This document shows positions 1 to 64,000 of a stretch of 64,000 nt of DNA, piece after piece. The position numbers and the translations under genes are program-made. Location: the NCBI GenBank assembly GCA_000092065.1, contig CP000585.1. One strand, 5' to 3'. The notes under the pieces were generated by a model. It saw only the letters and a list, made by a program, of their open reading frames with translations. It searched no databases and was not told where the DNA came from. Source of the stretch: Ostreococcus lucimarinus (taxonomy: Eukaryota). Numbering within the stretch: position 1 is the stretch's first letter; each line of letters begins with the position of its first letter.

Positions 1-610
1 GACCGACGAGCGAGAGCGCCTCTTGTTGCTGCAACGGCACCTCTTGCTTGTCCTTTTGAGCGACGATGACTTGGAAATCCGTCAACACACTCTCGAGCTC
101 TTTCAATGCCTGCTCACCGTCCGCCTTCTTCCCCGACGCGAGAGCCTCAACGATCTTACCGCGTTGCTCCTTGACAATCTTCAAAGAGCCGTTCACGCTC
201 GATTCGACGCCGGAGAATTTCACTCCCGGCACGCGCAAGTCGTCGCTGATGCTCTCGAGCTTCTTCTGAATGGCGCGAATCGGCTTATTGCTCACCGGCA
301 ACGCGTTTCGCAACAGCGCCTTGGCGTTCGTGATGGGATTCGCTTCCAATCCAGCGACTTGGCCGATCTCCATCGGCGTCACCGGCGACGCGAACGCTTC
401 CAGAGTCGGCGCGGAGACGCACGCCGTCGCGGCGATCGCCATCAAACTCTTCGCGATCGATTTCGCCGCGCTCGGGGCGTCTTCGCCCGCAGCGTGCGCG
501 CGCACGACGGTCAACGCGCTTTGCTTGCGCGTGTTGACTGTTTTCGCGCGCAAAGCGCGCGCTGGGCGCGCGCACGCGCGTCCGATGGTGGGTGACGTCG
601 ACCCCGGCAT
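1..610 (-). CDS. CYP38: Thylakoid-lumen peptidyl-prolyl isomerase CYP38/TLP40-like, 5' part only; the gene continues beyond the window start
   Basis: The reverse-strand translation from the ATG near 610 begins with a Ser/Thr/Arg/Ala-rich transit-peptide-like N-terminus. It continues LLRNALPVSNKPIRAIQKKLESISDDLRVPGVKFSGVESSVNGSLKIVKEQRGKIVEALASGKKADGEQALKELESVLTDFQVIVAQKDKQEVPLQ, which is collinear with the Arabidopsis CYP38 N-terminal helical domain ([42 protein letters not shown]...). There is no stop before position 1. The ORF track does not list it because it is open-ended. Confidence 0.6.
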   Translation of the reverse strand, partial: MPGSTSPTIGRACARPARALRAKTVNTRKQSALTVVRAHAAGEDAPSAAKSIAKSLMAIAATACVSAPTLEAFASPVTPMEIGQVAGLEANPITNAKALLRNALPVSNKPIRAIQKKLESISDDLRVPGVKFSGVESSVNGSLKIVKEQRGKIVEALASGKKADGEQALKELESVLTDFQVIVAQKDKQEVPLQQQEALSLVG

Positions 611-1538
611 TTTGGATAAAGTCGTCCTTTACGAGCGTCCACCAACGCGCTGAGTCGCACGAACGCGCTCGGGCGCGACGAAAAGCGCGTCGAAGCGAGT
701 TTCCGTCTTCGGAGTCGTGCTGCGACGAGCGCGCGCGAATGTGCGGTCGCCCCGCGCGCGCGCCGCGGTTTTCGCAAACTATCGGCTACTCTAACGCTAC
801 AAACTCTAGACGCGCGCGTCGTCACCTGCGCCCGGCGGGCTCGCGATACGCCCTATTCGCGCGATACAACGCGTAGATTTCATCCCCTCCGATCGACGCG
901 TCCGTCGGGCGGCTGCCCAGTCCCGCGCGCGCGGGTCCGTCTGTCTCGCGCGCGTTCGCCGTCGGCGCCGCGCGCGTCGGCGCCGCCGCCGTCCCCGCCC
1001 GACCGCGTTCCGACGCCCGCGCGCGCTCATCGTGCTCCAACATCGATTTCGCCGACGCCGAGGCGTCGTATCCGCGCACGTCGCGATCGAACCGCTCGAG
1101 TCGACGCTCGACGTACGCTCGCGGCGGTTCCCGCGCCGCCCTCGTCGTCGTCGCCTCCACCGCGCGGTACAGCCCCGCGACGCCCGCGTTCGCGCGTCGC
1201 GCGCGCATCGCGAGCGTCCCGACCGCCGTTCCCGTCCCGCGCGTCTCGCGCGTCGTCGCGCGCGCGTCGAGATCGATCTCGTTCGCGTCGCCCGCGCCCG
1301 AGTCTCGCGCGTCGTCCCGCGCGCGCGCCCCGAGCGCCGCCGCGATGCGCTCGGCGCGCCTGCGCGCCTCCTCCACCATCGCGCTCGCGGGCGCGGGCTC
1401 CATCGCGCGCGGCGCGTCGCCGCGTCGCCGCGTCGTCGGCGCGCTGTGTCGACGCCGTGTCATTTCATGTCGCGCGCGTCGCGGCTCGTCTCGCTCGCCC
1501 CGCGCGCTCGCGTCGCGCGCCGACGCGCGACGCGCGCG

Positions 1539-2198
1539 ATGGCGGGACCGCCGACGCCCGCGCGACCGCTCGGGCGCGTCGCGCGCGGCGCGGCGACGGC
1601 GAGGGTGAAGATCGACGCGTGGTTGGACTTTGCGTGCCCGTTTTCGGGACGGTTTTGGAGAAACTGCACGGCGGCGTGGGCGAGTTACGACGGGAAAGCG
1701 GACGTCGCGATCGTCGTGTACAATCAACCGCAACCGTGGCACGCGCAGAGCGCGCTGGCGCACGAGGTGTCGTTGGGGGTGGAACGACTGCGCGGCGAGG
1801 ACGCGTTCGTCGCGTTTTGCGAGGCGGCGTTTAGCGAGAAAAACTGGGACAAGTTCACGGATAAGTTCACGGAAAAGATGACCAAGGGGGAGATGTACGA
1901 TTTGTACGTCGACGTCGCGCGCGAGGCGATGACGGGCGCGATGGGCGCGGACGCCGCGGCGTCGACGGCGGGCGAAGTGCGAAAACTTTTGGAATTGGAC
2001 GCCGAGGCGTTGGCGCGCGGGGAGAAGAATCCGGGCAACGCGATGACGCAGCAGTTGAAGTTTTACGTCAAACTCGGACGGCAAACGGGCGTGCACGTGT
2101 CGCCGAGCGCGTACGTGAACGGACTGTTCGCGGATACCTCGAGCGGGTGGAGCGAGAGCGAGTGGCACGCGTTTTTCGACGCCGCGCGTGGCAAGTGA
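1539..2198 (+). CDS. DSBA-like thioredoxin-fold protein
   Basis: The C-terminal 220 aa of track ORF 1032..2198 reads VKIDAWLDFACPFSGRFW... with a CPFS active-site-like motif and a DsbA-type fold. The upstream 170 aa are an arginine-rich GC artefact. The first plausible ATG is at 1539 (MAGPPTPARPLGRVARGAATARVKIDAW). Confidence 0.55.
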   Translation: MAGPPTPARPLGRVARGAATARVKIDAWLDFACPFSGRFWRNCTAAWASYDGKADVAIVVYNQPQPWHAQSALAHEVSLGVERLRGEDAFVAFCEAAFSEKNWDKFTDKFTEKMTKGEMYDLYVDVAREAMTGAMGADAAASTAGEVRKLLELDAEALARGEKNPGNAMTQQLKFYVKLGRQTGVHVSPSAYVNGLFADTSSGWSESEWHAFFDAARGK

Positions 2199-2281
2199 GC
2201 GCAGCGATCATCGCGCCGCAGCTTCTCGTCAGTCTTAGCGAATGCCTTTTAAACTCTAATTACAGACAAAGCGAGATAACA

Positions 2282-3025
2282 TCACGGATCCTCTGACTTT
2301 TCTTCGTTCGCCTCGGCGGCGTCGCGTTCGGCGAGCTCCGCCTTGGCCTGGTCGAGCAGATCCTTGCCGTCGAAATAATCCAGCGTCTTTTGTCCGGCGA
2401 GCGCGATCAATCCGACGCCGTTCGCCGCGTACACGAACGTGGCCAAGTACGTCAGCCCCTCGACGATCGTGCGCACGGTGATGGAAATTTGTCGCACCGT
2501 CTCGCTCTCCGGCAGCGCCTTCCCGTCGAACGACGCGCTCACCTTGGACGCGAACGCGTACAGCACGACAGAGATCCCGATCCCCGTCAAACCTCCGGTA
2601 AAACTCTGCATCGCCGTCAGCTCTTTCGTCTTCTTCGCGCGCTCTTCGTCGATTTTCGCTCGTTCCTCCTCCGGCAACCTATTCGCCACGCGAAACTCCC
2701 TCGCCTTCCCGCTTCGCTTCTGCACCGCGCGCGCAAAGTACCAGAACGAAAACCCCGTGAACAGGACGCCGAACACGTTCTGCAGCGGCGTCGCCTCTTC
2801 CGTGGGCACGCCGTACGAGTCGTACACCCCCGCGACGGCGACGCCGCCGTCGACCGCCGCGACCCACGCCGCCGCCGCCGCCGCGCGCGCCGTCGCCGTC
2901 GCCGTCGCCCGCCCTCGCGCGCGCGCGTCCGCGTCCGCGCGCGCGACGCCGTTTCTCGCGTCACCGTCCTCGTCCGCGCGCGTCGTCGTCGTCGTCGCCG
3001 TCGTCGCGCGCGTCGTCGTCCTCAT
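2282..3025 (-). CDS. Hypothetical membrane protein with about three TM helices, possibly organelle-targeted
   Basis: The C-terminal 247 aa of track ORF 2282..3949 run NVFGVLFTGFSFWYFARAVQKR...GLTGIGISVVLYAFASK...GLTYLATFVYAANGVGLIALAGQ. The N-terminus is Thr/Ala-rich. The upstream part of the ORF is an Arg-rich artefact. Confidence 0.5.
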   Translation of the reverse strand: MRTTTRATTATTTTTRADEDGDARNGVARADADARARGRATATATARAAAAAAWVAAVDGGVAVAGVYDSYGVPTEEATPLQNVFGVLFTGFSFWYFARAVQKRSGKAREFRVANRLPEEERAKIDEERAKKTKELTAMQSFTGGLTGIGISVVLYAFASKVSASFDGKALPESETVRQISITVRTIVEGLTYLATFVYAANGVGLIALAGQKTLDYFDGKDLLDQAKAELAERDAAEANEEKSEDP

Positions 3026-3214
3026 CTTTCGTTCGCCGTCGCCGCGCGTCGCCGTCCACCGTCGCGTCGCGCGCGCGCGTCGCGCCGCGGGCGCCGCGCG
3101 CGCGCGCGCGCGCGCGCCCGTCCGCGCCCGCATCGCCCCGTCTCGCGTTCGCGCGCGCGTGTGCGGCGCGCCCGCGCGGCGCCGCGTCACATCGAGTCGC
3201 GCCGTCGTCGATCG

Positions 3215-4240
3215 ATGTCGCGCGACGCCGACGCGCGCGGGCGCGCGGTGTACGTCGGGAACCTGCCGCTCGACGCGTCGTCGCGCGACGTCGACCGACG
3301 GTTCGCGGCGCACGGCGTCGTGGCGCGCGTCGAGGTCAAGCGACCGCGACATCCGCCGGCGTTCGCGTTCGTGACGTTCGACGACGCGCGCGACGCCGAG
3401 CGCGCGGCGCGGGCGGAGGACGGGACGACGTTCGATGGGAGACGCGTGCGCGCGGAGCTGGCGCGGGGACGACGGGACGGCGGGAGGGAGAGGGAGAGGG
3501 AGAGGGAGAGGGAGGCGCGCGGCGACTGGGACCGCGGCGACCGGGACGACGGCGACGGGCGCGATAGATACGCGGGACGGATGCGAAGCGATCGAGAGGG
3601 GCCGTACGATCGACCGCGATGGCGCGATGGCGCGGACGCGCGATCGATGGTGCGGGAGCGCGCGGCGACGCGAAAGACGGAGCATTCGGTGAAGGTGGAG
3701 GATTTGCCGCGAGGCGCGGATTGGCGAGACGTGAAGGACGCGTTTCGACGCGCGGGACGGGTGACGTACGCGAGCACGTTCGTCGATCGCGATGGACGGA
3801 GGTGCGCGGAGGTACACTTTGAGAGCGCGGACGACGTCGAACGAGCGATCGACGCGTTCGACGATAGGGAGTTTGAGATTTCCGGCGGCGCGCGCGAGTA
3901 CGTGCGGGTGTTTCGTCGAGCGCCGAGACGTCGTCGAGAGGGCGGGCATCGACCGCGGAGTTACTCGCGCGAGCGGTACTCCGATGACCGCGTCCGGCGC
4001 GCGCGAAGTCGCAGCCGTAGCTTCAGCCGTAGCTTCAGCCGGTCGCGCAGCCGCAGTCGCGACGAACGCGACGACGGCCCGTCGCGGAGCCCGTCGCCCG
4101 AAATCATCGAGCGACGCCGCTCGCGCAGCAGAACGCCGTCGCGGCGCGACGACGATTCGCCTCGGCGCGGGCGGTCGCCCACGCCGCGGGGCGCGCGATC
4201 GCGCGAGCCCTCATTCGACGACCTCGCGGCGAACGATTAA
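3215..4240 (+). CDS. Serine/arginine-rich splicing factor, SRSF1/ASF-SF2-like, with RRM, pseudo-RRM and RS domain
   Basis: MSRDADARGRAVYVGNLPLDASSRDVDRRFAAHGVVARVEVKRPRHPPAFAFVTFDDARDAERA is RRM1. SVKVEDLPRGADWRDVKDAFRRAGRVTYASTFVDRDGRRCAEVHFESADDVERAI is a pseudo-RRM carrying the SWQDLKD-type motif. The C-terminus is an RS domain (RSRSRSFSRSFSRSRSRSRDER...RSPSPE). Confidence 0.7.
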   Translation: MSRDADARGRAVYVGNLPLDASSRDVDRRFAAHGVVARVEVKRPRHPPAFAFVTFDDARDAERAARAEDGTTFDGRRVRAELARGRRDGGREREREREREARGDWDRGDRDDGDGRDRYAGRMRSDREGPYDRPRWRDGADARSMVRERAATRKTEHSVKVEDLPRGADWRDVKDAFRRAGRVTYASTFVDRDGRRCAEVHFESADDVERAIDAFDDREFEISGGAREYVRVFRRAPRRRREGGHRPRSYSRERYSDDRVRRARSRSRSFSRSFSRSRSRSRDERDDGPSRSPSPEIIERRRSRSRTPSRRDDDSPRRGRSPTPRGARSREPSFDDLAAND

Positions 4241-4273
4241 CGAACGATTCAATTTCTAAAATTCTTCACAAAA

Positions 4274-4885
4274 TCACTTCATCTTTTCAATCGCCGCTCG
4301 ACAGTCGACGCTCGCGCCGCGTCCTTTCCCTCGCTCGAACGCCTCGAGCACGCGCCAAATCAACGCCTCGTACTCATCCTCTAAAAACTCCCCATCCTCC
4401 GTCACGAACTCTTCGCACCGCACGTCGCATCGCACCGCGTCCTTCGCCTCGCACTTCCCGTCGCTCTTCGCGCTCACGATCACCTCGAGCGTCTCCGCCA
4501 GTCGCGCGCACCGCACGTGCACCGTCAGCCCATCCTTCGACCGTTCGTTTCTCGCCCACGCCGCCGGTTCGCGTCCATCGCAATCCACCCCTCGCGCTCG
4601 CGTCAGCAGCAGCGCGTCTCGCTCCGCGTACTTCGCCACGCACGGCGCCCCGCACGCCAGCGCCCCGTACGCCGCCGCGCACGCCCATCGCGTCGCGTCG
4701 TTCGTCATCGTCACCGCGTGCGCCGCGCACGCCGCGCCGATCGCCGCGATCGACAGCGCGATCTTCGCGTCCACCGTGCGCGTGTCCTCGTCGTAGCCCG
4801 CGTCGAGGACCGCGCACACCGTCGCGTCGTCGTACGCGCGCCGCACCGCGACGTGGTCGTACACGTTCGAGATCGGCGTCGCCAT
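4274..4885 (-). CDS. Hypothetical protein
   Basis: The 203-aa ORF has non-biased composition (MATPISNVYDHVAVRRAYDDATVCAVLDAGYDEDTRT...EDEYEALIWRVLEAFERGKG). I do not recognise a domain. Confidence 0.4.
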   Translation of the reverse strand: MATPISNVYDHVAVRRAYDDATVCAVLDAGYDEDTRTVDAKIALSIAAIGAACAAHAVTMTNDATRWACAAAYGALACGAPCVAKYAERDALLLTRARGVDCDGREPAAWARNERSKDGLTVHVRCARLAETLEVIVSAKSDGKCEAKDAVRCDVRCEEFVTEDGEFLEDEYEALIWRVLEAFERGKGRGASVDCRAAIEKMK

Positions 4886-5051
4886 CGCGCGTCGCGGTCG
4901 CGATCGAGCGTCGCGATTTCGGGGTCGCGCGCGTCGTGCGCAGCGCGCGTCGCGCGGCGCTCGCGCGCGTCGTCGCGCGCGCGCGTGTGCGGGACGGCGT
5001 CGAACGCGTTCGCGACGCCATCGCGCGCGTCCCGCACACGCGCGCGCGGCG

Positions 5052-5090
5052 TCGCGCTCGATCGCGCTCGATCGCGCTCGATCGCGCGCC
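5052..5090. repeat. (TCGATCGCGC)3 decamer tandem repeat in the 5' flank of the tau95-like gene
   Basis: Three tandem copies were read directly. They lie in the divergent promoter between the 4274..4885 (minus) gene and 5122.. (plus) gene. Confidence 0.7.
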
Positions 5091-5121
5091 GCGACGCGGC
5101 GTCGAACGCGGCGCGCGCGCG

Positions 5122-6585
5122 ATGGCGCGCGAGCGACGCAGGGACGACGTGACGCTGCCGCGAGCGACGAAACTCGCGCTGATTCGCTTCCCGGGATACG
5201 TCGACGACGTCGACGCGTGCGAACGGATGCTGGGCGGACGCGCGGCGCTGTCCGAGGCGTGCTTTCCGAGAGAAACCTCGCGGCGACGCGCGGCGGGAGG
5301 GCGCGCGACGTCGGAGGACGGCGCGACGACGGGGCGACGACGACGGGACGGCGGGCGGTTGGAGCTGCGATTCGCGAACGCGAACGCGAACGCGAAGGCG
5401 AAGGCGAACGGGCGTCGGTCGGTGGCGTACGGCGAACGAAGGGAGACGCGGTCGATCGTGTTGAAAATGACGGAACGCGCGGACGCGAACGGCGGGACGA
5501 GGACGGAGGTGGAGGCGATCGGGTTGGCGCGGCGAGTGTTTTTGTTTCGAGGCGCGGCGGATTTCGGACGACGAAACGAGGGACGAGACGACGACGCGGG
5601 ACGACGGGACGCGGTTGACGGGGTGAAGTGGTTGAAGGATGCGAAGGGAGGGGCGAACGATCCGTTCGAGCTCGGGAACGAGGGCGATGGGGGGGTCGGG
5701 GGGATGGGCGCGACGTCGCTGCGGCCGCCGTTGTACACGCGAGACGACATTCCCGTGGCGAATTATTTTGAGCAAAACGATACGGGGGCGACGACGACGC
5801 GGGAGGTTGATTTCCACGAGATCGCGGTGCCTACTCGAGGTTTGGCGATGGAAGACGCCTCGAGCGCGGCGGTGAGCGCGATGCGGGCGTTGATGGAAGA
5901 GAGAGACGTTTGGGCGCCGCTCGCGGCGTTGGCGCGTCTGCCGAAATCGTTGGCGGACGAAATCGTTTCGCGAAAGCTTCACGCGACGACGTGTTATCAG
6001 TTCTCGAGCGGGCCTTTTAAGAAGTCGTGGATTAAAGTCGGCGTCGACCCGCGATTTGATAGGACGTACGTGCGTCATCAAACCGTGACGCTTCGATTAC
6101 CCGCGAATTGGTTTCGGGACGACGACGAAGAGGGCGCGCGTCGCAAAGAGCGATTCTCCCTCAGCTCGCGCGCCGATCGCGGATATCACGCCGCCATTCA
6201 CGGGTTTCGAGCGATACCGGACGCGAGACACCCAGTCTTATCGCTCGCTGATATCGATCTGCCGAGCGTGCGCGCCGCGGTGGAACGCGCGGCGACGTGC
6301 GAGGACCCGCCGAGCGCGTGCGACGAGCGTCGCGGCTGGCTATCCGCCGCGCTTCATCGCAAGATCCAGCGCGCCATACTTCGCGGCTACCAAACATTGC
6401 TGAACGGTGGTGACCCGATCGCCGTCGACGAAGCCTCGATGGCCGACGCGGACGACGCCGCGGTGGACGACGATTTCATCGCGAACGACGCCGCCGCGCC
6501 CAAAGTCGCCGCCGACGACGACGAAGGCGACGAGTACGAAATTCTCGCCGGCGACGATGATTCCGGCGACGACGACATCGCGTAG
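5122..6585 (+). CDS. RNA polymerase III transcription factor TFIIIC subunit 5 (tau95/GTF3C5)-like
   Basis: LIRFPGYVDDVDACERMLGGRAALSEA matches the tau95 N-terminal VEYPGVV..A..LGG motif. CYQFSSGPFKKSWIKVGVDPRFDR matches the conserved tau95 block Y.F.NGPWR..W.RFGYDPR. The C-terminus is an acidic tail. The upstream part of track ORF 4936.. is an Arg-rich artefact. The gene contains an internal (GCGAAC)n repeat encoding ANANANAKAKAN. Confidence 0.5.
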   Translation: MARERRRDDVTLPRATKLALIRFPGYVDDVDACERMLGGRAALSEACFPRETSRRRAAGGRATSEDGATTGRRRRDGGRLELRFANANANAKAKANGRRSVAYGERRETRSIVLKMTERADANGGTRTEVEAIGLARRVFLFRGAADFGRRNEGRDDDAGRRDAVDGVKWLKDAKGGANDPFELGNEGDGGVGGMGATSLRPPLYTRDDIPVANYFEQNDTGATTTREVDFHEIAVPTRGLAMEDASSAAVSAMRALMEERDVWAPLAALARLPKSLADEIVSRKLHATTCYQFSSGPFKKSWIKVGVDPRFDRTYVRHQTVTLRLPANWFRDDDEEGARRKERFSLSSRADRGYHAAIHGFRAIPDARHPVLSLADIDLPSVRAAVERAATCEDPPSACDERRGWLSAALHRKIQRAILRGYQTLLNGGDPIAVDEASMADADDAAVDDDFIANDAAAPKVAADDDEGDEYEILAGDDDSGDDDIA

Positions 6586-6626
6586 AAATAGATTGTGTAA
6601 CGAAATAGACGCACGCTTTGATTCGC

Positions 6627-6656
6627 GCGTTCGCGTTCGCGTTCGCGTTCGCGTTC
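6627..6656. repeat. (GCGTTC)5 hexanucleotide repeat in the TFIIIC-tau95 to MRPL47 intergenic region
   Basis: It was read directly from the sequence. A related (GCGAAC)n repeat at about 5374..5411 is coding, giving ANANANAKAKAN inside the tau95-like gene. Confidence 0.75.
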
Positions 6657-6754
6657 GGCGCCTAGGGCAACAGTCCCGCGCGCGCGCGCCGCCCGACATT
6701 CGCCGTCGCGCGCGTCGCGCCGCGTCTCGCACGCGACAAACACGCTTCGCGCGC

Positions 6755-7195
6755 ATGTCCACCACCGCGCTCGCGCGCGCGGCGTCCAGAATCGCGCGCG
6801 CCGCGCTCGAAACTTCCGCGTCGACGCCTCTGACGCGATCGATCTCCTCCACCGCCGCGGCGTCGCGCGCGCACGGTCTAGACGCCTTCGTGGACGCGAA
6901 CAGAGACGAAAAAACCTTCGTCGGTCGCGAGTGGCTCGCGAGCGACCTGCGGAACAAGTCGTACGAGGACCTGCACGAGCTGTGGTACGTGCTGCTCAAG
7001 GAGCGAAACATGCTGCTGACGGAACGATACCTGGCGAGAACGAATCGCGAACCCATGCGAGCGCCGCAGAGGATGACCAAGGTGAGAAAGAGCATGGCGA
7101 GGATTAAACTCGTGCTCACGGAGCGGGCGAGAGAGGAAGCGGGAGGAGATCCGCAAAAGTTATTCGAGATGATGCGTTTGATAAACGCCAAGTGA
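6755..7195 (+). CDS. MRPL47: Mitochondrial ribosomal protein L47 (uL29m)
   Basis: [39 protein letters not shown] is the MRP-L47 signature (human [31 protein letters not shown]). A presequence-like N-terminus follows the first plausible ATG at 6755, which lies inside track ORF 6407..7195. Confidence 0.65.
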   Translation: [146 protein letters not shown]

Positions 7196-7209
7196 GCGCG
7201 CGTCTCGTT

Positions 7210-7214
7210 TGTAA
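7210..7214 (+). terminator. TGTAA putative green-algal polyadenylation signal 15 nt after the MRPL47 stop
   Basis: TGTAA occurs 10-35 nt downstream of the stop codon of many plus-strand genes in this window (6596, 7210, 16722, 24673, 25668, 35197, 47137, 58979). TGTAA is the established poly(A) signal in Chlamydomonas and other green algae. Confidence 0.45.
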
Positions 7215-7292
7215 ATAGCCACGTTAGCGACTTCGTTCACGCGCGACGTTCGCCGCTGGGCTAATGGGCTAATGGCCTAATGAGCTAAGCGT

Positions 7293-8261
7293 CTACTGGG
7301 CGTCGCTATGATTATGTTCGCCGAGCGCGTCGGTCTCGCCGCCGTCGTCGTCGTCGTCGTCGTCGCTCGCTCGACCGAGTTCAATCCAGCACGACAGCGC
7401 AGTCTCTTCGCGTTCGCGGACTCCGAGCATTAATCGAGGGATGCGATGTCGTAAATCGACGATGCACGAACACCCGGTGAATTGAATGTCATTCTCGACG
7501 CCGATCCTGTTCGCGCACACGAAGTACGGGCTCATTGTTTTGCCTAAAAGAGGCTGCAGCCTCGACATCCAGTAAGACACCGTCTCGCCGAAATCGACAG
7601 GCTTCCGTTTGATCTCTTCTGGGTCGTCGGGATGCGCCGACGTCCACGCCGAGCTGAAGAGAATCAAATCGCTCCCGACGCACGCGTTCGCGAGCTCGAA
7701 ATCCGTCCAAGGCGCCTCGAATTTGTACGGATTAATATCCATGCAAATCGCCGACACGCACTTCACGTCCCGAACCACCTCGGCGTACGCCGACCCCGCG
7801 CCACGGACGAAGCACTTCATCGCGAGCGTGAAAACCTCAAAACCTCGGCGTCCCTCGACCGCCCACGCCTCGTCCACGAAGTACAGGTGCGATTTGTCGT
7901 ACCGACGCGCGACGTCGCCGTCGGGCGCGAAAACCGTCTGCGAGTTGAACAACTCCCCGCTCGTCGCCTCCTCCCTGCAGTGTCCGAGCGCCACGTGCGT
8001 GTCGTACGTCATCGCGATCTCGCGCGCCCACGCGAGCGCGCGCGCGCTCTCGCGCGCCACCGCGCGCGCGTCGTCCTCGTCGCGCAACGCGTAACGACTG
8101 AAACCGAGCTCCGGGCAAACAACCATCCCCACGCCTCGATCGCGCGTCAGCGCCGCGCGCACGCGCGCGTCGACGCGCGCGACGTTCTCCGCCACCGTTT
8201 CCGCGCGCGTCGGGTCCGTCTGCACGACGCACACGCGCGCGCGCGCGTCCTCACCGCGCAT
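7293..8261 (-). CDS. Carbon-nitrogen hydrolase (nitrilase superfamily) protein, possibly Nta1-like
   Basis: The C-terminal 322 aa of track ORF 7293..8801 start ARVCVVQTDP... and continue ...GMVVCPELGFSRY...SAICMDINPYKF..ILFSSAW (CN-hydrolase catalytic E-K-C-type blocks). The upstream 180 aa are a Ser/Arg-rich artefact. The gene is divergent from PWP1 with about 85 bp between the start codons. Confidence 0.6.
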   Translation of the reverse strand: MRGEDARARVCVVQTDPTRAETVAENVARVDARVRAALTRDRGVGMVVCPELGFSRYALRDEDDARAVARESARALAWAREIAMTYDTHVALGHCREEATSGELFNSQTVFAPDGDVARRYDKSHLYFVDEAWAVEGRRGFEVFTLAMKCFVRGAGSAYAEVVRDVKCVSAICMDINPYKFEAPWTDFELANACVGSDLILFSSAWTSAHPDDPEEIKRKPVDFGETVSYWMSRLQPLLGKTMSPYFVCANRIGVENDIQFTGCSCIVDLRHRIPRLMLGVREREETALSCWIELGRASDDDDDDDGGETDALGEHNHSDAQ

Positions 8262-8346
8262 GCCCGCCGCCGCCGCCGGCACACTGTGACGCCGCGCGTC
8301 GTCGCGCGCGCGCGCGCTCGGCCCTCGCCGCGCGAACGCGCGCGCG

Positions 8347-9963
8347 ATGATCTCCAGCCTCGCCTGGGTGCCTCCCGGCGCCGCGAGCGCGTCGCCCAAG
8401 TACGCGGACGTCCCCGAAGAGGAGCTCGAGCGGCTCGCGCATCGCGCGCGCGACGTCGCGCGTCGCCGCGACTCGCGACGGCGCGACTCCGACGCCTCGG
8501 ACGCGTCGGAAGACGAGGATGGGATGACGGACGATGATTCGGACGCGTCGAGCGGCGACGCGTCGGACGAGAGCGACTGGGAAGAGGTCGAGGCGGACGC
8601 GGAGGAGGATTTGGACGAAATGGCGGCGGACGAAGAAGACGCGAAAGAAACGACGACCAAGGCGGTGGCGAAGGCGAAGGCGGTGGCGAAAGCGGCGAAA
8701 GGAATGGTTGATGATCTCGCGGAACTGAACATGGACGCGTACGACGATGAAGAGGAGGATGAACGCGCGGCGGCGGGACGGTTGTTCGGAAGCGGACGCA
8801 TGACGCACTACGACGGAAACGAGGACGATCCGTACATGACGATTAAGGATAGCGATGACGACGAGGATGAGATGCCGGACGATATGACGATGGCGGAGAC
8901 GGATTTGGTGATATTGGCGGCGCGAACGGACGAGGATGTGTCGCATTTGGAGGTGTGGGTGTACGAGGAGGCGGGAGTGACGGGGAACGCGGAGACGAAT
9001 TTGTACGTGCATCACGACGTGCTTTTACCGGCGTTTCCGTTGAGTGTGGCGTGGATGAATTGCGCACCCAAGAGCGGGACGAATGAAGTCAACTGTGCGG
9101 CGATCGGGACGATGTATCCAGGGATCGAGATTTGGGATTTGGATTGCGTGGACGCCGTCGAGCCGGTGACGACGCTGGGGGGATATTCAGACGAGGCGAT
9201 CAAGGCTGCGAGTAAAAAGGGTAAGAAGGGCGGCAAGAAAGAGTCGAAAGCGTTGAAAGGCGGCTCACACGAAGACGCCGTCATGGGATTGTCGTGGAAT
9301 CGCGAGTTTAGAAACGTCCTGGCGTCGGCGAGCGCCGACACGACGGTTAAGATTTGGGACATCGCGACGGAAACCGCCTCGCAAACGCTGAATCATCACA
9401 AAGGGAAAGTGCAGGCGTGCGAATGGAACCCAGCTGAACCTACTGTGCTTCTCACAGGATCTTACGATAAAACGGCTCAAGTTGTAGACGTCCGCGCGCC
9501 CGATAATGCATCACTTACGTGGAAAGTCGGCGCCGACGTCGAGAGCGCAATTTGGCACGTCGGATCGCCGACGCAGTTTTTAGTATCGAACGAAGATGGG
9601 CTCGTGATGTGCTTCGATACACGCATGGGATCAAAGTCGGACTGTGTTTTCAAGCTCCAGGCGCACGACAAGGCCACAACAGGGCTGAGCATGGCGTCTG
9701 GTGCGCCCAACCTATTGACGACGTGCTCCACGGACAAGTCGATCAAATTGTGGGATTTGAACGATGGTAAACCGTCCTTACTGTGTCAGCACTCTCCTCA
9801 AGTGGGAGCTATTTTTGCGTGTGGATTTTCGCCTTCGGTGCCGTATTTGATAGCCGCCGCTGGCTCCAAGGGCACCGTGGCGGTTTGGGACATCCTGTCG
9901 GAAGCCGCAGTCAAGCAAACTCACGGAAAAACTCTCGAACAATACTATCGCGTGTCAAAGTAA
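8347..9963 (+). CDS. PWP1: Periodic tryptophan protein 1 (PWP1), WD40 repeat ribosome-biogenesis factor
   Basis: The N-terminus MISSLAWVPPGAAS is the SSLAWVPRG motif of PWP1. There is an acidic Asp/Glu tract, then WD40 repeats (SWNREFRNVLASASADTTVKIWD, GSYDKTAQVVDVR, CSTDKSIKLWD). It is a full single-exon ORF of 538 aa. Confidence 0.8.
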   Translation: MISSLAWVPPGAASASPKYADVPEEELERLAHRARDVARRRDSRRRDSDASDASEDEDGMTDDDSDASSGDASDESDWEEVEADAEEDLDEMAADEEDAKETTTKAVAKAKAVAKAAKGMVDDLAELNMDAYDDEEEDERAAAGRLFGSGRMTHYDGNEDDPYMTIKDSDDDEDEMPDDMTMAETDLVILAARTDEDVSHLEVWVYEEAGVTGNAETNLYVHHDVLLPAFPLSVAWMNCAPKSGTNEVNCAAIGTMYPGIEIWDLDCVDAVEPVTTLGGYSDEAIKAASKKGKKGGKKESKALKGGSHEDAVMGLSWNREFRNVLASASADTTVKIWDIATETASQTLNHHKGKVQACEWNPAEPTVLLTGSYDKTAQVVDVRAPDNASLTWKVGADVESAIWHVGSPTQFLVSNEDGLVMCFDTRMGSKSDCVFKLQAHDKATTGLSMASGAPNLLTTCSTDKSIKLWDLNDGKPSLLCQHSPQVGAIFACGFSPSVPYLIAAAGSKGTVAVWDILSEAAVKQTHGKTLEQYYRVSK

Positions 9964-9997
9964 TAAAAACTACCAATCACTAGATTTCACTACAAAG

Positions 9998-12268
9998 TTA
10001 CGCGTTCAACTGTCGCGTGAGGGTCTCAAACTTCTCTTGAAGAAGCTTTTCGCGCGTTCGCGCGGCTTCCACAAGCTCGAGCCAGTATTCGATTCTATTA
10101 GGCGCTGCGCGTTCTTCTTGCACGTGCAAAACGGCGTAAGACGCCGCCTCAGTGGACAAAGCCTTGACTTCCTCCACAGTCTTCTTCAGTTTGTTGCACA
10201 ATTCTCCATTCCGCTTCTGAAGCCCGGCCGTGAGGAGGATACATTTTTGCTCCAACTTGGCTGCGCGTTTTGCGTCCTTCTCCATTTCCCCTCTAACGAG
10301 TTCGAAAGTCGCTTTTGCCGCTTCGAGCTGTTGTTCTTTCGACGCTTCATCGACAGAGATCTGCGCATTGAGACTCGGTACGAAAATAAGTTTCTTCCGC
10401 TCCGCGACGAGCGCAGCGGAGAAGGCTTCGGCGAAATCTTCTCTCGACACGTTTTGCTCTCGCAACATCTCATCAGCCTCCGTATCGACGAGTCGACGGG
10501 CCGCCACGAGCAAAGATTCGTCAAAATCTTCGAGTGCGGGCGCGGACTTGGACTTCTTGCCATATTTGGCGATGTCGTTCTCAAGCAAGGCGTGCGCCTC
10601 TTCGTTGACGAGCTTCGAAATCGAATCCTCGGCGAGCGGCGCGACTGGCGTCAACTCAGTCGGTCGAGGTAAATCGCGCTGGACAGCTTGGGAGCGCTTA
10701 CGGCGTTGAATCGCTTCATACTCCGCCAAGGCCGCGGCTTCGCGCGCACGAACGTCGGCTTCATCTTCCACGACGGCGTCCTCCATCGGCTCGTCTTCCA
10801 TCGGCTCGTCTGGGAGATCAATTTGATATTCGTTTTGTGGCTTCGGAAGCGACATGAACGCACTCTTCAATGAGGCAGCAGTCGACGCAGTGTGTGCACG
10901 TCGCTCTCGCGCCGAGAGATCGCCGAAGTGCGAGGCATACTGGTCGTTGATGTTCAATCCGTCGCGAATGGGCGTTTGCCCGTGCAGTGACGGCGTCGCG
11001 CCCATGTGCGAGCTCACATCACTTCGCGACGGCGTCGGTGCCGCTTTCGCGTGGCTTGGCGTCGCACCAGCAAAGTCAGTGGGCATGACGGCCGCCGCCT
11101 CTTCAGCACCACCGAATAAAGTCGACTGTTGTTGACGTCGGGCGGCTTGCTGCTGGGCCTCGATCAAAATCGCGTCGCCCCCGACTTGAGGCGTTCGCAT
11201 CGGCGTTCGCCCGGCTAATCCGGACGAGGTCGCCGGCGTTTGCCCGTATGATCCTAATAGCCCAGATGCAGGCGTCGCGCTGCCGTCGTCGAGCAAGCCG
11301 ACGCCTCCTTTGCCAATCTTTGCGATGTCCTCCAGCTCTCGGTCAGACACTTGCGGCGTCGGTAACATGAGCTTCGATCGTCGAAAAAACGACGCGTCGT
11401 TCACTTTGAGCGCTTGTTGTACTGCACCGGGCATATCGCGACGCTCTTGCATTTTCTGTTTCGCCGCCTCACGCTTCTTGCTCTCTTCGTCTAATTGCTT
11501 TGCGCTCTTCTTCCCTTCGAGCTCGGCGAGCGAAATTGGTTTAAACACCTTTGCAGATTGCTGCTTTGCAAATGCTTCGTCTTCTTCGCGCGTATCGTAC
11601 ATCACTGCGTCCGGCTTTCGTTCAAACGCGATTTCGGCGTTGTAATCCACGCCTCGAACGCGCTTTGCGCGCCGCACGTGTGCGATTCCTGCCGCCTTCA
11701 GTTCGCGCTTCTTTTGCAACTCAGCCAACCTTCTCGCCTCCTCCAACTGCTTCTCCCGTGCTTTTCGCTTCGCTTTTTTACCCTTCGTGTTCGCAAGTCT
11801 CGCTCGAGCCTCAGCGAGCATCTCCTTCTCGTCTTCATCCATATCCACCGCATCCGGTTTCGCCGGCTTCGTCTCTGGGTTAGGGTCAATTTCCCCCGGA
11901 CGCAGTCTTCTCGGATCATCTCCGGCGTCGTAATCGTCATCCTTCGCGCACGCCGCATCGAGTAACTTCTCATATCTCTCCAAGCACTGACTCGGCGTCC
12001 GTCCGACCACGGGCGCGATCGTTCTCCACTGCGTCGGCATCAATTTCGCCAGGTGCAGCAGCTTTTCGTCCTCCTCCCGCGTCCACTCCGTCTTTTTGAT
12101 GCTCGGATCGAGCCATTCGAACCATCGCGCTTTGCACTGCTTCGCCGACTTCCGATTCAACAGCGACGCGATTCTCGGCCACTGGTTCTTGCCGTACTTC
12201 ATCACCGCCGCCTTTAAGATCTCATCTTCGGTGTTTTTCCACACGCCGCCTTTGATTTGGATGCGCAT
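9998..12268 (-). CDS. CDC5: Cell division cycle 5-like protein (CDC5/CEF1), Myb-domain pre-mRNA splicing factor
   Basis: MRIQIKGGVWKNTEDEILKAAVMKYGKNQWPRIASLLNRKSAKQCKARWFEWLDPSIKKTEWTREEDEKLLHLAKLMPTQWRTIAPVVGRTPSQCLERYEKLL is near-identical to the CDC5L N-terminal tandem Myb repeats. It is a 756-aa single-exon ORF. Confidence 0.85.
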   Translation of the reverse strand: MRIQIKGGVWKNTEDEILKAAVMKYGKNQWPRIASLLNRKSAKQCKARWFEWLDPSIKKTEWTREEDEKLLHLAKLMPTQWRTIAPVVGRTPSQCLERYEKLLDAACAKDDDYDAGDDPRRLRPGEIDPNPETKPAKPDAVDMDEDEKEMLAEARARLANTKGKKAKRKAREKQLEEARRLAELQKKRELKAAGIAHVRRAKRVRGVDYNAEIAFERKPDAVMYDTREEDEAFAKQQSAKVFKPISLAELEGKKSAKQLDEESKKREAAKQKMQERRDMPGAVQQALKVNDASFFRRSKLMLPTPQVSDRELEDIAKIGKGGVGLLDDGSATPASGLLGSYGQTPATSSGLAGRTPMRTPQVGGDAILIEAQQQAARRQQQSTLFGGAEEAAAVMPTDFAGATPSHAKAAPTPSRSDVSSHMGATPSLHGQTPIRDGLNINDQYASHFGDLSARERRAHTASTAASLKSAFMSLPKPQNEYQIDLPDEPMEDEPMEDAVVEDEADVRAREAAALAEYEAIQRRKRSQAVQRDLPRPTELTPVAPLAEDSISKLVNEEAHALLENDIAKYGKKSKSAPALEDFDESLLVAARRLVDTEADEMLREQNVSREDFAEAFSAALVAERKKLIFVPSLNAQISVDEASKEQQLEAAKATFELVRGEMEKDAKRAAKLEQKCILLTAGLQKRNGELCNKLKKTVEEVKALSTEAASYAVLHVQEERAAPNRIEYWLELVEAARTREKLLQEKFETLTRQLNA

Positions 12269-12603
12269 GGTTCGCGTCTCTCTTCCGTCGTCGTCGGCGT
12301 CGTCGTTCGCACGAAGGGCGCGGCGCTGAAAGCGTCTTTACCTTCGTCTTCGTCGCGAGACCGCGCGCGTCGGTCGGTCGGTCGTGACGCGCGCGCGCGA
12401 CTGGCGCACGATCGCGGGGCGAGAATGCGCCGGCGAGGCGGCGAGACGCAAGGTTGCTTGTTATTATTTCAACGCGGCGGCGCCGAGGCCCCTACGCGAC
12501 GCGTCGTGCGCCGTGATAAGTAGTAAAGTATACGAAAGCGCATATTAAGTCGCAACATCGCTTCGGACGACCGAAGGAGTGCGTTATTGACGTTTACGTT
12601 AAT

Positions 12604-12677
12604 GACTGTTAACGACGACGACTGTTCGACGCCGGTTATTGACTGTTAACGACGACGACTGTTCGACGCCGGTTATT
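12604..12677. repeat. Tandem duplication of a 37-bp unit (GACTGTTAACGACGACGACTGTTCGACGCCGGTTATT x2)
   Basis: Two adjacent identical copies were read directly in the sequence. They lie in the 3' flank of the AMT gene and the 5' flank of CDC5. Confidence 0.8.
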
Positions 12678-12693
12678 GAGGGGAGTAATATCG

Positions 12694-13950
12694 TTAGACG
12701 TTGACGGCGCCGCCCTTCTTGGAGCCGCTCGGGTCTTCACTGTACGCCTTCGCGCCGTGCATGGAGACGTCCAAGCCCATCCTGCGGTCGCCTTCGCGGG
12801 GGACGACATCCATGAACTTTTCGAGAACCTTGATGATGGCGTAGCCCATGACGAAGGAGTACGCGGCGCAGCCGACGGCGGCGAGCAGCTGCTTGCCGAA
12901 GAGCTTACCGCCAGCTTCGAAGGCATTCCCAGTCATGGCGGCGCTGGAGAAGATGCCGACGCAGAGGGTACCGAAGAAACCACCCATACCGTGCACGGCC
13001 CACACATCGAGCGCGTCGTCGAGGTTGTACTTCTTCGTGAGTTCGATGCACGCGTAGCACCACGGCACGCAGAGCGTACCGATGGTGAGCGCGGCCCACG
13101 GCTTGACGTACGCGGCGCACGGCGTGATGGTGGCCAAACCAGCGATAGCGCCGACGCAGGCGCCAACAAGGGTGGGCTTGCCTTCCATCTTCCACTCGAG
13201 CATGAGCCAGAAGAAGAGAGCGGCGGAGGCGGAGATTTCAGAGTTCATCGCGGCGAGCGCGGCCGACTCGTTCGCCGCAAGGGCGGAGCCGCCGTTGAAA
13301 CCGAACCAGCCGAACCAGAGAAGACCGGTGCCGAGGGCAACGAAAGGGATGTTGTGCGGGTTGGTGTCGACGTCGTCACCCTCGAGCTTTCGGCGGTTGG
13401 GCAGCGCCACGACGGTGGCCAAGGCGGAGAAGCCCGCGGTGATGTGCACGACGATGCCGCCGGCGAAATCCTTGACGCCGTTGCGAGCCATCCAGCCCCC
13501 GCCCCACACCCAGTGGGCGAACGGGAAGTACACCAAGTGCACCCAGAAGAAGATGAACAGGACGTACGGCACGAATCGCACGCGATCCGCGAACGCGCCC
13601 GTCATCAGGCTCGGCGCGATGACGGCGAACATGCCTTGGAATCCCGCGAACACGAGCCCCGGCATCCCCTCGGCGTACGGCAATTCTTGCGTCGCCAAGT
13701 TTTCCAGGAAGTAGTGCGTGCGCGCGCTGCCGATCACGCCGTTCTTCGACGTCCCGAAGCACAGCGAGTACCCCCAGACGGCCCAAACCAGCGTGATCAA
13801 TCCCATCGACACGTAATTTTGCATCATGATCGTCAGCACGTTGGACGATCGCACGAGACCGCCGTAGAAGAACGCCAGTCCCGGCGTCATGAGGTTCACG
13901 AGCGCCATGGAGACGATCATGAACGCGGTGGTGCCCGCATCGATGGCCAT
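12694..13950 (-). CDS. AMT: Ammonium transporter, Amt/MEP family
   Basis: The 418-aa ORF has 11 predicted TM helices and Amt signature blocks (GLAFFYGGLVR, FAGGIVVHITAGFSAL, MGGFFGTLCVGIF). An AT-rich region with TATATATTA lies about 100 bp upstream at 14044-14060. Confidence 0.85.
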   Translation of the reverse strand: MAIDAGTTAFMIVSMALVNLMTPGLAFFYGGLVRSSNVLTIMMQNYVSMGLITLVWAVWGYSLCFGTSKNGVIGSARTHYFLENLATQELPYAEGMPGLVFAGFQGMFAVIAPSLMTGAFADRVRFVPYVLFIFFWVHLVYFPFAHWVWGGGWMARNGVKDFAGGIVVHITAGFSALATVVALPNRRKLEGDDVDTNPHNIPFVALGTGLLWFGWFGFNGGSALAANESAALAAMNSEISASAALFFWLMLEWKMEGKPTLVGACVGAIAGLATITPCAAYVKPWAALTIGTLCVPWCYACIELTKKYNLDDALDVWAVHGMGGFFGTLCVGIFSSAAMTGNAFEAGGKLFGKQLLAAVGCAAYSFVMGYAIIKVLEKFMDVVPREGDRRMGLDVSMHGAKAYSEDPSGSKKGGAVNV

Positions 13951-14043
13951 CTTCGCTCGCTCGCGTGCGGCGCGCTGTTCTGCGGCGCTGTGCTGCGGCG
14001 CGCGCCGCCGCGTCGGCGCGAACCGCCGCGCGTCCGAACGAAA

Positions 14044-14060
14044 TCTATATCTATATATTA
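14044..14060 (-). promoter_or_regulatory. AT-rich TATA-like element (TATATCTATATATTA) upstream of the ammonium transporter gene
   Basis: It lies in the only strongly AT-rich stretch of the 13951-14220 intergenic region, about 100 bp upstream of the AMT start codon on the minus strand. Confidence 0.35.
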
Positions 14061-14820
14061 GAAGGCTTTAAATACGTATTTCTCTGTGAGTATGATTTAT
14101 CTTGCGTGTAGATACTGTATGTACAAACAGTGACACATTAGATACGACGCCCCGGGGGAACTTCGGCGAATTCAATCGACACCGCCGCGCGCGCGCCATC
14201 GAGCGACGCGGGCGGCGCGCATGTCGCGCGCGCGCGCGAGATGCGACGCGATGCCGTCGACGATCGCACCCCGCGCGCCCGCGCGCGCGTTCGCGTCCAA
14301 ACGCGCGCTGGACGCGATGCGAAAGCTGCGCGAACGATGCGACGACGGGCGTCGCGCGGTGCGCGACGCGCTCGCGGCGAGCGCGGACGCGCTCCGAGGG
14401 ACGCGCGCGAGCGCGAAGGAGACGGAGACGGCGATGGAGGCGTTCGTGAACGGGGCGAGGGAGGTGCTGACGCGATCGGGCGATCGGACGGGGGTGGGGA
14501 AGGAGAACGAGAGGTGCGACGCGGCGACGCGAGCGACGCGCCAACAGTTATCTCGCGAGACGCGAGGACGAGACGAGAGACGAACGGGACGGGCGCGATG
14601 GACGACGCGGGAGGGCGGTCGAGGGATGAAATCAATTGTGGTGACGCGTGGATCAGCGCGATCGGTGGTCAGAGCTCGAGGCGCGCGAGGGTGAAGACGA
14701 ATGGAAGACTGACGACGAAGACGCGCCGCGCGGCGCGCGACGGCGACGCGCAGCGCGAAAGCGACGACGACGACGCGCGGGAGCGCGAGGAAGAGCGGCG
14801 GCGCGCACGCCTCGAAAGGT

Positions 14821-16707
14821 GTGACGCCTGGTAAGGGGTTACGCGCGAGAGGGGGGGAGAATGTTGGGGATTCGAAGGGAGAGACGGCGAGGGCGAGGGC
14901 GACGGATGGCGCGACGGTTCCCCCCGAGGCGAGCGCGAGCGAGGCGAGCGAGGGACGAACGGTTGAGGTTAGCGGTGCGGGCGGCGAGGAAACGGGCGCG
15001 AACAAGTCTGAAAAAGATGGCGTGATGGCCGATGACACTGCGCGAGACGGTGGACATTCGACCGAGGCGTCTGGCGGCGCGCGCGTATCCGCGGCGCGCG
15101 CGTACGCCGACGTGCAGACGCCAAAGAACGTGAAGAAGATTGCGTGGCAAACCGCGGGGGCGTCGAACGAGCGCGTGACGAGAAAGAGTATGCGAAGTGC
15201 GACGCGGGGCGGTGCGCCGGTTTCGACGGTGAAGAACGTGAACGAAGATGCTGAGATGAAGGACGGCGCGGCGCCGCTCGACGACGCGCCGAAGAGCAAA
15301 TCTGTCGACGCCGCGAAGATTGAAGAGCAGCAGGATCCATCCTCGGCCGGGCAGTCGAGCGAAAAGCGGAAGCGCGCCAAAGCGCGAGCAAACGGTATGG
15401 CTTTTCTTAAGGCTGATATCCCCGCGCTCGCCGCACAGAATCCCAAAGCCGGCGGCGCGGTGGTTTCGACCGAGTTGAGAATTTCCCCCCGCACGCTCGC
15501 GATGGACAAGGCAAAGCAGAGTGCGTCGAAGGAACCCGCGGCGGCACCAGGGACGGCGACGATGACGTCTGAATCGAAAGAACCCGCATCAGCGCCCACA
15601 GTGGTGGCACCCGTCCTAGCGCCGCGCACCGTCGCTCCCAAGCATCCAGTCGATCAGCGCAGTTTGATGGAGTCGTTTATGATTCAGCCTGAGAATGTAT
15701 CGGCCGCGGTCGATCTCGCACCGTTGTCATCGTTCCAAAAAATGTCGGCGACGCCTTCTCAGGTGAAGGCTTTCCAATCTATGAGCTTGAACACGCCTTC
15801 TCACCAGGCAACTCTCGGCGAGCAATCCGCGCAACGTCCCAAACCGCCGTCTTCGCTGGCGCCGGTGACGACGGCGGCTGAGGCGAACGATGTCATGAGT
15901 CGACTCAAGCGCGCGATGGAGGCTCGATCACGCGCGGACGAAGAGAACAAGCGTCAATTAGAGAGTGCGCTTCGACAAAAGGAAGAAGAGCGCAAGCGAC
16001 GCGAGATGGAGATGCAGGCGCGAAAGGCCAAGCAAGCTGATCAGGAAGCGCGCGAGCGAGAAGAACGACGCCTGCGTCAAGAGCGTTTGGCTCAGTTTCG
16101 ACTTCAAGAAGAAGAGGCGCAACGAAAGGCGGCGATGGAGAAGAGTAAGTGGGCAAAGATGCTTGAGGAACAAAAGAAGGCGACGTTTGACGTGTCGACG
16201 AAGCCAATGCCAGTGTCGTTGAAACGCACGAGCGGTCAATCTGGTTTCACGTCTTCCGCTTCTCACGAAGCAGAAAAGCGTCGCCGACTGCTCGAGAACG
16301 CGCAAGCGGCAATTCATGGCCATTCCCATCAATCTTCGGCCGCCATGCGCACACCCACTCGCTCCATCTTCAGGACCAATTTTGCTTCGTCTTCGTCGCA
16401 GCAGCAACGCACGCCGTTGGATTCGTATCCGATTTCACCCTATTGCAGCAGCGACAGCGAAGACGATGAGCGACCGAAAAAAATGATCCCGGGATGGGCT
16501 CGTGGCGACGCCCTCGTTCCCCAGTTGAAAGCGCAGTCTTATGTGGACCCGGATGACATCTTCCCGAACCCCAGCCTCACGTGCAGCCTCGGCAAAATCT
16601 TCAAAAAGTCTAGCCACGACCGCCGACGTAGCAGTAGCAACTGGGCGCACGACAGGTTAACGCTCCAAGAGGAGTTAAGTTACAAGCAAAAGATGGGATT
16701 TCGCTAA
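14821..16707 (+). CDS. INCENP: Inner centromere protein (INCENP)-like, with SAH coiled-coil and C-terminal IN-box; the 5' end is uncertain
   Basis: The C-terminus IPGWARGDALVPQLKAQSYVDPDDIFPNPSLTCSLGKIFKKSS...RRRSSSNWAHDRLTLQEELSYKQKMGF matches the Aurora-B-binding IN-box (IP.WA.G..L..A...Q...dp..IFg....c.LeeIF....R.SSa.W). It is preceded by an ER/K-rich single alpha helix. The track ORF begins at a GTG and has no in-frame ATG for about 200 nt. See the finding proposing an upstream exon at 14221..14513. Confidence 0.6.
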   Translation: MTPGKGLRARGGENVGDSKGETARARATDGATVPPEASASEASEGRTVEVSGAGGEETGANKSEKDGVMADDTARDGGHSTEASGGARVSAARAYADVQTPKNVKKIAWQTAGASNERVTRKSMRSATRGGAPVSTVKNVNEDAEMKDGAAPLDDAPKSKSVDAAKIEEQQDPSSAGQSSEKRKRAKARANGMAFLKADIPALAAQNPKAGGAVVSTELRISPRTLAMDKAKQSASKEPAAAPGTATMTSESKEPASAPTVVAPVLAPRTVAPKHPVDQRSLMESFMIQPENVSAAVDLAPLSSFQKMSATPSQVKAFQSMSLNTPSHQATLGEQSAQRPKPPSSLAPVTTAAEANDVMSRLKRAMEARSRADEENKRQLESALRQKEEERKRREMEMQARKAKQADQEAREREERRLRQERLAQFRLQEEEAQRKAAMEKSKWAKMLEEQKKATFDVSTKPMPVSLKRTSGQSGFTSSASHEAEKRRRLLENAQAAIHGHSHQSSAAMRTPTRSIFRTNFASSSSQQQRTPLDSYPISPYCSSDSEDDERPKKMIPGWARGDALVPQLKAQSYVDPDDIFPNPSLTCSLGKIFKKSSHDRRRSSSNWAHDRLTLQEELSYKQKMGFR

Positions 16708-16781
16708 CATTATTCTAGCAATGTAAACGATACGCTACATACGGTACTGCTGTTCGCTTGCTCGCTCGCTTACTCGCTCGC

Positions 16782-18590
16782 CTATGTCTTGACGGGATGG
16801 CCGTTTTCATCCAAACCTTCGACGCGCGGAAAGAGAGCGAGCTTTTCAACCTTAGTTCCCGGCTTCAATCCGCCCCATTTCGTTCGTTGTGCGATCGATC
16901 CCTCACCAAGGCCGACTCCAGCGTCGAATTCCGCCATCTTGTTGGGCATCAAAGGCTCCAACAACACCGCGGCGATGCGAAGCGCTTCGAGGCACTGGTA
17001 CAAACAAGCCGCCAATTCGGCGCTCTTTGACTCGTCCTTAGCCATGCGGAAAGGCTCGGTTTCCGTGATGAATAAATCGACATCCATGACGATGTTTTTC
17101 GCCGCCGCTGCGGCGCGAGGAAGGTCCAACTTGTCGTACGCCGTCAACGCGTCTTGAACGTGCGCGCTCGTGCGCGCCGGCCAGTCCCAGTTATCGAACG
17201 TCACCCGCGCACCGTTCGCCTCTTCGCTTCGCACTTCGCCGTCGAAGTACTTGTTAATCATCGCGGTCGTACGACTGACGCTGTTACCCATGGTATTCAC
17301 TAGATCGCTCGAATAGATTTCTTGAACGCGTTCGGCGCTAAAGTTGGCGTCTTGCGCGCCGATCGGTCCTTCGACGGCGAGATAGTATCGCATCGCATCC
17401 AAACCGTAATGCTCCTTGAATCGATCCATGCAAGCCAAATCAACGAAGTTACCTAGTGATTTCGACATCTTGCGTCCCTCGCGAATCCAGAAAGCGTGCG
17501 CGTGCACGCGCTGAGGAAGCGGCAAATCGAGCGCCATGAGGAGCGCGGGCCAAATCACCGAGTGAAACCAAGAAATTTCCTTGGCCATGATGTGCATGCT
17601 CGCGGGCCAGTACTTGGATCGATCGGCGTAAACGATGGAATCCTTACCATCGCCAAGACCGATAGCGGTGATGTAATTCATCAACGCGTCGATCCACACG
17701 TAAATGACGTGCTTTTCGTCATCCGGCATCGGGATGCCCCACTTGAAGTTGGTACGCGAAATCGGCACGTCGTTCAACCCTTCATTCAATCGACCGATCA
17801 TCTCGTTACGCCTCGCGCTGGGCGTCAAAAAATCTGGGTTATCAGCGTGCAGCGCCTCGAGCTCCTTCTGGAACTTGCTCAATCGAAAGTAATAATTTTC
17901 CTCGCTCGAGCGAACCATATCCTTTCCGCTAATCGGGCTCTTGTAATCGAGCTCCTTCGCCTTGGATTCGGTGTAATACTCCTCTTGTCCTTCGTCGTAC
18001 CACCCCTCAAAGCGACCCAAGTACACCGCATCCTTCTCCTGCAGCACCTTCACCAACGCCCGCACTTGTCTCTCGTGATAATCATCCGTCGTGCGAATAA
18101 ACTCGTCGAAGGAAATATCGTACGCCGTCATGACGTCGCGAAACTTTTGACTATTCTCATCCGCCAACGCCTGCGGTTCGATCCCTCGCTTCTCCGCGCT
18201 TTGCTCCACCTTCAATCCGTGTTCATCCGTGCCCGTGAGAAAGAACACGTCCTCCCCACGCGCCCTTCGATACCTCGCGTACGCGTCCGCCACCGTCGAC
18301 GTGTACACGTGCCCGATGTGCGGCTGATCGTTCACGTAATATATCGGCGTCGTCACGAACGTCGGCCCTTCGCTCGCGCGCGCCGCGACCGCGCATCCCC
18401 GTCCGCGCGTCGTCGCTCGCGTCGTCGCCGCGCGCGCGACGCATCCGCGCGTCGCCGTCGCCGTCGCCGCCGTCGCCGTCGTCGTCACCGCCGTCGTCCG
18501 CGTTCGTCCCGCGACCGTCGTCGCGCGTCGCGCGCGCGCCGTCCGTCGCGACAGCATCATCACCCGCGACGTCGCGGACGCGAGCGCCAT
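16782..18590 (-). CDS. MARS: Methionyl-tRNA synthetase, organellar type
   Basis: [28 protein letters not shown] carries the class-I HIGH motif. [11 protein letters not shown] carries KMSKS. A Ser/Thr/Arg-rich presequence ([26 protein letters not shown]) starts at the first plausible ATG, 18590, inside track ORF 16782..19049. Confidence 0.8.
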
Positions 18591-18771
18591 CGCGCGCCGT
18601 CTCGCGCGTCGACGCGTGGCGCCGGCGTCGACGCCGCGCGCGCGTCCGACCGCGCGAGATTTCGCCGCGCGAGGGCGAACGCTGGTTTCGCCACTCGAGG
18701 GCGAAAAGACGGATTCGGATTCGAACGCGCGTCGCGACGGGCGCGACCGGCGCACGTCGACGCGCGCCGCG

Positions 18772-20046
18772 ATGGCGCCCGGACGGGCGAAGAAGCGCGC
18801 GACGCCGGACGAGGGCGTGAACTTCGCGCTGAAACGCCTGCGCGACGGGCGCGATGGACGCGAGGGCTCGCTCGATGAGGTGCTCGCAAAGGTGCGGGCG
18901 CTCGAGCGCGCGGTGAAGGCGAAGCGAGGCGGACGGCGGACGCTGGACGATCTCGGATTGGCGACGACGTATCGCGAGGTCGAGGACAGGGACGCGAGGG
19001 AGATCGCGGCGGCGATCGAGCAGGTGATGATCGCGGCGGCGAAGAGCATCGTGGCGGGCGACGGGTTCGAATACGTGCTGCCGAGTCGAGGGGCGACGGA
19101 TCAGGTGTACGTGGAGGCGCTCGATCGAATCGTGCTGAAGAATAAGACGACGAAAGCGAATTTTGCGGCGGTGTCGAGCGTGCGGAAGGTGACGATTCTG
19201 ACGCGGGTGATGCAGTTGGTGCACGGGGTGCTGAGTCGCGGGATTCACGTCACGAAGCGGGATTTGTTTTACACCGACGTCAAGTTGTTCAAGGATCAGA
19301 AGGATTCCGACGCGGTGTTGGACGATATTTCGTGCATGCTCGGATGCACGCGTAACTCGCTGCACGTCGTGGCGTCGGAAAAGGGCGTCGTCGTCGGACG
19401 GTTGCAATACAAGGAGGACGGCGACGAAATCGACTGCACGAAGATGGGAGTGGGCGGTAAGGCGATTCCGAGCAACATCGATAAAGTGAGGGATATGCGC
19501 ACCGACGCCAAGTTCGTACTGCTCGTCGAGAAAGATGCGGCGTTCATGCGCCTCGCCGAGGACCGATTTTACAACAAGTACCCGTGCATAATCATAACCG
19601 CCAAAGGACAACCCGACGTCGCGACGCGCTTGTTCTTGAGCAAGGTGAAGAGAGATTTGAAAATCCCGGTGTTAGCGCTGGTTGACGCCGATCCGTACGG
19701 GTTGAAAATCATCTCAGTGTACATGCAAGGTTCGAAGAACATGGCTTTCGATAGCGGAAACCTCACCACGCCCGATATCAAATGGCTCGGCGTCCGCCCG
19801 AGCGATTTGGACAAGTTCAAAATCCCCGAACAGTGTCGCCTAGAGATGACGGCAAAGGATATTGAAACGGGGCATCACATGCTCAACGAGGATTTCATTA
19901 AAAGCAACCCGGAGTGGGTGAAGGAAATCAACATCATGCTCGAAACGAAAACCAAGGCGGAAATTCAGTCGTTGAGTAGCTACGGCTTTCAATACCTGAG
20001 CGAGGTGTACTTGCCTTTGAAGCTGTTAGAAGGGGACTGGATTTAG
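18772..20046 (+). CDS. TOP6A: DNA topoisomerase VI subunit A (TOP6A/SPO11-3 type)
   Basis: From [15 protein letters not shown] onward the protein is collinear with Arabidopsis TOP6A over its whole length. Examples are [94 protein letters not shown] and [26 protein letters not shown]. The similarity to TOP6A is greater than to meiotic SPO11-1/2. The gene is divergent from MetRS, with about 180 bp between the ATGs. Confidence 0.85.
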
Positions 20047-20127
20047 ACGTTTGTACAATAGAAGACGACTCGAACGTAAATTTACTCGCTAAGAATCAAT
20101 CACTTGCACGGGCTATACTACTATTTG

Positions 20128-21231
20128 CTAGAACCAATGGAGCATCTTCCTTCCATTTGTGATGCTTTTTATCTCCGACTCGTGTTGCCGCACGATTCCG
20201 TCGCAACTGACGTAAATTTTGAGCTCGTTCAGGCGCAGCAGGCGCGCGAGGTACATGTCGATCACGAGGCTCGATGGCAAATGACGTAATATCTGCATAG
20301 CGCCTTTCCAGCTCACGACGATGACGGTCGTTCTCGAAAACGTCGTGAACGCCCTGAACAATTTCACTCCTTCGTCGGCGTTCGTCGGGCGACGAACTCT
20401 CACGCGGTGCAACCATGACGACGGGGCACGCCATACAGACTCGCGACAATACTCCGGATTCGCATCCAACGATATGATGTCGTAATCATCGGGTACTGAA
20501 TTCAGCAAGGTGCCAAACTTGCGCTCGAACAACTCAAAGTCTACGTTTGCGTCGTCTTCAAAGATTACGATGGATTGTTCGCGCACGGCGCGGTCTCTAC
20601 GCTCAGCCTCCATCCCAACCCTCAACGCCGTTTGAACGTCCGGCCACGGTTCCTCGCGCTCACCGTTTTGCGCCGACACGAAATTCGCCAGAATCCCAAA
20701 CGACGCTAAGTTTCCAATGGCGCTAAACCGAATCGCGTCGCCCTGGTACAACCGATGCTTCTCGATGTCCGCCGTGACGCTCGCGTACGCCGCTCGCGGA
20801 TGCACCAGCGCGTTCGCGTACGTGCGCCACGCGTTCTCCCCATCCCGTCTCGACCAAAACGTCCGAATCTTCCTGTTCTCCTCGTAGCGAACGACGTATC
20901 CTCGCCCCTCGATCTCTCGCGCCTGCTCCGCTCGCTCGAGCTTCGTCGCGTTCGTCGCCGCGCACGCCGTCGCGTGCCTCGACCGTTCCAACATCGCGCA
21001 CAACCGCCGCGCGTTCTCCGCGCGCTCGGGAATCCACGACGACGTCAACACGCGCGCCCGCGTCGGCGTCGCGCGCGCGCCCGCGTCGTCCCGCGTCGAC
21101 GCGCCGAACCACGCGTCCGTCCTCGTCCCAACCGACCCAAACGTTCGCGCCAAAACCAACGCGCAGACGACCGCCAGCGCGCACGCGCGCGCGCACCGTC
21201 GCGGTTTACGCCGCGCGACGCTCGGCGCCAT
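20128..21231 (-). CDS. Type II membrane glycosyltransferase, family 25-like
   Basis: A signal-anchor (MAPSVARRKPRRCARACALAVVCALVLA) is followed by SIVIFEDDANVDFELFERKFGTLLNSVPDDYDIISLD, which has a DxD-type motif reminiscent of Glyco_transf_25. Confidence 0.5.
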   Translation of the reverse strand: MAPSVARRKPRRCARACALAVVCALVLARTFGSVGTRTDAWFGASTRDDAGARATPTRARVLTSSWIPERAENARRLCAMLERSRHATACAATNATKLERAEQAREIEGRGYVVRYEENRKIRTFWSRRDGENAWRTYANALVHPRAAYASVTADIEKHRLYQGDAIRFSAIGNLASFGILANFVSAQNGEREEPWPDVQTALRVGMEAERRDRAVREQSIVIFEDDANVDFELFERKFGTLLNSVPDDYDIISLDANPEYCRESVWRAPSSWLHRVRVRRPTNADEGVKLFRAFTTFSRTTVIVVSWKGAMQILRHLPSSLVIDMYLARLLRLNELKIYVSCDGIVRQHESEIKSITNGRKMLHWF

Positions 21232-21342
21232 CGCCGCGCGCTCGGACGCGCGCGCGGTCGCCGCGGCGGCGCGCTCTGCCGTTCGAATCGTTTCGAGCGC
21301 TCGTCAGACGGCCGCGCGCGACGACCCGCGCGCGCGACGCGA

Positions 21343-21624
21343 ATGTCGCCGCCGTCCGTCCCGCGCGAGCTCGTGTACGCCATCGCGCGCGCCGCGTGGG
21401 TCGCGGACGACGATCGCGAGCGCCGCGAGCGCGGCGTCGAGCGCGAGTTCGACGCGACGGCGAAGCCGGAGGCGCTGGAGGTGATGGCGACGCTCGTCGA
21501 GGCGTTCGTCGAGGAGGCGACGCATCGCGCGTGCGCGCTGGCCACGCTCGAGGGCGCGCGCGCGGTGGACGGAGAACACCTCGAACGCGTGTTGCCGCAG
21601 TTGATGCTGGATTTCGCGGGGTGA
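21343..21624 (+). CDS. CENPX: Centromere protein X (CENP-X/MHF2) histone-fold protein
   Basis: The 93-aa product is MSPPSVPRELVYAIARAAW...EALEVMATLVEAFVEEATHRACALATLEGARAVDGEHLERVLPQLMLDF. It aligns with human CENP-X (...[47 protein letters not shown]). It is the last 93 codons of track ORF 20755..21624, whose upstream part is an Arg-rich artefact. Confidence 0.6.
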   Translation: MSPPSVPRELVYAIARAAWVADDDRERRERGVEREFDATAKPEALEVMATLVEAFVEEATHRACALATLEGARAVDGEHLERVLPQLMLDFAG

Positions 21625-21831
21625 GCGCGACGGCGACGGCAGCGCGAGACGTCGCGGCGGCGGCGGCGACGGCGGCGACGATAGAGCGCGAGGATAGAAT
21701 GTAAAGAAATTAGAGGTTCACGCGCTTGAGTGCGTTAAAAGTGGTCGTCGCGCGCGCGGGGGACGAACGAGGCGGCGTCGAAACGGCGCCTCGTTCCAAC
21801 CGTCAAAGCTCCGAATCGCGGAAAACGATAA

Positions 21832-22608
21832 TCATCTCTCCGGTTCGGGATTACCGGCGACGGAGACTAAGTTGATGCAGTAGCGGTTACCGTTACGGTC
21901 TGGCAAATTATGTCCCAAGTGCGTTCCCGTCGTGCTGACGCACTCGCCGTCGCGCAAACATCGGACGTTTTCTTGCACCATCTCCGCGTCTCTGAAGCTC
22001 GGCCAACCGTGCGCTCTGGACTCCTTCTCGAATTCCGCCCACGTTCGCCCTCGAGGTGCGATGAAAAGCGGCGCGCCCGTCACTGAATCGTAATACGTCA
22101 CCTCGCCTTTATCCTTCACCTCGGAGATCCAGTTCGTGCTCCACGCGTACCCGGCGTGTTCCGCGTAGTGCCTGTTAAAGTTGCAAATTCGATCCGCGAG
22201 TTCGCGATCGCTGCCGTAGCGCAGATTCTTCATCACCGCGTGCTCGCTCGTGCCGTGCGCCTTTTGCGACATCACGCTCTCGTCGGCGACGATCGGCAGG
22301 CCCTTCAAACCTTCGGGTATCGGGGCGCCTTTGCATCCATCGGACACGCCCGGAATCTTCGCGCCGTCGAGGAACGCGCGCGTCGCGGGCGACGATCGCG
22401 ACGCGCTCGCGCCCATGATGGACGCCTTCGCGCGGAGTGGTCGCGCGATCAGGGACGCCCGCGCGGTGCGCATCGCGTCGACGAGTGGCGCGCGCGTCGC
22501 GGTCGAGCGATGACGTGTCCCGCTGGCGCGACGTCCGGACAGCTCGACGCGCGATGCGGGCGTCGACGGCGACCGCGGCGCGCGCGCGCGCGCGCGGAAA
22601 CGTCGCAC
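21832..22608 (-). CDS. MSRB: Methionine-R-sulfoxide reductase B (MsrB/SelR domain), chloroplast-targeted, Zn-less type
   Basis: GWPSF and THLGHNLPDRNGNRYCINLVSV are the MsrB catalytic motifs. The N-terminus is transit-peptide-like. The two CxxC zinc motifs are absent, and the catalytic residue is Cys, not Sec (TGA). Confidence 0.65.
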   Translation of the reverse strand: MRRFRARARAPRSPSTPASRVELSGRRASGTRHRSTATRAPLVDAMRTARASLIARPLRAKASIMGASASRSSPATRAFLDGAKIPGVSDGCKGAPIPEGLKGLPIVADESVMSQKAHGTSEHAVMKNLRYGSDRELADRICNFNRHYAEHAGYAWSTNWISEVKDKGEVTYYDSVTGAPLFIAPRGRTWAEFEKESRAHGWPSFRDAEMVQENVRCLRDGECVSTTGTHLGHNLPDRNGNRYCINLVSVAGNPEPER

Positions 22609-22679
22609 CGTCGACGCGACGCGCGGAGGCGACGCGGGCGCGCGCGGTGAGCCGACGCGAGGGTGTTTTACTCGCGACG

Positions 22680-23753
22680 ATGCTTTCGGTGAGTCTCGCG
22701 GGACGACGACGCGCGACGGCGGCGGAGGAAGACGAGGACGGCGCGACGACGACGACGACGACTGAGACGAAGAAAAGGGTCGTGATTACCGGGTCGAACT
22801 CGGGGATCGGGCTCGACGCGGCGACGAAACTCGCGGCGAGCGGGGACTGGGTCGTCGTGTTGGCGTGCCGAACGCGCGCGAAGGCGGAGGCGGCCAAGGC
22901 GAATATATTGTCTGCGACGAACGCGGACGGGGCGAACATCGAGTGCGTCGAGTGCGATTTGTCGAGTTTGGACTCGGTGCGCGCTTTCGTGCGCGAGGTG
23001 AGGAAAACGGGCGGTGTCGACGCTTTGTGTCTGAACGCCGGCGTGGAATACAGCGGCGATCCCGTGGTGCATCGAACGAGGGACGGTTTCGAGGAGACGT
23101 TCGGTGTGAACCATTTGGGGCACTTTTTGCTCGCCAACTTGTTATTGGAGGATCTCGAAAAGTCGAGCGAGGCGCATCCGCGAATCGTCGTGACGGCGAG
23201 CGAGGTGCACGACCCGGCGTCGCCGGGAGGATCGGTGGGCAGCGGCGCGCACATCGGCGACTTGCGAGGCCTCGAACGCGACGGCGCGGCGTTCGAGATG
23301 GCGGACGGTGAAGCGTTCGACGCCGATAAGGCGTACAAAGACTCTAAGTTGGCGAACATGCTCTTCATGTACGAGCTCGAGCGACGCCTGCAGGCGAGAA
23401 ACTCGAAAATCACGGTGAACGCGTTCGGTCCGGGACTCATCACGCGCACCGGCTTATTTCGCAACCAAAATCCTCTCTTCGTCAAAGTCTTCGACTTCGC
23501 CACGAACGAGATTTTCCACGTCGCAGAAACCGTTTCCGGAGGTGGGAACTGCTTAGTCTTCATGCTCACCGACCCTTCGCTCGAGGGCAGCGGGGGCGTG
23601 TACTGGAACAACGATTTGTCGCCCGGCGCGCCGCCGTCCCTCGTCGCCGCCGGACACAAATTCGCTCAAACCAACTCTTCTGTCGAATCAAACGATGCCG
23701 TCGAAGCGCAAAAGCTTTGGAAGCTCAGCGAATCGCTCGTCGGGTTGGCCTAG
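22680..23753 (+). CDS. Protochlorophyllide reductase (POR)-like short-chain dehydrogenase
   Basis: [41 protein letters not shown] resembles the POR sequence [57 protein letters not shown] resembles the POR sequence YKDSKVCNMLTMQEFHRR. The C-terminus ...[18 protein letters not shown] resembles the POR sequence EKARKVWEVSEKLVGLA. The start is set at the first ATG that does not overlap the divergent MsrB CDS. An alternative ATG at 22554 would add a longer presequence. Confidence 0.65.
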   Translation: [357 protein letters not shown]

Positions 23754-23847
23754 CGCCGCGTCGCGCTCGTTGTTATATACTCGATACGTCGCGTACGCTC
23801 GCGCTCGCGCTCTCGCACTCGCTCGCTCGTCACAACTCGTCGTCGCC

Positions 23848-24660
23848 ATGCGCACCGTCGCCCACGCGCGCGTCTCCCCGACGTCGTCGTCCCGGCCATC
23901 GACGTCGGCGTCTGCGTTGGCGCGTCGCGCCTCCTTCCGCGTCGCCGTGCGCGGCGACACCGCGCGCGACGCGTTTTTCGCGCTCGGTCCCGCTCGACCG
24001 CGCGCGCGCCGCGCGCACGCCGCGCCGCGCGCGTTCCTGTGGTGGAGCCGCGAGAAGGAGCTGCGCAAGCGATGGAAGCAGCTCGCCGACTTCGCCGCGG
24101 ACGAGATCCCGGAGAGCTCGCCGTTGGCACGCTCGAAAGGACTCATCCAGTGGGTGGGTGAATATCCGCTCACGGCGGCGTCCGCGGCGACGGCCATCGC
24201 CGGCGGCGTCAGCGCGCTGATCTCCGCCGCGGTGTTGCCCGTCGTCGTCGGCGTCGCCGTGCTCGCGCTGCCGGGCTTGCTGTTCGCGTTCGTCGGTACG
24301 GCGGCGGTGGCGTCGCTCGTCGGAGCGCTCGTGCTGCTGCTGTCGCTGCCGGCGTTGGGATTTTTGTCGGTGTTCGGAGGGACGATCGCCGCGGCGGCGA
24401 GCGCAAAGTTATTACCGATCGCGATCATCGGGTCGGGACTGTTGTTCGGCGCGAACGCGATCAAGTGGGGGATGTCGGGCGACGCTCGCGCGGAGCGCTT
24501 GAAGGCGGGCGCCGACGTCGACGACGACGCTTGGTCGCCTCGAAACGTCAACGCCGTCGACGACACGGACGAAAGCAGCAGCTCGGAAGATTACGAGGAA
24601 ACAGTTAAACGTAATTTCGACGCGCGTTTGCGCGCCTTAGACGAAAAGAAGAAGAAGTGA
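23848..24660 (+). CDS. Hypothetical multi-pass membrane protein with presequence
   Basis: The protein is MRTVAHARVSPTSSSRPSTSAS... followed by four hydrophobic Ala/Val/Gly/Leu-rich helices and an acidic C-terminal tail. It is the downstream part of track ORF 23695..24660. The track start would overlap the POR-like CDS. Confidence 0.4.
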   Translation: MRTVAHARVSPTSSSRPSTSASALARRASFRVAVRGDTARDAFFALGPARPRARRAHAAPRAFLWWSREKELRKRWKQLADFAADEIPESSPLARSKGLIQWVGEYPLTAASAATAIAGGVSALISAAVLPVVVGVAVLALPGLLFAFVGTAAVASLVGALVLLLSLPALGFLSVFGGTIAAAASAKLLPIAIIGSGLLFGANAIKWGMSGDARAERLKAGADVDDDAWSPRNVNAVDDTDESSSSEDYEETVKRNFDARLRALDEKKKK

Positions 24661-24718
24661 TGTTGTAGCCCGTGTAAAGCGTCACTCCTCGCCGCGCTCT
24701 ATCCAGTAACCACCGACG

Positions 24719-25650
24719 ATGACCGCGCTCGAAGAAATCTCCACCGACGAGCTCATGCGCGAGATTCAGCGGCGGCTGGAGTGCCAAAATAAGCCAGACA
24801 AGCGCTTGATCCTCATCGGTCCGCCGGGATGCGGCAAGGTGCGCGTTTTCGACCGTCAACTTCGACCGTCAAAACCTCAAAAAGCGCGCTTCGGGACACC
24901 CGACTGACGACGCGTCTCGACGCCGAACAGGGAACGCAATCGCCTAAGATTAAATCCGACCACTGCCTGTGCCACCTCGCGACGGGGGACATGTTACGCG
25001 CGGCGGTGGCGGCGAAAACGCCGAACGGCGTGAAGGCCAAGCAAGCCATGGAGAGCGGAGCGCTCGTGAGCGACGATATCGTGGTCGGGTGCGTGTGGAG
25101 CGTTGCGATGGCGCGTTCGAGCGCGAGTGATGATACACGAGGCCCTACGCTGTGTTCTTGTGTCCTGCGCGGTGACTGACAGAGATGCTTCACTTGTGAA
25201 TGTAGGATTATCGAGGAAGCCGTCAAGGCGCCCGAGTGCCGAAACGGTTTCATTTTGGACGGGTTCCCGAGAACGGTGCCGCAAGCGGTGAAGTTGGACG
25301 AGATGCTCTCTGCGAAAGGGGTATCGATCGATGCAGTGCTGAACTTTGAAGTGCCGGATGAGGTACTCGTAGAAAGGGTGGAGGGACGATGGATCCACCC
25401 CGCGAGCGGGCGATCGTACCACACGAAGTTTGCTCCGCCGAAGGTTGAAGGGAAGGATGATTTCACGGGAGAACCTTTAATTAAGCGTAAGGATGACAAC
25501 GCGGAGACCCTTAAGTCACGCTTGCAAGCGTTTCACACGCAAACGCAACCGGTTATCGATTACTACGCGATAGCAAAGAAGGTTACTGAAATTCACGCCA
25601 ACAAACCAGCCAGCGATGTCGAAGCGCAAATTGCAGCGGCGTTGAAGTAG
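24719..25650 (+). CDS. ADK: Adenylate kinase, three exons: join(24719..24838, 24931..25088, 25206..25650)
   Basis: Exon 1 encodes [40 protein letters not shown] (P-loop). Exon 2 encodes [53 protein letters not shown]. Exon 3 encodes [34 protein letters not shown]...[61 protein letters not shown]... The three are collinear with plant ADK1. The introns are 92 and 117 bp, phase 0 and phase 2. The donors are GTGCGC and GTGCGT. The acceptors are CAG and TAG. CTGAC branch motifs lie 25-30 nt upstream of the AG. The spliced length of 723 nt gives 240 aa. Confidence 0.8.
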
Positions 25651-25685
25651 TTGAGTGCAAATCACGGTGTAACAAAACAAAAGGA

Positions 25686-27557
25686 CTACTCTTCATATGT
25701 GTATGTACTCGCGTCAGACTTACCAAACATGAGCTCTGCCGTCGAAAGCTCGCTTTCGTCAAACTCTTCCTCGTCTTCGTCGTCCGAATCTCCAGGCGCC
25801 TCCAAGCCAAGAATGGACGAAAGCCGTTCCAACAGGGGGCGGAAAGTGCTCGCCGCCGGCGACAAGTCCGTGGCCCCAACAGAAGCTTCGGCCATTTGCT
25901 GCGAGCACATGTTTCTGATCTCGATCGCCCGAACGTCGTCGCCTTCTCTCTCCTCCATCATGGCCCACGTAAGCCACGTGCGCTCGCTGCTCGCGTCGAC
26001 GTTAACCGCACATTTGAAGAGCTGTCGCGCGAGGGAGATATTTTCTTCTCGCGATTCCAATACCCCCCATGCATGAAACAAGCGCGCGGCGTCTCGATTC
26101 TTTGGATTAACCCATACGCCTCGTTGAAACAGATTGCGCGCGCGATCGATTTCTCCCGCTCGCCACTCCGCCATCGCCCATGCGTTCCAGTTCGCCTGGT
26201 GTTGGGGATCCATCATCGTCCCTTGCTCAAAGTACTTGCGCGCCTGTTCCAGATTCCCTTGCTCTGCCTCGAGCTTTGCGAGTGCTTGAAGCAAATGCGT
26301 GTCCAAGGGATTCAATTTGCATCCCTTGGTCAGGAGCTCCTTCGCGCGGTCGCAATACCCGAGCTTGGCTTCCCACACCCCCCACGCGAGCCAAATAAAC
26401 TTGCTCTTCGGGGCAACCATCAAACCCTTTTGAAAAAGCTTGCGCGCTTGCTCTTCGTCGCCCGCTTTCGCTTCTAACATGGCCCAAGAGCGCCAGATGG
26501 CGCCAGATTTCGCTCCCGCCTCTGTGCGAACGCCTTGCCTGAAATGTTCCCTCGCCTCGGAGATACGCCCGCGCTCGAGCGCCATGACGCCGAGCGAGTG
26601 GTACAGATGGGCAGACGCATCCATCGGCGGCACCAACCGCACACCTTTGATGTACAATTCTCTGGCGCGCTGATAATTTCCCAAGTTCTTTTCCATCGAT
26701 CCCCATCCGTGCCAAGCCGCGGCGTGCGTTTTATCCGCCGCCGTCGCCGCGTCGTAATACTTTCTCGCCAGCGCAATGTTCCCAGCCTTTTCCTCGAGCA
26801 CGGCGAGAGCAACCCACAAATACGCGTTGTCTCCTCCCTTGGCGTCGCATCCAGCTTGGTAAATCGCGCGCGCATCATCCAACCGACGCATCTGCACCAG
26901 TGTCTGCCCTATTCCGCAGTACGCGCGCCCATCCGTGACGTCGTACGACATCGCCTTCTCGAACATCGCTATCGCCTCTAAGCGCTTTGCGTTCCTCTCA
27001 TCCACGGATTTCATGAAGCCCGCCTCATTTCGCAATTTCCGCGCGCGGTACAGCGCCAAGTCTTGATTGATCTTGAGCGGCTTCGCGTCTCCGCTCGTCG
27101 CCTCGACGCTCCCCAACATCTGCATCTTCGATCCCGGACTCGCGATCGTCGACGACTCCCCGCTGCGACGACTTCTTTCCAACACCGCGTTCTCGTACGT
27201 CAGCTCGGGCATGGCGCGCGATCTCGCGCCGTTCGCGCTCGTCCGCTCCGTCGTCCCCGCGCCGGCGTCCCGTCGCCTTATCTCCCGCCCATCGCCATCG
27301 TCGTCGTCGTCCAGGCTCATCGACGCGCTCGACGCGCGACACGTTGATCGTTGCGTCCTCCCGCGCCATCGTCGCGCCGTTCGCATCGCTCGCGCGTCGA
27401 CGCGCCGCGCATTTCCCATCGGGACGTCACGATGCGTCGACGTTCGCGTCGACGTCGTCGCGCGTTCCGTCGCCCCGACGCATCGCGCGCGGGCGAGCGC
27501 GCGGGCGTCGACGCTCGCGAGCATCATCGACGCGCTCGCACCGAGGGCGTGGGCCAT
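25686..27557 (-). CDS. Chloroplast HAT/TPR (RNA-TPR) repeat protein, HCF107/MBB1-like
   Basis: There are about ten tandem HAT repeats with a conserved W at fixed positions (AWHGWGSMEKNLGNYQRARELY, IWRSWAMLEAKAGDEEQARKLFQKG, IWLAWGVWEAKLGYCDRAKELLTKG, ANWNAWAMAEWRAGEIDRARNLFQRG, TWLTWAMMEEREGDDVRAIEI). A chloroplast transit-like N-terminus precedes them and an acidic C-terminus follows. Confidence 0.6.
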   Translation of the reverse strand: MAHALGASASMMLASVDARALARARCVGATERATTSTRTSTHRDVPMGNARRVDARAMRTARRWRGRTQRSTCRASSASMSLDDDDDGDGREIRRRDAGAGTTERTSANGARSRAMPELTYENAVLERSRRSGESSTIASPGSKMQMLGSVEATSGDAKPLKINQDLALYRARKLRNEAGFMKSVDERNAKRLEAIAMFEKAMSYDVTDGRAYCGIGQTLVQMRRLDDARAIYQAGCDAKGGDNAYLWVALAVLEEKAGNIALARKYYDAATAADKTHAAAWHGWGSMEKNLGNYQRARELYIKGVRLVPPMDASAHLYHSLGVMALERGRISEAREHFRQGVRTEAGAKSGAIWRSWAMLEAKAGDEEQARKLFQKGLMVAPKSKFIWLAWGVWEAKLGYCDRAKELLTKGCKLNPLDTHLLQALAKLEAEQGNLEQARKYFEQGTMMDPQHQANWNAWAMAEWRAGEIDRARNLFQRGVWVNPKNRDAARLFHAWGVLESREENISLARQLFKCAVNVDASSERTWLTWAMMEEREGDDVRAIEIRNMCSQQMAEASVGATDLSPAASTFRPLLERLSSILGLEAPGDSDDEDEEEFDESELSTAELMFGKSDASTYTYEE

Positions 27558-27735
27558 CGCGCGTGCGAACGCGCGCGCGTGTGCGGATACGATGATTGGA
27601 ATGCGGCGACTCCAGCGCTGGACGCCGGGCTCGCGGCGAAAGACCCGAACCGAGCGACGGCGAGTCGAGCCAAACGCGCGCGCGGGGTCTACGAGCTAGA
27701 GCTGATTCACTAAATAACTAACGAAGTTGCGCGCG

Positions 27736-29073
27736 CTATCGCGGCGCGTCGGAGGCGTCCGGGGAGACGACCGTCGCGCGGCGTCGCGAGGTGAGGCGAC
27801 CGCCGTCCGCGCCGGCGATGCCGGTGTTCCAAGCGTCCGTCTCTCTCGGGCCCGTGGAGATGATGCGCGGGGCCTGGCCGGATGGCGTGGCGACGCGCAT
27901 GTTCCCGACAACACGCGCACCGCCGGCGTTGGTGTTATCGACGTGCGGACGACGCGCGCGACGACGATCTCCCATGCCGAAAATGTCGGCGCCGACGAAA
28001 CTTGGACCAGTGTGCATGCGCGGCTGATTTTCAGCTTCGGCGGCCTCGGGGTCGTCCTTGGCGAGGCGCCTTCTGATCAAGTACCCGATCGCCGCGGTGA
28101 TAGAAAGTGCGAGCCATATGGCGATGAGGCCCCAAAGCGATCCGCAGCGAGCGATGGTGGCGAAAGCGCGCTCGCGCACCACGTGCTCGTCCGACGGACG
28201 CGTGTCCTCGTACGTTCCCTTGGTGATGGTTTCCATCGCTCGCTGCACCTTGATAAACATCTCCTTCTTCTTCTGATCGTTCCCAGTCTTATCGGGATGA
28301 TACTTCATGCTTAAGTCTCTGAATCTCTTACGAATTTGAGTCGACGTCGATGTACGACTGACCCCGAGCACGCGAAACGGATCCTCACCCTCCTCGGTTT
28401 CGTATCCCAACAGCGACGCGTATTGCTCGAAATACCACCACAGCTTTTGGTACTCCGGTTTCTTCCGTCGCCGAATTACGCGCTCGAACCAATTCGAATG
28501 AAAATATGCCGCGCCGAATATCAACAGTATGGGCATCACCGCCGCGAACGCTACGAGCCAAATGGCGAGCGACCAAAACGCGTTCGGGCCAAAGTACCAC
28601 CCGCGCACCTCTTGCGCCGTGCTCACCCCTTGATACAGCGTCAACCCGACAAAAAGCTCGCGCACGCCCTCCAAACGCCACACCGTATGCAATATGAACC
28701 CAAGAAACGGCACGATCGGCCACAGGTACGGGTACGTCGCGCATTTGAACACCGGAAGCACGCCGGCGGTGATTATCAAAAAGTATCCCAATCTCGCCCT
28801 TCCCGCGGCGTGTAACCCCCACTGCACGCCCGCCGACACCGCGCCGTAAAATGCGATCGAAACATACGGCACGCGCGCGCGCCGCCACGACTCTGGATGC
28901 ACCTTTCCAGCGCGCACGAGCTTTGGAATCATGATCATTTGCTGGCAAATGCCGAAAAACTCGCGCAGGGACCAACTCAAGATGACGTGCGCGATGCTCG
29001 CGCACACGCCCTCGACGTCGTCGGAGGACATCATGGCGATCATCATGGCGATTCTGAACCATGGCACGCCCAT
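27736..29073 (-). CDS. J-domain (DnaJ) polytopic membrane protein
   Basis: DPFRVLGVSRTSTSTQIRKRFRDLSMKYHPDKTGND is a J domain carrying HPD. It is flanked by about seven hydrophobic helices (WGLHAAGRARLGYFLIITAGVLPVF, YPYLWPIVPFLGFILHTVW, FWSLAIWLVAFAAVMPILLIFGAAYF, CGSLWGLIAIWLALSITAAIGYLI). Confidence 0.6.
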   Translation of the reverse strand: MGVPWFRIAMMIAMMSSDDVEGVCASIAHVILSWSLREFFGICQQMIMIPKLVRAGKVHPESWRRARVPYVSIAFYGAVSAGVQWGLHAAGRARLGYFLIITAGVLPVFKCATYPYLWPIVPFLGFILHTVWRLEGVRELFVGLTLYQGVSTAQEVRGWYFGPNAFWSLAIWLVAFAAVMPILLIFGAAYFHSNWFERVIRRRKKPEYQKLWWYFEQYASLLGYETEEGEDPFRVLGVSRTSTSTQIRKRFRDLSMKYHPDKTGNDQKKKEMFIKVQRAMETITKGTYEDTRPSDEHVVRERAFATIARCGSLWGLIAIWLALSITAAIGYLIRRRLAKDDPEAAEAENQPRMHTGPSFVGADIFGMGDRRRARRPHVDNTNAGGARVVGNMRVATPSGQAPRIISTGPRETDAWNTGIAGADGGRLTSRRRATVVSPDASDAPR

Positions 29074-29278
29074 GGTGGCGACGGCTCTGGACGACCGCCG
29101 ACCGGTCGTCCACGCCCACCCAGGAGTGAGGTTGTTAGCGGGCGAACGCGCGAACGCCGGGGACGGGCTATTTTAAGCTCTTCACACGCGGTCGCGGATC
29201 GACTCGAGGCGCGCGTGGGTTTGAGAGCGATTTTCGACGCTCGGCGGGTTTGCCTCGAAAGCGCGCGCGCGATCGGTG

Positions 29279-30180
29279 ATGGGGACGGATACATTGGAAA
29301 AGTTGCGCTCGGCGGCGATGGACGAATTGGACGCGTTTGCGGCGCGCGAGCCCGAGAGGGCGTTGGAGTTAAAGGTGCGATCGGTGAACGGTTCACGCGT
29401 GGGATGTGCACACGAATGGGAGCACGTGTCGTCACGTGTGCGTGAGACTGAATGACGCGTTTGTCGTGATTGCGTTAGAAACTTTGCGAAGACGCAGAGG
29501 CGAGGCGCGGTCAAATGCGCCGACTCAGAACTCGACTCGAGCAAGTCGCCGATTTTGAACGTGAGACCGCGGCGCAGACGCGAGAAAGCATCGATGCGTT
29601 GGAAGCACGCATACGCACGTTAGAAGATCTCGTGCGTGCGCGAGACGCGGCCGTACGGGAAAGCGAACAGGCGAGGCTGACGTTGCTCGAGAAGACGAAA
29701 CGCCTTCAAGCCGAAGCGTCGACGCGAGCGGACGATCTTGAACTCAACGTGCAACGCGCGAAGCGAATGGAGGAAACAGTTGCGCTATTGACGAGTAAGG
29801 TAGCCGATCTCGAGCGCGTGCGCTTGGAAAACACCGAGCTTTACGGTGAGTTGGATGAAAATAAACGCGCCGCCGTCGCGCTCGAACGACAGGTGGACTT
29901 GTACAGAGAAACCGCGCGAGCCGCGGAGAGCCGGCAACTCACCGCCGAACTCGCGGCGGCAAAGAGCGAAGCGCTATTGAAGCAATACCTCTCCTCTCCA
30001 GCGGGCGAAGACCGTTTACGTCTCGAAAATCGCATCGGCGCGTTGCAAGAAAAGATTCGAGACTTGTCCACGAAGGAATCCCGCCTCGCCGAGCGCTTTC
30101 GCACGGTGCTCACCGACGAGCTCGCGAGCACTCGACACGCGCTCGCACTCGAAAAGCTTCGCACGACTAGCACTTTTTAA
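29279..30180 (+). CDS. Coiled-coil protein, proposed two exons: join(29279..29374, 29479..30180)
   Basis: Track ORF 29515..30180 encodes a heptad-rich coiled-coil (LEDLVRARDAAVRESEQARLTLLEKTKRLQAE...). It continues upstream in frame to an AG at 29477-29478. A short ORF at 29279..29374 (MGTDTLEKLRSAAMDELDAFAAREPERALELK) ends at a GTGCGA donor. A phase-0 join across this 104-bp intron gives a 265-aa product. The donor type is the same as in the adenylate kinase and NOP10 introns. Confidence 0.4.
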
Positions 30181-30322
30181 TTTAACCCTATGAGCGTGGC
30201 GCGCATGGCGCGATTCAGTTAAAATACTACTAAGCCGCCGTCGTCTCGCTAAGCGCTCTCGTCGCTACGCGTCCGATCGCCCCGCTCGCTCGATCTCGAC
30301 GCCCCCAAAGACTAATACAAAC

Positions 30323-30775
30323 TCAATTAATCTCTAAGCTCGGCGCGCTCGCGCTCTGCGCTTGCAGCGCGTTCACCTTGCGCAGACTATCCGCCACCGC
30401 TTCCTCGGGCGACTCGTAGCTCTGAAAATCCACCTCCACCGCGCCCTCGTTGTACGTGGACGTCGCGTAAAATCCCGCCCCCGCGGCGACGATCCCGATC
30501 ACCAGCAGCGCGTACTGCGCCGCGTTTCCGAGCCCCTCGAAGCTTTCGCTCTCCCACGGGTCGTCGACGAGCATTTCCGGCGGGAGCGATCGCTGTTTGT
30601 CAGCGCTGAGCGGGGTGGGGACGTCGTCTTGCGTCGAGGATTGCGACGTCGCGCGACCGCCTTCGGAGATGATCTTCGGCGTGACGCTCGATCGTTTCTT
30701 TGCCGAGCACTTCACGGCGGTGCGCGCGCGCGCGACGGGGGCGCTCGTGGACGCGAGGGCGACGAGCGTGGTCAT
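30323..30775 (-). CDS. Small hypothetical protein with presequence and one TM helix
   Basis: The 150-aa ORF is MTTLVALASTSAPVARARTAVKCSAKKRS..., with a single hydrophobic segment AQYALLVIGIVAAGAGFYA. Its composition is unlike the Arg-rich shadow ORFs. Confidence 0.35.
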   Translation of the reverse strand: MTTLVALASTSAPVARARTAVKCSAKKRSSVTPKIISEGGRATSQSSTQDDVPTPLSADKQRSLPPEMLVDDPWESESFEGLGNAAQYALLVIGIVAAGAGFYATSTYNEGAVEVDFQSYESPEEAVADSLRKVNALQAQSASAPSLEIN

Positions 30776-30881
30776 CGCGCGAGGCGCGGTGTGCGGATAA
30801 GCGCGTCGTAGCGGCGAGCGAGCGGTGCGTTACGACGACGACGCGAACGATGAATCGCGCTCTGAAGATGATGACTGTATA

Positions 30882-33173
30882 TTACTTCGCGGATGTCTTG
30901 CGCTTGCGGGCGGGCTTGCGCTTGCGTTTGGATTTGCCGGTGCCCGCGGGCGCGCGCTTCTTCGGCGGCGCCTTGGCGGCGACGGCGATGGCCCAGTCGT
31001 CGTCGTCTCTGGGGAGTCGACCGGCGCGACGGAGGCAGTTATCGCAGGATTCACCGCAGACTTCGCGAGAAATATGCTCGCCGAGGTACGCGAGCAGAGC
31101 AACGCGGCGGCAGCGCGTGCGATCCTCGAGAAAGTCTTGCACCGCCTCGAGAAGCGGCATGGATTTCTCAAGCCGGCTTCGCTTCGAGACGCCTTTTTGG
31201 GGCATCTTGATGAGTCGCTCGATGCGGCCGATATCGCCACGAGCGTAGAGCACGACACCCTTGGCTGGAAGTCCATCGCGACCGGCGCGCCCGACTTCTT
31301 GATACAAGCCTTCAAGACTTTTTGGCGCGCAATGATGGACAACCCAACGCACGTTTGGCTTGTCGATGCCCATTCCGAAAGCGATTGTGGCGCAGCACAC
31401 GGAGACTTCGCCGCTCATCCATTTATTCTGCACAGCGAGACGTTGTGAATCTGTCATCCCGGCATGATACGCCGCCGCACTCGGACCCGGTGGAAGATGT
31501 TCGCGCTGACGACGCAAGCGTGCGTCATTCAGCGCTTTCGCCACGTTCGCTGTTTCGTCGCGCGAGAGGCAGTACACGATGCCGGCGTTGTTGGGGCCAA
31601 ACTCTTGGGCGATCCAATCGGCAAACTTTTCCAAGTCGTACAAATCTCGTTTAGGCATCACCGTGAATGAAATATTCGGGCGGTTGAAAGTCACGACGAA
31701 AGACTTTGCCGTCTTCGCAATCTTTAATATCTTCATCACGTCGGTGCGAACCGCCATCGTCGCCGTCGCCGTCAACGCCGTGATGGGAACGTTTGGATAA
31801 TTTTTCCGAAGCGAGCCCAAAGCCTTATAATCTGGTCTAAAGTCGTGCCCCCAGGACGACACACAGTGCGCTTCGTCGATGACGAACCGCGTCAACAACC
31901 CATTCCTGTCTAACTGATCCATTATGTCTGCCAGCGTCGAGCTCGATGCGAGTTTTTCTGGGGTCACGTACAGCAATCGAATCGTCGGCTTTCGCTTTCG
32001 TAATTCGCGCAGAACCGCCACTGCGTCTCCTTGCGACTGCGCAGAGCTAAGAAACGTCGCAGGAATGTTGAAGTCTTTCACTAAGTGCGATACCTGATCC
32101 TGGATGAGAGACAGGAGCGGCGAGCACACGATGGTGACGCCACCTTGTAAAATCGCGGGTAGCATGTAACACAACGACTTCCCACCGCCAGTTGGCATTA
32201 AGACGAAACAATCTTCGCCCCGAACGCTCTGCTCGCAAATTTCTCGCTGACAGTGCCGGAACGAGGCATTCTTGAAAATCATCGTGTTCGCTAAATCAAA
32301 ATCGTCCATATCTTCCCAATTCGTCGGCACCGCCGTCGACGTGGTGGGACGCTGAACATTCGCTATGTCCGTGTTTCTGCGCACATCCGACGCCGCGACG
32401 GTCGTTATCGCGCGCACATTCGCACTCGATCGAACCACGGGCGGCTTCACGCCCGCCATCGCCAGTACAGCCTCCCCGCGTCGAAACTCCACACCGTTGC
32501 TCGTGCCTCGCCCGACGAACGCGGGCGCCGTCGACTTCCCGTACCCATTCTCTCTCGTCCACGCCACGCTCCCTCCCAAAACATCTCGACCCGCCACACG
32601 CTTCGCTAACTCGCGTTCGCGCTCGGAATCCTCGTCTGAATCGCTCAAAATCACCACGCTCTGACTCGTCGCCGCCGCGTTCGATCGCCGGCGCGTCCTC
32701 GGCGGCGACAAATCGCTCTCCGACTCCAACTCCACCACATCAACGCTCGCCGTCGCCACGACATCGCGACCACGTTTCACGCGCTCGCTCTCTTCGCCCG
32801 CGTCCTCATCCGCGTCCTCGATCTCATCCTCCGTCGTCTCTTCGTCGTCGTCGCTCTCCGTCAGCTGTCGCTCGCGACAAAACTGCACAAACTCCTCACC
32901 CACGATCTCCGCCCGCACCTCGCTCGCGTGCTCGTCGAACGGCTTCAAAAACAACTCCACCGCGCGCGCCGCGACCGCCTCGCGCACCCCGACGCTCGTC
33001 GCGCGCGCGACGAGCTCGCGCTGATTTTTTGAACACTTCCAGCGCCCCGTCGCGCGCTCCCTCGCGGCGGGCGTCGCGCGCTCCCTCGCGGCGCGCTCGA
33101 ACATGGCGGCGATGCCGCTCGCGCGCGGCGCCGCCGTCGCGCGCGGCGCGCGCGCGCGCGCGCGAGACGCCAT
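30882..33173 (-). CDS. RECQ: ATP-dependent DNA helicase, RecQ family
   Basis: FVLMPTGGGKSLCYMLPAIL is helicase motif I. RFVIDEAHCVSSWGHDFRPDY is the DEAH/RecQ motif. LTATAT, a zinc-binding RQC region and a basic C-terminal tail are also present. The first plausible ATG is 33173 (MASRARARAPRATAAPRASGIAAMFERAAR). The upstream 246 aa of the track ORF are an Arg-rich artefact. The gene is divergent from the CCX gene. Confidence 0.8.
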   Translation of the reverse strand: MASRARARAPRATAAPRASGIAAMFERAARERATPAARERATGRWKCSKNQRELVARATSVGVREAVAARAVELFLKPFDEHASEVRAEIVGEEFVQFCRERQLTESDDDEETTEDEIEDADEDAGEESERVKRGRDVVATASVDVVELESESDLSPPRTRRRSNAAATSQSVVILSDSDEDSERERELAKRVAGRDVLGGSVAWTRENGYGKSTAPAFVGRGTSNGVEFRRGEAVLAMAGVKPPVVRSSANVRAITTVAASDVRRNTDIANVQRPTTSTAVPTNWEDMDDFDLANTMIFKNASFRHCQREICEQSVRGEDCFVLMPTGGGKSLCYMLPAILQGGVTIVCSPLLSLIQDQVSHLVKDFNIPATFLSSAQSQGDAVAVLRELRKRKPTIRLLYVTPEKLASSSTLADIMDQLDRNGLLTRFVIDEAHCVSSWGHDFRPDYKALGSLRKNYPNVPITALTATATMAVRTDVMKILKIAKTAKSFVVTFNRPNISFTVMPKRDLYDLEKFADWIAQEFGPNNAGIVYCLSRDETANVAKALNDARLRRQREHLPPGPSAAAYHAGMTDSQRLAVQNKWMSGEVSVCCATIAFGMGIDKPNVRWVVHHCAPKSLEGLYQEVGRAGRDGLPAKGVVLYARGDIGRIERLIKMPQKGVSKRSRLEKSMPLLEAVQDFLEDRTRCRRVALLAYLGEHISREVCGESCDNCLRRAGRLPRDDDDWAIAVAAKAPPKKRAPAGTGKSKRKRKPARKRKTSAK

Positions 33174-33335
33174 CGCGCGCGAGTCTGCGGCACTTCGCGT
33201 CGACGAGGACGCGCCGACGCGCCGACGCGACGCGCGCGCGACGACGCCGGGGCGCCGAACGAAACGCGCGGGATGTCGATCGCGGCGCGGGGCGGCGCCG
33301 CGACGCGCGTCGGGCGCGAGCGACGCGCGCGAGGG

Positions 33336-35186
33336 ATGAATCGGACGTGGAATTGGGTCGCGCTCGTCGCGCTCGCGTTCGCCGCGGTGGCGCGCGCGGA
33401 GACGCTCGTTGACGTTGAGCTCGCGGTCGCGGATGACGTCGGCGCGAGCGTGCGCGCGCGCGCGGGACGACGCGCGCTCGGGGCGAAACCGGCGGTGCAG
33501 GCGCCGGAACCGCCGCCGCCGCCGGCGACGAAGAAGGAGCGGTTGCGCGCGCAGTTTGAACTCGCGAGAGAAGACGCGGAACGCGCGCCTTGCGCGCCGA
33601 GTAAGGTGCAGGGCGGACGGGAGGCGAAGTGCGATCACGTGCGCTCGACGGACGCGTGTGACGGGCGGTTGAAGGCGTATTTGGAATACTCGTATTGCGA
33701 CGACGAAGCGTTCGGGATGCAAAACATGGTGACGCCGGTGATCGGGTTGACGCTCATCGCCGTCGCGTCGACGTATGCGTTGGCGGTCGCGGCTGGGACG
33801 TTTTTCGTGCCGGCGTTGGAGTACACGGCGACGTTGATGAAGATTTCTCCGGAAGCCGCGGGGGTGACGCTGTTGGCGTTGGGTAACGGCGCGCCGGATC
33901 TTTACGCGCAAGTGTCAGAATTAAGTGAAGGCGTGCTTCCGGACCTCAACGTCGTCATCGGTTCGACGCTCGGTAGTGGGTTCTTCATCGCCACCGTCGT
34001 GCTCGGCGTGGTGATTCGGGCGTCGCCGAACGCCGTCGTGATTAACAAGGACGCGCTCGGAGCGTCCATGGGATTGTTCGCCGTGGCGAACATCGCTTTG
34101 CTGTTGGCGATGTGCTTCGGTACGTTTAAGATGTGGTATACTATGACGTTCTTCGTCTCCTACGCGACGTACTTTTGCTTCATCGCGTTTCGCGACACCT
34201 CGATTCACGACGCGCAAGGCGACAGGCCGTCGTTGGAAGAGGGCAAGGGGGAAAAGCGACTCGAGCCGTTGTTCGACTTAGCATCGCAAAAAGGTGGTCC
34301 AGATGACATCAAAGGCTCGGTGCGCCCGATGAAGACGACGGCGAAAGACGGTGACGGCATCGTCGCCTCCGCGACGGCGGACATGAATGTGTACGAGAAG
34401 AAGTTGGCTTTGATCACGGTGCCCGTGCGCGTGGCGATGGCGTTCACGATGCCCGTCGTTCGCGCGGGAGACATGGATAAATTTTACGCCGTCACGTTGG
34501 GATTCATCGGACCGTTCTTCTTCTTGTGCGCACCCGGTAACGAATTCATGAGCGTCATCGGGTCGGACGAGGCGACGACGATGTTGTACAACATCGCCGT
34601 CGCCGGCGCGTGCAGCTTTGGCGTCGCCGCCGTCGTCAGCACAAAATACAAAGCGACCCCGCTTCCCGCATCCACAGAATTCGCCTCTATGTTCGCATTC
34701 GTGCAATCCATCTGTTGGATGCACTTGATGTCCAACGAGCTCGTCATGTCGTTGGGTGCGCTCGCGAAAATCTTTGGCATCGACGAAGAAGTTTTCGGCG
34801 TCTCCTTCGTCGCGTGGGGCGACGGCATCGGCGATCTCGTCGCCTGCCACGCCGTCGCCAAGGCTGGTCAAGTCACCATGGCCGTCGTCGCATGTTTTGC
34901 TGGCCCTGTCTTCAACTTGCTCATCGGTCTCGCCAGTTCCATCGCCTTTCTCACCACCATCTTGGGCGACCTCCCTTTCAACGTCAAGCAGGGCGAAATC
35001 GTCTTGGCCGTCGGCTCCCTGTTCTCCGTGATGTTCACCATCTCCCAGCTCCGTCACCGCTCGCCTCGCGAGTTCGAAATCCCACGTTCGTTCGCCAACG
35101 CCGCCTTCGCGACGTACGGCGCGTTTTTGCTCATCTACCTCTTGTGCGAGGCGCGGCTTTTATTCGTCTCCAAGCTCGCGTCGTGA
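33336..35186 (+). CDS. Cation/calcium exchanger (Na_Ca_ex superfamily, CCX/NCKX-like)
   Basis: A signal peptide MNRTWNWVALVALAFAAVARA is followed by two alpha-repeat regions with GNGAPD (LALGNGAPDLYAQVSE) and GDGIGDLVA motifs. There are about 11 TM helices. Confidence 0.75.
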   Translation: MNRTWNWVALVALAFAAVARAETLVDVELAVADDVGASVRARAGRRALGAKPAVQAPEPPPPPATKKERLRAQFELAREDAERAPCAPSKVQGGREAKCDHVRSTDACDGRLKAYLEYSYCDDEAFGMQNMVTPVIGLTLIAVASTYALAVAAGTFFVPALEYTATLMKISPEAAGVTLLALGNGAPDLYAQVSELSEGVLPDLNVVIGSTLGSGFFIATVVLGVVIRASPNAVVINKDALGASMGLFAVANIALLLAMCFGTFKMWYTMTFFVSYATYFCFIAFRDTSIHDAQGDRPSLEEGKGEKRLEPLFDLASQKGGPDDIKGSVRPMKTTAKDGDGIVASATADMNVYEKKLALITVPVRVAMAFTMPVVRAGDMDKFYAVTLGFIGPFFFLCAPGNEFMSVIGSDEATTMLYNIAVAGACSFGVAAVVSTKYKATPLPASTEFASMFAFVQSICWMHLMSNELVMSLGALAKIFGIDEEVFGVSFVAWGDGIGDLVACHAVAKAGQVTMAVVACFAGPVFNLLIGLASSIAFLTTILGDLPFNVKQGEIVLAVGSLFSVMFTISQLRHRSPREFEIPRSFANAAFATYGAFLLIYLLCEARLLFVSKLAS

Positions 35187-35271
35187 AGTCGCGCGTTGTA
35201 ATCTCATCTCATCGCACTCATCGCGCGCGTTCCGCACACGCGCGCGCGCGACGCCGCACCTCTCGCGCGCG

Positions 35272-35616
35272 ATGTCCCGCTTCCTCTGGGAGACCTCTGG
35301 CGCGTACCGCGCCCTCGTCCGCGTCACCGCGCGCTCAAAACTCGCCATGGGCGTCTTCGTCGTCGTCTCCTGCGTCGCCGTGCCGCTCGGCGCGACGTAC
35401 GCGGTGATGGGCGCGACGAACCCCGAGGGCGCCGAAGACGCGCGCGCGCGAGAGGTGCTCGCGGGACGCGGGATGTCGGGACGACGCGAATCGCTGGACT
35501 CGCGAATGCTGCGAGAGAGGAACAGACAGAATTTGATGGACATGCTGCGAGACGCGAACGATGGAGGAGCCAACATGGACGCGCGGTGGAAAAAGGCGCT
35601 CGGGAAGCGAACGTAG
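35272..35616 (+). CDS. Small hypothetical single-TM protein
   Basis: The 114-aa ORF is MSRFLWETSGAYRALVRVTARSKLAMGVFVVVSCVAVPLGATYAV.... It starts only 85 bp after the CCX stop codon. It shows no obvious homology. Confidence 0.3.
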   Translation: MSRFLWETSGAYRALVRVTARSKLAMGVFVVVSCVAVPLGATYAVMGATNPEGAEDARAREVLAGRGMSGRRESLDSRMLRERNRQNLMDMLRDANDGGANMDARWKKALGKRT

Positions 35617-35690
35617 GGATTTTTGTCGCGCGAAGGGCGTTAGATTTAGGGACTGTATTGCTACTATCGATGATTTTAATTTAATTTAAT

Positions 35691-36998
35691 TTACGGCGCG
35701 CGGCGCGCGTCGAGCGCCCGGAGCGCGCGCTCGGCGACGTCGGCGCCGATCGCGTCCGCGGGTCCGGCGCCCTTGCCCTGACACGCACCGACGGCTATGA
35801 TGTTCGCGCCTGGGCCTAGTGTTTGAATTTTCAACGAACCGTCGTCGGACGTGGAGTACGCGCACGCCTTGGACGTCAAGCTTTGGAAATTCGTCGAAGG
35901 AAACAAGTGGAATAAGATTTCTTGGAGCTGATCCGCCACGACTTCGTCGCCGTCGCTGGACATCCAATCCGCGAGCTCGCGTTCGGTGCGAGCCCAACTC
36001 GGGTCGCTCTTGTCGAAGTAGTCGAGCGGGCCTCCACCGATCTTGATGTACCACCCCGGCGCGGGTTCGGGGCCCGGGTAATAAATCGGCGGCAACACGT
36101 AGACGGATTTCGCCTCGTTCACGCTGTGATCGCTCCCTCCGCCCGACGACGCGCGCACGCGCGCCGCATCGAGCACGGCTCGAGGTACCTCGTACTTGAT
36201 CGTGGGCATCGTCGCGAGCGCGCCGAGCGCTTCGGACTCGAGCACCTCGGCGAGTAAAACGGTGCGCCGCGCGATTTTCACGTCGCCGAAATCCGCGCTC
36301 GCGTCGTCCGTCAATAACCCGCACTCGCGCGCCAGGGGCTCGGTGTAGAACCCACACGCGAGCACACACACGTCACACGCGTACGTCTCCCCCGTGGACG
36401 TGCGCACCTCGCACTCGCCCGTCGCCGCGTTCGATTCCACGCGTTCGCACGTCGTCCGCGTCACCGTCGCCCTCCCCTCGCTCGCCCTCCGCATCAGCGC
36501 GTTCTGCGCCGCTCGCATCGCGTGCGGGTTCACGTACCCCCCGACTTCGTCCCACACCGCCTCGTACTCGCTCGGAATCCCATCTCGCGCGAGAAATCCC
36601 CACGCCTCCGCGACGCCGCCGTCCGCGTTCGTCCTTCGCTCGTGCGTCACCCCTCGCGCTCGCAACCGCGCCGCCCCTCGCTCCACGAACGCCTCGCTCC
36701 CGATCGCCAGCGACCCTTTACGCGTGAAAAACTGTATCCCGCTCAGTCGCTCCGCTTCCTCGAACCCATCGATCGATCGCGCGTTCAGCGCCGTCCACTC
36801 GTCTCGTCCCTCCGCGTCGAGCGGCCGCGCGATGCGTCCCAGATCATCGCTCCCGCTCCGCAGCCGCTCGCTGTCCAGCACCGCCACGCGCAGCTCCGGT
36901 CGACGCTCGCTGACGTGCCTCGCGCACGCCGCGCCGATCGGCCCGTTCCCGGCGACGACGACGTCGACGCGCGTCGCCGTGCGTGGGTCCTCGTTCAT
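35691..36998 (-). CDS. FAD-dependent oxidoreductase (DAO family; sarcosine/pipecolate oxidase-like)
   Basis: VDVVVAGNGPIGAACARHV is an N-terminal FAD-binding GxGxxG with the betaalphabeta fold, and DAO-family blocks follow. The first plausible ATG is 36998 (MNEDPRTATRVDVVV). An alternative ATG at 37109 would add a presequence. Confidence 0.65.
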   Translation of the reverse strand: MNEDPRTATRVDVVVAGNGPIGAACARHVSERRPELRVAVLDSERLRSGSDDLGRIARPLDAEGRDEWTALNARSIDGFEEAERLSGIQFFTRKGSLAIGSEAFVERGAARLRARGVTHERRTNADGGVAEAWGFLARDGIPSEYEAVWDEVGGYVNPHAMRAAQNALMRRASEGRATVTRTTCERVESNAATGECEVRTSTGETYACDVCVLACGFYTEPLARECGLLTDDASADFGDVKIARRTVLLAEVLESEALGALATMPTIKYEVPRAVLDAARVRASSGGGSDHSVNEAKSVYVLPPIYYPGPEPAPGWYIKIGGGPLDYFDKSDPSWARTERELADWMSSDGDEVVADQLQEILFHLFPSTNFQSLTSKACAYSTSDDGSLKIQTLGPGANIIAVGACQGKGAGPADAIGADVAERALRALDARRAP

Positions 36999-37295
36999 TC
37001 GCGCCGTCGCGTCGCGTCGCCCGCGGTCACCGCGCCGCGCGCGCGACGCGACGCGACGGCGCGCGACGCCCGCTCGCGTCGTCGACGCGCCCGCGCCCGC
37101 GCGCGACATGTCGCGCGCGACTCTGCCGCGACGCCGTCGGCGCGGCTGCACGAAACGAAGACGCGTCGCTCACGAATCAATCAATCGGTGGTAATACAAC
37201 GCGAATCGCGTCGACGCGTCGACGCGACGCGATTCGGGCGACGACCGGTGCGTCGCCTCACCGCGCGTCGCGCCCGCGGTCGCTCGGACGCCTCG

Positions 37296-37631
37296 CTAAA
37301 TCCCGTCGCCTCCGCCCCGCGCGCGTCCTCGCAGCAGCGTCGCCTTGGCCTCGTTGATCTTCGTGCTCAGAAACGCCGACCCGCCCGCGTCGGGATGGTT
37401 CGCCATCATCACGCGTCGGTGCGCGTCGAGCACGCGCTGCCGCGCCGCGCCCTCGCGGACGCCGAGGATGAGCGCGGCTTCGCGCCGGGTCATCGTCGCC
37501 TCGAATCCGCCGTGGTAAAACGCGCGCGCGCGCGGGCCGGCGAGCGCCCACGCCTCGACCGTCGTCACGACGGCGCGCGCGGCGAGCGCGGTCGCGGCGA
37601 CGGCGAGGCCGGTGACCAGGGGCGTGGCCAT
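37296..37631 (-). CDS. TIM14: Mitochondrial import inner membrane translocase subunit TIM14/PAM18 (DNAJC19)
   Basis: [22 protein letters not shown] is a TM helix. [53 protein letters not shown] is a J domain. It aligns with the human DNAJC19 sequence [53 protein letters not shown]. Confidence 0.75.
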   Translation of the reverse strand: [111 protein letters not shown]

Positions 37632-37788
37632 CCGCGCCGCGCGTCGAGGAGTGACGACATCGGCGACGCCCCGCGACCGCATTCGACGACGTGCGCGCGA
37701 CCGCGACGCGTCGATCGCGGCGATCGCGGCCGCGACGCGCGACGGACGCGCGCGAGACCGCGCGAGGGACGTCGACGGGGGTCTCGCG

Positions 37789-40700
37789 ATGCCGCCGCGA
37801 CGGTCGGCGCGGTCGAAATCGCCGGCGAAAGCGACGAAGGATGCGATTGCGAACGCGGCGGCGGACGCGACGGCGACGAAACGACGACCGGACGCGCGCG
37901 AGGCGACGGACGAGGGCGCGCGGACGGTGAAAGCGGCGCGAACGGCGCGAGGGACGGCGGCGGGGCGGGGGAGCGCGCGTGGGGGGGGTAGTAGAGGGTT
38001 GACGACGCGCGCGATCGAGGACGACGCGCTGTTCGCGACGGCGCGAGAGACGTGGCGGCGAAACGACGGCGAAGCGGCGTACGACGGCGAGGTGGTGCGA
38101 AAGATTTACGAGGAGGAGCTTGGGGGGGGGAGAGCGGCGGCGGCGACGGGGCGATTGCAGGTTTTGGACGCGACGGGGTACGCGGAACGGTTTCTCGCCG
38201 TCGGCGCGCGCGATCGAGGGAATTGCGATCGAGCGCTCGTGATGTCGGTGATTTTAGGGGTGAATGAAAAGTTTCGACAAGGCGTGGACGGATTCGGGGC
38301 GTTCGCGGGAGAGGAAGGCGCGACGGCGTTTCGGAACGCGCTCGAGAGCGCGCTCGACGCGTACGCGTCGTTGACGACGATCGAGAAGACGGCGTGCTTG
38401 ATGTTCCTCATCAAGACGTTTGCGAGTTTGGAAAACGAAGCCGTGCGCGCGGTTGCGCTGCCGTTGGTGTCGCTGCCGCTGTGGAACAAACTCAGCGAAG
38501 GGCGTTTGCAATTGGAATTGACCAAGCACGAGTCGCTCGCGAAGCATCACTCGAAAATGTTGAAAAAGGAAGCCAAGACGGCGAAAAAGGCGGCCGAAGC
38601 GGGAGAAGCGCACGTGCCGATCGGAGAACGCCGCGAGTCGTGCTGGCTCGTGCGCGTGATTGATGATTTCGTGTCGTACGCCTCGGACGCGACGGACGAG
38701 GACGGCGTGCGCTTTTGCGAACGGTTCATGGAGTTGGTGATTGATTTACTCTCTCAGCTCCCCACGCGTCGCTTCACGCGCACGCTCATGAGCGACAAGG
38801 CGTTGCTCGTGAAAGCACGCATGGTTCCGTTGTACACGGCCCCGAACGGTCGCCTGTACGCGCAGTTGGTCGATTTGTTCACATTTTACCAGTACTTTGA
38901 AATCGACGATCACACGGGCGCGGCGCTCAAAGACGAAGAAGTCGCGTCCGCACACTACGATCGCTTGCTTCAGCTGCAAAGGTTAGCGTTCAAGTACATC
39001 CCAAAGTTGAAAGATCTCGCGCTCGGGAACTGCGCTGGGATCGAGAGAAGAAAGAACTTGATTCAGCACCTCGCCGTGCTCGAGCCCGAGGAGTTGTTCA
39101 AGCTCGTCACAGCGCAGCTTCGTTTGGTGGATCCGAATGATCCGTGGGCGAAGGACCCGAAATTTTTGTTAGAGGTCATGGTCAACGTGTTCGAAAAAAG
39201 GCGCAGTCAGCGCCAGATGATAAACTCCATGCCGCTCTACCCGAACGAGGACGTTTTGTGGAACGAAAACATCATTCCGAGCATCGAGTACGACGGTCAG
39301 GGCGCGTTGGCGTTGCCCAAACTCAACTTGCAGTTTTTGACCATGCACGATTACTTGCTTCGAAATTTCAACTTGTTCCGCCTGGAAGCGACGTATGAAA
39401 TTCGCGAGGACCTAGCTGATGTGTTGAAGCGCATGCAGCCCGTCGGCGATGGCAGCGGTGCTCGCGCGCGTTTCAACGGCTGGGCGCGTATGGCGATAGA
39501 AATTCCTTCTAACGGCGTCGAAGTCGTTGAGGTATGTAAGCCGAACGTCGGTGAATCGAAGCCTGCCGCGGTGACGATTGAGGTTTCAGTGGACTTTAAA
39601 AATGCGCGTCCTGACGTGCGAGAGGAATGGGATCGATTGCGCGTGCATGACGTCGTCTTTATGCTCGACTGCGAGGGCGTCGGTCCGAGCTCGAGCGAAG
39701 CTAAGAATCCTGGAGAAAAGTTCGGTCTTCGCCACGTGCGCGGTGCCGAAGTGATTGATATTCGTGATGGGTATGGGACGTACTTGAAAGAGTTTAGGTC
39801 AAGAAATCCGAACCCACGCGAAGACGACAAGCCACCGAAAACCGTCACCGGAACGCGTCGCATCTTTACGCTTGCGCTCGACACGGCGCAGTATCAAATG
39901 GACGTGAACAAGCAGAAAGAAGGAGGCGAAAACGTCTACAATCGACTGAACGTGCTCGTTCGCCGCGAAGCGAAAGAAAATAACTTCAAGGCGATCCTGG
40001 CGTGCATTCGAGACTTGATGAACACCGACGTCAGCGTTCCAGAGTGGCTGCACGACGTGTTTTTGGGTTACGGCGATCCCTCCGCCGCTGCGTTGTTGAA
40101 CACACACGAAGCCTTGCACACGATTGATTTCAAAGACACTTTCTTGGATGAGCAACACCTAGTGGAATCGTTCCCGAATCATAAAGTTTCGTGGAAGAAC
40201 AAGGCGAAGAAGCACATCGCACCATTTCGCGTCACGTTTCCGAAACCGGAAGACGAGACTCAAGACACAATTGAAGTGGAATCGTACGTCCGTCCTGATC
40301 CCGGTCCGTATCCGGAAGATCAGCCGAACACGAACCAAGTTCGTTTCACGCCCGTACAAGTTGAAGCGATTCGCGCCGGGTTAAACCCGGGATTGACCAT
40401 GGTCGTCGGTCCGCCCGGTACGGGGAAGACGGATACGGCGGCGCAAATCATGCACTGCCTGTACCACAACGAGCCGGGTCAGCGTACGCTTCTCATCACG
40501 CATTCCAACGCGGCGCTGAACGACTTATTCATCAAGCTTCTTCAGCGCGATGTCCCAGCGCGCTATTTGTTGCGTCTCGGCCAAGGCGAATCCGAACTCG
40601 ACACAGACTTGAGTTTTACTCGCGCCGGCCGCGTCGACGCCATGTTGACCAAGCGCTTGGAGATTTTGGCTGAAGTCGAAAAGCTCGCGGATTCGATCGG

Positions 40701-42072
40701 GCTCAATGGTGAGGATGTTGCGTACACGTGTGAAACTGCGGGATTCTTTTGGAAAATTCACGTGCTGGCGAAGTGGGAAAAGTTCACCGCCGACTTTGAT
40801 GCGAGCGACGAAAAGAACTTCGTGGAGACGTCGTTCCCATTTAAGGATTATTTCGCCTCGGCGCCGAACCAGCCACTTTTCTTGGGCAAAGACAAAGAAG
40901 AAGACTTTTCGCGCGCAAAAGGCTGCATGCGGCATCTGCAGGTGATGTTCACCGCCTTGGAAGAGTGTCGGGCGTTCGAATTACTTCGTACGCAAGGCGA
41001 CCGCTCCGAGTACTTGCTCACCAAGCAAGCGAAGATCATCGCCATGACGTGCACGCACGCCGCGTTGAAGAGACATGATTTCATCAAGCAGAGCTTGCGA
41101 TACGACAACTTGATCATCGAAGAAGGCGCTCAGATTCTCGAAATCGAAACCTTCATACCGATGTTACTTCAGAAGAATGAAGACGGTCACTCGCGTCTCA
41201 AGCGCGTCGTCATGATTGGCGATCACAACCAGCTTCCACCCGTGGTGAAGCACATGGCGTTTCAAAAGTATTCGAACATGGATCAATCCATGTTCGCTCG
41301 CTTCGTGCGTTTGGGTACGCCGTACACGCAGCTTGACGCGCAAGGTCGTGCGCGCACCGAGTTGGCCAACTTGTACAACTGGCGTTACAAAAACTTGGGC
41401 AACCTCCCGAACACGCAAACGGGGCCGTACACGCTCGCGAACGCGGGATTCGCCCATCCGTTGCAATTCGTGGATGTTCGTGGAGAAGAGTCGACACCGA
41501 CGCCGTTCTTCTACCAGAATCTCACCGAAGCGGAGTATATCGTCAGCGTGTACCAATACATGCGCATGTGCGGCTACCCGGCTGAGAAGATTTCCATCTT
41601 GACGACGTACAACGGGCAAAAGAATTTGCTTTGCGACGTCGTGAATCAAAGGTGCACGAATCACCCGTTATTCGGCGCGCCCGCTCACGTCACGACCGTG
41701 GACAAGTTCCAAGGCCAACAAAACGACTTCATTTTGCTTTCGTTGGTGCGCAGCAAGACTGTCGGTCACTTGCGAGACGTCCGTCGTATGGTCGTTGCGT
41801 TTTCGCGCGCGCGATTCGGCTTGTACGTCTTCGGCAACTGCGACATGTTCTCCGAGTGTTTCGAGTTAGCGCCGGCGTTCGAGACGCTGGCCAAGTACCC
41901 TACCACACTCGAATTGTGTGTGGGCGAAAAGTACGGCGCGTGCGATCGCAAGACGAGCGATCAAGGCGAAAATACCGAAACAATCGCCGACGGCGCCGCC
42001 ATGGGTTCGGCGGTAAACACGCTTGCGTCGCAGTGGCAAGCGAGCCAAATGGCGGTGCACGCCAAAAAATAG
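37789..42072 (+). CDS. AQR: Intron-binding protein Aquarius (AQR/IBP160), spliceosomal RNA helicase
   Basis: The 1427-aa product carries the C-terminal helicase blocks MVVGPPGTGKTDTAAQIMHCLYHNEPGQRTLLITHSNAALNDLF, VVMIGDHNQLPPVV and VGHLRDVRRMVVAFSRARFGLYVFG. The long N-terminal ARM-like region is collinear with AQR. The first plausible ATG is 37789 (MPPRRSARSKSPAK). The gene is divergent from TIM14. Confidence 0.85.
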   Translation: MPPRRSARSKSPAKATKDAIANAAADATATKRRPDAREATDEGARTVKAARTARGTAAGRGSARGGGSRGLTTRAIEDDALFATARETWRRNDGEAAYDGEVVRKIYEEELGGGRAAAATGRLQVLDATGYAERFLAVGARDRGNCDRALVMSVILGVNEKFRQGVDGFGAFAGEEGATAFRNALESALDAYASLTTIEKTACLMFLIKTFASLENEAVRAVALPLVSLPLWNKLSEGRLQLELTKHESLAKHHSKMLKKEAKTAKKAAEAGEAHVPIGERRESCWLVRVIDDFVSYASDATDEDGVRFCERFMELVIDLLSQLPTRRFTRTLMSDKALLVKARMVPLYTAPNGRLYAQLVDLFTFYQYFEIDDHTGAALKDEEVASAHYDRLLQLQRLAFKYIPKLKDLALGNCAGIERRKNLIQHLAVLEPEELFKLVTAQLRLVDPNDPWAKDPKFLLEVMVNVFEKRRSQRQMINSMPLYPNEDVLWNENIIPSIEYDGQGALALPKLNLQFLTMHDYLLRNFNLFRLEATYEIREDLADVLKRMQPVGDGSGARARFNGWARMAIEIPSNGVEVVEVCKPNVGESKPAAVTIEVSVDFKNARPDVREEWDRLRVHDVVFMLDCEGVGPSSSEAKNPGEKFGLRHVRGAEVIDIRDGYGTYLKEFRSRNPNPREDDKPPKTVTGTRRIFTLALDTAQYQMDVNKQKEGGENVYNRLNVLVRREAKENNFKAILACIRDLMNTDVSVPEWLHDVFLGYGDPSAAALLNTHEALHTIDFKDTFLDEQHLVESFPNHKVSWKNKAKKHIAPFRVTFPKPEDETQDTIEVESYVRPDPGPYPEDQPNTNQVRFTPVQVEAIRAGLNPGLTMVVGPPGTGKTDTAAQIMHCLYHNEPGQRTLLITHSNAALNDLFIKLLQRDVPARYLLRLGQGESELDTDLSFTRAGRVDAMLTKRLEILAEVEKLADSIGLNGEDVAYTCETAGFFWKIHVLAKWEKFTADFDASDEKNFVETSFPFKDYFASAPNQPLFLGKDKEEDFSRAKGCMRHLQVMFTALEECRAFELLRTQGDRSEYLLTKQAKIIAMTCTHAALKRHDFIKQSLRYDNLIIEEGAQILEIETFIPMLLQKNEDGHSRLKRVVMIGDHNQLPPVVKHMAFQKYSNMDQSMFARFVRLGTPYTQLDAQGRARTELANLYNWRYKNLGNLPNTQTGPYTLANAGFAHPLQFVDVRGEESTPTPFFYQNLTEAEYIVSVYQYMRMCGYPAEKISILTTYNGQKNLLCDVVNQRCTNHPLFGAPAHVTTVDKFQGQQNDFILLSLVRSKTVGHLRDVRRMVVAFSRARFGLYVFGNCDMFSECFELAPAFETLAKYPTTLELCVGEKYGACDRKTSDQGENTETIADGAAMGSAVNTLASQWQASQMAVHAKK

Positions 42073-42242
42073 TCAACCATCTTAGGCGATTATCGTTGTC
42101 AAATAAGCAGGATCGATCATGGATTCAAACCCTTCCCTCGACGCATTCGCTTCGCGCCTGGAATCCTCCGTCGCTTCGCGCGAGACTGAGATTCCGAAAA
42201 TCCCTCAAAGATCTCCATTCGCGCGCGCGCCCATCGTCCGCG

Positions 42243-43130
42243 ATGGACGACCTCGACGTCGATTTCGACTTCGAGGACAAGCTCGATGTCAACGACACCC
42301 AACCCCAGGCCCCGCCGCCCGAGCTCAACGAGCGCGGGCGTAAAAACTACCGTCAAACCGTGTGCAGGCACTGGCTGCGAAACTTGTGCATGAAGGGCAA
42401 CGCGTGCGGGTTCCTGCACCAGTTCGACAAGTCCCGCATGCCCACGTGTCGGTTTTTCGCAAAGTACGGCGAGTGCAAGGAACCGGATTGTCCGTACAAG
42501 CACTCGTTGGAGGACATGAAGGATTGCAACATGTACAAGCTCGGGTTCTGCATTCACGGGTCGCTGTGCAGGTTTAGACACGTGAAATTGCCGGGACCGC
42601 CGCCGCCGGTGGAAGAACAGGCGCTGATTGGACAACCGGGACACCTGCACGGGGCGAAGTCGTTTAAACAGCGCGAACGGGAGAAGATGATGTCGCAGGC
42701 GTTGGCGCCGAGGCCGGAGGCGGACTCGACGTTTAAGCCGCCGCCGTTGCCGCCGGGACCGCCGCCGAAGGATGCGAAAAAGCTGGAAGAAAGGTTGGCG
42801 CTGCCGCCTACGACGATAGAGCATACTGGACACGATGCTGGACGGGTGTCGGTGCCCCCACCGCCTACGATGCAGGCACCGGCGCAGAGGACGGAGCCGC
42901 CGGCGAGACCTAGCGCGCCGCCGGGCAGGCCAAGCGCGCCGTCGAGGGCGCCGACGGGGGCGCGTCCGCCCGTCGCTCCGCCGGGAGCGCCGCCGGGTTT
43001 ACCGCCGGGCGTGTCTGCGCCCGCGGCACCGGCGGCGAAATTGCGCGGATGGGGTGCGGGAGGCGTGAAGCGTAAAGCCGAATCCGCGCCCGAAGTACCG
43101 GAGGCGGATGGATTTCCGGGCGCGGCGTAA
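42243..43130 (+). CDS. CPSF30: Cleavage and polyadenylation specificity factor 30 kDa subunit (CPSF30), CCCH zinc fingers
   Basis: VCRHWLRNLCMKGNACGFLHQFDKSRMPTCRFFAKYGECKEPDCPYKHSLEDMKDCNMYKLGFCIHGSLCRFRH contains three or more tandem C-x8-C-x5-C-x3-H fingers, as in CPSF4. The C-terminus is Pro-rich. The first plausible ATG is 42243 (MDDLDVDFDFEDK). Confidence 0.8.
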   Translation: MDDLDVDFDFEDKLDVNDTQPQAPPPELNERGRKNYRQTVCRHWLRNLCMKGNACGFLHQFDKSRMPTCRFFAKYGECKEPDCPYKHSLEDMKDCNMYKLGFCIHGSLCRFRHVKLPGPPPPVEEQALIGQPGHLHGAKSFKQREREKMMSQALAPRPEADSTFKPPPLPPGPPPKDAKKLEERLALPPTTIEHTGHDAGRVSVPPPPTMQAPAQRTEPPARPSAPPGRPSAPSRAPTGARPPVAPPGAPPGLPPGVSAPAAPAAKLRGWGAGGVKRKAESAPEVPEADGFPGAA

Positions 43131-43196
43131 CTAGTCTGTGTTTGTTTAGCAAGTTTGTTAGAATCATTACAACGTTCACACTCACTAGATAAAAAA

Positions 43197-44591
43197 TCAT
43201 TTCCCCCAATCGTCATCGCCCCAGTCTTCATCCGGTTCTTTCGCGGACTTTTCCTCTTCCGAGTCGCTCACGCCCCACTCGTCGAGTGCGCTCGCGGACT
43301 GCGTTCGACTCGACGAACGGCTCGCATTTTGGTTCGCGCGCTGCGGCTGCGGCCGCGGCTGGCTCTGCGCGCTCTGAAAACTCGACGAGCTGCCGAATCC
43401 AGCGTACTTACCGCCTTGCGATGGGGGTAAGTTTGACGGACGATGCGAGTTTTCGGCTTGCTTACGGGCGAAGAAGTCGTCTCGCTGCGCGGCGACGGGA
43501 TCGCGATCGCGCCGCTCTGCGTCGTCCCAGCCCGCGCCCCAACCGTCGTTTTTCCGTTGTGCGTATTGCGGGTCGGCGCTGTTACCGCCGCGAGGAAATC
43601 CATCGTCGAATCCCGTGGTGGGGATATCGCTCGTCAAGGTTTCGATCGACTTCATCGCTTGCCCGGAGACGGCTTTGAAAAAACCCCAACCTTGCTTCGC
43701 GAGTTCCGACGCCTTATTCGCCGCCACGGTCGCGGTTTGCGACGCGCGATGCTGAAGCTGATCGTAGTCTCCGTCAGAGATGTTGCTCACGATGGACGAC
43801 GTCGCCTGCGCCGCGCGGTTCGCCGCGCTCATCGTAAACTGCCCGAGCTTGGACGTCACGTTGCTCACCTGCCCGATGATGGCCTCGAACTCGTCCTCCT
43901 GCCGCGGCGCGCCGCCACCGCCCGATCCAAACCCGACGTACTTCCCGCCCTGACTCGGATGCAACCCCTCGGGCTTATTCGCGTTCAACGCTTGCTGCCG
44001 CGCGAAGAACGCGTCCTTTTGCGCCGCGCTCGCCGCGTACTCCGACGCCGTGTACTCCTCTCCCGGTCTCGCGCCCGCGCGTCCGCGCCCTCGCCCGTCG
44101 TCTATCCCACCATCATTCCACCCCCCCCCATCGCCTCCGTGCCCTCGTCCTCGGCCCTCCGCGTCTCGACGCGTCTCCGCGTCTTCTCGCCGCGCGCCTC
44201 GCTCGACCCGCGTCGGCGCCGTCCACGCCTCCCCGTTCGCCTCCGCCGCGACCTTCTCCCTGAACACCCGCGCCGCGTCGGAATTATACTTTTCCTTTAT
44301 CGCCGTCCGTCTCGGCACGCCGTGTCGCTCCAAGAACGCGTTCAACGCGTCGTTCCCGCCCGCCCGCATCTTCGCCAGCTGCGCCGCGCTCCACGAATCC
44401 ATCGACGCCGATCGCACGAAGCTCACGTGCACGCCCAGCGATCTGTGCACGCCCGAGCACTCCAAGCACACGAACGCGCCGTGCGACACGCTCGCCCACT
44501 GCGGGTTCTTCGTCTCGCAGTCCGCGCACTGCGCGTTGCCGTCCGCGCGCTGGAGCGCGCGAAGCGCGTCGCGCGCGTCCGGCGACGCCAT
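43197..44591 (-). CDS. ADP-ribosylation factor GTPase-activating protein (ArfGAP1-type)
   Basis: [71 protein letters not shown] is the ArfGAP C4 zinc-finger domain. The C-terminal region is Gly/Ser-rich with repeated GGKYVGFGS and GGKYAGFGS motifs. The first plausible ATG is 44591. Confidence 0.8.
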
Positions 44592-44849
44592 GGCGCGCGT
44601 CGAGCGCTCGACGTCCCGAGCGCGTCGAGCGATACAGCGAGACGCGCGTCCGAGACGATCGAGAGACGCGCGCGCGCGTCCGGCCGCGATCGCGCGGCGC
44701 GATGGCGAGATTCGCGATCGGAATCTCCGCGTCCGAGACGTCCGAGACGTCCGAGACGATCGAGCGACGCGAGCGTTCGCGAACGGCAGTCGCGCGCGCG
44801 CCCACACGCGATCGAGGCGCGCGTGCGATACGACGAACGCGGCGTCGCG

Positions 44850-45998
44850 ATGCCGAGCTTCCGCGATCGCGCGCACGCGGACGCGCGCGCGGCGCGCGCG
44901 GCGCCGGCGTACGCGCACCCGACGGCGAAGGAGCGCGAGTCGATGGCGCAGATGCGCGCGTGGTTGGCGCGCGATGGATCGGCGCTGCCGCGCACGATGA
45001 CGCGCGCGGAGTGCGGTGGGGAAGAGCGCGCGCTGTTGAAGTTCGTGCGGGCGAGGAAGAGCGCGGAGAAGTCGTACGAGATGCTGAGGAACACGCTGGC
45101 GTGGCGGGCGAGGGAACGCGTGGACGCGTGCCTGTCGGAACCGATCGACGACGATAAATTGAAACACGTGGAGAGGATACCGGCGTATTACGCCGGGTTC
45201 GGGAAGACTGGACATCCGATCTACGTCGAGCACACGGCGGTGATTCCGTGGCCGACGATATTGGAGCACATGACGGCGGATGAGTTTTTGAAGAGTCAGG
45301 TGCAGACGCTCGAGTGGCAGGCGAGCGTGGTGTATCCGGAGGCGTCGCGACGGGCGGGGGAGCCGATCACGCAGGTGATTAACGTTTGGGATTTGAAAGG
45401 GCTCACCATGAGTGGGTTCACGAGCGAGATCAGGGCGTTCGTGAAGAAGGCGAGCGCGGTGGCGCAGGACAATTATCCCGAAGGATTGTACGCCGCGTAC
45501 ATCGTCAACGCCCCGAAGATTTTCTCCTTCGTTTGGGCGGTGGTTAAGCAGTTTTTAGACGCTAAAACGGTGGCTAAGGTGCACATTTACGGCAGTGGGT
45601 CGAAAATGTACGAAAAACTCTTAGATAGGCTCGGGCCGGCGACGCTGCTGCGCAAGGAGATGCTGTGCTGCCGGACGAAAGAAATCGGCGAAGCCGAGGC
45701 GGCCGCCGGGTTGCAACCCGCGCACGGTGCCACGCAAGAATGGATCAAATCGCAGCTAAAGGGCGAGGAACCCACGGGTGGGGCCGCCCCTGGATCGCTC
45801 CGTCGCGAGAGTAGCACGCAGAACCTGTACGACGTCTTCTTCGACGCCGCATCCGAACTTCCGCCGTCGTCCATGACCGAAAGGGAACTCGAACGATACG
45901 CGACGACAAAAGACTCGTTCGGACTGGCGAGCGAACAACCCGATGCGCTCGCACCGGATGTCGTGGACGAGAAGCAGAAGTGTTGCAAATGTTGCTAG
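44850..45998 (+). CDS. SEC14-like phosphatidylinositol transfer protein (CRAL-TRIO domain)
   Basis: [32 protein letters not shown] is the CRAL-TRIO N-terminal region. [20 protein letters not shown]...[20 protein letters not shown]...[38 protein letters not shown] is the lipid-binding domain. The first plausible ATG is 44850. The gene is divergent from ArfGAP. Confidence 0.75.
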
Positions 45999-46198
45999 CG
46001 CGTCGCCGCGATAGTCAAAGTGACGACCGAGGACACGCATCGTAGCCAATCTTGTACATTCTAGCATGCAATAACTTATAATAACAGCGACATCCGTCGT
46101 TCAAATCATTTTACATCGTCACCATCGTCTAGTACGACGGCGATTCATAATCTAAGAAGAGTGTGTACACGAGAGGAACGCGCTCGAGTCGAGCGCGT

Positions 46199-46488
46199 CT
46201 AGAAATCAACCTCCGGTTGTTGCGTCGGCAAAAGTGAAAACCGCTTCTTCAGCGCGACTCGTTGCTTCGAAAACTTATCATCCGGCGAAAATCTCGCCGG
46301 GTGCGCCGATTGCGTCGGCGTTCCATCCGGGGCGGTTTTCTGCGTCGCGAAATCCGGCGCGTCAGTCGCGCGTCCGTAGGGTTGCGTCGCCTCGCGCGCG
46401 CGTCGCGAATTCGCCTCGCGCGTCGTCGCCCGCGCTCGCGCACCTTGAGCGTGTACACCCGCTCGCCCTTCTCGTTCATGTAATACAT
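46199..46488 (-). CDS. NOP10: H/ACA ribonucleoprotein complex subunit NOP10, two exons: join(complement 46444..46488, complement 46199..46339)
   Basis: This gene is not in the ORF track. Reverse-strand exon 1 encodes [15 protein letters not shown] and ends at a GTGCGC donor. The 104-bp intron 46340..46443 carries GACTGAC 20 nt before the acceptor CAG. Exon 2 encodes [46 protein letters not shown] and ends at a stop. The 61-aa product matches NOP10 from end to end (plant MYLMYYINEKGDKVYTLKK...[34 protein letters not shown]). Confidence 0.75.
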
Positions 46489-46767
46489 CAAGTACCTGCG
46501 TTCGTTCGCGCGCGTTCGACGCGCGTCAGTCGCTCGCGTTCGCGTCCCGTCGCCGCTCGAAATTCCGGCGGCGGCGATCGCCTCTCGGCGTTTCCGCGCC
46601 GTCCCCGTCCCGCGTCCGCGACGCCGCGTCCGCGTCCGCGATCGCGCGCGCGTCGCGCGATTCTCGCCCGCGCGTCGCGTCGTCGCGTCGTCGCGTCGTC
46701 GCGCGCACGCACATGTCGCTCGTGACCTCGCGTCGCGCAATGCCGAATCGGCATTCGCCGGCGCGCC

Positions 46768-47106
46768 ATGTCGCGCGCGCTGCGGCGCCTCGCGCGCGCC
46801 AAGCACGACGCGGCGACGAATCCCATGGGGTTCCTGCTCGAGAACCCGCTGAAGCTGTACCGCGATTGCATGCGGTTGGCGGATTTCTTGGCGCACAAGC
46901 AGGGACACTCCAGGGACGCGCTGCGCGCGACGGTGCGAGCGCCGTGGAGGACGCACAGGGACGAGCGCGATCCGGAAAAAATCGTGGCGCTGCGAGAGAA
47001 CGCGGTGCGGGGGCTGTCGAATTACATGATGTACGAGGCGTCGCGGGGCGCGATGGCGGGGACGCCGGCGTTCGCGAAGGAGGACGAGGAAGAGCGACGA
47101 GAGTAG
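46768..47106 (+). CDS. LYR-motif (Complex1_LYR) family protein
   Basis: The 112-aa ORF contains the L-Y-R motif region NPLKLYRDCMRLADFLAHKQ and the downstream basic/aromatic pattern of LYRM proteins. The stop codon is embedded in a 3x GAGTAGACGA repeat. The gene is divergent from NOP10. Confidence 0.55.
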   Translation: MSRALRRLARAKHDAATNPMGFLLENPLKLYRDCMRLADFLAHKQGHSRDALRATVRAPWRTHRDERDPEKIVALRENAVRGLSNYMMYEASRGAMAGTPAFAKEDEEERRE

Positions 47107-47129
47107 ACGAGAGTAGACGAGAGTAGACG
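47095..47129. repeat. (GAGTAGACGA)3 decamer repeat spanning the LYR gene stop codon
   Basis: There are three tandem copies. The TAG of the first copy serves as the LYR stop codon. Confidence 0.75.
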
Positions 47130-47171
47130 CGAAGGATGTAACATATTGCGATTTGATGGTTTCACGAGTCG

Positions 47172-47924
47172 CTAGTGCGCCGCGTCGCCGCGAGCGAGCG
47201 CTCGCCAGAGGCAACCGCCGAGCATGACGATTTGAGGATACGAAAACGCCGCAATCGAAATCGCGAACGTCAACGAGAATGCGTGCTTGATTCGTCGCTC
47301 TTGCGTCGGAATCGGCCGCAGCGCTAAACCGAAGGCAATTTGATGCGTTATGAACATGCTCAGCGCGTAGAGCCAAAGAAATGCACGACTGTCGCTTCTC
47401 GGCACGCTCGCCCTTCGCAAAGGAATGATGAAGAACCCGACGCCCATGAGAATTCCCAAACCGAAGCAATACGACATCGCCAGCGCTGGTCCGATGGGAA
47501 TACCGAGCAACAACCGCAAGCACACCCACACCGAGCAAAACGTGGTCAAGAAGATCCAAATCACGTCCCCGACCGCGGGTCCGTATTCGCGCGCGTCGTC
47601 GCCTCGATCTCGTTCCGACGCGACGCCGGCTCTCCTGAGAAGTCGTCCCACGAAGCTCTCCGGCACGTCAAACTGCGTCGACTCCCTGCACACTTCGCAC
47701 ACGTTCGATCCCTTCGTTCGCAACCACTTCTCCGCGCACGTTTCGTGGACGTAGACGCCGACGCACGCGCACTCGAGTTTCACCAGCCTTGACTCTGGCA
47801 ACTCCTCGACGTCGCAGAGACACACTCGGCACACGGCATCGGCGGGCGCGTCGTCGTCGGATGGGCGTGGCGCCGGATGTGTCGCGGATGGGCATGGCGT
47901 CGACGCATCGACGCGCGGCGGCAT
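47172..47924 (-). CDS. RING-CH (MARCH-type) zinc-finger membrane E3 ligase-like protein
   Basis: CRVCLCDVEELPESRLVKLECACVGVYVHETCAEKWLRTKGSNVCEVC has the C4HC3 RING-variant spacing. About five TM helices follow. Confidence 0.65.
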   Translation of the reverse strand: MPPRVDASTPCPSATHPAPRPSDDDAPADAVCRVCLCDVEELPESRLVKLECACVGVYVHETCAEKWLRTKGSNVCEVCRESTQFDVPESFVGRLLRRAGVASERDRGDDAREYGPAVGDVIWIFLTTFCSVWVCLRLLLGIPIGPALAMSYCFGLGILMGVGFFIIPLRRASVPRSDSRAFLWLYALSMFITHQIAFGLALRPIPTQERRIKHAFSLTFAISIAAFSYPQIVMLGGCLWRALARGDAAH

Positions 47925-48051
47925 GACGTTCGGGTCGAGTGACGAGCGTCATTGTGTGCGTCGGCGCGCTCGAGACGGTTCGCGTTCCACGAGGCGATCG
48001 CGGTGGTTAATACAACAACAACAGCGAGGCTGGCGGATAGCGCGACGGCGA

Positions 48052-49290
48052 TCACGCGGACGCTTCTTTCGCTTCTTCGTCCTCGTTCGTCGCGTCCGCG
48101 ACGGCTTCGGTCGGTTCGATCGGTGCGTCGGCGGGTGCGTCGGCGGTCGGCGCGGCTTCGATCGGCGGCGGCTCGAGATCGTGCAAGCCGTGCGCCTCCA
48201 ACGCGGCTTTCGCTTCGGCCTCCTCCTTCAGCGCGGCGCGCTTCGCGCGCTCGTCGGCTAATTGCCTGGCGGCTTCTTTGTTTGCCTCTTCTTCCTTGAT
48301 CGCGCGCTTGATGAGCTTGGCGCAGTCGTCGTGCCCCTTTTTATTGGCGATTTGGCGCGGCGTCTTCCCCTTGGCGTCGACGGCGGCGGTGTTCGCGCCT
48401 CGCTTGAGGAGCAAACCGACGACGTCTTCGTACCCACCGCTGCACGCGGCGTGAAGTGGCGTCGCACCTTTTCCATCGAGCGATTCGATCTGCATGTCAC
48501 TATCGAGCAAGAGTTCGACGACGTCGTCGTGGCCTTTTCTCGCGGCGAGATGCAGCGCCGTGGCGCCGTTGCCCGCGCGCGTCTCGACGTCGCACCCAGC
48601 CTTGATCAAGCGACTCACCACGTTGACGTGTCCTTTAGAACACGCGACGTGTAACGCGTTGTTATCGCAGTCGTCCTGCGCGTCCAAGTTTGCACCGCTC
48701 TTGATCAAGAGCTTCACCATCTCGACGTTGCCCTTGGCGGCGGCGACGAGCAACGGCGTCGTCGAATCTTCCTCCGACTTCGGCTCGTTCACGTTCGCAC
48801 CGAGCTCGAGGAGTTCGCGCGCGTCGACCACATCCCCGCTCGCCACCGCCGCGTGCAGCGCGCCCGCCTCTTTCGCCCGCGCCGCCTTCTTCTTCAACAT
48901 CTTTTTCGACGGTTCTTTATCCATCCCAAACATTTCCTCCGCCGTCTTCTCCTTCGGCGCGTCCGCCTCGTCCTCGGAGTCCGCGTTCCTGGGCTTAGGC
49001 GGTGGATTATCCCACGAATAACTCGTCGCGTTCCTATTATTCATCCCCCCCGGTCCACCGTCACCGAAATTCGCCGCGCCGCCGCCGCCGCCCGCGCGTT
49101 CGTACGACGCCGCCTTCTCTCCCGCGGGTCCCCTCGACCCCTCCCCGCGCTGTGCGTCCCACTCCGGCGTCGGCGGCATATTATGCGCTTCCGCCTCCTT
49201 CTTCTCGCCGCTTTTCCCTCCGAACATCGCGCCCGCTTTATCCGCGACGCTTCGCGCCGTCGACGTCAATCCATCCTTCAGCGAACTCAA
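48052..49290 (-). CDS. Ankyrin-repeat protein
   Basis: Five or more ANK repeats are present (TPLLVAAAKGNVEMVKLLIKSGANLDA, NALHVACSKGHVNVVSRLIKAGCDVE, ATALHLAARKGHDDVVELLL, ATPLHAACSGGYEDVVGLLLKRGAN, KTPRQIANKKGHDDCAKLI). The N-terminus is Gly-rich and the C-terminus is an acidic/Ala tail. Confidence 0.7.
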   Translation of the reverse strand: MSSLKDGLTSTARSVADKAGAMFGGKSGEKKEAEAHNMPPTPEWDAQRGEGSRGPAGEKAASYERAGGGGGAANFGDGGPGGMNNRNATSYSWDNPPPKPRNADSEDEADAPKEKTAEEMFGMDKEPSKKMLKKKAARAKEAGALHAAVASGDVVDARELLELGANVNEPKSEEDSTTPLLVAAAKGNVEMVKLLIKSGANLDAQDDCDNNALHVACSKGHVNVVSRLIKAGCDVETRAGNGATALHLAARKGHDDVVELLLDSDMQIESLDGKGATPLHAACSGGYEDVVGLLLKRGANTAAVDAKGKTPRQIANKKGHDDCAKLIKRAIKEEEANKEAARQLADERAKRAALKEEAEAKAALEAHGLHDLEPPPIEAAPTADAPADAPIEPTEAVADATNEDEEAKEASA

Positions 49291-49699
49291 ATCGATCCCA
49301 CGACCCTGCGTCGCCCCATCTCCTCGCTGCTTCGTCCCGTTCGCCCCATCGGCCGCGCGTCAGTCTCCATCGCCTCCCCGTCGCGCGTCTCGCCTCTCTT
49401 CGCGCATCGCGTCGCCATCCGCGTCGCGATCCTCGTCGGCGTGGATGGTGTTACGCATCCATCGATTCGCGTCGCGTCGCGTCGCGTCGCGCCGCCGCGC
49501 CGCCGCGCCGTCGTCGCTCGCACCTGGTGCGTCTCGCCCACGCGCTCGTACCCCGCGGTCCAGTTCTTGAGCGCGTCCATCGTCGTCGCGCTGTGCCGCG
49601 CGTCGTCACTCCATCGCGCGCGCGTCGTCGCGCCTCCATGCTCGCGCCGCTCGCGCGCGTCGCGCGTCGCGCGAGGACGACGGCCGAGGACGCGTCGTC

Positions 49700-50857
49700 G
49701 TGGTCGGCGGCGGCGCGGCGGGCGTCGCGTGCGCGCGCGCGCTCGCGGCGACGCGCGAGGTGACGCTGTTCGACGGCGGACGCGCGCCGGGAGGGCGGGC
49801 GTCGACGCGAGAGGGACGAAGAGGGGCGTGGGAGCACGGCGCGCGCTTCGTCGACGTCGAACGCGAACGCGAACGGGAACGCGACGACGACGACGACGAC
49901 GCAGCGGACGCGTGGATGCGAGACAGAGCGCGCGAGGGCGCGTTCGTAAGATGGGAAGGCGCGGTGGTGGCGCTGCGCGGCGGACGCGCGGTGAAGAAAA
50001 GGCTGGGCGCGCGACGGACGGCGACGCCGTCGTTCGGCGCCGTCGCGAAGGCGCTGCTCGAAAAGGTGGATTTGCGCGCGAGCGCGCGCGTCGTCGGGTT
50101 CGACGCGAGCGACGTCGACGGCGCGGGCGTGGTGGTGAAGTATCGAAGCGCGGCGCCGGACGAGGGAGGCGAGACGCGGTCGATGTCGGGGTTCGACGTG
50201 GTGGTGCTGGCGGATAAGAACGCGGCGAACGTCGCGGACGCGTTGGGCGTGGAAGAGCTCGCGCGAGCGATGCGGGAGGTGCCGTCGGTGCCGTCGTTGG
50301 TGTTGATGGTGACTTTGAATCGCGCGCCGGCGATCGAATTCGTGGGGGCTGAGATTGAGAACGACGACGCGTTGAGTTGGATCTCGAACGAGTCGTCGAA
50401 ACCGTCGCGGCGGCGCGACGCCAACTGTTGGGTCGCGCACTCCACCGACGCGTACGCGCGCGCGAAAGTGAATCTCGACACGCGTCCCGGAACTCGCGAG
50501 CACGACGCGTGGATGGACGCGGTCGCGAACGAGATGAGCGAGTCGTTGTTGCGAATTCTTCGCGAAGCCGAGGCGAACGCCGACGTCGACGTCGACGGCG
50601 CTCCGCTGGAGATTACGTACGCGCGCGCCCATCGCTGGGGCGCCGCGTTCCCGGCGGCCGTCGCCGCGGGCGCCGAAAAGTCCAAATTTCTTCGCGCCAC
50701 GTCGACGTCGCCGACCGGTCGCGTCACCACCGTGTACGCCGTCGGCGACTATTGCGTCGAGCACGATAGATTCGGCGGCTTTCGCGCCGCCGTCGCGAGC
50801 GGTCTCGCCTGCGCCGAAGACATACTCGCGACGAAATCGGCGCGTTCAAAACTTTAG
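49700..50857 (+). CDS. FAD/NAD(P)-binding oxidoreductase, renalase/amine-oxidase-like; the first exon is probably upstream (proposed join 49445..49526 + 49689..50857)
   Basis: The track ORF starts at a GTG inside the dinucleotide-binding motif RVVVVGGGAAGVACARALAA. The first in-frame ATG would delete the Rossmann fold. An in-frame TGA lies at 49568-49570. The proposed exon 1 is ATG 49445..49526 (MVLRIHRFASRRVASRRRAAAPSSLAP), followed by a GTGCGT donor and an acceptor AG at 49687-49688. This phase-1 join yields ...LAPGRVVVVGGGAAG. Confidence 0.55.
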   Translation: MVGGGAAGVACARALAATREVTLFDGGRAPGGRASTREGRRGAWEHGARFVDVERERERERDDDDDDAADAWMRDRAREGAFVRWEGAVVALRGGRAVKKRLGARRTATPSFGAVAKALLEKVDLRASARVVGFDASDVDGAGVVVKYRSAAPDEGGETRSMSGFDVVVLADKNAANVADALGVEELARAMREVPSVPSLVLMVTLNRAPAIEFVGAEIENDDALSWISNESSKPSRRRDANCWVAHSTDAYARAKVNLDTRPGTREHDAWMDAVANEMSESLLRILREAEANADVDVDGAPLEITYARAHRWGAAFPAAVAAGAEKSKFLRATSTSPTGRVTTVYAVGDYCVEHDRFGGFRAAVASGLACAEDILATKSARSKL

Positions 50858-50888
50858 CGGCGCATCGTCGTCATCTGTATCATACGCA

Positions 50889-51776
50889 TTGTTTGTCTCC
50901 GAGCGCCCGTCGTCTTCGCGAGTCCTCACTTCGGTGCTCGCGCGCGCCGTCGTCGCCATGCTCATCCTCTTCGGTCGCCATCCCACCCCTGGTCGCTGTA
51001 AATCCCGCCTCGCCCGCGCGTTGAACTCCGACGAAGCCGCCGCGGCGATCTACGACGCCATCGTGCGCGTCGTCTTGCTCAGAACGTCTCGCGAACGCGA
51101 CGACCGGGACACCGGTGGGTTACAGTTGAAATTTTCGTGCGCGTCCAGCGACGACGTCGCCGCGTGCGAAGCGCTGTTCGCGACCGGTGGGCGCTGGCGA
51201 GCGTGCGCGCGAAACGCGCGCGACGCGGCGGCGATCGAGGTGGAGGCGCAGACGCAGGTGGATGATTTAGGCGCGCGCATCGTCGAGGCGTTTCGCCGCG
51301 AAGTCGACGGCGACGCTCGATCGAGCGATTCCTCGATCGGACGCGCGGTCTGCGTCGCGGGAACGGACGTTCCGGAGTTTTCGAGAGCGCACGCGCTCGA
51401 GGCGCTGGCTCTCGTGGAGGGCGCGTCGAGCGCGGACGCGCCGCGCGTCGCGTTCGGCCCGTCGCGAGACGGCGGCTTTTACTGCGTCGCCGCGCGCGCC
51501 ACGCGCGCTAATTGCGACGCCCTCGAGCGCGCGCTCGCGGGCGTCCGCTGGAGCGCGTCGACGACGCTCGAAGAGTGCGCGCGCAACTGCCGCGCGAACG
51601 GTTTCGACGTGCGCGCGACGATGCCGGAATTATTAGACGTCGACGACGACGGCGATTTGGACGCCCTCCTCGCCGAGCGTCTCGCCGCCGACGACGAGCG
51701 CGAGTCCCCAGCCGTGCGCGACGCGTTCGCGGAAATGGTGCGAATATTAGAGAACAGCCGCGCGGCGCGGCCTTAG
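50889..51776 (+). CDS. DUF2064 (TIGR04282-type, glycosyltransferase-fold) protein
   Basis: MLILFGRHPTPGRCKSRLARALNSDEAAAAIYDAIV matches the DUF2064 N-terminal consensus (lvfaK.P.pGrvKTRL...lg...aa.ly.a.l). The true start may be the internal ATG at 50958. Confidence 0.55.
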   Translation: MFVSERPSSSRVLTSVLARAVVAMLILFGRHPTPGRCKSRLARALNSDEAAAAIYDAIVRVVLLRTSRERDDRDTGGLQLKFSCASSDDVAACEALFATGGRWRACARNARDAAAIEVEAQTQVDDLGARIVEAFRREVDGDARSSDSSIGRAVCVAGTDVPEFSRAHALEALALVEGASSADAPRVAFGPSRDGGFYCVAARATRANCDALERALAGVRWSASTTLEECARNCRANGFDVRATMPELLDVDDDGDLDALLAERLAADDERESPAVRDAFAEMVRILENSRAARP

Positions 51777-51894
51777 ATTTAGCCCTTCCGGCGATGAGGT
51801 GTGATGGAATCGTCGTCGTCGTCGTCGCCTCGGCGCTCGCGTCGCGCGCGAATTCGCCCGCGGCGCCACACCGCGCCTCGGCGCGACGCGCGCC

Positions 51895-53478
51895 ATGGAC
51901 CCGCGCTTCGGTCGCGACCGCGCGAACGCGCGCGCGCGCGCGCGCGCGCCGCCGCCGCCGCCGCCGTTGCCGCACCGCGCGCCGCCACCGCCACCGCCAC
52001 CGCCGCACCCCGCGAACGACGACGCGAACGTCGAGATCGACGTCGACGCGCTGCGATCGATGCCCAAGGACGAGCGGCGCGCGCTGGCGCGCATCGCCAA
52101 AGCGCTGCTGTCCGCCGAGGACGAAGAGACGAAGATCGAGCTCGCGGCGGAGTTGCAAAAGAGATGCGCGCGCGCGGCGAATGCGGCGGCGAACGGGACG
52201 GCGACGCCGAACGCGGGACGCGAGGACGACGACGCGCGACGACGCGATGAGGACTCGAACGCGACGGGAACGTCGGCGATGGCGCGCGCGGGCGCGCGGT
52301 TCGGCGACTGGACGGCGTCGCGAGAGGACGCCGAGACGCCGAGGACGAAGAAGCGCAAGACGACGACGAGCGAGACGGCGAGCGGGACGGTTCCGTCGTC
52401 GACCGAACGCGCGGCGCGCATGGATCGCGCGCAGCGATTCGCGCGGGAGGCGATACAGTTCGCGAGCGACGTGGCGAACGCGAAGGGGCGCGGGACGCCG
52501 ACGATGCAGGAGATGAAGATGCGCGACGCCGCGGCGGTGGGGACGAACACGGCGCTGGAGAAGACGTATTTACGCCTGACGGAGGCTCCGTCGATGGCCA
52601 CGGTGCGACCGCCGCACGTGTTAGAGCGCGCGCTCGAGTTGGTAAAGAGTAAATGGGTCGCGCATAAAGATTACGAGGGTTACGCCAAGGATCAGTTGAA
52701 ATCGATCCGGCAGGATTTGACGGTGCAGCACATTCGCGACGGGGATTTGGTGTTGCAGACGTACCAGACGCACGCGCGCATCGCGCTCGAGTGCGGAGAT
52801 TTAGCGGAGTATAATCAGTGCCAAGCCGTGCTGAAGGTGCTTCACGCGGAACTACTCGAGCGCACGTTCGGCGTCGATCACCCGTCGCCGTCGAAAAAGG
52901 GGAAAAAGTCTGCGTCCAAAAAGTCGAGCGGGAAGAAGCGATCGTCGAGCGAACGCGACGAAGACACGGATCGTTTCCCGGAAGGTACGGACGATATCGC
53001 CGAGTTCGCGGCGTACAGATTAATCTACGCCGCGGGCGCGGGCTCGAAGGGCGAGCGAAGTGCCGCGCTTCTGCGCGAGCTTCGCGACATCCCGCCGCGG
53101 CTGCGAACGCACCCCTTCCTGGAGCACGCCGTCCGCGTCTGCCGAGCGCTCGCGTCGTCCAACTTCCACCGTTTCTTCGCCCTGTACAACACCGTTCCGC
53201 GCATGGGCGCGTACCTCATGGACATCATCGCTCCATCCGTTCGCACGGACGCCGTTCGCGCCGTTCTCCGCGCGTACGCTCCCACCGTTCCCGTGGAATT
53301 CGTCGCCTCGGCGCTCGGCTTTTCCTCGAGCGCTTCGTGCGCCGACGCCCTGGCCGAGCGCCATCGCGCCGTCTTCGACGGCGCCGCGCGCGATCGCCTC
53401 GACGTCAGGGCCACGAACGCCGCCATCGCCGCCAACGCCGTTCGACCGTCCGTGTTAGATCGTCTCGCGCGTTTTTAA
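51895..53478 (+). CDS. SAC3/GANP-domain (PCI-like) protein, LENG8/Thp3-like
   Basis: LEKTYLRLTEAPSMATVRPPHVLERALELVKSKWVAHKDYEGYAKDQLKSIRQDLTVQHIRDGDLVLQTYQTHARIALECGDLAEYNQCQAVLKVLH matches the SAC3/GANP family core. The N-terminus is Pro-rich. Confidence 0.6.
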   Translation: MDPRFGRDRANARARARAPPPPPPLPHRAPPPPPPPPHPANDDANVEIDVDALRSMPKDERRALARIAKALLSAEDEETKIELAAELQKRCARAANAAANGTATPNAGREDDDARRRDEDSNATGTSAMARAGARFGDWTASREDAETPRTKKRKTTTSETASGTVPSSTERAARMDRAQRFAREAIQFASDVANAKGRGTPTMQEMKMRDAAAVGTNTALEKTYLRLTEAPSMATVRPPHVLERALELVKSKWVAHKDYEGYAKDQLKSIRQDLTVQHIRDGDLVLQTYQTHARIALECGDLAEYNQCQAVLKVLHAELLERTFGVDHPSPSKKGKKSASKKSSGKKRSSSERDEDTDRFPEGTDDIAEFAAYRLIYAAGAGSKGERSAALLRELRDIPPRLRTHPFLEHAVRVCRALASSNFHRFFALYNTVPRMGAYLMDIIAPSVRTDAVRAVLRAYAPTVPVEFVASALGFSSSASCADALAERHRAVFDGAARDRLDVRATNAAIAANAVRPSVLDRLARF

Positions 53479-53571
53479 TCGCGCCCGAGCGCGCGTCCCG
53501 CCCCGTCCCGTCCCGACGACAGTTGGTAAAGTGCGCTGGGCGCACATCGCGGCGCGATTCCTGACGCGAGC

Positions 53572-55086
53572 ATGGCGCGCGCGAAGATGACGTCGAGGCG
53601 CGCGCCCGGCGGTAAGGTCCGCCGTCCGCAGTTCACCGTCGGGTCGCCTCGCGCGCCCGCGCGCGATCGCGTCGGCGCGAGCGACGCCGCGCGGCGCAAC
53701 CGCACGCTCGCGCGCGTCTTCGCGCTCGGCGAGGATTGGACGGTGGCGGACGCGCGCGCGCGCGAGCGAGCGTTCCTCGCCGAGTGCGACGACGGCGCGT
53801 GGACCGGGCTGACGACGTACGACGCGCTGGAGGAACACGGGCTGTTCACGGCGGTGGTGGAGGCGGGATGGCACGAATTGTGTCGAGCGCTCGGCGTCGA
53901 CGAGGACGAACGCGCGGCGTACGGACCGTGGCGGTACGTTCCGGGACGGATTTCGCACGAAGCGGTGCCGTGGGATGATTTCGACGAAATGTATTGGAAG
54001 CACAAGGCGAAGGGACTCGTGGACGACGATTTGATCGAGACTTTAGAAGACGAAGGCGACGAAGACGAATACGTCACGACGCACGCCAAGCTTTCTCGCG
54101 ACGACGTGGCGTCGCTTCTGGAGGAGTACGGTAAGCGTTACCTGTTCCTCATCGTCCGCGAATTTGAAGGCGCCGACCACGTGGCGGCGAAGAGCCTAGC
54201 GTTGGACGCCAATATGGAGTACGTGCGGCACCAGCACGAGCAGAAGAGCGCGCACCCGGGCGTGCCCATGGCGAGGCTTTTAGATCCGAAAGAGCTCTCT
54301 TTCGACGAAATCAAGGCTATGTATAAGGCGGCGGGGCTGCGCGTAGGAAAGAACGCCAAGCGCGAGTCGCTTCTCAGAGAACTCGTCATTGAGGACAGAG
54401 CGCTCGAGCTCGACGCGTACGGAAAGGCGTTCGCAAAAGTTGTGAAGCGGCTCGACGTGGAGACCAAAAAGTTGCAGGACAAAATAGAAAAAGCCGTGAA
54501 CAAAGCCGTCAAGTCCGTGATCATCGACAAGTGGGACACCGATCGCAAAAATGATTTCCTCGCCACTCACGACCATTGGAGCGACGAGCGAAAGAAGGCT
54601 TGGCACGATGGCGTTGCCAGTCGATTGAAGAAGACGCAGAACGCGAAAAAGGTGCAGCCGAAGACGACGAAAGCGCAGCCGAAGACGACGAAAGCGCAGC
54701 CGAAGACGACGAAAGCGCAGCCGAAGACGACGAAAGCGCAGGCTAATAAACCGGCGAAACCCAAACGAAAACGAAACGATCCGTTGGTCACGTCGGACTT
54801 CGCCGTCGGGATGGAATTGTACGTCCGAGGCGCGAAAGGCGAGACGTGGCACGCCGAGGTGACGAAAGTGCGACCGTCGAACGCGAAGTGCCCGATCGAG
54901 GTAGCTTGGCTCGTCAAGCAAAGCGATGATGCATACGTGTACTGGGACTGCGCGCACAGAGACGTGATCGATTTGCGCACCGTCCTCGAGACGCACGCGC
55001 CCGGGCACTTTCCAGCCGGGAAACGCGCGCGGTGCGTCGCGTGCGAGGCGGCGAAAACCACGTGCGCCAAGCGCGCGAAGACGTGA
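53572..55086 (+). CDS. Hypothetical protein with (KAQPKTT)x4 repeat and C-terminal Tudor/chromo-barrel-like region
   Basis: The 504-aa ORF contains four perfect 21-nt tandem units (54655..54738) encoding KAQPKTT. A basic tract KPAKPKRKRN follows. The block DFAVGMELYVRGAKGETWHAEVTKVRPSNAKCPIEVAWLVKQSDDAYVYWD resembles a Tudor/Agenet-type barrel (inference). Confidence 0.5.
   Translation: MARAKMTSRRAPGGKVRRPQFTVGSPRAPARDRVGASDAARRNRTLARVFALGEDWTVADARARERAFLAECDDGAWTGLTTYDALEEHGLFTAVVEAGWHELCRALGVDEDERAAYGPWRYVPGRISHEAVPWDDFDEMYWKHKAKGLVDDDLIETLEDEGDEDEYVTTHAKLSRDDVASLLEEYGKRYLFLIVREFEGADHVAAKSLALDANMEYVRHQHEQKSAHPGVPMARLLDPKELSFDEIKAMYKAAGLRVGKNAKRESLLRELVIEDRALELDAYGKAFAKVVKRLDVETKKLQDKIEKAVNKAVKSVIIDKWDTDRKNDFLATHDHWSDERKKAWHDGVASRLKKTQNAKKVQPKTTKAQPKTTKAQPKTTKAQPKTTKAQANKPAKPKRKRNDPLVTSDFAVGMELYVRGAKGETWHAEVTKVRPSNAKCPIEVAWLVKQSDDAYVYWDCAHRDVIDLRTVLETHAPGHFPAGKRARCVACEAAKTTCAKRAKT
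54652..54741 (+). repeat. Four perfect tandem 21-nt coding repeats (CAGCCGAAGACGACGAAAGCG) encoding (KAQPKTT)4
   Basis: The units are identical at the nucleotide level. They lie inside the CDS 53572..55086. Confidence 0.85.
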
Positions 55087-55302
55087 CAACCGCATCGACG
55101 ATAATCACTCGATTTCCGAACGCGACCACCGCCCGAATCGCTCGCATTACCGCGTATTCATTGTAGACCCAAATGCGTCGCGTTCGTCCCGTCCCGTCCC
55201 GTCCCGTCGAGGTGACAGAATTCACGATCCAACGCATTCCGCGACGTTCGACGCGCTCGCACGCCCGCGCTCGCACGCTCCGCGCCCTCGCGCGCGCTCG
55301 AT

Positions 55303-55677
55303 ATGTTCACGACGGCGTCCACGACGCTCCAATTCGCGCGCGCGCGCGTCGACGCGCCGCGAAAGCGCGCGCGCGCGATGCGTGAGTCAGCACGAGATAA
55401 CCGTCGCGGTGGGTTCGCGCTGACGACGCGCGCGAGCAAGGACGACCGACCGACGAAGGCGTCGGAAGAGCTCGCGGAAAAGTTCACCACGGGTGGCGGC
55501 GGCGCCGATGGATTCTGCGATTACGACGACATCAAGGACGCGATCAAGGAGTGCGAGGGACTGGAGGGCGCGAAGCTCGAGGCGTGCTACGCGCAGTACG
55601 GATGTAACCTCGAATCCGTGACCGAGCACTACGCGAAAGCGGCGGGGATCGACAGCAAGAATGAAAAGGCGAAGTAG
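55303..55677 (+). CDS. Small hypothetical Cys-containing protein with presequence
   Basis: The 124-aa ORF lies in an otherwise empty 660-bp interval. It reads MFTTASTTLQFARARVDAPRKRARAM (transit-like), then ...GGGGADGFCDYDDIKDAIKECEGLEGAKLEACYAQYGCNLESVTEHY with paired cysteines. Its composition is normal. I do not recognise a domain. Confidence 0.4.
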   Translation: MFTTASTTLQFARARVDAPRKRARAMRESARDNRRGGFALTTRASKDDRPTKASEELAEKFTTGGGGADGFCDYDDIKDAIKECEGLEGAKLEACYAQYGCNLESVTEHYAKAAGIDSKNEKAK

Positions 55678-55745
55678 GCTTGACTAGGTACGCGCGTACC
55701 GTGTAAGTTATTACAACAACAAGAAAGAATATTTCGACGCGGCGA

Positions 55746-57305
55746 TCATTTGAAAAAGCACATTTTTCCGTAGTGCATCAACGTTCTGTAAAAGAACTTT
55801 TCCTGTAACAAGACGCGGGAGAGCTGGGAGTCAGCCTTGGACGTGCCCGGGACGGCGACCATGTGAGCGTAACCGCGAGCGTTGTGGTACCAATCGATCG
55901 GGACGCCCGGTTGGCCGTAAACGTCGACGCGCGCGCAGCGGTTGGATCGAAGGAGCATGAGCAGGGCGACGAACGCCGGTGATGGGTCGCCGCGATAGCC
56001 CCAACCGACGACGTTCGAGCCTAGCTCGAGGTCCGCGGAGAGCGAGTCGTGGATGATGCGGCCGACCTTGCGCGCAGATTCGTAGGCTTGCTCGTCCAAC
56101 TCCACCGTTATCACGTCTTCCGGGCCGTCGCGAATCATGGTGAATTTGCAATACTTGCGTTCCGTCAAGACGTTGCAGTACACAGCCGTGTCGTGCGCGT
56201 CGATAGCGGTGGCGAATCGACTGACAGCTCCGTTGTATCGTTCGCCAGTTTCGGGATTATACTCCGCCTCGGTCGTCCACGCGCAGGTGCCCATGCCTTG
56301 CGGCGCGCCGCCAAGCGACGGAAGGTCGGTGGCGTTAAACTTGGTACGCGGATCGTTGGAGTATTTAATCAACACCGTTGACAGACGCTTTAACGTCTCC
56401 GCGCTCGCTTGTGGATTCACCACGGCAGCCGCATCGGCCTTGAGCGCTCGTGCGAGTAAGTCTGTCGCCATGTCGGCGCATTGCATCGTTTTGAATTGGC
56501 AGCGAGCGTCGTAGCCCGTGATGTTCGCGGCGTGAAATATTAATTGCCGCTCCGTGGTTTCTTTCCTCCAATCCATGTCTTTCGTCATTCCGCTCAACAT
56601 TAGCGGGTTTTGGAATCTATACCTCCGCACGAGCTTGCCGTCTTTGTGGATAAGCGTCGACGTAGGCACCTCCACCTCGACGTCTTGCGCGCCGTCTTCT
56701 CCCTCGTCGTCCGCGTCGCCCAATAATTTACGCCTACCGATGACGTTCGGCAACGGATCACGTCCCGAAATGATCTTCAACTCCTCCTCCTCTGTCACAA
56801 TCTCGCTCTCCAGCGTCTTTTCCGCCTCCTTCATCTCCGTCTTCGCCTCCTTCAGTTCCTCCTTCACCGACTCTTCCTCCTCCAACTCGCTCGCCGTGCG
56901 CACCTTTTCCGTCGTCTTCGCCTCTTTGGTCAGGTAAAACGCCCGTTCACCGTCCAATTCGTGCAACTCTAACCCAGGAATCACCGCCGTGGGCGTGAAA
57001 TCATTCTTCAAGCACTGATCCGGCACTCCTAGCGCGGCCCATCGTCGCGTGGCGTCTCTCGGCGGCGCCGTCGCCGACGATCGTTCCGGCGTCTTCGTCC
57101 GCATCGACACGCGCCCGTGTCGACCGACGATGTGCGATTTACTCCCTCCTCGATCGCCCGCGCCGACGTCCGTCGTCACCGCCGCGACGACCAACGCGAC
57201 GAGGAATATCGCCGCCACGCTCGCCGCCACGAAGAGCGCCGGGTCGCGCGCCCAATCGAATCGCACCCCCGACCGCAGCGCCCGCCGCGCGATCGCGCGC
57301 GCCAT
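55746..57305 (-). CDS. Type II membrane Golgi-type glycosyltransferase-like protein, possibly GT29 sialyltransferase-like
   Basis: A signal-anchor (ALFVAASVAAIFLVALVVAAV) is followed by an acidic coiled stem and a C-terminal globular domain. The domain contains RCARVDVYGQPGVPIDWYHNARGYAHMVAVPGT, which is reminiscent of the sialyl S and VS motifs. This is a weak assignment. Confidence 0.45.
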   Translation of the reverse strand: MARAIARRALRSGVRFDWARDPALFVAASVAAIFLVALVVAAVTTDVGAGDRGGSKSHIVGRHGRVSMRTKTPERSSATAPPRDATRRWAALGVPDQCLKNDFTPTAVIPGLELHELDGERAFYLTKEAKTTEKVRTASELEEEESVKEELKEAKTEMKEAEKTLESEIVTEEEELKIISGRDPLPNVIGRRKLLGDADDEGEDGAQDVEVEVPTSTLIHKDGKLVRRYRFQNPLMLSGMTKDMDWRKETTERQLIFHAANITGYDARCQFKTMQCADMATDLLARALKADAAAVVNPQASAETLKRLSTVLIKYSNDPRTKFNATDLPSLGGAPQGMGTCAWTTEAEYNPETGERYNGAVSRFATAIDAHDTAVYCNVLTERKYCKFTMIRDGPEDVITVELDEQAYESARKVGRIIHDSLSADLELGSNVVGWGYRGDPSPAFVALLMLLRSNRCARVDVYGQPGVPIDWYHNARGYAHMVAVPGTSKADSQLSRVLLQEKFFYRTLMHYGKMCFFK

Positions 57306-57571
57306 CGTCGTCGTCCGCGACGTCGTCGGCGCGCTCTTACCTCTCGCGTCCTTTCCCTGTTCGAGCGCGCGTCGTCGTCAGTCTCGTTCGCGCGCGTCTC
57401 GATCGCGACGTCGCCGCGTTTCGCATCGTTCGTTCGTCCACCGCCGTCGTCGCGGCGTCGCGCGCGCGCGCACCTCGTCCATCGCGACCTCTTCGTCGTC
57501 GCCGCGCCTCGGCGCGTCGCGCGCGTCCATCGCGTCCGTCGCGCGTCGAGGTGTCGACCGAAGTCGCGCGT

Positions 57572-57601
57572 CGATTCGATTCGATTCGATTCGATTCGAT
57601 C
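57572..57601. repeat. (CGATT)6 pentanucleotide microsatellite in a bidirectional promoter
   Basis: It lies between the divergent genes 55746..57305 (minus) and 57642..58961 (plus). Confidence 0.8.
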
Positions 57602-57641
57602 GACGCGCGCGGACGCACACGGCGACGCGCGCGCCGCGGGC

Positions 57642-58961
57642 ATGGAGCGCGAGTCGGCGCCGATACGCGCCGCGCGTCGAGCGTTCGGCGCGACGGACGA
57701 CGACGCGCGCGCGAGCGCGAGGGACGGCGCGCGCGCGCGCGGGCGAGGGCCAACACCAAAACCAAAGGCGGAGCTCGCGCGCGGAGGCGCGCTGGCGAGC
57801 GCGCGGAGCGCGACGCTGGCGCTGGCGAGCCTGTGCGCGATCGCGGTGGTGAGCGCGCGACTGGACGCCGCGTCGAGGGGCGCGCGGGCGAGCGCGGTGG
57901 TGGTGGGAACGACGACGAGGACGAGGACGACGGCGACGGCGACGCTGCGCGAGGACGAGGCGGTGGAGCCGGAGTTGCGCGTGGGCGATCGCAGCGTGGC
58001 GTACGTCGCCAAGGGATGGAACGCGGAGCGAAGATTGATAGGGGACGATAAGATCGAGGCGATTTGGGAAGGACCGGCGGCGGAGAACGCGGCGGGGGAG
58101 TTTGAGGCGACGAAGCCGAAGGGCGCGCTGTTGGCGCTGCACGGTTGTCATCATAGCGCGAAGGACTTCTTCGCGACGAACACGAAGTGCTCGCAGTGTC
58201 GAGGACTTGCGCAAGAAATGGCGATTACACGCACGGCGCTGAATCGAGGATACGTCGTGTTGGCGATTTCGTCGTTGGGGACGTGTTGGAGCAAGGACAT
58301 CGACGCGCCGCGCGTGCAGGCGGTGTTGGACGTCTTTTACAACGACACCGCGCTGAGTGACTTGCCATTGTTTGCGTTTGGTGCGTCGAGCGGTGGTTCG
58401 TTTGTGGGAGCGATGCCGCAAATGCAACTGACGCCGAAGGCGGCGGGTTTAATTATTCAAATCGCTCCGGGACCGACGGCGTCGGGCGTCGTCGGCGAAG
58501 TTTTGGCGGATTACCCGCCGACGGTGTTCTCGCACATGCCGCGCGACGCGCGCACCGCCGAGTTCATCGCAGCGTCGATCGCAGACTTCCGCAACGCCGG
58601 CGTTCGCATAATTGAATCTCGTCTAGAGCCGAGAGCGATCGACGACGCATATTTCTACGAACAAAGTTTTGGACGAGTCTCTGAAGAGGAGAGCGCGGCG
58701 ATGGTCGCTTCTCTTCGCTCCTTTAACTTGATCGACGCCCAGGGCTTGCTCACGGAGGATCCGCGTTTGTTCGACGACGATCATATCATCATGATCAAAC
58801 GACACGCACCGGAGTGGGATAGCTTGCTCGCCGACCAGAGCGATACGCGCGAGTTATTAAACGTCGCGTACGCCATGCACGAGCTCAGCGCGCAGGACTT
58901 TAGCAAGAACTTTGCGTGGCTCGTTCGTTCGCACGCGCGCGTCGCGCGCTCGACGTCTTAG
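57642..58961 (+). CDS. Alpha/beta-hydrolase-like (esterase/lipase) type II membrane protein
   Basis: A signal-anchor (ALASARSATLALASLCAIAVVSA) is present. FAFGASSGGSF is a GxSxG nucleophile elbow, with HGCHHS upstream. The first plausible ATG is 57642 (MERESAPIR). The gene is divergent from the previous gene, with a (CGATT)6 microsatellite in the shared promoter. Confidence 0.5.
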   Translation: MERESAPIRAARRAFGATDDDARASARDGARARGRGPTPKPKAELARGGALASARSATLALASLCAIAVVSARLDAASRGARASAVVVGTTTRTRTTATATLREDEAVEPELRVGDRSVAYVAKGWNAERRLIGDDKIEAIWEGPAAENAAGEFEATKPKGALLALHGCHHSAKDFFATNTKCSQCRGLAQEMAITRTALNRGYVVLAISSLGTCWSKDIDAPRVQAVLDVFYNDTALSDLPLFAFGASSGGSFVGAMPQMQLTPKAAGLIIQIAPGPTASGVVGEVLADYPPTVFSHMPRDARTAEFIAASIADFRNAGVRIIESRLEPRAIDDAYFYEQSFGRVSEEESAAMVASLRSFNLIDAQGLLTEDPRLFDDDHIIMIKRHAPEWDSLLADQSDTRELLNVAYAMHELSAQDFSKNFAWLVRSHARVARSTS

Positions 58962-59008
58962 TTCGATTGGTGGGTTTTGTAATGACTATCTTGTTCGTAG
59001 AAGTATTA

Positions 59009-60037
59009 TTAATCCGACGAGGTTTTAAGCTTCTGAAACTCTTCGTCCAACTCGTCTGTCGCCGACCGCGTCGACGAGCCGTGCTTCTTCTTTGACAGGT
59101 GTTCGGATACATCGGCGTCGTCCTCGACGTCGTCATCTTTGGACGAGTGGCTCGACGAGTGATGCTTCTTCGACGAAGAGTGCTTTGAAGAGAGTTTCGT
59201 GCTCTTCTCTTCTTCTTCTTCTTCTTCTTCTTCTTCTTCTTCTTCTTCTTCTTCGTCGCGATGGCTATGTTTGGAGTGTTTCGAGTGCTTGGAATGGTGA
59301 TGACTGTGACCGATTTTTGCGACGTAATCGACCCCGGGACACTCTGTGGCGTGTATGTTCAAATCGTCGCACACGGCCGGAGGGCAGTACGGCCAACCGT
59401 CCATGGGATCGTCCACGCTTTTCAACATGCACATTCTACACGGCGTCTCGCCCGGCTTCTGACACGCGCTCGGCACGCCCTCGTGGTTCGCGCACTCCCA
59501 ATCGCGAAAGGCGTGACGCCCGGCGTTACGATTGCCGACATCCGTCGAGCAATCACCGAGATCGTACTTCTTCTCCTTCGATCTCGTCTCCACGCCTTCG
59601 CACCCAGAGACTTCGTACTTGTCGCACACCCACGAGCTACACTTCGCCGTGCCCGACCCCTCTTTCGACGCTTCCGAGCCGGCGAGATGACAAAACTGGC
59701 ACCCGTGCGACCCGACGCAGTTCGACGGCACTCCCTCGTCGTCGGTGCAGTGCTTGTTGTACTGCTGATACAGCCCGATCGCTCGATCGCCGTGCGACGC
59801 GTCGCAATCCACCTTCGGCGGCGGCGGCGGCCGCGGCGGATGATGCGGATGCGGCGGCGGCGGCGTCGGCGGCGGCATCGGCGGCGTCGGCGGCGGCATC
59901 GGCGGCGGCATCGGCGGCGCCGGCGGCGACTCCGCCCCGATCCCGAACCCTCCGTCCCACCCCCGTCGCGCGAGCGCCAGCGCGCCGACGCACGCCGCCG
60001 CCGCCGCCGCGCCGACGCGTCCTCGCCACCGCCCCAT
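59009..60037 (-). CDS. Secreted cysteine-rich protein with Pro-rich linker and His/Ser/Lys plus poly-Glu C-terminal tail
   Basis: A signal peptide MGRWRGRVGAAAAAACVGALALA is followed by PPAPPMPPPMPPPTPPMPPPTPPPPHPHHPPRPPPPP. A 160-aa domain then contains about 22 Cys (CTDDEGVPSNCVGSHGCQFCHLAG...CSSWVCDKYEVSGCEG...CRMCMLKSVDDPMDGWPYCPPAVCDD). The tail is HSHHHSKHSKHSKHSHRD followed by E17 encoded by (GAA)n and Ser/Lys/His. It is the C-terminal 342 aa of track ORF 59009..61090. Confidence 0.55.
   Translation of the reverse strand: MGRWRGRVGAAAAAACVGALALARRGWDGGFGIGAESPPAPPMPPPMPPPTPPMPPPTPPPPHPHHPPRPPPPPKVDCDASHGDRAIGLYQQYNKHCTDDEGVPSNCVGSHGCQFCHLAGSEASKEGSGTAKCSSWVCDKYEVSGCEGVETRSKEKKYDLGDCSTDVGNRNAGRHAFRDWECANHEGVPSACQKPGETPCRMCMLKSVDDPMDGWPYCPPAVCDDLNIHATECPGVDYVAKIGHSHHHSKHSKHSKHSHRDEEEEEEEEEEEEEEEEKSTKLSSKHSSSKKHHSSSHSSKDDDVEDDADVSEHLSKKKHGSSTRSATDELDEEFQKLKTSSD
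59207..59255 (-). repeat. (GAA)16 trinucleotide microsatellite inside the CDS, encoding poly-Glu
   Basis: The plus strand reads (TTC)n. It translates to E17 in the secreted Cys-rich protein. Confidence 0.85.
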
Positions 60038-60416
60038 CTCGCGCCCGCGCGCGCGCGCCGCGTCCCCGCCGCGTCCCCGCTCGACGTCTTCGTCCTCGCG
60101 CGCGTCCTCGCGCGCGCGCGCGTCCTCGCGCGTTCGCCGCGCGCGTCCGCGCGTCGCCTCGTCGTCGTCGTCGCTCGCGCTCGATCCCGCGCCCGACGAC
60201 GCGCGCGCCGTCCGCGCGTCGCGCGCCGACGCGCGTTCGCCGCGAAGGAGCGCCTCGCGCTCGTCGCGCGACGACCGCGGCATCCTCGCCCGCGCCGTCG
60301 TCTCGCGCGCGCGACGACGCCGTCGCGATGGTGTTGCGCGCGCGGCGTTACGAAAACCCGTAACACACCGCACACGCGTGCGATCGCGCGCGCGCGTCCC
60401 GTCCCATCGCGCGCCG

Positions 60417-60424
60417 TATTTAAG
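60417..60424 (+). promoter_or_regulatory. TATA box (TATTTAAG) about 90 bp upstream of the PsaG start codon
   Basis: This is an isolated AT-rich octamer in a sequence context of over 70% GC. Its position fits a core promoter for the PsaG exon 1 proposed at 60515. Confidence 0.45.
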
Positions 60425-60514
60425 CCCCGAGGGACTCGCGCTCGAGTCGCGACTCGTCGACGAGATCGGATCCGTCGATCGCGCGAAGATACGCCCGCAC
60501 ACCCCGACGACGAC

Positions 60515-61102
60515 GATGCTCGCGCGCACGACCGCACCGACTCGCACGACCGCCACGCTGCGCAGGTGCGCGCGAAGCGCGACGCGAATCGCGGCGCGGC
60601 GCGACCGCGCGCGCGACCGGAGACCGAGGACGCGCGACCGGAGACCGAGGACGCGAGGACGAGGGAATCGTCGCGCGAGGCGCGGCGAGGCGAGCGATCG
60701 CGCGCGCGAACGGACGAGAGGACTGACGAGACGCGATGGTGACGAATGAATAGCCGCGTGGCGAAGCAAACGCGCACGGCGAAGCGCGGCGCGCGCGTCG
60801 CGGCGCGCGCGTTCGATGACGTGAACGTCGTGATCTCGTCGGCGAACGCGATTTGCCTGGCGTTGGGACGATTCGTGTTTTTGCCGTACCAACGCGCGCA
60901 AGTCGAACGCGTGGGCGCGCCGACGCAAAACGGACAGACGCACTTCGCGGCGGGCGACTCGCGCGCGGAGGAGGCGTCCTTCATCGTGTCGACGAACGAT
61001 CCGGCTGGGTTCACGATCGTGGACCTGCTCGCGTGGGGGTCCATCGGGCACGCCGTCGGATTTCTCGCGCTCGCGTCCCAGTCGGCGCAAACGATGTTGT
61101 GA
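60515..61102 (+). CDS. PSAG: Photosystem I reaction centre subunit PSI-G (PsaG/PsaK family), two exons: join(60515..60564, 60754..61102)
   Basis: Track ORF 60746..61102 encodes [71 protein letters not shown]. This matches Arabidopsis PsaG ([71 protein letters not shown]). Upstream exon 60515..60564 (MLARTTAPTRTTATLR) ends in AG followed by a GTGCGC donor. The 189-bp intron has GACTGAC 25 nt before the TAG acceptor at 60751-60753. The phase-2 join gives a 132-aa precursor with a typical transit peptide. A TATTTAAG TATA box lies at 60417-60424. Confidence 0.65.
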
Positions 61103-61202
61103 GCGTCGCCGCCGCCTCTAGTGGGTTTGTGATCGTATGAAAGACCGAACATAAGTCAATAATTCAATCGCGCTACGCTAAGAATGCTACTTTCTATGTG
61201 AG

Positions 61203-63611
61203 CTACGTGTGAGGCGGGGGGCGAAGAAACTGCCGCGCGTGCGCGCTCAACTCGCCGGCGTTTTCGAAATCCGACGCCGAGACAAAGGCGTTGACGCGCT
61301 CGAGCTTGAGCAAACGCAACGCGTCGGCGTTCAAATCGAGATCGAAATCGTCGTGAAGTTTTGAAATCGTGCGCGTCAACGCGTCGACGTTTGCGAGATC
61401 GGTCTCGTAGGTCAAGTTCACGCACTCGCGCTGGTGCGCTCGCAAGACGCTCGCCGTCGCCTCGTACCATCGCTTGTCCTCTCGAATGAGATTTCTGAAC
61501 GTTTTCTCGATAAACTTCACCCGCACGTTCGCGGACGTGACGTTCGGATCGCGCGCGGTGATGTTTTCCGCGTCGAAAGGCTCGGCAGCCTCTCGAATCT
61601 GCTGGAACGGCGCGTCGCCGTTCACCGCACGCATCGACGACGCGTACATGTCGAGCTTGTTTTCGCGACTCAAGCACAACAGCACGGGGTCTTCCGTAGC
61701 GGCGTCCAAGATGGCGCTGAGAACATCTTCCGAATGTTTGCTCGTCTCGGGCGTTGAATGGATGTGCGCGCCGATGATGGATACGTACACCTTGTCCACG
61801 CCAGCCTCCCACGCTCGGCTCAATACTTCGTTGACGAACTCACCCGGATACGTCAGCGAGGCGTCAATCGTGGCATCCTTGACGCCGATGTCTTGCAAGT
61901 ACTTTCGGAGCTTTGAACGCCAAGACGTTTCGTCGTCTTTGTCGGGGAGTTCGTCCACCGACCACCAATCGCCAAGGGTGATGTAATTCGCAAAAAACGA
62001 ATCCGTTCGCACCTGGCCGTCTCGCTCCCACAACGTGGACGACGTCGGATGATTGGAAGACGTCGCAAGCGCTTCACCGAGAAGTGACGCGCCGCCGCGC
62101 AAAGGCGACGAAGCGAGCACGAGACGGGCTTTTTTATACACGCCCTCGGTTTCGTGCAATCGCACGCGCGTGACGAGCGAGCTCGTAGCCTCGGACGAGA
62201 GCACGCGAACGAAAGACAGCGCCCACTTGTGCACGAGATCTTCATCTGCCGGGATGTTCTTCTCGAGCCATTCCACCACCATGGCTTGTCGCTCTTGATT
62301 CGTGCACCCATCCTGCCAACTCGCGCCGTGAAACGAAAAGTGGTCGATAGCGTACGATTGCGGGTACGCGCTGGCGATCGACGTGCACGGAAGAGTCGTT
62401 TTCCAAAACGTCCCGTCCGCCTCCTCCACGAGCGCGTTTGAGAGCGACAACGGATTCCAATCATCGTTGCCAGATGTCACACGCCGCCACGTCTGCGTCA
62501 CGTACTTAGTGAACGACGATTTCGTACCATCTAAATCGCTCCCATCCACCGCCTTGCCGTTATTCATCATCCACCGCATGCCAGGATCGTTCTTGGCGTC
62601 TTCGTGCGTGACTTGCTTGACGCACGTATCGAACTCATTTTCGCCGCATCCGAGCGGGTACGCGACGTCGCGATCGAGCCTCAGTATCGTGTCTCTCAAA
62701 TCGTTCGCACGAATGATGTGCGACAACCACACAGGACCCGTGATCGCGTTCGCGATGCACCGCTTGCCGAAATCTATGTTTTGCAGGTATCCGTCCGAGG
62801 AGGTGTCGTTGAACAAACTTCGAAACACGCTCGCTCCGGGCGTGAGCGCGCCGAATATCCCAGCGCTAAAGAACCTCGAGTCCCCGGGGTCGGCCACCAT
62901 GAACACCTCCTTGTTCGCCCGCAACGTCTTATGAAACAACGGCGTGATGTCCTTGAACAACTCCACGTTCGTGTCCAAGTACAATCCGCCGTGACGAAAC
63001 AACACCTCGTACTTCATCAAATCCACCAACATCGAATACACGTTCGATCCCGTGAGTTGATGAAACGCCCGCCCGCGCTCGAGCGTCGCCAGCGTAATCG
63101 GAAAGTTCCTCTCATTAATGTCTCCCTCCGTCCACAGCCGCATCTCCCACCCAGCCGCCTCCAACACCCTTCGGTTGCGCTCGAAAATCATTCGCTTCAC
63201 CCCCGGCACCTCGCTCCCGAGCCAAATCTCGTGCGCCACGCGCACGAACGCCCCCGCGTCGCTCTGTTTCGCCAGCATCTCCTCCCTGGCCACCATCCCA
63301 CACACGCCCAGCGTCAGCATCGTCGCCACGACGATCGGATGCGTCGCCCACGTCGTCGTCGCGCGCAGCCAGCCGCGTCGTCGCTCGGGGTGTTGACGCG
63401 TCGTCGCGTCGCCGCGCTCGACGTCCGGCGCGTCATCGCGCGCGCGCGCGAGCAGCGCGAGCGACTCGTCGCCGCCGGCGATCGCCGCCGACCGCGCGCC
63501 GTCGCCGACGCCCATCGCCGCGTCGTCTGCCGTCCGCTCGCCGATGGTGTTACGCCGCGCGCGAACTTCGAGGTCGATACGAAACGCCGTCTTGGTTTGC
63601 GCACCATGCAA
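61203..63611 (-). CDS. GT32-like glycosyltransferase (DXD sugar-binding region) with large uncharacterised C-terminal domain
   Basis: After a signal-anchor (THPIVVATMLTLGVCGMVA) comes IWLGSEVPGVKRMIFERNRRVLEAAGWEMRLWTEGD...SNVYSMLVDLMKYEVLFRHGGLYLDTNVE. This matches the Gly_transf_sug (OCH1/MIPC-synthase-type) region including the DxD motif. The following roughly 550 aa have no recognised domain. Confidence 0.6.
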   Translation of the reverse strand: MHGAQTKTAFRIDLEVRARRNTIGERTADDAAMGVGDGARSAAIAGGDESLALLARARDDAPDVERGDATTRQHPERRRGWLRATTTWATHPIVVATMLTLGVCGMVAREEMLAKQSDAGAFVRVAHEIWLGSEVPGVKRMIFERNRRVLEAAGWEMRLWTEGDINERNFPITLATLERGRAFHQLTGSNVYSMLVDLMKYEVLFRHGGLYLDTNVELFKDITPLFHKTLRANKEVFMVADPGDSRFFSAGIFGALTPGASVFRSLFNDTSSDGYLQNIDFGKRCIANAITGPVWLSHIIRANDLRDTILRLDRDVAYPLGCGENEFDTCVKQVTHEDAKNDPGMRWMMNNGKAVDGSDLDGTKSSFTKYVTQTWRRVTSGNDDWNPLSLSNALVEEADGTFWKTTLPCTSIASAYPQSYAIDHFSFHGASWQDGCTNQERQAMVVEWLEKNIPADEDLVHKWALSFVRVLSSEATSSLVTRVRLHETEGVYKKARLVLASSPLRGGASLLGEALATSSNHPTSSTLWERDGQVRTDSFFANYITLGDWWSVDELPDKDDETSWRSKLRKYLQDIGVKDATIDASLTYPGEFVNEVLSRAWEAGVDKVYVSIIGAHIHSTPETSKHSEDVLSAILDAATEDPVLLCLSRENKLDMYASSMRAVNGDAPFQQIREAAEPFDAENITARDPNVTSANVRVKFIEKTFRNLIREDKRWYEATASVLRAHQRECVNLTYETDLANVDALTRTISKLHDDFDLDLNADALRLLKLERVNAFVSASDFENAGELSAHARQFLRPPPHT

Positions 63612-63825
63612 AAACGTCTCTTCGTCTTCCGAACGCGATCATCGCCCGCCGCGCGCCGCGCGCGCGGCGTCACACGCGCGCGCGCGACGACGCGATCGAT
63701 CGACGCGCGCGCGACGGACGCGCGCGGCGAACGCGCGCGCGGCGCGAGACGACGCGCGGCGCGACGTCGGGGACTCGAATTCGGACGGTTCGGTGAAAGC
63801 CGCGCGCGGCGAGGCGTCGGTGACG

Positions 63826-64000
63826 ATGGCGCGGGCGAGGCGTCGCGCGATCGTCGCGGTGCTGGCGTGGGCGTGCGCGAACGCGATCGCGGCGCGCGCG
63901 GAGGATCCCGGGACGCACTGCACGACGAACGCGAGCGATCTGGCGCCGTGCGCGAGCGGTGGGGGATCGGCGTGCTGCGCGGCGATTACGGAGTGGAACG
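63826..64000 (+). CDS. 5' end of a secreted Cys-rich protein gene; partial, runs off the window end
   Basis: The ATG near 63826 opens MARARRRAIVAVLAWACANAIAARAEDPGTHCTTNASDLAPCASGGGSACCAAITEWN with no stop before 64000. It has a signal-peptide-like N-terminus. Confidence 0.3.
   Translation, partial: MARARRRAIVAVLAWACANAIAARAEDPGTHCTTNASDLAPCASGGGSACCAAITEWN

Follow-up and report, generated by a model that had tools for sequence, protein, structure and literature searches.

The question raised by this locus is where its INCENP-like gene begins. The window, a 64,000-nucleotide stretch of Ostreococcus lucimarinus DNA, holds an open reading frame (ORF) for an IN-box protein that had been listed as starting at a GTG codon, and a reading made from the sequence only had proposed an additional exon further upstream. 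In frame 1, a first ORF runs from the ATG at 14221 to a TGA at 14692-14694, a further in-frame TGA follows at 14710-14712 within the motif GACTGAC, and the frame reopens at 14713 to continue to the TAA at 16705-16707. Within this reopened frame the GTG at 14821 is the only start codon that a bacterial-style ORF caller can use, which accounts for the start given in the ORF list. The first in-frame ATG of the downstream part lies at 15025; counted from the GTG it is residue 69, where the sequence-only reading had given 68. Our analysis lends good support to a true INCENP start about 600 bases 5' of the GTG, with a short exon 1 and one intron of 240 bases. The features discussed below are collected in Table 1.

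Table 1 Features of the INCENP locus; ^ marks a splice site here and in the text, and residue numbers refer to the proposed spliced protein.
Feature	Coordinates	Strand	Remarks
Amt, ammonium transporter gene	12694..13950	-	divergent from INCENP
AT-rich island between Amt and INCENP	14040..14150	.	~42% G+C vs 63% G+C for the window (composition profile)
INCENP exon 1, coding part	14221..14513	+	293 nt, phase 2; 97 residues and 2 nt of codon 98
Predicted long α-helix, residues 21-89	14281..14487	+	conserved core S/T-x-R-A-x-D-A-x-R-x-L-R
Proposed spliceosomal intron, 240 nt	14514..14753	+	positional and phase homologue of O. tauri L001:3267..3499
Donor GTGCGAC	14514-14520	+	preceded by ...GAGAG
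Branch motif GACTGAC(G) = GACTGACG	14707-14714	+	branch A 41 nt before the acceptor G
Acceptor CAG	14751-14753	+	CGCAG^cg context
INCENP exon 2	14754..16707	+	to TAA 16705-16707; with exon 1, a 748-aa protein
GTG taken as start by bacterial-style ORF calling	14821..14823	+	internal Val codon of exon 2
Glu/Arg/Lys-rich central stretch, residues 477-574	15889..16182	+	from translation; highly conserved among 14 homologues
IN-box, Aurora-kinase-binding region, residues 664-714	16450..16602	+	core IPGWARGD 16486-16509
TSS-like motif RRRSSSNW, residues 721-728	16621..16644	+	just 3' of the IN-box; aligns with human KRTSSAVW (phmmer)

Judging from sequence and gene order, the gene is very probably (at roughly 0.88) a two-exon Ostreococcus orthologue of INCENP, which scaffolds the chromosomal passenger complex (CPC). 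The IN-box matches Pfam PF03941 with E = 1.2e-12 and a score of 48 bits, the cut-off being 22, and phmmer aligns it to human INCENP 820-898 in the PDB chains 9si3_N, 4af3_D and 6gr8_B. The annotated O. tauri counterpart is the 737-aa protein CEF97832.1 / XP_022838911.1 ('Inner centromere protein, ARK-binding domain'), encoded on CAID01000005.2 (locus L001, 3001-5447). The order Amt(-), INCENP(+), MetRS(-), Spo11(+) is common to the window and O. tauri chromosome 5. The neighbourhood is conserved, the protein is colinear with CEF97832.1, and the intron agrees in position and phase, as expected of an orthologue. A protein search found P0002, which represents the 90% cluster containing CEF97832.1, at 64% identity over 86% of the query; overall, CEF97832.1 and the protein proposed here are ~64% identical. 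Exon 2 is colinear with CEF97832.1 and 13 other homologues. The Amt(-)/INCENP(+) layout is found in O. tauri and in metagenomic loci as well, and the AT-rich island between the two genes is probably a shared promoter or 5' UTR region. Searching with a 99-aa IN-box region, aimed at other Mamiellales, scored 2 candidates and returned one 124-aa fragment. The sole IMG/VR match to the IN-box (L022) was a chance match to FKKSSHDR, apparently within a decarboxylase-like ORF, and was rejected.

The O. tauri gene contains exactly one intron, of 233 nt and in phase 2, which reads gagag^GTGCGG ... ACTGAC ... CGCAG^cg. At the homologous position the window reads gagag^GTGCGA (14514) ... GACTGACG (14707) ... 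CGCAG^ (14753), with 240 nt between the exons. Both genes thus have the same neighbours, two exons, the same intron position and phase, a start motif M-x-x-AR-AR...MP, the IN-box and a similar C-terminal half. They differ in exon 1, which encodes 88 residues in O. tauri and 97 in the window, the two being weakly alike, and in a KEN motif of the window that is DEN in O. tauri. The homologous ATG-initiated exons begin with MAPARAREGQVMP in the O. tauri annotation and with MSRARARCDAMPS in the window. The O. tauri annotation was guided by RNA-seq and curated by hand, and 89% of its introns are validated by RNA-seq, a figure for the annotation as a whole. Because the O. tauri orthologue is already annotated with this structure, the present result corrects a gene model and does not describe new biology.

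The splice signals point to a standard Ostreococcus intron of U2 type, whose removal in this strain we infer from the sequence. The consensus derived from O. lucimarinus ESTs has the donor GTGCGTG and the branch site GACTGACG (Irimia and Roy 2008, PMC2483917), and ACTGAC is present in 87% of introns outside chromosome 2 (PMC2483917). With these introns the window shares the exact GACTGACG branch motif, a GTGCG donor, an AG acceptor and an exon ending in AG; its donor agrees with the consensus at the first five bases but has AC instead of TG at +6/+7 (GTGCGAC vs GTGCGTG). The same signals are used by other candidate introns in the window, and the homologous donors of other lineages read GTGCGT, GTGCGG or GTACGT. 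The proposed intron carries both in-frame stops described above, and the spliced join reads ...GKENE^SAKATTTTRGSARKSGGAHASKGVTPGKG. An alternative GTGCG donor at 14359 was rejected for its out-of-frame join; GGTAAG at 14832-14837 was rejected as a donor for its location within the conserved coding block TPGKGL. A loose regular-expression count of intron-like patterns gave fewer matches than shuffled sequence and was dropped as a statistic. Protein searches with the full-length sequence and with aligned N-termini of spliced models returned genomic ORF calls only, comprising either exon 1 with intron read-through or exon 2 alone, and no junction-spanning protein. When JGI metagenome and metatranscriptome contigs were searched for exact copies of the spliced junction, there were 0 matches for the window and 0 for locus L010, for which a NAGNAG acceptor was allowed.

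The intron was further compared across 8 loci that represent six or more lineages of Ostreococcus. Exon 1 is ATG-initiated, 266-314 nt long and in phase 2 at all 8 of them, and a G^GT(G/A)CG donor, a CTRAC-like branch site and a YAG acceptor are kept in every lineage examined. The introns measure 240, 232, 233, 120, 120, 180, 222 and 314 nt (modulo 3: 0, 1, 2, 0, 0, 0, 0 and 2), which places the window intron within the 120-314 nt range for this position, and at three of the 8 loci the exon frames can be joined by splicing only. Together with the O. tauri homologue, the published consensus and the indel pattern described below, these data support what had been proposed from the sequence: exon 1 with its GTGCGA donor, the CAG acceptor with GACTGAC some 40 nt upstream, and a phase-2 join into the INCENP body, whose sequence had been given exactly. 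When orthologues from Ostreococcus were compared, as the sequence-only reading had suggested, the genes of O. tauri and of the other lineages began with an ATG in exon 1.

The same introns raise the question of whether a genuine intron is often retained, which in the window would leave a truncated 157-aa product carrying the N-terminal helix and elsewhere an isoform with an in-frame insertion. In L002 and L011 (120 nt each) and in L003 (180 nt) the intron contains no stop and its length is divisible by three, so that read-through proteins could arise in these three lineages, and P0006, P0005 and P0011 are such read-throughs. Open frames of this kind are, however, expected by chance at ~70% G+C, and the segments encoded by the introns are poorly conserved. 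We consider frequent retention very unlikely; it would in any case be an addition to the spliced two-exon model and not a replacement.

A comparison with the close relative L007 separates the exons from the intron by their mode of divergence. Divergence is 8.5% in exon 1, where the indels measure 6 and 9 nt, and 3.3% in exon 2, which has one 3-nt indel; in the intron it reaches 19%, and the indels there are 1, 7, 1 and 1 nt long. Indels in multiples of 3 are thus confined to the exons. Exon 1 evolves fast: of its codon changes relative to L007, 10 are non-synonymous and 8 synonymous. Eight further contigs from Tara/ENA are nearly identical to the window and are therefore uninformative on selection.

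Base composition follows the same boundaries. By codon position, G+C in exon 1 is 0.69/0.63/0.90, resembling the Amt gene with 0.56/0.46/0.87; the third-position signal of 0.90 is confined to the exon 1 frame, is absent from the exon frame within the intron, and its periodicity ends at the donor. At 76% G+C, an open frame of 97 codons has an estimated ~20% chance of arising from local base composition and is not significant by itself, so the case for exon 1 rests on the comparative data and not on the ORF. These observations also bear on the idea that the ORF 14221..14694 is a separate gene for a 157-aa protein, with INCENP starting independently downstream, for example at the non-ATG codon GTG 14821. 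Bacterial-style callers do report exactly this pair of ORFs in numerous metagenomic contigs (e.g. P0115 and P0001/P0021). Yet the ORF lacks conservation 3' of 14513, given the 19% divergence and the frameshifting indels relative to L007; its tail varies in length and frame between lineages, the codon periodicity stops at the donor, and donor, branch and acceptor signals occupy the same place in every lineage. Such an arrangement would also require unusual initiation, as non-ATG starts are not the norm in eukaryotic nuclear genes. Two separate genes are thus extremely improbable, and a single gene with two exons is the preferred reading.

Where translation of this two-exon gene begins is indicated by conserved peptides upstream of the first ATG of exon 2. 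The peptide TPGKGLRARGGEN (14824-14862) is conserved and lies 5' of the ATG at 15025, so that translation must begin further upstream. Translation from 15025 only, with 14221-14513 and the remaining upstream sequence serving as an untranslated leader, whether or not it includes a 5'-UTR intron, would fit the lack of an in-frame ATG between 14713 and 15025, the rapid divergence of exon 1 and its lack of a homologue outside the genus. Against this, the block VTPGKGLRARGGEN, likewise 5' of 15025, shows conservation at the protein level in nearly all lineages, and exon 1 keeps its ATG, open frame and phase at all 8 loci, has the G+C signature and the triplet indels of coding sequence, and is translated in the curated O. 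tauri model. We regard a start within exon 2 as highly improbable. Because residue 11 is Ala in L007, Met1 at 14221 can be taken as the conserved start. P0001 and P0021 are examples of database ORF calls with their first codon at the position of GTG 14821, and the Val encoded there falls inside the conserved block GVTPGKGL. Judging from these sequences, GTG 14821 is not a real start; it results from applying a bacterial-type ORF caller to a eukaryotic gene whose intron contains in-frame stops.

We also investigated the N-terminal segment regained with exon 1. AlphaFold2, run with a 13-sequence alignment, predicts exon 1 as one helix of residues 21-89, with block means of 96, 95 and 87 for the pLDDT of successive ten-residue blocks over residues 31-60 and an overall mean pLDDT of 75. 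The helix region is conserved across Ostreococcus lineages in two alignments. Known INCENPs use their N-terminus to build a three-helix bundle with Borealin and Survivin, and orthologues of BORI are reported in Chlorophyta. Judging from its position and predicted shape, the exon 1 helix is most likely the INCENP part of such a bundle with Borealin and Survivin/BORI. The earlier proposal of a helical segment at the expected place of the Survivin/Borealin-binding helix thus agrees with the model as far as helix and position are concerned, but finds no counterpart in similarity to known INCENP N-termini. Exon 1 had no match to Pfam INCENP_N at E ≤ 10, its profile retrieved no INCENP chain from the PDB, hhalign against human INCENP 1-70 (sequence approximate) gave a probability of 0.1%, and Foldseek with the helix model gave 0 matches. 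A profile search of 1.84 billion representative proteins returned 9 matches, all Ostreococcus-like, and no INCENP from Micromonas or Bathycoccus.

Since exon 1 is undetectable outside Ostreococcus even in this profile search, the helix might be a genus-specific N-terminal module rather than a diverged CEN-box, or, as a variant, isoforms might arise through retention of introns of 3n nucleotides. We consider this idea unlikely. If true, the smallest free-living eukaryote would anchor its chromosomal passenger complex via a replaced or extremely fast-evolving scaffold interface; under the variant, the stop-free 3n introns of three lineages would permit isoforms in which a segment is inserted after the helix, ahead of the remaining protein.

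Returning to the helix as a bundle-forming part of INCENP, the following course of expression can be proposed. Transcription would probably start in or just 3' of the AT-rich island, and translation would start at the ATG at 14221, with exon 1 ending at 14513. The 240-nt U2-type intron (AG^GTGCG ... GACTGACG ... CAG) would be spliced out, and exon 2 would continue in phase 2 to complete the 748-aa protein. This protein would consist of the helix 21-89, a long, low-complexity and probably disordered middle, the Glu/Arg/Lys-rich helix, and the IN-box with its TSS-like motif. Its N-terminal helix would join putative Borealin and Survivin/BORI orthologues in a three-helix bundle. By analogy with other INCENPs, the C-terminal IN-box and TSS-like motif should bind and activate Aurora kinase, and the TSS-like motif may itself be phosphorylated by Aurora. 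The Glu/Arg/Lys-rich stretch lies at what we take to be the position of the single-α-helix or coiled-coil domain of INCENP.

The corrected model matters chiefly for the quality of annotation. When bacterial-style ORF calling is applied to picoeukaryote DNA, this INCENP is cut at an internal GTG, and in sister lineages the same procedure translates through the intron; public protein collections already hold read-through or truncated proteins of this kind (P0001, P0005, P0006, P0011 and their clusters). The 748-aa model regains the N-terminal helix, the segment that is expected to keep the CPC together, and should be used in studies of Ostreococcus mitosis. The correction of exon 1 raises no new biological principle.

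The resulting protein can be compared with INCENPs of other eukaryotes. Animal and fungal INCENP / Sli15 share with the window protein a W-A-R-G IN-box core and, just after it, a motif of the TSS type. Their remaining layout recurs in what is predicted for the window protein: a charged, probably helical region precedes the IN-box, and a long, probably disordered stretch comes after a predicted N-terminal helix. The human protein has 918 aa, compared with 748 aa for the protein proposed here, and no sequence similarity could be detected between the CEN-box / INCENP_N of animal and fungal INCENP and this predicted helix. In the plant CPC, INCENP scaffolds Aurora via the IN-box and Borealin/BORI via the N-terminal helix. 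By analogy, Arabidopsis INCENP/WYRD (AT5G55820) together with BORR and BORI1/2 would represent the expected green-lineage CPC context for the window gene.

Our analysis supports, with a probability of about 0.88, that the gene is an INCENP orthologue with two exons, arranged as proposed in the sequence-only reading, which had placed a further exon upstream of the GTG start in the track. As had been read from the sequence, the upstream ORF runs in frame 1 from ATG 14221 to TGA 14692-14694. A second in-frame TGA follows at 14710-14712, and the frame reopens at 14713 and stays open to TAA 16705-16707. The donor GTGCGA directly follows GAGAG, the acceptor CAG is present at 14751-14753, and the branch motif GACTGACG at 14707-14714 places the branch A 41 nt before the acceptor G. 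Joining 14513 to 14754 preserves the frame in phase 2 and reads ...GKENE followed by SAKATTTTRGSARKSGGAHASKGVTPGKG, identical to the junction put forward earlier. In DNA of ~76% G+C, a 97-codon open frame has a chance of ~1/5, as estimated from local base composition; it is thus unremarkable, and the case rests on other evidence. In an AT-rich island further upstream lies a mini-ORF of five codons (ATG TAC AAA CAG TGA) in the frame of the INCENP start, which would be relevant only if transcription started upstream of 14119.

Coordinates and properties of the INCENP gene, its orthologous introns and further features
Feature	Locus	Coordinates	Strand	Length (nt)	Length modulo 3	Divergence, window vs L007	Indels, window vs L007 (nt)
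INCENP exon 1	window	14221..14513	+	293		8.5%	6, 9
INCENP intron	window	14514..14753	+	240	0	19%	1, 7, 1, 1
INCENP exon 2	window	14754..16707	+			3.3%	3
INCENP intron	L007			232	1
INCENP intron	L001	3267-3499		233	2
INCENP intron	L002	2815..2934		120	0
INCENP intron	L011	2740..2859		120	0
INCENP intron	L003	965..1144		180	0
INCENP intron	L010			222	0
INCENP intron	L009			314	2
Mini-ORF	window	14119..14133
(G)KEN(D/E) motif	window	14497..14511
MetRS ORF	window	16782..19049	-
13-G run	L005	2270..2292
Long G run	L006	~145..165
Tandem copies	L009	1500..1790
IN-box query match	L022	2425..3546
Candidate intron	window	57473..57357	-
Candidate intron	window	49523..49327	-
Candidate intron	window	46443..46340	-
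Candidate intron	window	60566..60753	+
Candidate intron	window	25089..25205	+
Candidate intron	window	24839..24930	+

Loci from seven further lineages or strains were fetched and homologous features located in them, which gave eight interpretable loci: the window, its close relative L007, the O. tauri locus L001 and the Ostreococcus-type loci L002, L011, L003, L010 and L009. This comparison bore out the upstream exon, as in all eight exon 1 begins with ATG, spans 266-314 nt and ends in phase 2. The donor reads G/GTGCG (slash, splice site) except in L009, which has GTACGT, as does the P0118-P0124 group of database proteins, and a branch-like ACTGAC, ACTAAC or ATTGAC lies 25-45 nt before a YAG acceptor (8/8 loci). 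In L007, L001 and L009, the exon frames can be joined only via intron removal. A ninth locus, L005, agrees in donor and acceptor, but a 13-G run in exon 1 puts the N-terminal ORF and the donor-proximal part in different frames, so that a frameshift is required within the run; this may be a homopolymer assembly error or a real frameshift. L006 carries a long G run at the same spot. Just before the exon 1 donor, most lineages (the window, L007, L002, L011, L010 and L009) share a (G)KEN(D/E) motif, for which O. tauri has DEN and the P0118-P0124 group has KEN, AEN, EEN or EEK. The motif could act as a KEN-box-type degron or simply be a conserved exon end. L009 has three tandem copies of a ~100-nt unit (...CATCACTCTCCATTCTCGGACATTTCACACGTACTCGC...) in the interval from the Amt gene to INCENP exon 1; an ORF caller translated them as the N-terminus of the call P0113.

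Between the window and L007, both exons and the intron differ in divergence and indels (Table). Codon positions of exon 1 have a GC content of 0.69/0.63/0.90 (neighbouring Amt gene, 0.56/0.46/0.87), and the third-position peak is absent from the intron in the exon-1 frame. Relative to L007, 10 codons of exon 1 differ non-synonymously and 8 synonymously, and constraint outside the helical core is only moderate. Met11 of the window is replaced by Ala in L007, so the conserved initiator is ATG 14221. The alternative of a start within exon 2 would use its first ATG, at 15025; in the GTG-initiated ORF this is residue 69 and not 68 as had been stated. Nearly all lineages conserve the block TPGKGLRARGGEN, which precedes this ATG, and translation therefore cannot start at 15025.

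The GTG start, at 14821, stems from applying a bacterial-type ORF finder to a eukaryotic gene; it is the first codon that such a finder accepts in the 14713-16707 stretch. Calls elsewhere (P0001, P0021, P0013) are likewise truncated at an internal GTG. In L002, L011 and L003, the intron is stop-free and a multiple of three, so that ORF callers read through it; the public calls P0006, P0005 and P0011, with their clusters, contain 40-60 residues of intron-derived sequence and show E-R-C-V (AG/GTGCGT) at the donor. The neighbouring MetRS ORF encodes 755 aa (488-651 aa in other lineages' calls). Its conserved core is preceded by a stretch of ~230 residues enriched in Ala, Arg, Ser and Thr, which may reflect a targeting peptide, over-extension of the ORF or another missed intron or start.

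No junction-spanning protein was found in the protein collection, and the exact spliced junctions of the window and L010 had no match in JGI contigs. The INCENP transcript is likely low-abundance and cell-cycle-regulated, so these negatives weigh little.

The 748-aa product contains an IN-box (PF03941, E = 1.2e-12, residues 664-714), preceded by a Glu/Arg/Lys-rich stretch (residues 477-574). The IN-box region aligns to human INCENP 820-898, and the alignment covers both IPxWARG and the TSS motif (RRRSSSNW vs human KRTSSAVW). The only IMG/VR match to the IN-box query, in L022 (IMGVR_UViG_3300023184_005927), was rejected as a chance peptide, FKKSSHDR, unrelated to INCENP; it lies inside an ORF that appears decarboxylase-like, on a 460-kb contig of the viral collection. 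In agreement with the helical character ascribed to the exon-1 peptide, AlphaFold2 (13-sequence alignment) predicts a single long helix over residues 21-89, with pLDDT 87-96 over residues 31-60. Since the N-terminus of known INCENPs, Borealin and Survivin together form a bundle of three helices, and Chlorophyta are reported to have BORI (Survivin-type) orthologues, it is reasonable to suggest that this helix would be the Survivin/Borealin-binding segment. Exon 1 matched neither Pfam INCENP_N, nor INCENP chains in the PDB, nor human INCENP 1-70 (hhalign); Foldseek found no match for the helix model, and among 1.84 billion representative proteins the exon-1 profile retrieved Ostreococcus-type sequences only. 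The fast-evolving N-terminal helix may be a true CEN-box equivalent.

With the proposed spliced protein as query, 14 homologues were found, all with the Pfam IN-box (14/14), and the O. tauri 'Inner centromere protein, ARK-binding domain' (CEF97832.1 / XP_022838911.1, 737 aa) fell into one 90% cluster. Two Logan runs contain the exact window ORF, and near-identical copies are frequent in marine metagenomes, including those of Tara. For O. lucimarinus introns that are confirmed by ESTs and lie outside chromosome 2, the donor consensus is GTGCGTG, with ACTGAC in 87% and GACTGACG in 66.5% (Irimia and Roy, PMC2483917); the window intron has the donor GTGCGAC and the exact branch motif. The same signals (AG/GTGCG ... 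GACTGAC ... YAG) mark further candidate introns of 92-197 nt in the window, most of them flanked on either side by long open frames. The window and the O. tauri locus (CAID01000005.2) share the order ammonium transporter (-), INCENP (+), methionyl-tRNA synthetase (-) and Spo11/TopoVIA (+), which places the window in Ostreococcus. The INCENP start regions are likewise homologous (MAPARAREGQVMPRA in O. tauri vs MSRARARCDAMPST in the window). Fitting the 737-aa protein onto its 2447-nt gene gives one phase-2 intron, bounded by ggtgagag/GTGCGGAGCG ... GACGACTGACGG ... GCACGCAG/cgaacgg; the window intron, also phase 2, reads acgagag/GTGCGACGCG ... GAAGACTGACGACG ... GACGCGCAG/cgcgaaag. The O. tauri v2 annotation is RNA-seq-guided and hand-curated, with 89% of introns RNA-seq-validated across the whole annotation (PMC4378021). 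Given its agreement with the annotated O. tauri gene and its standard Ostreococcus intron signals, the gene is already known in kind.

Follow-up and report, generated by a model that had tools for sequence, protein, structure and literature searches.

Near-uniform donor and branch-site signals in the introns of a 64-kb stretch of Ostreococcus lucimarinus nuclear DNA

Introns of the adenylate kinase (AK) gene and of several other genes in this region of Ostreococcus lucimarinus appear to share a donor beginning with GTGCG and a CTGAC motif a short distance before the acceptor. Do such short motifs represent true splice signals, do they hold for each of the introns that can be identified around them, and can they be used as a key to introns that gene models have missed? 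Ostreococcus lucimarinus is a picoplanktonic green alga of the Mamiellales. The window, meaning the whole stretch of 64,000 nucleotides that was analysed, is nuclear DNA. Its products include six with exact identity to proteins of O. lucimarinus CCE9901: four are spliced products, and two come from single-exon ORFs:

9998-12268, minus strand: CDC5/CEF1, single-exon ORF, full-length identity to XP_001417909.1 (O. lucimarinus CCE9901)
12694-13950, minus strand: Amt ammonium transporter, single-exon ORF, full-length identity to XP_001417910.1

By base counts, the G+C content is ~63% overall; individual 2-kb windows lie between 54 and 72%. Introns are sparse (about eight in 64 kb), and an Rfam scan found no snRNA genes in the window.

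The AK gene is divided into three exons by two introns (here and below, a slash between bases marks a splice boundary, exon bases at the boundary are in lower case, and the distance given after the branch motif is that from the branch A to the 3′ end of the intron):

24719..24838, plus strand: AK exon 1, from the ATG to GCGK of the P-loop
24839..24930, plus strand: AK intron 1, 92 nt; aag/GTGCGCGT, CGACTGACG, 23 nt, ACAG/gga
24931..25088, plus strand: AK exon 2
25089..25205, plus strand: AK intron 2, 117 nt; cgg/GTGCGTGT, TGACTGACA, 26 nt, GTAG/gat
25206..25650, plus strand: AK exon 3, stop codon included

The spliced protein (240 aa) is identical to XP_001417670.1, and its Pfam ADK match (E=3.7e-58) spans the junctions. 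Logan contigs from six different public runs (L009-L014) encode AK without interruption and skip exactly 24839-24930 and 25089-25205. A sister product (P0160) retains intron 1 with intron 2 spliced out, and another product (P0154) has an MMETSP transcriptome as its source; the AK contigs are therefore derived from RNA and are not intron-less alleles. In a related Ostreococcus, AK intron 1 lies at the same codon, with GTGCGG at its start, CGACTGACG 23 nt before CAG, and a diverged body. Intron 2 is absent from the AK gene of the related species (L024/L025).

Two other genes, PsaG and NOP10, have introns of the same appearance, and NOP10 has a candidate for a second one in its 5′ UTR:

60566-60753, plus strand: PsaG (PSI_PSAK) intron, 188 nt, within the region of the transit peptide; cag/GTGCGCGC, GGACTGACG, 27 nt, ATAG/ccg
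46443->46340, minus strand: NOP10 intron, 104 nt; aag/GTGCGCGA, CGACTGACG, 22 nt, GCAG/aaa
46712->46496, minus strand: candidate NOP10 5′-UTR intron, 217 nt, proposed from its signals; cat/GTGCGTGC, CGACTGACG, 30 nt, GCAG/gta

For PsaG, the exact 110-nt exon-exon junction is present in two Logan contigs (L007, L008), and the spliced product has a Pfam PSI_PSAK match across the junction (E=8e-21). The start of this intron had been placed at 60565 in an earlier note on this DNA, one base too early. The spliced NOP10 product (61 aa) is identical to XP_001417920.1. Its Pfam Nop10p match (residues 1-49, E=8.9e-25) runs unbroken over the junction at residue 15/16; a search for a NOP10 transcript contig found none. 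The acceptor of the candidate 5′-UTR intron would lie 7 nt upstream of the NOP10 ATG. The earlier note had regarded AK introns 1 and 2, NOP10, and PsaG as well supported and had claimed that all four begin with GTGCG and carry CTGAC 20-40 nt before the acceptor. Both claims hold when the introns are read directly: each has the donor, and CTGAC is found at 23, 26, 22, and 27 nt, respectively.

Two more introns had been put forward as speculative, and their outcomes differ:

29375..29478, plus strand: intron in the gene for a coiled-coil protein (XP_001417671.1), 104 nt; aag/GTGCGATC, GAGACTGAATGACG, TTAG/aaa
49527..49688, plus strand: intron proposed for a NAD/FAD oxidoreductase gene; unsupported

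The first is confirmed: RNA-derived Logan contigs from three runs (L015-L017) skip 29375-29478 exactly, and the 265-aa product spliced across it is the NCBI model XP_001417671.1. It begins with GTGCGAT and has no exact CTGAC; it carries ACTGAATGAC, i.e., ACTGAA and AATGAC, and the near-matches in the branch region GAGACTGAATGACG lie 23-27 nt before TTAG. Because this RNA-confirmed intron is without an exact CTGAC, the branch motif is not invariant, and the earlier statement that CTGAC was missing only from 49527-49688 was wrong. The second proposal fails. The plus-strand intron has a GAG acceptor and no CTRAY motif near its end, the oxidoreductase ortholog of a related Ostreococcus (L023) starts at its own ATG without an intron, and the spliced product is absent from the protein collection. 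In its favor, the intron keeps the reading frame, and with it the oxidoreductase would gain the start that its NCBI model (XP_001417678.1, marked “partial”) lacks. The better intron at this locus is on the opposite strand, in an ankyrin gene (49523->49327).

The usefulness of the signals as a search key depends on how they are written. Expectations were taken from 200 dinucleotide-preserving shuffles of the window. GTGCG was counted 350 times over both strands (359 expected), CTGAC 66 times (98.5 expected, i.e., rarer than chance), and the loose combination GTGCG...CTGAC...AG, for which the earlier note had suggested a scan, 19 times (28 expected). The loose key is useless alone because its hits fall below the shuffle expectation, and short motifs alone are unsuitable as a genome-wide key. 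The extended form behaves differently: G/GTGCG...GACTGAC...AG at 18-35 nt was observed six times against 0.43 expected, and none of the 200 shuffles reached six. The suggestion that the signals could reveal cryptic introns can therefore be kept for the extended form, which gave three further introns, and has to be dropped for the loose one.

The same selectivity can be seen when sites are followed one by one. AG/GTGCG with ACTGAC within 300 nt occurs at six sites, all of them supported or well-founded introns and three of them absent from the earlier list. There are 18 AG/GTGCG sites in total: these six, the 29375 donor as a seventh, and 11 inside coding segments. The 16 ACTGAC sites divide into seven in the listed introns, one in the candidate NOP10 5′-UTR intron, one that is intergenic, and seven that lie sense or antisense inside strongly coding ORFs. 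GACTGAC at 17274, 28357, and 56220 was attributed to chance, each site being antisense to a strongly coding ORF, and a candidate at 32918->32840 was rejected (its length is not a multiple of 3 and it lies within an intact ORF). No plausible donor was found for GACTGACG at 2233 (minus strand), in an AT-rich intergenic stretch, and no intron signals were found in the regions upstream of the ORFs at 37519, 18550, and 63638. A check that makes no use of the motifs looked for ORFs whose coding sequence extends upstream past their first ATG. The genes it picked out include the oxidoreductase, the INCENP-like gene, and the ankyrin gene; the latter two resolved into signal-bearing introns and the oxidoreductase did not. 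A gene map based on codon usage gave helpful context but is unreliable in DNA this rich in G+C: near 37.3-37.6 kb it placed a J-domain gene of the minus strand on the plus strand. For an 851-aa ORF at 43443-45998, no encoding contigs are on record.

The three introns found with the extended signal, and the mini-exon that belongs to one of them, are:

57473->57357, minus strand: intron of the gene that encodes XP_001417923.1, 117 nt; gag/GTGCGCGC, AGACTGACG, 21 nt, ACAG/gga
49580->49524, minus strand: upstream mini-exon of the ankyrin-repeat gene, in frame, encoding MDALKNWTAGYERVGETHQ
49523->49327 or 49330, minus strand: predicted first intron of the ankyrin-repeat gene, 194-197 nt; cag/GTGCGAGC, AGACTGACG, 30-33 nt, AAG or CAG
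14514..14753, plus strand: intron predicted in an INCENP-like gene, 240 nt; gag/GTGCGACG, AGACTGACG, 41 nt, GCGCAG/cgc

Splicing over 57473->57357 gives a 555-aa product identical to the NCBI model XP_001417923.1; the contigs recovered for this gene were all unspliced (L018, L019; 519-aa product) and colinear with the genome. The main ORF of the ankyrin gene has no ATG near its top. At the orthologous locus of the related Ostreococcus (L023), the mini-exon is conserved, with 12 of 19 residues identical and four codons that differ synonymously only, and the same codon after it is followed by GTGCGTG and then by TGATTGACG 27 nt before GCAG. The choice between the two ankyrin acceptors (49327 and 49330) is uncertain, and none of three spliced models is present in the protein collection. 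For the ankyrin product, the encoding contigs (L020-L022) run colinear with the genomic DNA and are uninformative on splicing. The JGI metagenome contigs are uninformative as well: the predicted ankyrin junction is absent from them, but so is the proven junction between AK exons 1 and 2. The ankyrin donor on the minus strand and the donor proposed at 49527 on the plus strand stand back to back. The 49.3-49.7 kb segment may hold two divergent genes, each with its first exon inside the first intron of the other.

In the INCENP-like gene, two stops, both in frame, lie between the N-terminal ORF and the ORF with the INCENP_ARK-bind domain, and the downstream ORF has 96 coding-like codons upstream of its first ATG. 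Homologs keep “ERCV” at the intron point, which is the translation of GAGAG/GTGCGT. The DNA of one ortholog (L026) has, at the same codon, GAGAG/GTGCGTG, AGACTGACG, and CGCAG 31 nt later; this intron stretch is 120 nt long, free of stops, and read through by the ORF caller. There is an alternative acceptor for the predicted intron at 14720, and neither of two spliced INCENP-like models is in the protein collection.

Eight introns are thus identified in the window, and the lengths of 90-190 bp given in the earlier note widen to 92-240 nt when the further introns are included. When the eight are tabulated, all start with GTGCG. Position +6 is C in four, A in three, and T in one, a small sample, and +7 is G in six of eight. 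The exon base before the donor is G in every case, as part of AG in seven of eight and of AG or GG in all eight. ACTGAC is present in 7/8 introns and the extended GACTGACG in 6/8. The distance from the branch A of ACTGAC to the 3′ end is 21, 22, 23, 26, 27, 30-33, and 41 nt: six introns fall within 21-33 nt, and the INCENP-like one is at 41 nt. Put in terms of the CTRAY branch consensus, CTGAC lies 21-41 nt before the 3′ end in seven of the eight, and the 29375 intron has CTGAA and ATGAC at 23-27 nt. All eight have GT...AG ends and a YAG acceptor, and the last 22 nt are not enriched in pyrimidines (pyrimidine fraction 0.23-0.55). A CGCAG acceptor is seen in the INCENP-like, NOP10, and candidate NOP10 5′-UTR introns.

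Four of the eight (AK 1, AK 2, 29375-29478, and PsaG) are excised exactly in RNA-derived contigs; the other four (NOP10, 57473->57357, ankyrin, and INCENP-like) are predicted on a basis other than transcripts. All four cDNA-defined introns start with GTGCG and three of them carry ACTGAC 23-27 nt before the end. From base composition, the chance of GCG at +3 to +5 is ~0.03 per intron, which for 4/4 cDNA-defined introns comes to roughly 1e-6. The supported introns, 722 nt in all, contain five of the 16 ACTGAC sites in the window, where ~0.09 would be expected. At orthologous positions in related Ostreococcus, it is the signals and not the intron bodies that are conserved: the AK 1, ankyrin, and INCENP-like introns keep GTGCG and (C or T)TGAC at the same codon.

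Taken as a set, these are almost certainly ordinary major-type GT-AG spliceosomal introns of the canonical Ostreococcus class, which is well described from this intron-poor genome except for an atypical part of chromosome 2. In this class the spliceosome meets three near-identical signals each time. The first is the donor, AG/GTGCG(Y or A)G. The second is the branch site, (G)ACTGAC(G), with its second A as the presumed branch nucleotide. The third is the first YAG about 20-35 nt beyond the branch, reached without a polypyrimidine tract in between. CUGAC conforms to the CTRAY branch consensus and would pair with the GUAGUA box of U2 through one G.U wobble, leaving the second A bulged. AG/GUGCGU would pair with the standard 5′ end of U1 at all positions but two, +3G forming a wobble and +4C a mismatch. 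Given standard U2 sequences, additional pairing outside the core would not account for the extension of the branch motif to GACTGACG.

Among the other explanations, the one that survives best is that the uniformity is partly an artefact of annotation, with gene finders and motif searches finding only those introns that look like GTGCG and ACTGAC. The 57473->57357 and NOP10 introns do rest on NCBI models and on their signals (NOP10 also on Pfam), the models behind these two may be the work of gene finders whose training used these very signals, and it was a motif search that turned up the ankyrin and INCENP-like introns; further introns with other signals may also be present in the window. This explanation is nevertheless unlikely, as the four RNA-defined introns are independent of annotation, the published consensus comes from 319 EST-confirmed introns (PMC2483917), and the motif-free check flagged the INCENP-like and ankyrin genes, which resolved into introns with the signal.

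A separate splicing system is a good deal less probable still. It could be of the U12 type, or it could be a second spliceosome with altered snRNAs, leaving the conventional one to chromosome 2. The donor is atypical (+3G, +4C), chromosome 2 introns use different signals, and the possibility was raised by Irimia and Roy (PMC2483917). However, no intron here carries the U12 donor (A or G)TATCCTT or the U12 branch TCCTTAAC, only single copies of the spliceosomal RNAs were found in O. tauri (as cited in PMC2483917), and in five Mamiellales the single strong U1 candidate is reported to have a standard pairing region (bioRxiv 10.1101/2022.06.08.495308). The idea of a mobile intron family, i.e., introner elements as in Micromonas, with uniform signals inherited from a common element, is highly improbable. 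IE-C introners of Micromonas RCC299 do carry the same GACTGACG (PMC3879977), but their copies have similar bodies, unlike the introns here: an all-against-all comparison of ten intron sequences from this window found only CG-rich low-complexity matches of 9-21 nt and no shared body. The spread of lengths (92-240 nt) and the diverged body of AK intron 1 at the same codon in the related species also argue against it. Chance, meaning short motifs in a CG-rich genome (63% G+C) with boundaries chosen by the earlier reader to show them, has a negligible probability: GTGCG is as frequent as in the shuffles and the loose composite is below them, but this reading is refuted by the motif-independent cDNA boundaries, by the excess of the extended composite, and by the same signals at orthologous codons in other species.

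The assignment to the canonical class agrees with published work on this genome. Irimia and Roy (2008; PLoS Genet 4:e1000148, PMC2483917) examined 319 EST-confirmed introns outside chromosome 2 and reported an atypical donor consensus, GTGCGTG (4.8 bits), and ACTGAC in 87% and GACTGACG in 66.5% of introns. CGCAG was a preferred acceptor, and the branch-to-AG distances formed a broad peak at 20-35 nt. In their interpretation, intron-poor genomes have converged on strict signals, and the earlier note's remark that extended signals are typical of such genomes is thus the published reading for O. lucimarinus. Compared with their set, the donor, ACTGAC, GACTGACG, and spacing in the window are alike and nothing substantial differs; +6 is more often C or A than T, and one confirmed intron has ACTGAA and AATGAC. 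The atypical introns of the intron-dense chromosome 2 region (BOC1) of Ostreococcus are of another kind (40-65 nt, GTRNGT, weak or no branch motif; PMC2367439, PMC2483917). The window introns, with lengths of 92-240 nt, a GTGCG donor, and a strong branch motif, do not belong to it.

Related signals are found in other lineages. For canonical introns in Micromonas (RCC299 and CCMP1545), Verhelst et al. (2013; PMC3879977) gave AG/GTGCGT with NCTGAC and called the class common to all Mamiellophyceae; the motifs are the same as here, whereas the predicted branch in Micromonas lies 43-52 nt from the acceptor, against ~21-33 nt in the window. Roy and Bowser (2022; bioRxiv 10.1101/2022.06.08.495308) reported a donor preference of GYGCGY in Mamiellales and, in five of these algae, a single strong U1 candidate with a standard pairing region and no compensatory change. 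In Mastigamoeba balamuthi the donor is almost the same (GUGCGC), but U1 has an altered pairing region, ACGUAC, that matches +4C, while the Mamiellales U1 is reported as unchanged (bioRxiv 10.1101/2022.06.08.495308). Hemiascomycete yeasts likewise have few introns with a near-invariant extended donor and branch (GTATGT...TACTAAC), and they share an atypical +4 pyrimidine unmatched by U1 and, in several species, a constrained branch-to-AG distance. The motifs differ (GTATGT and ACTAAC as against GTGCG and ACTGAC), and the evolutionary origin is independent.

Could such constrained signals mean that introns are recognized in a mechanistically unusual way, beyond purifying selection in an intron-poor genome? 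The question is already in the literature, and a positive answer seems doubtful. An unusual mode is suggested because the +4C cannot be paired by a standard U1 and because no polypyrimidine tract lies between branch and acceptor. Speculatively, a protein, or U2 or U6, reading the branch and positions +5/+6 might dominate, with U1 pairing secondary. A changed U1, U2, or U6 box matching GUGCG or GACUGACG would support co-evolved machinery; standard boxes would not.

Every element of the signals and of their interpretation has already been published, in 2008 and later for the Mamiellales as a whole, and the present result is a correct rediscovery. It adds little new biology, and its value is for annotation. 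The extended signal recovers every intron of the window that carries it. Public gene models at several of these loci are apparently missing or incomplete: the ankyrin mini-exon, the N-terminal exon of the INCENP-like gene, the spliced transit peptide of PsaG, and the start-less oxidoreductase. The possible 5′-UTR intron of NOP10 would also be of value to annotation.

Two of the introns shown to be excised in RNA-derived contigs lie in the adenylate kinase gene, and they differ in their distribution among close relatives. Intron 1 is common to O. lucimarinus and a related Ostreococcus ortholog, whereas intron 2 (25089-25205) is present in O. lucimarinus and missing from that ortholog (metagenome contigs L024 and L025, 2001-2699), a difference between close species that amounts to the gain or loss of an intron. 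In addition, a product encoded on a public RNA-derived contig (P0160, sister to the spliced adenylate kinase) has intron 1 (24839-24930) kept and read through and intron 2 spliced out, a sign that natural samples contain either a retained intron or an intermediate of splicing.

The PsaG intron may also be read in more than one way. Its 3′ end (60746-60753) holds an internal ATG in frame with exon 2, and the serine codon at the junction is identical whether it is formed from the terminal AG of the intron plus C or from the AG of exon 1 plus C. Because of this intronic ATG and the unchanged serine codon, translation of unspliced RNA could give a PsaG whose N-terminus is shorter (MNSRVAKQ...). 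The spliced product of 132 aa was found only in RNA-derived contigs, and none of the NCBI proteins corresponds to it.

The features predicted from the extended splice signal at NOP10 and at the ankyrin gene are as follows:

46496-46712, minus strand: candidate NOP10 5′-UTR intron, with perfect signals
49580 to 49524, minus strand: predicted first exon of the ankyrin gene, 57 nt
49523 to 49327, minus strand: predicted intron of the ankyrin gene

The candidate NOP10 intron has the donor GTGCGTGC preceded by cat, the branch motif CGACTGACG and a GCAG 30 nt on, and it would end 7 nt upstream of the NOP10 start codon. CG-rich low-complexity stretches with a mutual identity of about 78-82% occur at 46623-46705, 1433-1527, 4926-4983 and 63675-63760; three independent public contigs carrying the ankyrin product (L020-L022) all break at 46677, adjoining one such stretch.

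At 49300-49720, two divergent genes, one on each strand, overlap head to head. No in-frame ATG precedes the Rossmann motif (49700) of the plus-strand oxidoreductase, for which NCBI gives a “partial” model. If the plus-strand intron 49527-49688 proposed in the earlier note, which we judge unsupported, were real, the first exon of each gene would lie within the first intron of the other and the two GTGCG donors would stand back to back, with 49524-49526 common to both.

Across both strands of the whole window CTGAC is scarce (66 observed against 98.5 ± 9 expected from dinucleotide shuffles, a count below that of 200 of 200 shuffles), and ACTGAC is infrequent outside introns. The scarcity could reflect avoidance of cryptic branch sites or be a by-product of codon usage. 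One perfect GACTGACG lies at 2228-2240 (minus strand) in an AT-rich intergenic stretch flanked by two minus-strand genes; the non-coding sequence upstream of it contains no GTGCG donor. Elsewhere, a short minus-strand ORF at about 37300-37640 resembles by eye a Tim14/Pam18 J-domain protein (…MTRREAALILGV…HPDAGGS…), and it sits where the codon model had put the start of a large plus-strand gene.

The predicted intron of the INCENP-like gene (14514-14753, plus strand) has counterparts in relatives that are without stops and a multiple of three in length (120 nt; L026, a related-species ortholog, 915-1034). As a result, prokaryote-style gene callers translate the intron together with the exons, giving proteins that carry a spurious “ERCV...” insert. 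Stop-free introns of this kind are a general pitfall wherever proteins of G+C-rich picoeukaryotes are derived from metagenomes.

Follow-up and report, generated by a model that had tools for sequence, protein, structure and literature searches.

The NOP10 gene of Ostreococcus lucimarinus: evidence for a probable third exon and a probable intron-split start codon

Archaeal Nop10 carries zinc-ribbon cysteines, the absence of which is typical of eukaryotic NOP10. Human NOP10 (7bgb_J and others) and yeast Nop10 (1y2y_A, 3u28) have N-termini of the form M-[F/H/Y]-L-[Q/M]-Y and are the known proteins that the product studied here resembles from end to end. A closer relative is the NOP10 of Ostreococcus tauri, which is represented in the version 2 annotation of that genome (P0002; locus L005, CAID01000005.2), an RNA-seq-informed annotation for which 89% of introns are reported as validated by RNA-seq (PMC4378021). 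For Ostreococcus lucimarinus, we analyzed a stretch of 64,000 nucleotides, referred to here as the window, in which all coordinates are given. It contains the single-copy NOP10 gene of this alga, which is transcribed from the minus strand. Based on the analyses below, we propose, with a probability of roughly 70%, that this is a three-exon gene whose start codon is split by its first intron and whose product is 64 amino acids (aa) in length.

On the minus strand, a 45-nucleotide (nt) stretch of 15 codons (46488..46444), beginning with an ATG at 46488, is followed by a 104-nt phase 0 intron (46443..46340) and then by a 141-nt coding stretch of 46 codons (46339..46199), which reads KTAPDG...KKRF...EVDF and closes with a TAG stop at 46201..46199. 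The intron is of the GT..AG type, with a GTGCGCG donor, a CAG end and the branch motif GACTGACG at 46367..46360, which places the branch A 22 nt from the 3' end, and it lies between K15 and K16 of the 61-aa product. A sequence-only reading of the window had proposed this two-exon gene, and its coordinates, strand, translations and splice signals were all reproduced. In the three-exon model, the same elements are exon 2 (46495..46444, minus strand; G + TAC TTG ATG TAT TAC ... CTC AAG, of which 46444..46488 is the first exon of the two-exon model), intron 2 and the coding part of exon 3. The GC content is 75% in intron 2 and 51-55% in the exons. Since the 104-nt intron shifts the frame, the product of unspliced read-through of 46443..46340 had no family match in a Pfam search.

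The same reading had described the region as an apparently empty gap where the open reading frame (ORF) track shows nothing. This description did not hold, as a mechanical six-frame ORF list contains several long, spurious, GC-rich ORFs there, in line with what DNA of 63% GC would be expected to show. Among them are an Arg/Ala-rich ORF of 436 aa on the minus strand (46249..47559), which reads the 15-codon stretch straight into the intron, and an Arg/Ala-rich ORF of 163 aa on the plus strand (46234-46725); these two run over the NOP10, LYR and RINGv genes. ORF length alone is uninformative in this genome because its CG-rich composition yields long spurious ORFs, and the general lesson that had been drawn, that ORF-only scans overlook short split genes, is correct but trivial. 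That the GC-rich window gives many such ORFs on both strands also speaks for reading the locus itself as non-coding, GC-rich DNA in which an ORF arose by chance or a pseudogene fragment is decaying. We regard that explanation as extremely improbable, for reasons that emerge from the protein, transcript and comparative data.

The 61-aa spliced product matched the Pfam family Nop10p (PF04135; gathering cut-off 27.2 bits) with 87.0 bits and E=8.9e-25, in agreement with the identity first suggested for it, and 46339..46199 alone scored 58.8 bits. Gap-free alignments were obtained with human NOP10 (7bgb_J, E=2.9e-22) and with yeast Nop10, for which two deposited sequences gave E=6.6e-19 (1y2y_A) and E=3.2e-19 (2aqa_A). 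In HMMER alignments, the SAHPARFSP(D/E)DK and KKRF blocks were the same as in the human and yeast proteins. The product is clearly NOP10, H/ACA ribonucleoprotein subunit 3; by homology, this small protein is predicted to be a core subunit of H/ACA snoRNPs that binds the pseudouridine synthase Cbf5/dyskerin and supports the pseudouridylation of rRNA and snRNA.

An exact-sequence look-up showed that the identical 61-aa product is on record for O. lucimarinus CCE9901 (ABO96213.1 / XP_001417920.1 / UniRef100_A4RX20), where its UniRef name is "Nucleolar protein 10". The adjacent entries A4RX21 (LYR) and A4RX22 (RINGv) belong to the same 847,696-bp record. The gene is therefore not unannotated, as had been claimed; the same 61-aa, two-exon product is already in GenBank, RefSeq and UniProt, and the sequence-only reading had arrived independently at the JGI/NCBI gene model. 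With the gene and its two-exon structure already known, a likely correction of the N-terminus is the sole new element of the present analysis.

Removal of intron 2 was observed directly. A transcript-like contig (L012; JGI sample 3300016815), 99.5% identical to the window, encodes the 61-aa protein contiguously and exactly, and its BLASTN alignment with the window splits into two blocks, 46658..46444 and 46341..44804. It lacks exactly the 104 nt of the intron, so that the junction joining 46444 to 46339 predicted by the sequence-only reading is confirmed, and two contigs of a sister lineage whose protein is 92% identical (L003 and L004; JGI 3300016833) show the same K|K junction. NOP10 is thus expressed, and 46443..46340 is spliced out of its transcript. 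The contig L012 also runs through NOP10 into a convergent CRAL_TRIO gene (window 44804-46658), whose stop codon ends at 45998, which leaves about 200 bp between the two stops. Either overlapping 3' UTRs or an unstranded concatenation is indicated, which fits the finding that RNA-seq assemblies of O. tauri join neighboring genes through overlapping UTRs (PMC4378021).

To place the locus among green algae, we compared it with genomic loci from close relatives (L001/L002), another Ostreococcus lineage (L006), O. tauri (L005) and a Micromonas-like alga (L010). The gene order LYR / NOP10 / CRAL_TRIO was kept in L001/L002, O. tauri and L010; the L006 contig is too short to show gene order. The exons were without indels, and strain-level indels were confined to the two introns. 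Introns were 104-147 nt (intron 2) and 154-237 nt (intron 1) in length, and their identity between lineages was ~50-62%. Relative to the window, the ratio of synonymous to non-synonymous codon differences ranged from 16:6 to 30:9, the latter in L010. These comparisons of sequence point to purifying selection on NOP10, as synonymous changes far exceed non-synonymous ones while the introns have diverged. The explanation of the locus as a chance ORF or pseudogene is refuted by the Pfam score, by the splice in L012 and by the synonymous bias; the full-length collinearity with solved NOP10 structures and the conserved synteny also stand against it.

The position of intron 2 is common to O. tauri, L006, L010, L007 and the Chlorella-like contigs L013/L014. 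As it is found also in L007 and the Chlorella-like contigs, the K|K position is old within green algae. Other features of gene structure vary: two Mamiellales-like relatives, L011 (327-521) and L016 (433-627), are without both introns, and L007 (1501-1785) has intron 2 and is without intron 1. In the Chlorella-like L013 and L014, a splice acceptor lies directly before the ATG, 2 nt off the Mamiellales position.

The first indication that the 61-aa product may be incomplete comes from the N-termini of its homologues. A length of 64 aa is shared by 93 of the best 120, in which a start of the form M-[Y/H/F]-L-[M/Q]-Y is near-universal; Leu3 is present in 92 of these 93. Six entries among the 120 are 61 aa long, and all of them start with MYY. 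The two that we inspected (Chlorella sorokiniana L014, LHPG02000010.1, 990-1010; L015, 150-170) have an in-frame ATG TAY CTN directly upstream of the called start. Because these 61-aa MYY entries hide such an upstream start, a false start at the internal Met, codon 4, is a miscall that recurs. In the relatives L011 and L016, which have neither intron, the sequence expected after splicing, ATGTACCTCATG, is contiguous. We considered whether these two copies (P0003 and P0004, respectively) could be spliced cDNAs and rejected this, as they are intronless genomic copies with AT-richer, promoter-like DNA upstream; that upstream DNA had no match to exon 1 of L010.

In the window, the sequence directly upstream of the annotated ATG is CGCAG|G TAC TTG ATG, and farther upstream on the minus strand a candidate intron of 217 nt (46712..46496) begins with a GTGCGTG donor and ends with CGCAG. 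It would be of phase 2 and would lie within the start codon itself: the inferred exon 1 ends with AT at 46714..46713 (cgacAT|GTGCGTG), and joining 46713 to 46495 restores an ATG, followed by a 64-aa protein that starts MYLMYY.... The branch motif GACTGACG of this candidate lies at 46531..46524. For introns of O. lucimarinus outside chromosome 2, the published 5' splice-site consensus is GTGCGTG (Irimia & Roy 2008, PMC2483917), and in those confirmed by ESTs ACTGAC is present in 87% and GACTGACG in 66.5% (PMC2483917). Candidate intron 1 has exactly the published consensus, GTGCGTG with GACTGACG, and intron 2 has GTGCGCG with GACTGACG. The 5' UTR probably reaches upstream of 46714 by a few tens of nt.

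The specificity of these signals depends on their combination, because GACTGACG alone was weakly enriched in the window (9 occurrences vs 4.4 expected, with 6 of 100 shuffles reaching 9). The full set of donor, branch and acceptor occurred 8 times, vs 1.55 in dinucleotide shuffles, an enrichment of ~5-fold. These 8 are the two NOP10 introns and six further stretches of the form GTGCG[TC]G...ACTGAC...YAG, five on the plus strand (14359-14753, 17170-17303, 24839-24930, 25089-25205 and 60566-60753) and one on the minus strand (57473-57357), which probably represent genuine introns belonging to other genes. When 45500..47500 was scanned with Rfam for a snoRNA hosted by an intron or for any other RNA, nothing credible emerged (only MicL, 13.6 bits vs a gathering score of 56), and neither NOP10 intron contained an RNA family. 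The 5' part of intron 1 contains a (CGACGA/CGCGACGA)n-like repeat (46660-46705, minus strand, and the aligned region of L001/L002), the length of which differs among close strains (+16, -6, +10 nt and others).

With the proposed N-terminus, scores against the family are higher. The 64-aa form scored 88.8 bits against PF04135, covering the full profile (1-52), and 85.6 bits against human 7bgb_J vs 80.8 bits for the 61-aa form. Its residue 1 falls opposite residue 1 of human 7bgb_J, of 9yfl_F and of yeast 1y2y_A, and the alignment is free of gaps, with residues 1-61 opposite 1-61 of 7bgb_J and 1-58 opposite 1-58 of 1y2y_A. The two-exon model is correct as to NOP10, the intron and the junction, and is probably short of three N-terminal residues.

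A second line of evidence is the conservation of the intron-1 signals. A single AT|GTRNG donor was found at the corresponding position in L001/L002, L004, L006, O. tauri L005 and L010. In five diverged lineages, the donor lies 154-237 nt upstream, one CTGAC lies 23-32 nt before the acceptor, and the acceptor has the form YAG|G TAY YTS ATG. The sequence around these signals is unalignable between the lineages, and the signals are kept. The Tyr and Leu codons upstream of the annotated ATG show synonymous variation only (TAC/TAT; TTG/CTC/CTG). It is likely, in our view, that the genomes of Ostreococcus and of its Micromonas-like relative hold no intact NOP10 start codon, and that a codon assembled by splicing is conserved across the Mamiellales.

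These observations have to be weighed against the transcript data. Only splicing out of 46712..46496 would give the protein the canonical N-terminus M-[Y/H/F]-L-[M/Q]-Y, and the transcript contigs keep that stretch: intron-1 sequence is still present in all three (L012, L003 and L004), from which intron 2 has been removed. A search of metagenome contigs for the junction of exons 1 and 2 (ATGTAYYTSATGTAYTAY...) found no Ostreococcus transcript. The sole match, L013, was rejected as a spliced junction transcript, as it is a Chlorella-like genomic contig without an intron at that site. Exact look-ups of the 64-aa and 61-aa spliced products of L010, L006, L003, O. tauri, L001 and L007 found neither form on record, so that this result is uninformative.

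One explanation of these data is that the two-exon, 61-aa gene is complete, with its start at 46488, and with 46489..46712 being either 5' UTR that is left unspliced or DNA behind the transcription start site; on this view, the conserved upstream ATGT... is a coincidence or begins a short upstream ORF. We consider this explanation rather unlikely. The retention of intron-1 sequence in all three contigs, though intron 2 is spliced there, is what it would predict, as is the failure of the exact look-up to find a spliced 64-aa product from the lineages that bear intron 1. The 61-aa form by itself reaches 87 bits against Pfam. Furthermore, there is no ATG in the window from 46712 to 46489, and therefore a transcript starting inside the intron-1 region could give the 61-aa form directly. 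In the sister lineages (L004, L006 and O. tauri), the retained region has ATGs upstream, which would be an obstacle to translating a 61-aa ORF. An unspliced leader also leaves several features unaccounted for. The intron-1 signals match the species consensus and are kept in five lineages whose surrounding sequence is ~50-60% identical, and the two codons before the supposed start change only synonymously. M-x-L is near-invariant in the family, every other 61-aa entry that we inspected hides an M-x-L upstream, and the O. tauri v2 annotation splices at AT|G. As for the contigs, it is possible that a 5' exon of a few tens of nt, which short-read assemblers readily clip, was lost from them, and that they are concatenations of overlapping transcripts.

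At the donor end of intron 1, two candidate 5' splice sites lie in tandem at an offset of 4 nt (AT|GTGC|GTGCGCG; 46705-46714, minus strand). Only the first, at 46712, keeps the NOP10 frame, and it is the one that other lineages conserve; splicing from the second, at 46708, would shift the frame. If intron 1 were real and its donor were the GTGCGCG at 46708, the first AUG would open a short out-of-frame ORF, and the 61-aa NOP10 would be made by leaky scanning. GTGCGCG is the donor in 7 of the 8 full-signal candidate introns of the window and here lies just 4 nt downstream of the in-frame donor. Even so, we view use of this site as very unlikely: other lineages have the AT|GT donor only, without a tandem site, and the published consensus GTGCGTG is that of the 46712 site. 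In addition, a housekeeping gene would presumably pay a cost for an upstream ORF that is out of frame and overlaps the main one.

Upstream, the 5' region of NOP10 is bounded by its divergent neighbor, a Complex1_LYR gene (A4RX21; 46768..47106, plus strand), beyond which is the RINGv gene (A4RX22; 47172..47924, minus strand). The LYR ATG (46768, plus strand) and the NOP10 exon-1 ATG (46714, minus strand) are head to head and 53 bp apart. With this spacing, the two 5' ends would have to share a minimal bidirectional promoter or overlap it.

We hypothesize that NOP10 is expressed as follows. A minus-strand transcript would carry a short exon 1 ending ...AT at 46713, and the 217-nt intron 46712..46496, with its GTGCGTG donor, GACTGACG branch motif and CAG end, would be spliced out. 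The G at 46495 would then complete the start codon ATG, giving the canonical 64-aa NOP10, and the annotated 61-aa start would be an internal Met at codon 4 of that protein.

The significance of this proposal is small, as NOP10 is a housekeeping gene found universally, and the public annotation already contained this copy. Its practical value is modest and lies in the probable correction of one gene model to 64 aa and three exons, an intron dividing the start codon. If the proposal is true, the public 61-aa model of O. lucimarinus is truncated by three near-invariant residues, and the same miscall may recur in other green-algal NOP10 annotations, as codon 4 of NOP10 is usually Met and so offers a false start. 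The very strong GTGCGTG / GACTGACG signals of the Mamiellales could also help in finding very short 5' exons overlooked by gene predictors.

Archaeal Nop10 (e.g., 2aus_D, 2hvy_C and 3lwo_B) has the family and the core in common with the NOP10 of O. lucimarinus, matching over residues 15-52 with E-values of ~1e-5 to 5e-4; the archaeal zinc-ribbon cysteines, however, are without counterpart in the O. lucimarinus protein, which contains no cysteine. From the human and yeast proteins, it is separated by ordinary sequence divergence only, with no sign of a functional difference. The public entry (XP_001417920.1 / ABO96213.1 / A4RX20) is 100% identical to the 61-aa product and has the same neighbors as in the window; the three-exon model goes beyond it in having the upstream intron and the residues M-Y-L at the start of the protein. 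The O. tauri v2 protein (P0002) is 93% identical, and its gene has the LYR / NOP10 / CRAL_TRIO order in common with the window. It differs in its intron-1 donor, which is GTACGT vs GTGCGT in O. lucimarinus, and in starting at a further-upstream in-frame ATG, which gives it a 23-aa extension (MNSASRHFF...) that is not conserved in other lineages. Both of its intron positions are those of the window, including the AT|G split.

Follow-up and report, generated by a model that had tools for sequence, protein, structure and literature searches.

The locus considered here raises the question of how a conserved enzyme gene can appear without an initiator codon in the reference sequence of Ostreococcus lucimarinus CCE9901. 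In the ORF listing of the window (the whole stretch of 64,000 nucleotides that was analysed, to which all positions refer), the open reading frame of RVVVVGGGAAG spans GTG 49700 to 50857 on the plus strand, with the stop codon at 50855-50857. As the sequence-only reading had stated, TGA 49568-49570 is the nearest in-frame stop 5' of the Rossmann frame and none of the 43 intervening codons is ATG; the first downstream in-frame ATG, at 49916 (codon 73), is located past the GxGxxG motif, which a start at this position would lose. The elements from which a missing 5' exon had been composed are equally real. ATG 49445 opens MVLRIHRFASRRVASRRRAAAPSSLAPG..., an ORF of 41 codons that shares the frame of the enzyme and is ended by the same TGA, and G/GTGCGT at 49526/49527 and AG/GA at 49688/49689 are both present in the window. 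An ATG in another frame, which had been placed at approximately 49639, does exist, but at position 49638, and reads MLAPLARVARRARTTAED....

Taken individually, none of the sequence elements of this observation goes beyond chance statistically. An ATG-free run of 43 codons at approximately 67% GC is expected in the majority of cases (about 0.7 by our own estimate), 30 ORFs of at least 40 amino acids overlap the 4.5 kb of the locus with all six frames represented, and GTGCGT or GTGCGA is found 146 times in the 64-kb window when both strands are counted, with GTGCGT alone accounting for 57 occurrences. Presequence-like peptides rich in R, A, S and P come from any frame of the local DNA. The oddity is biological, a conserved enzyme ORF that is devoid of an initiator. 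The public model of the gene (ABO95971.1/XP_001417678.1) is a 'predicted protein, partial' of 365 aa which begins with VTLFDGG, 3' of GxGxxG. As this NCBI model was left 5'-incomplete, its annotators therefore faced the same missing-start problem, and the 5'-incompleteness of the gene is already known, the public annotation marking it as partial. The products of four neighbouring genes match CCE9901 entries exactly, namely a photosystem I subunit (ABO95977; psaG/PSI-G at NCBI with a Pfam match to PSI_PsaK), an LYR protein (ABO95970), a RING protein (ABO96214) and a SAC3/GANP protein (ABO95973).

The identification of the product as a renalase-like FAD-dependent oxidoreductase, already suggested by the sequence-only reading, is supported by motif, sequence and fold, with the activity being predicted. 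The Pfam NAD(P)-binding Rossmann domain PF13450 is matched above cut-off (E = 9e-8), while NCBIfam returned generic Rossmann-domain matches alone, all of them below cut-off. With phmmer, the best sequence match to a solved structure is the bacterial renalase 4zcc (E = 1.9e-8 over residues 48-308, approximately 20% identity). An AlphaFold2 model built from 19 homologues reached a pLDDT of 82.3 and a pTM of 0.82, with low confidence for residues 1-43; its first beta strand comprises residues 47-51, and the glycines G52, G54 and G57 are invariant in the alignment of the 19 homologues. When the model was compared with the PDB by Foldseek, ranks 1-9 were all occupied by renalases (4zcc, 4zcd, 5krq, 3kkj, 3qj4) with target TM scores of 0.76-0.87, including 4zcc (TM 0.87, E = 2e-25) and human renalase 3qj4 (TM 0.79, E = 3e-18), and the next fold matches, protoporphyrinogen oxidases (PPO) and amino-acid oxidases (LAAO), followed with a TM of about 0.5. 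Members of the same protein cluster are named 'renalase' or 'predicted NAD/FAD-dependent oxidoreductase' by JGI. Renalases oxidize 2- and 6-dihydro-NAD(P) to NAD(P)+.

The two termini of the protein deserve separate consideration. All algal orthologues possess an N-terminal extension of 25-60 residues rich in R, A and S before GxGxxG, and in the O. lucimarinus protein this extension, of about 45 residues, is probably disordered. At the C-terminus, 14 of the 15 aligned algal orthologues end with SKL, AKL or SRL, P0018 being the exception. This tripeptide is of the [SA][KR]L type that qualifies as PTS1, which makes the protein a candidate peroxisomal cargo.

With respect to the missing initiator, the gene is very probably an ordinary single-exon gene starting with ATG 49638 which has been rendered start-less by an 85-nt deletion in the reference. 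When the window is aligned with the environmental contig L001, a single gap of 85 nt is observed and the upstream sequence is otherwise identical. The segment absent from the window, GCGTCGCGCGATGGAGGCGCGGACGCGCGCGTCGTCGCCGCGCGCGTCGCCGCGCGCGTCGAGCGCGGCGCGCGCCGTCGCGACG, is 86% GC with the ends GCGTCGCGCGATGGAGG...GCCGTCGCGACG, and the identical 85 nt are present on 16 independent environmental contigs (L001, L004-L012, L021, L022, L023, L025, L026 and L028; L024 is the same contig as L004 and L027 the same as L001). A further contig, L013, has the segment as well, save two mismatches at its ragged end. The contigs were gathered via the neighbouring SAC3 gene, by exact protein look-ups and by a DNA pattern scan; those that bear the 85 nt are up to 841 kb long and 99.1-99.5% identical to the window across 21.6 kb. 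Comparison with them delimits the junction by a shared prefix of 75 nt and a shared suffix of 67 nt, which overlap by 11 nt at a length difference of 85 nt. The overlap corresponds to a direct repeat, GCGTCGCGCGA, of which the window has one copy (49664-49674), while two copies flank the 85 nt in the other contigs.

Putting the 85 nt back brings ATG 49638 (MLAPLARVARRA...) in frame with the Rossmann fold and yields an intron-less ORF of 434 aa, the translation of which is identical to a protein recorded on 130 contigs (P0101). The N-termini of orthologues conform to this gene structure, as P0001, P0003, P0007 and P0101 all begin with MLAPLARVARRAM... and continue unbroken into ...REDDGRGRVVVVGGGAAG. 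An assembly frameshift relative to the out-of-frame ATG had been among the alternatives offered by the sequence-only reading. The start codon was well chosen, but the lesion is the loss of 85 nt between direct repeats of 11 nt and not the 1-nt indel that had been envisaged. As 85 = 3x28+1, ATG 49638 and the enzyme body are in different frames in the window, which fully explains the apparently missing initiator. The outgroup L002 (89% amino acid identity, approximately 90% identical DNA) has a homologous coding segment that differs by an in-frame gap of 9 nt; as the segment is present in this outgroup, the state of the window is therefore a derived deletion. The deleted nucleotides encode part of the disordered extension and not of the catalytic fold. 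Positions of the features are collected in the table.

Features of the divergent gene pair in the window
Feature	Position	Strand	Remarks
In-frame TGA	49568..49570	+	opposite strand corresponds to codons 4-5 (AAG AAC) of ankyrin exon 1
Renalase-like gene, 5' end	49638..49663	+	ATG 49638 and first 8-9 codons (MLAPLARVA...); frame differs from the rest in the window
Deletion junction	49664..49674	+	sole copy of GCGTCGCGCGA; from prefix/suffix comparison with contigs
Renalase-like CDS, remainder	49675..50857	+	...REDDGRGRVVVVGGGAAG... to ...ARSKL; GxGxxG at approximately 49703-49720; stop 50855-50857
Putative ankyrin exon 1	49524..49580	-	ATG 49580, MDALKNWTAGYERVGETHQ, 19 codons, phase 0, followed by donor GTGCGAG; conserved in L002, L017, L018 and L020
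Predicted ankyrin intron 1 (about 194 nt)	49330..49523	-	donor GTGCGAG at 49523, GACTGACG at 49365-49358; consensus match
Predicted ankyrin exon 2	48052..49329	-	...IDLSSLKDGLTSTARSVADKAG... and ankyrin repeats; Pfam Ank families on orthologous calls
Candidate 5' exon, unsupported	49445..49526	+	antisense to ankyrin intron 1, last 3 nt antisense to ankyrin exon 1

The deletion has, to the extent of the sampling, been encountered in the reference alone. A 27-mer specific for the deletion junction gave no match in the metagenome collection scanned, and the deletion is present in none of the five contigs that were aligned in full over 21.5 kb. Indels between the window and the contigs amount to 8-10 per 21.5 kb, the 85-nt gap being the largest of them, and the gene body from 49700 to 50850 (1,151 nt) is identical to that of most environmental contigs. 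A cluster of 385-aa proteins (P0002, P0087) was considered as potential carriers of the deletion and rejected, with L013 ending inside the tract and L003 being a fold-back artefact; both contigs retain sequence from the 85-nt segment. Also rejected was the idea that the wild alleles carry the 85 nt as an intron or introner: wherever the segment is placed within the 11-nt microhomology, it does not obtain GT...AG ends, its codons are read in frame, and L002 conserves it as coding sequence.

Two other readings of the start-less frame accept the window as it stands. Translation could be initiated at a non-AUG codon or could shift from ATG 49638 into the frame of the enzyme, for which the upstream frame, open over 43 codons, would provide room and the near-cognate codons ATC 49613 and GTG 49700, the only two of their kind in frame, potential starts. 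In the structural model GTG 49700 sits, however, in the first beta strand of the Rossmann fold, inspection by eye of 49638-49700 noticed no slippery-site motif, and the relatives all possess an ordinary AUG-initiated ORF, so that such a mechanism, which the sequence-only reading had entertained in the form of non-AUG initiation, is not needed and can be considered extremely improbable.

On the other hand, the 5' exon 49445..49526 (MVLRIHRF...LAP) could be joined over an intron of 162 nt (49527..49688) to 49689 to give ...LAPGRVVVVGGG, which was the preferred solution of the sequence-only reading. Mechanically such a splice is possible, as ATG 49445, G/GTGCGT and AG/GA are available in phase, and the model works on the wild alleles too because the 85-nt segment would lie within the intron. 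The donor GTGCGTC even agrees with the consensus GTGCGTG in 6 of 7 positions, which carries little weight given the frequency of GTGCGT in the window. EST-confirmed O. lucimarinus introns outside chromosome 2 contain ACTGAC in 87% and WCTRAY in 93% of cases (PMC2483917), and the same class of introns has GTGCGTG donors and, in 66.5%, GACTGACG (Irimia and Roy, 2008; PMC2483917), whereas ACTGAC, CTGAC, CTRAC and CTRAY are found nowhere in the 162 nt. Neither the donor nor the start codon is conserved in L002: G/GTGCGT is replaced by G/ATGCGT, which leaves the residue encoded on the opposite strand unchanged (CAC to CAT), and ATG 49445 is not retained. The intron would moreover excise the conserved coding sequence MLAPLARVARRAM..., which is in frame in the relatives, and the orthologues on L002, L005-L012, L017, L018 and L020 are single uninterrupted ORFs from ATG through the Rossmann motif. 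As the proposed exon is in addition antisense to a conserved intron and exon of the divergent ankyrin gene, this gene structure is not upheld and has hardly any probability left. A near-palindrome, GCACC(T/A)GGTGC, is located at the donor on the minus strand, and GGTGCGT on the plus strand is nothing more than its other side.

That donor belongs to the gene for an ankyrin-repeat protein, which is oriented head-to-head with the renalase-like gene and would, as judged from donor, branch motif, acceptor and a conserved upstream exon, all of which are found, consist of two exons. The putative first exon is identical to its counterpart in L002 in 54 of 57 nt, with the flanking intron being far less conserved, and its peptide reads MDAFKSWTAGYERVGETHQ in L002, MDTLRKWAGGYADVGETHQ in L017 and MESIRNWAGGYERVGEVNK in L018 and L020. 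In these three further taxa it is likewise followed by GTGCG and located just upstream of the ankyrin-like ORF, head-to-head with the renalase-like gene. In every taxon (G)ACTGAC occurs 160-200 nt past the donor, followed by an in-frame acceptor into a conserved ...LxSLKDGL.... In the window GACTGACG at 49365 of the minus strand precedes the 3' end of the intron by 36 nt, and the motif has 9 copies in total on both strands of the 64 kb. The acceptor is a tandem in-frame AAG/CAG at 49330/49327, and an alternative acceptor at 49306 may be used. Exact matches in the protein collection were obtained for none of six ankyrin models (three spliced to the acceptors 49330, 49327 and 49306, a fourth at 49276 and a pair of unspliced starts), and a search for homologues of the N-terminus returned fragments and read-through calls only, with no evidence of splicing. 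In the corrected model the first exon (49580..49524) would be short and conserved and the intron about 194 nt long; with this exon the divergent start codons are 57 nt apart.

For the deletion of 85 nt in the renalase-like gene the following sequence of events is proposed. An intron-less nuclear gene, with ATG 49638 as its true start and a species-wide product of 434 aa, has lost in reference CCE9901 85 nt of the stretch coding for the N-terminal extension, between two copies of GCGTCGCGCGA. Slippage or template switching across the very GC-rich tract would have caused the loss, with the 11-nt repeats as its signature. As a consequence ATG 49638 has come out of frame and the Rossmann frame appears initiator-less. 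The loss itself, its junction, its restriction to the reference among the contigs sampled, the restored ORF and the fold are shown by the analysis, and the origin of the loss is inferred. Given the deletion, it is somewhat more likely that the Sanger-era reference acquired it as an artefact of cloning, PCR or finishing. A less probable, but still sizeable alternative, which differs in the origin of the lesion alone and is otherwise a sub-case of the deletion account, is that the deletion is real in CCE9901 and that the strain harbours a recent null or truncated allele with no functional start or with a 41-codon out-of-frame ORF from ATG 49638.

Short direct repeats are a classic setting for spontaneous deletions, natural indels are frequent among these genomes at the density given above, and in O. 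tauri gene-truncating deletions acquired in culture are documented, two of which were fixed in approximately 6,000 generations (Blanc-Mathieu et al., 2014; PMC4378021). In favour of an artefact, on the other hand, is the number of indels, 3,342, that the same resequencing study corrected in the Sanger-era reference of O. tauri (Blanc-Mathieu et al., 2014; PMC4378021). A second, start-removing deletion of 92 nt, different from that of the reference but affecting the same tract, is located between the 11-nt repeats CGCGCGTCGTC and takes the ATG with it in three independent assemblies of ocean or estuary origin (L014-L016). Deletions at the tract could on this evidence be real in nature. A SNP haplotype linked with the contigs carrying the 92-nt deletion was looked for and not found. 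Against a real lesion in CCE9901 stand the undamaged rest of the gene, which is identical to the wild alleles, the conservation of the gene across the algal orthologues recovered, down to 41-51% identity, and the lack of the 85-nt deletion in any of the metagenome contigs scanned. Moreover, the 86% GC tract demonstrably breaks assemblies: in L003, a fold-back contig, the turning point is the palindrome GCCGTCGCGACGGC within the 85-nt segment, and L013 terminates within the GC-rich tract. A special hairpin as the cause of the deletion was dropped, since the 126-nt tract, folded as DNA at -60 kcal/mol, is no stabler than shuffled sequences of the same composition (z = +1.57). It is improbable, finally, that the tract of 130 nt and approximately 86% GC acts as an in vivo slippage hot spot with the 85-nt and 92-nt deletions as real recurrent alleles; if it did, Ostreococcus populations would segregate an on/off or targeting-altered renalase-like NAD(P)H-repair enzyme.

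With respect to practical value, the correct product of the locus is a 434-aa single-exon protein from ATG 49638 once the 85 bases are restored, while the public model ABO95971.1 is truncated and without the cofactor-binding motif. The gene is ordinary and the outcome is an annotation fix. The case illustrates the loss of sequence between short direct repeats from extreme-GC coding tracts of prasinophyte genomes; such losses yield apparently start-less genes, which invite spurious intron models.

Compared with what has been described before, ABO95971.1/XP_001417678.1 represents the same locus with the same sequence from VTLFDGG to SKL, but lacks GxGxxG and the N-terminal extension, with 365 aa versus the 434 aa of the species-wide protein (P0101). 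The O. tauri precedent concerns the same genus, Sanger-era references and compact GC-rich genomes alike, although it was obtained with another species and assembly than CCE9901. The analogy is weakened in that the first O. tauri draft did not reach the finishing standard of the O. lucimarinus genome. Set beside the canonical introns outside chromosome 2 (PMC2483917), the predicted ankyrin intron shares the GTGCGAG donor and the GACTGACG branch motif, whereas the candidate intron on the plus strand has the donor-like GTGCGTC and no branch motif. The renalase of Pseudomonas (4ZCC, 4ZCD, 5KRQ, 3KKJ) and human renalase (3QJ4) have the N-terminal GxGxxG Rossmann motif and the two-domain fold in common with the algal protein, which is 14-21% identical to the solved renalases and, unlike them, possesses an extension of approximately 45 aa, several acidic or low-complexity inserts (e.g. 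ERERERERDDDDDD) and a C-terminal SKL.

Three independent assemblies (Tara, KOPF15 and JGI 3300048103; contigs L014, L015 and L016) have in common a deletion of 92 nt, distinct from the 85-nt deletion of the window. It is flanked by 11-nt repeats CGCGCGTCGTC, and with it the gene for the renalase-like FAD oxidoreductase loses its ATG and roughly its first 20 codons. A search for a SNP haplotype that distinguishes L014, L015 and L016 found none, and the 92-nt deletion could be a real allele or else a PCR or assembly artefact that recurs reproducibly. In the palindromic fold-back contig L003 the gene cluster is present as two inverted copies; the turning point is a perfect 14-nt palindrome, GCCGTCGCGACGGC, within the 85-nt segment that the window is missing (L003:2918-3001). 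Population indels between the window and environmental contigs are located at window positions ~54652, ~59208, 46673, 44730 and 51299. In the gene that lies downstream of SAC3/GANP the copy number of a 21-nt unit, GTGCAGCCGAAGACGACGAAA, differs; the others are a (TCT)n run of variable length and indels of 16, 9 and 12 nt.

Positions of features at and around the renalase-like gene
Feature	Position	Strand	Remarks
92-nt deletion region	L014:1837-2040; L015; L016		corresponds to window ~49597-49674 together with the segment that the window lacks
Candidate ankyrin intron acceptors	49330/49327	-	tandem AAG/CAG of the NAGNAG type, both sites in frame
Additional candidate ankyrin acceptor	49306	-	in-frame CAG
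DUF2064 gene	50889-51776	+	adjoins the renalase-like gene on its downstream side
PTS1-like C-terminal tripeptide codons, renalase-like gene	50846-50854	+	alignment A2

In the window, 57 nt lie between the divergent starts of the ankyrin-repeat gene (ATG 49580, minus strand) and the renalase-like gene (ATG 49638, plus strand). The head-to-head order recurs in three other taxa (L002, L017, L018, L020) with start spacings of 70, 50 and 111 nt, and the pair must have either overlapping transcripts or extremely short 5′ UTRs. The true start of the DUF2064 gene is uncertain too: contigs differ in the call, which begins at TTG or GTG and is 295, 284 or 280 aa long. The first ATG, at about 50958, opens MLILFGRH....

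With respect to the protein termini, all 15 algal renalase-like orthologues in the 19-sequence alignment A2 carry an R/A/S-rich N-terminal extension, which is disordered in the predicted model, and all except P0018 (14/15) end in a PTS1-like SKL, AKL or SRL. Dual or ambiguous targeting is possible; the bacterial-type homologues possess neither the PTS1-like end nor the N-terminal extension.
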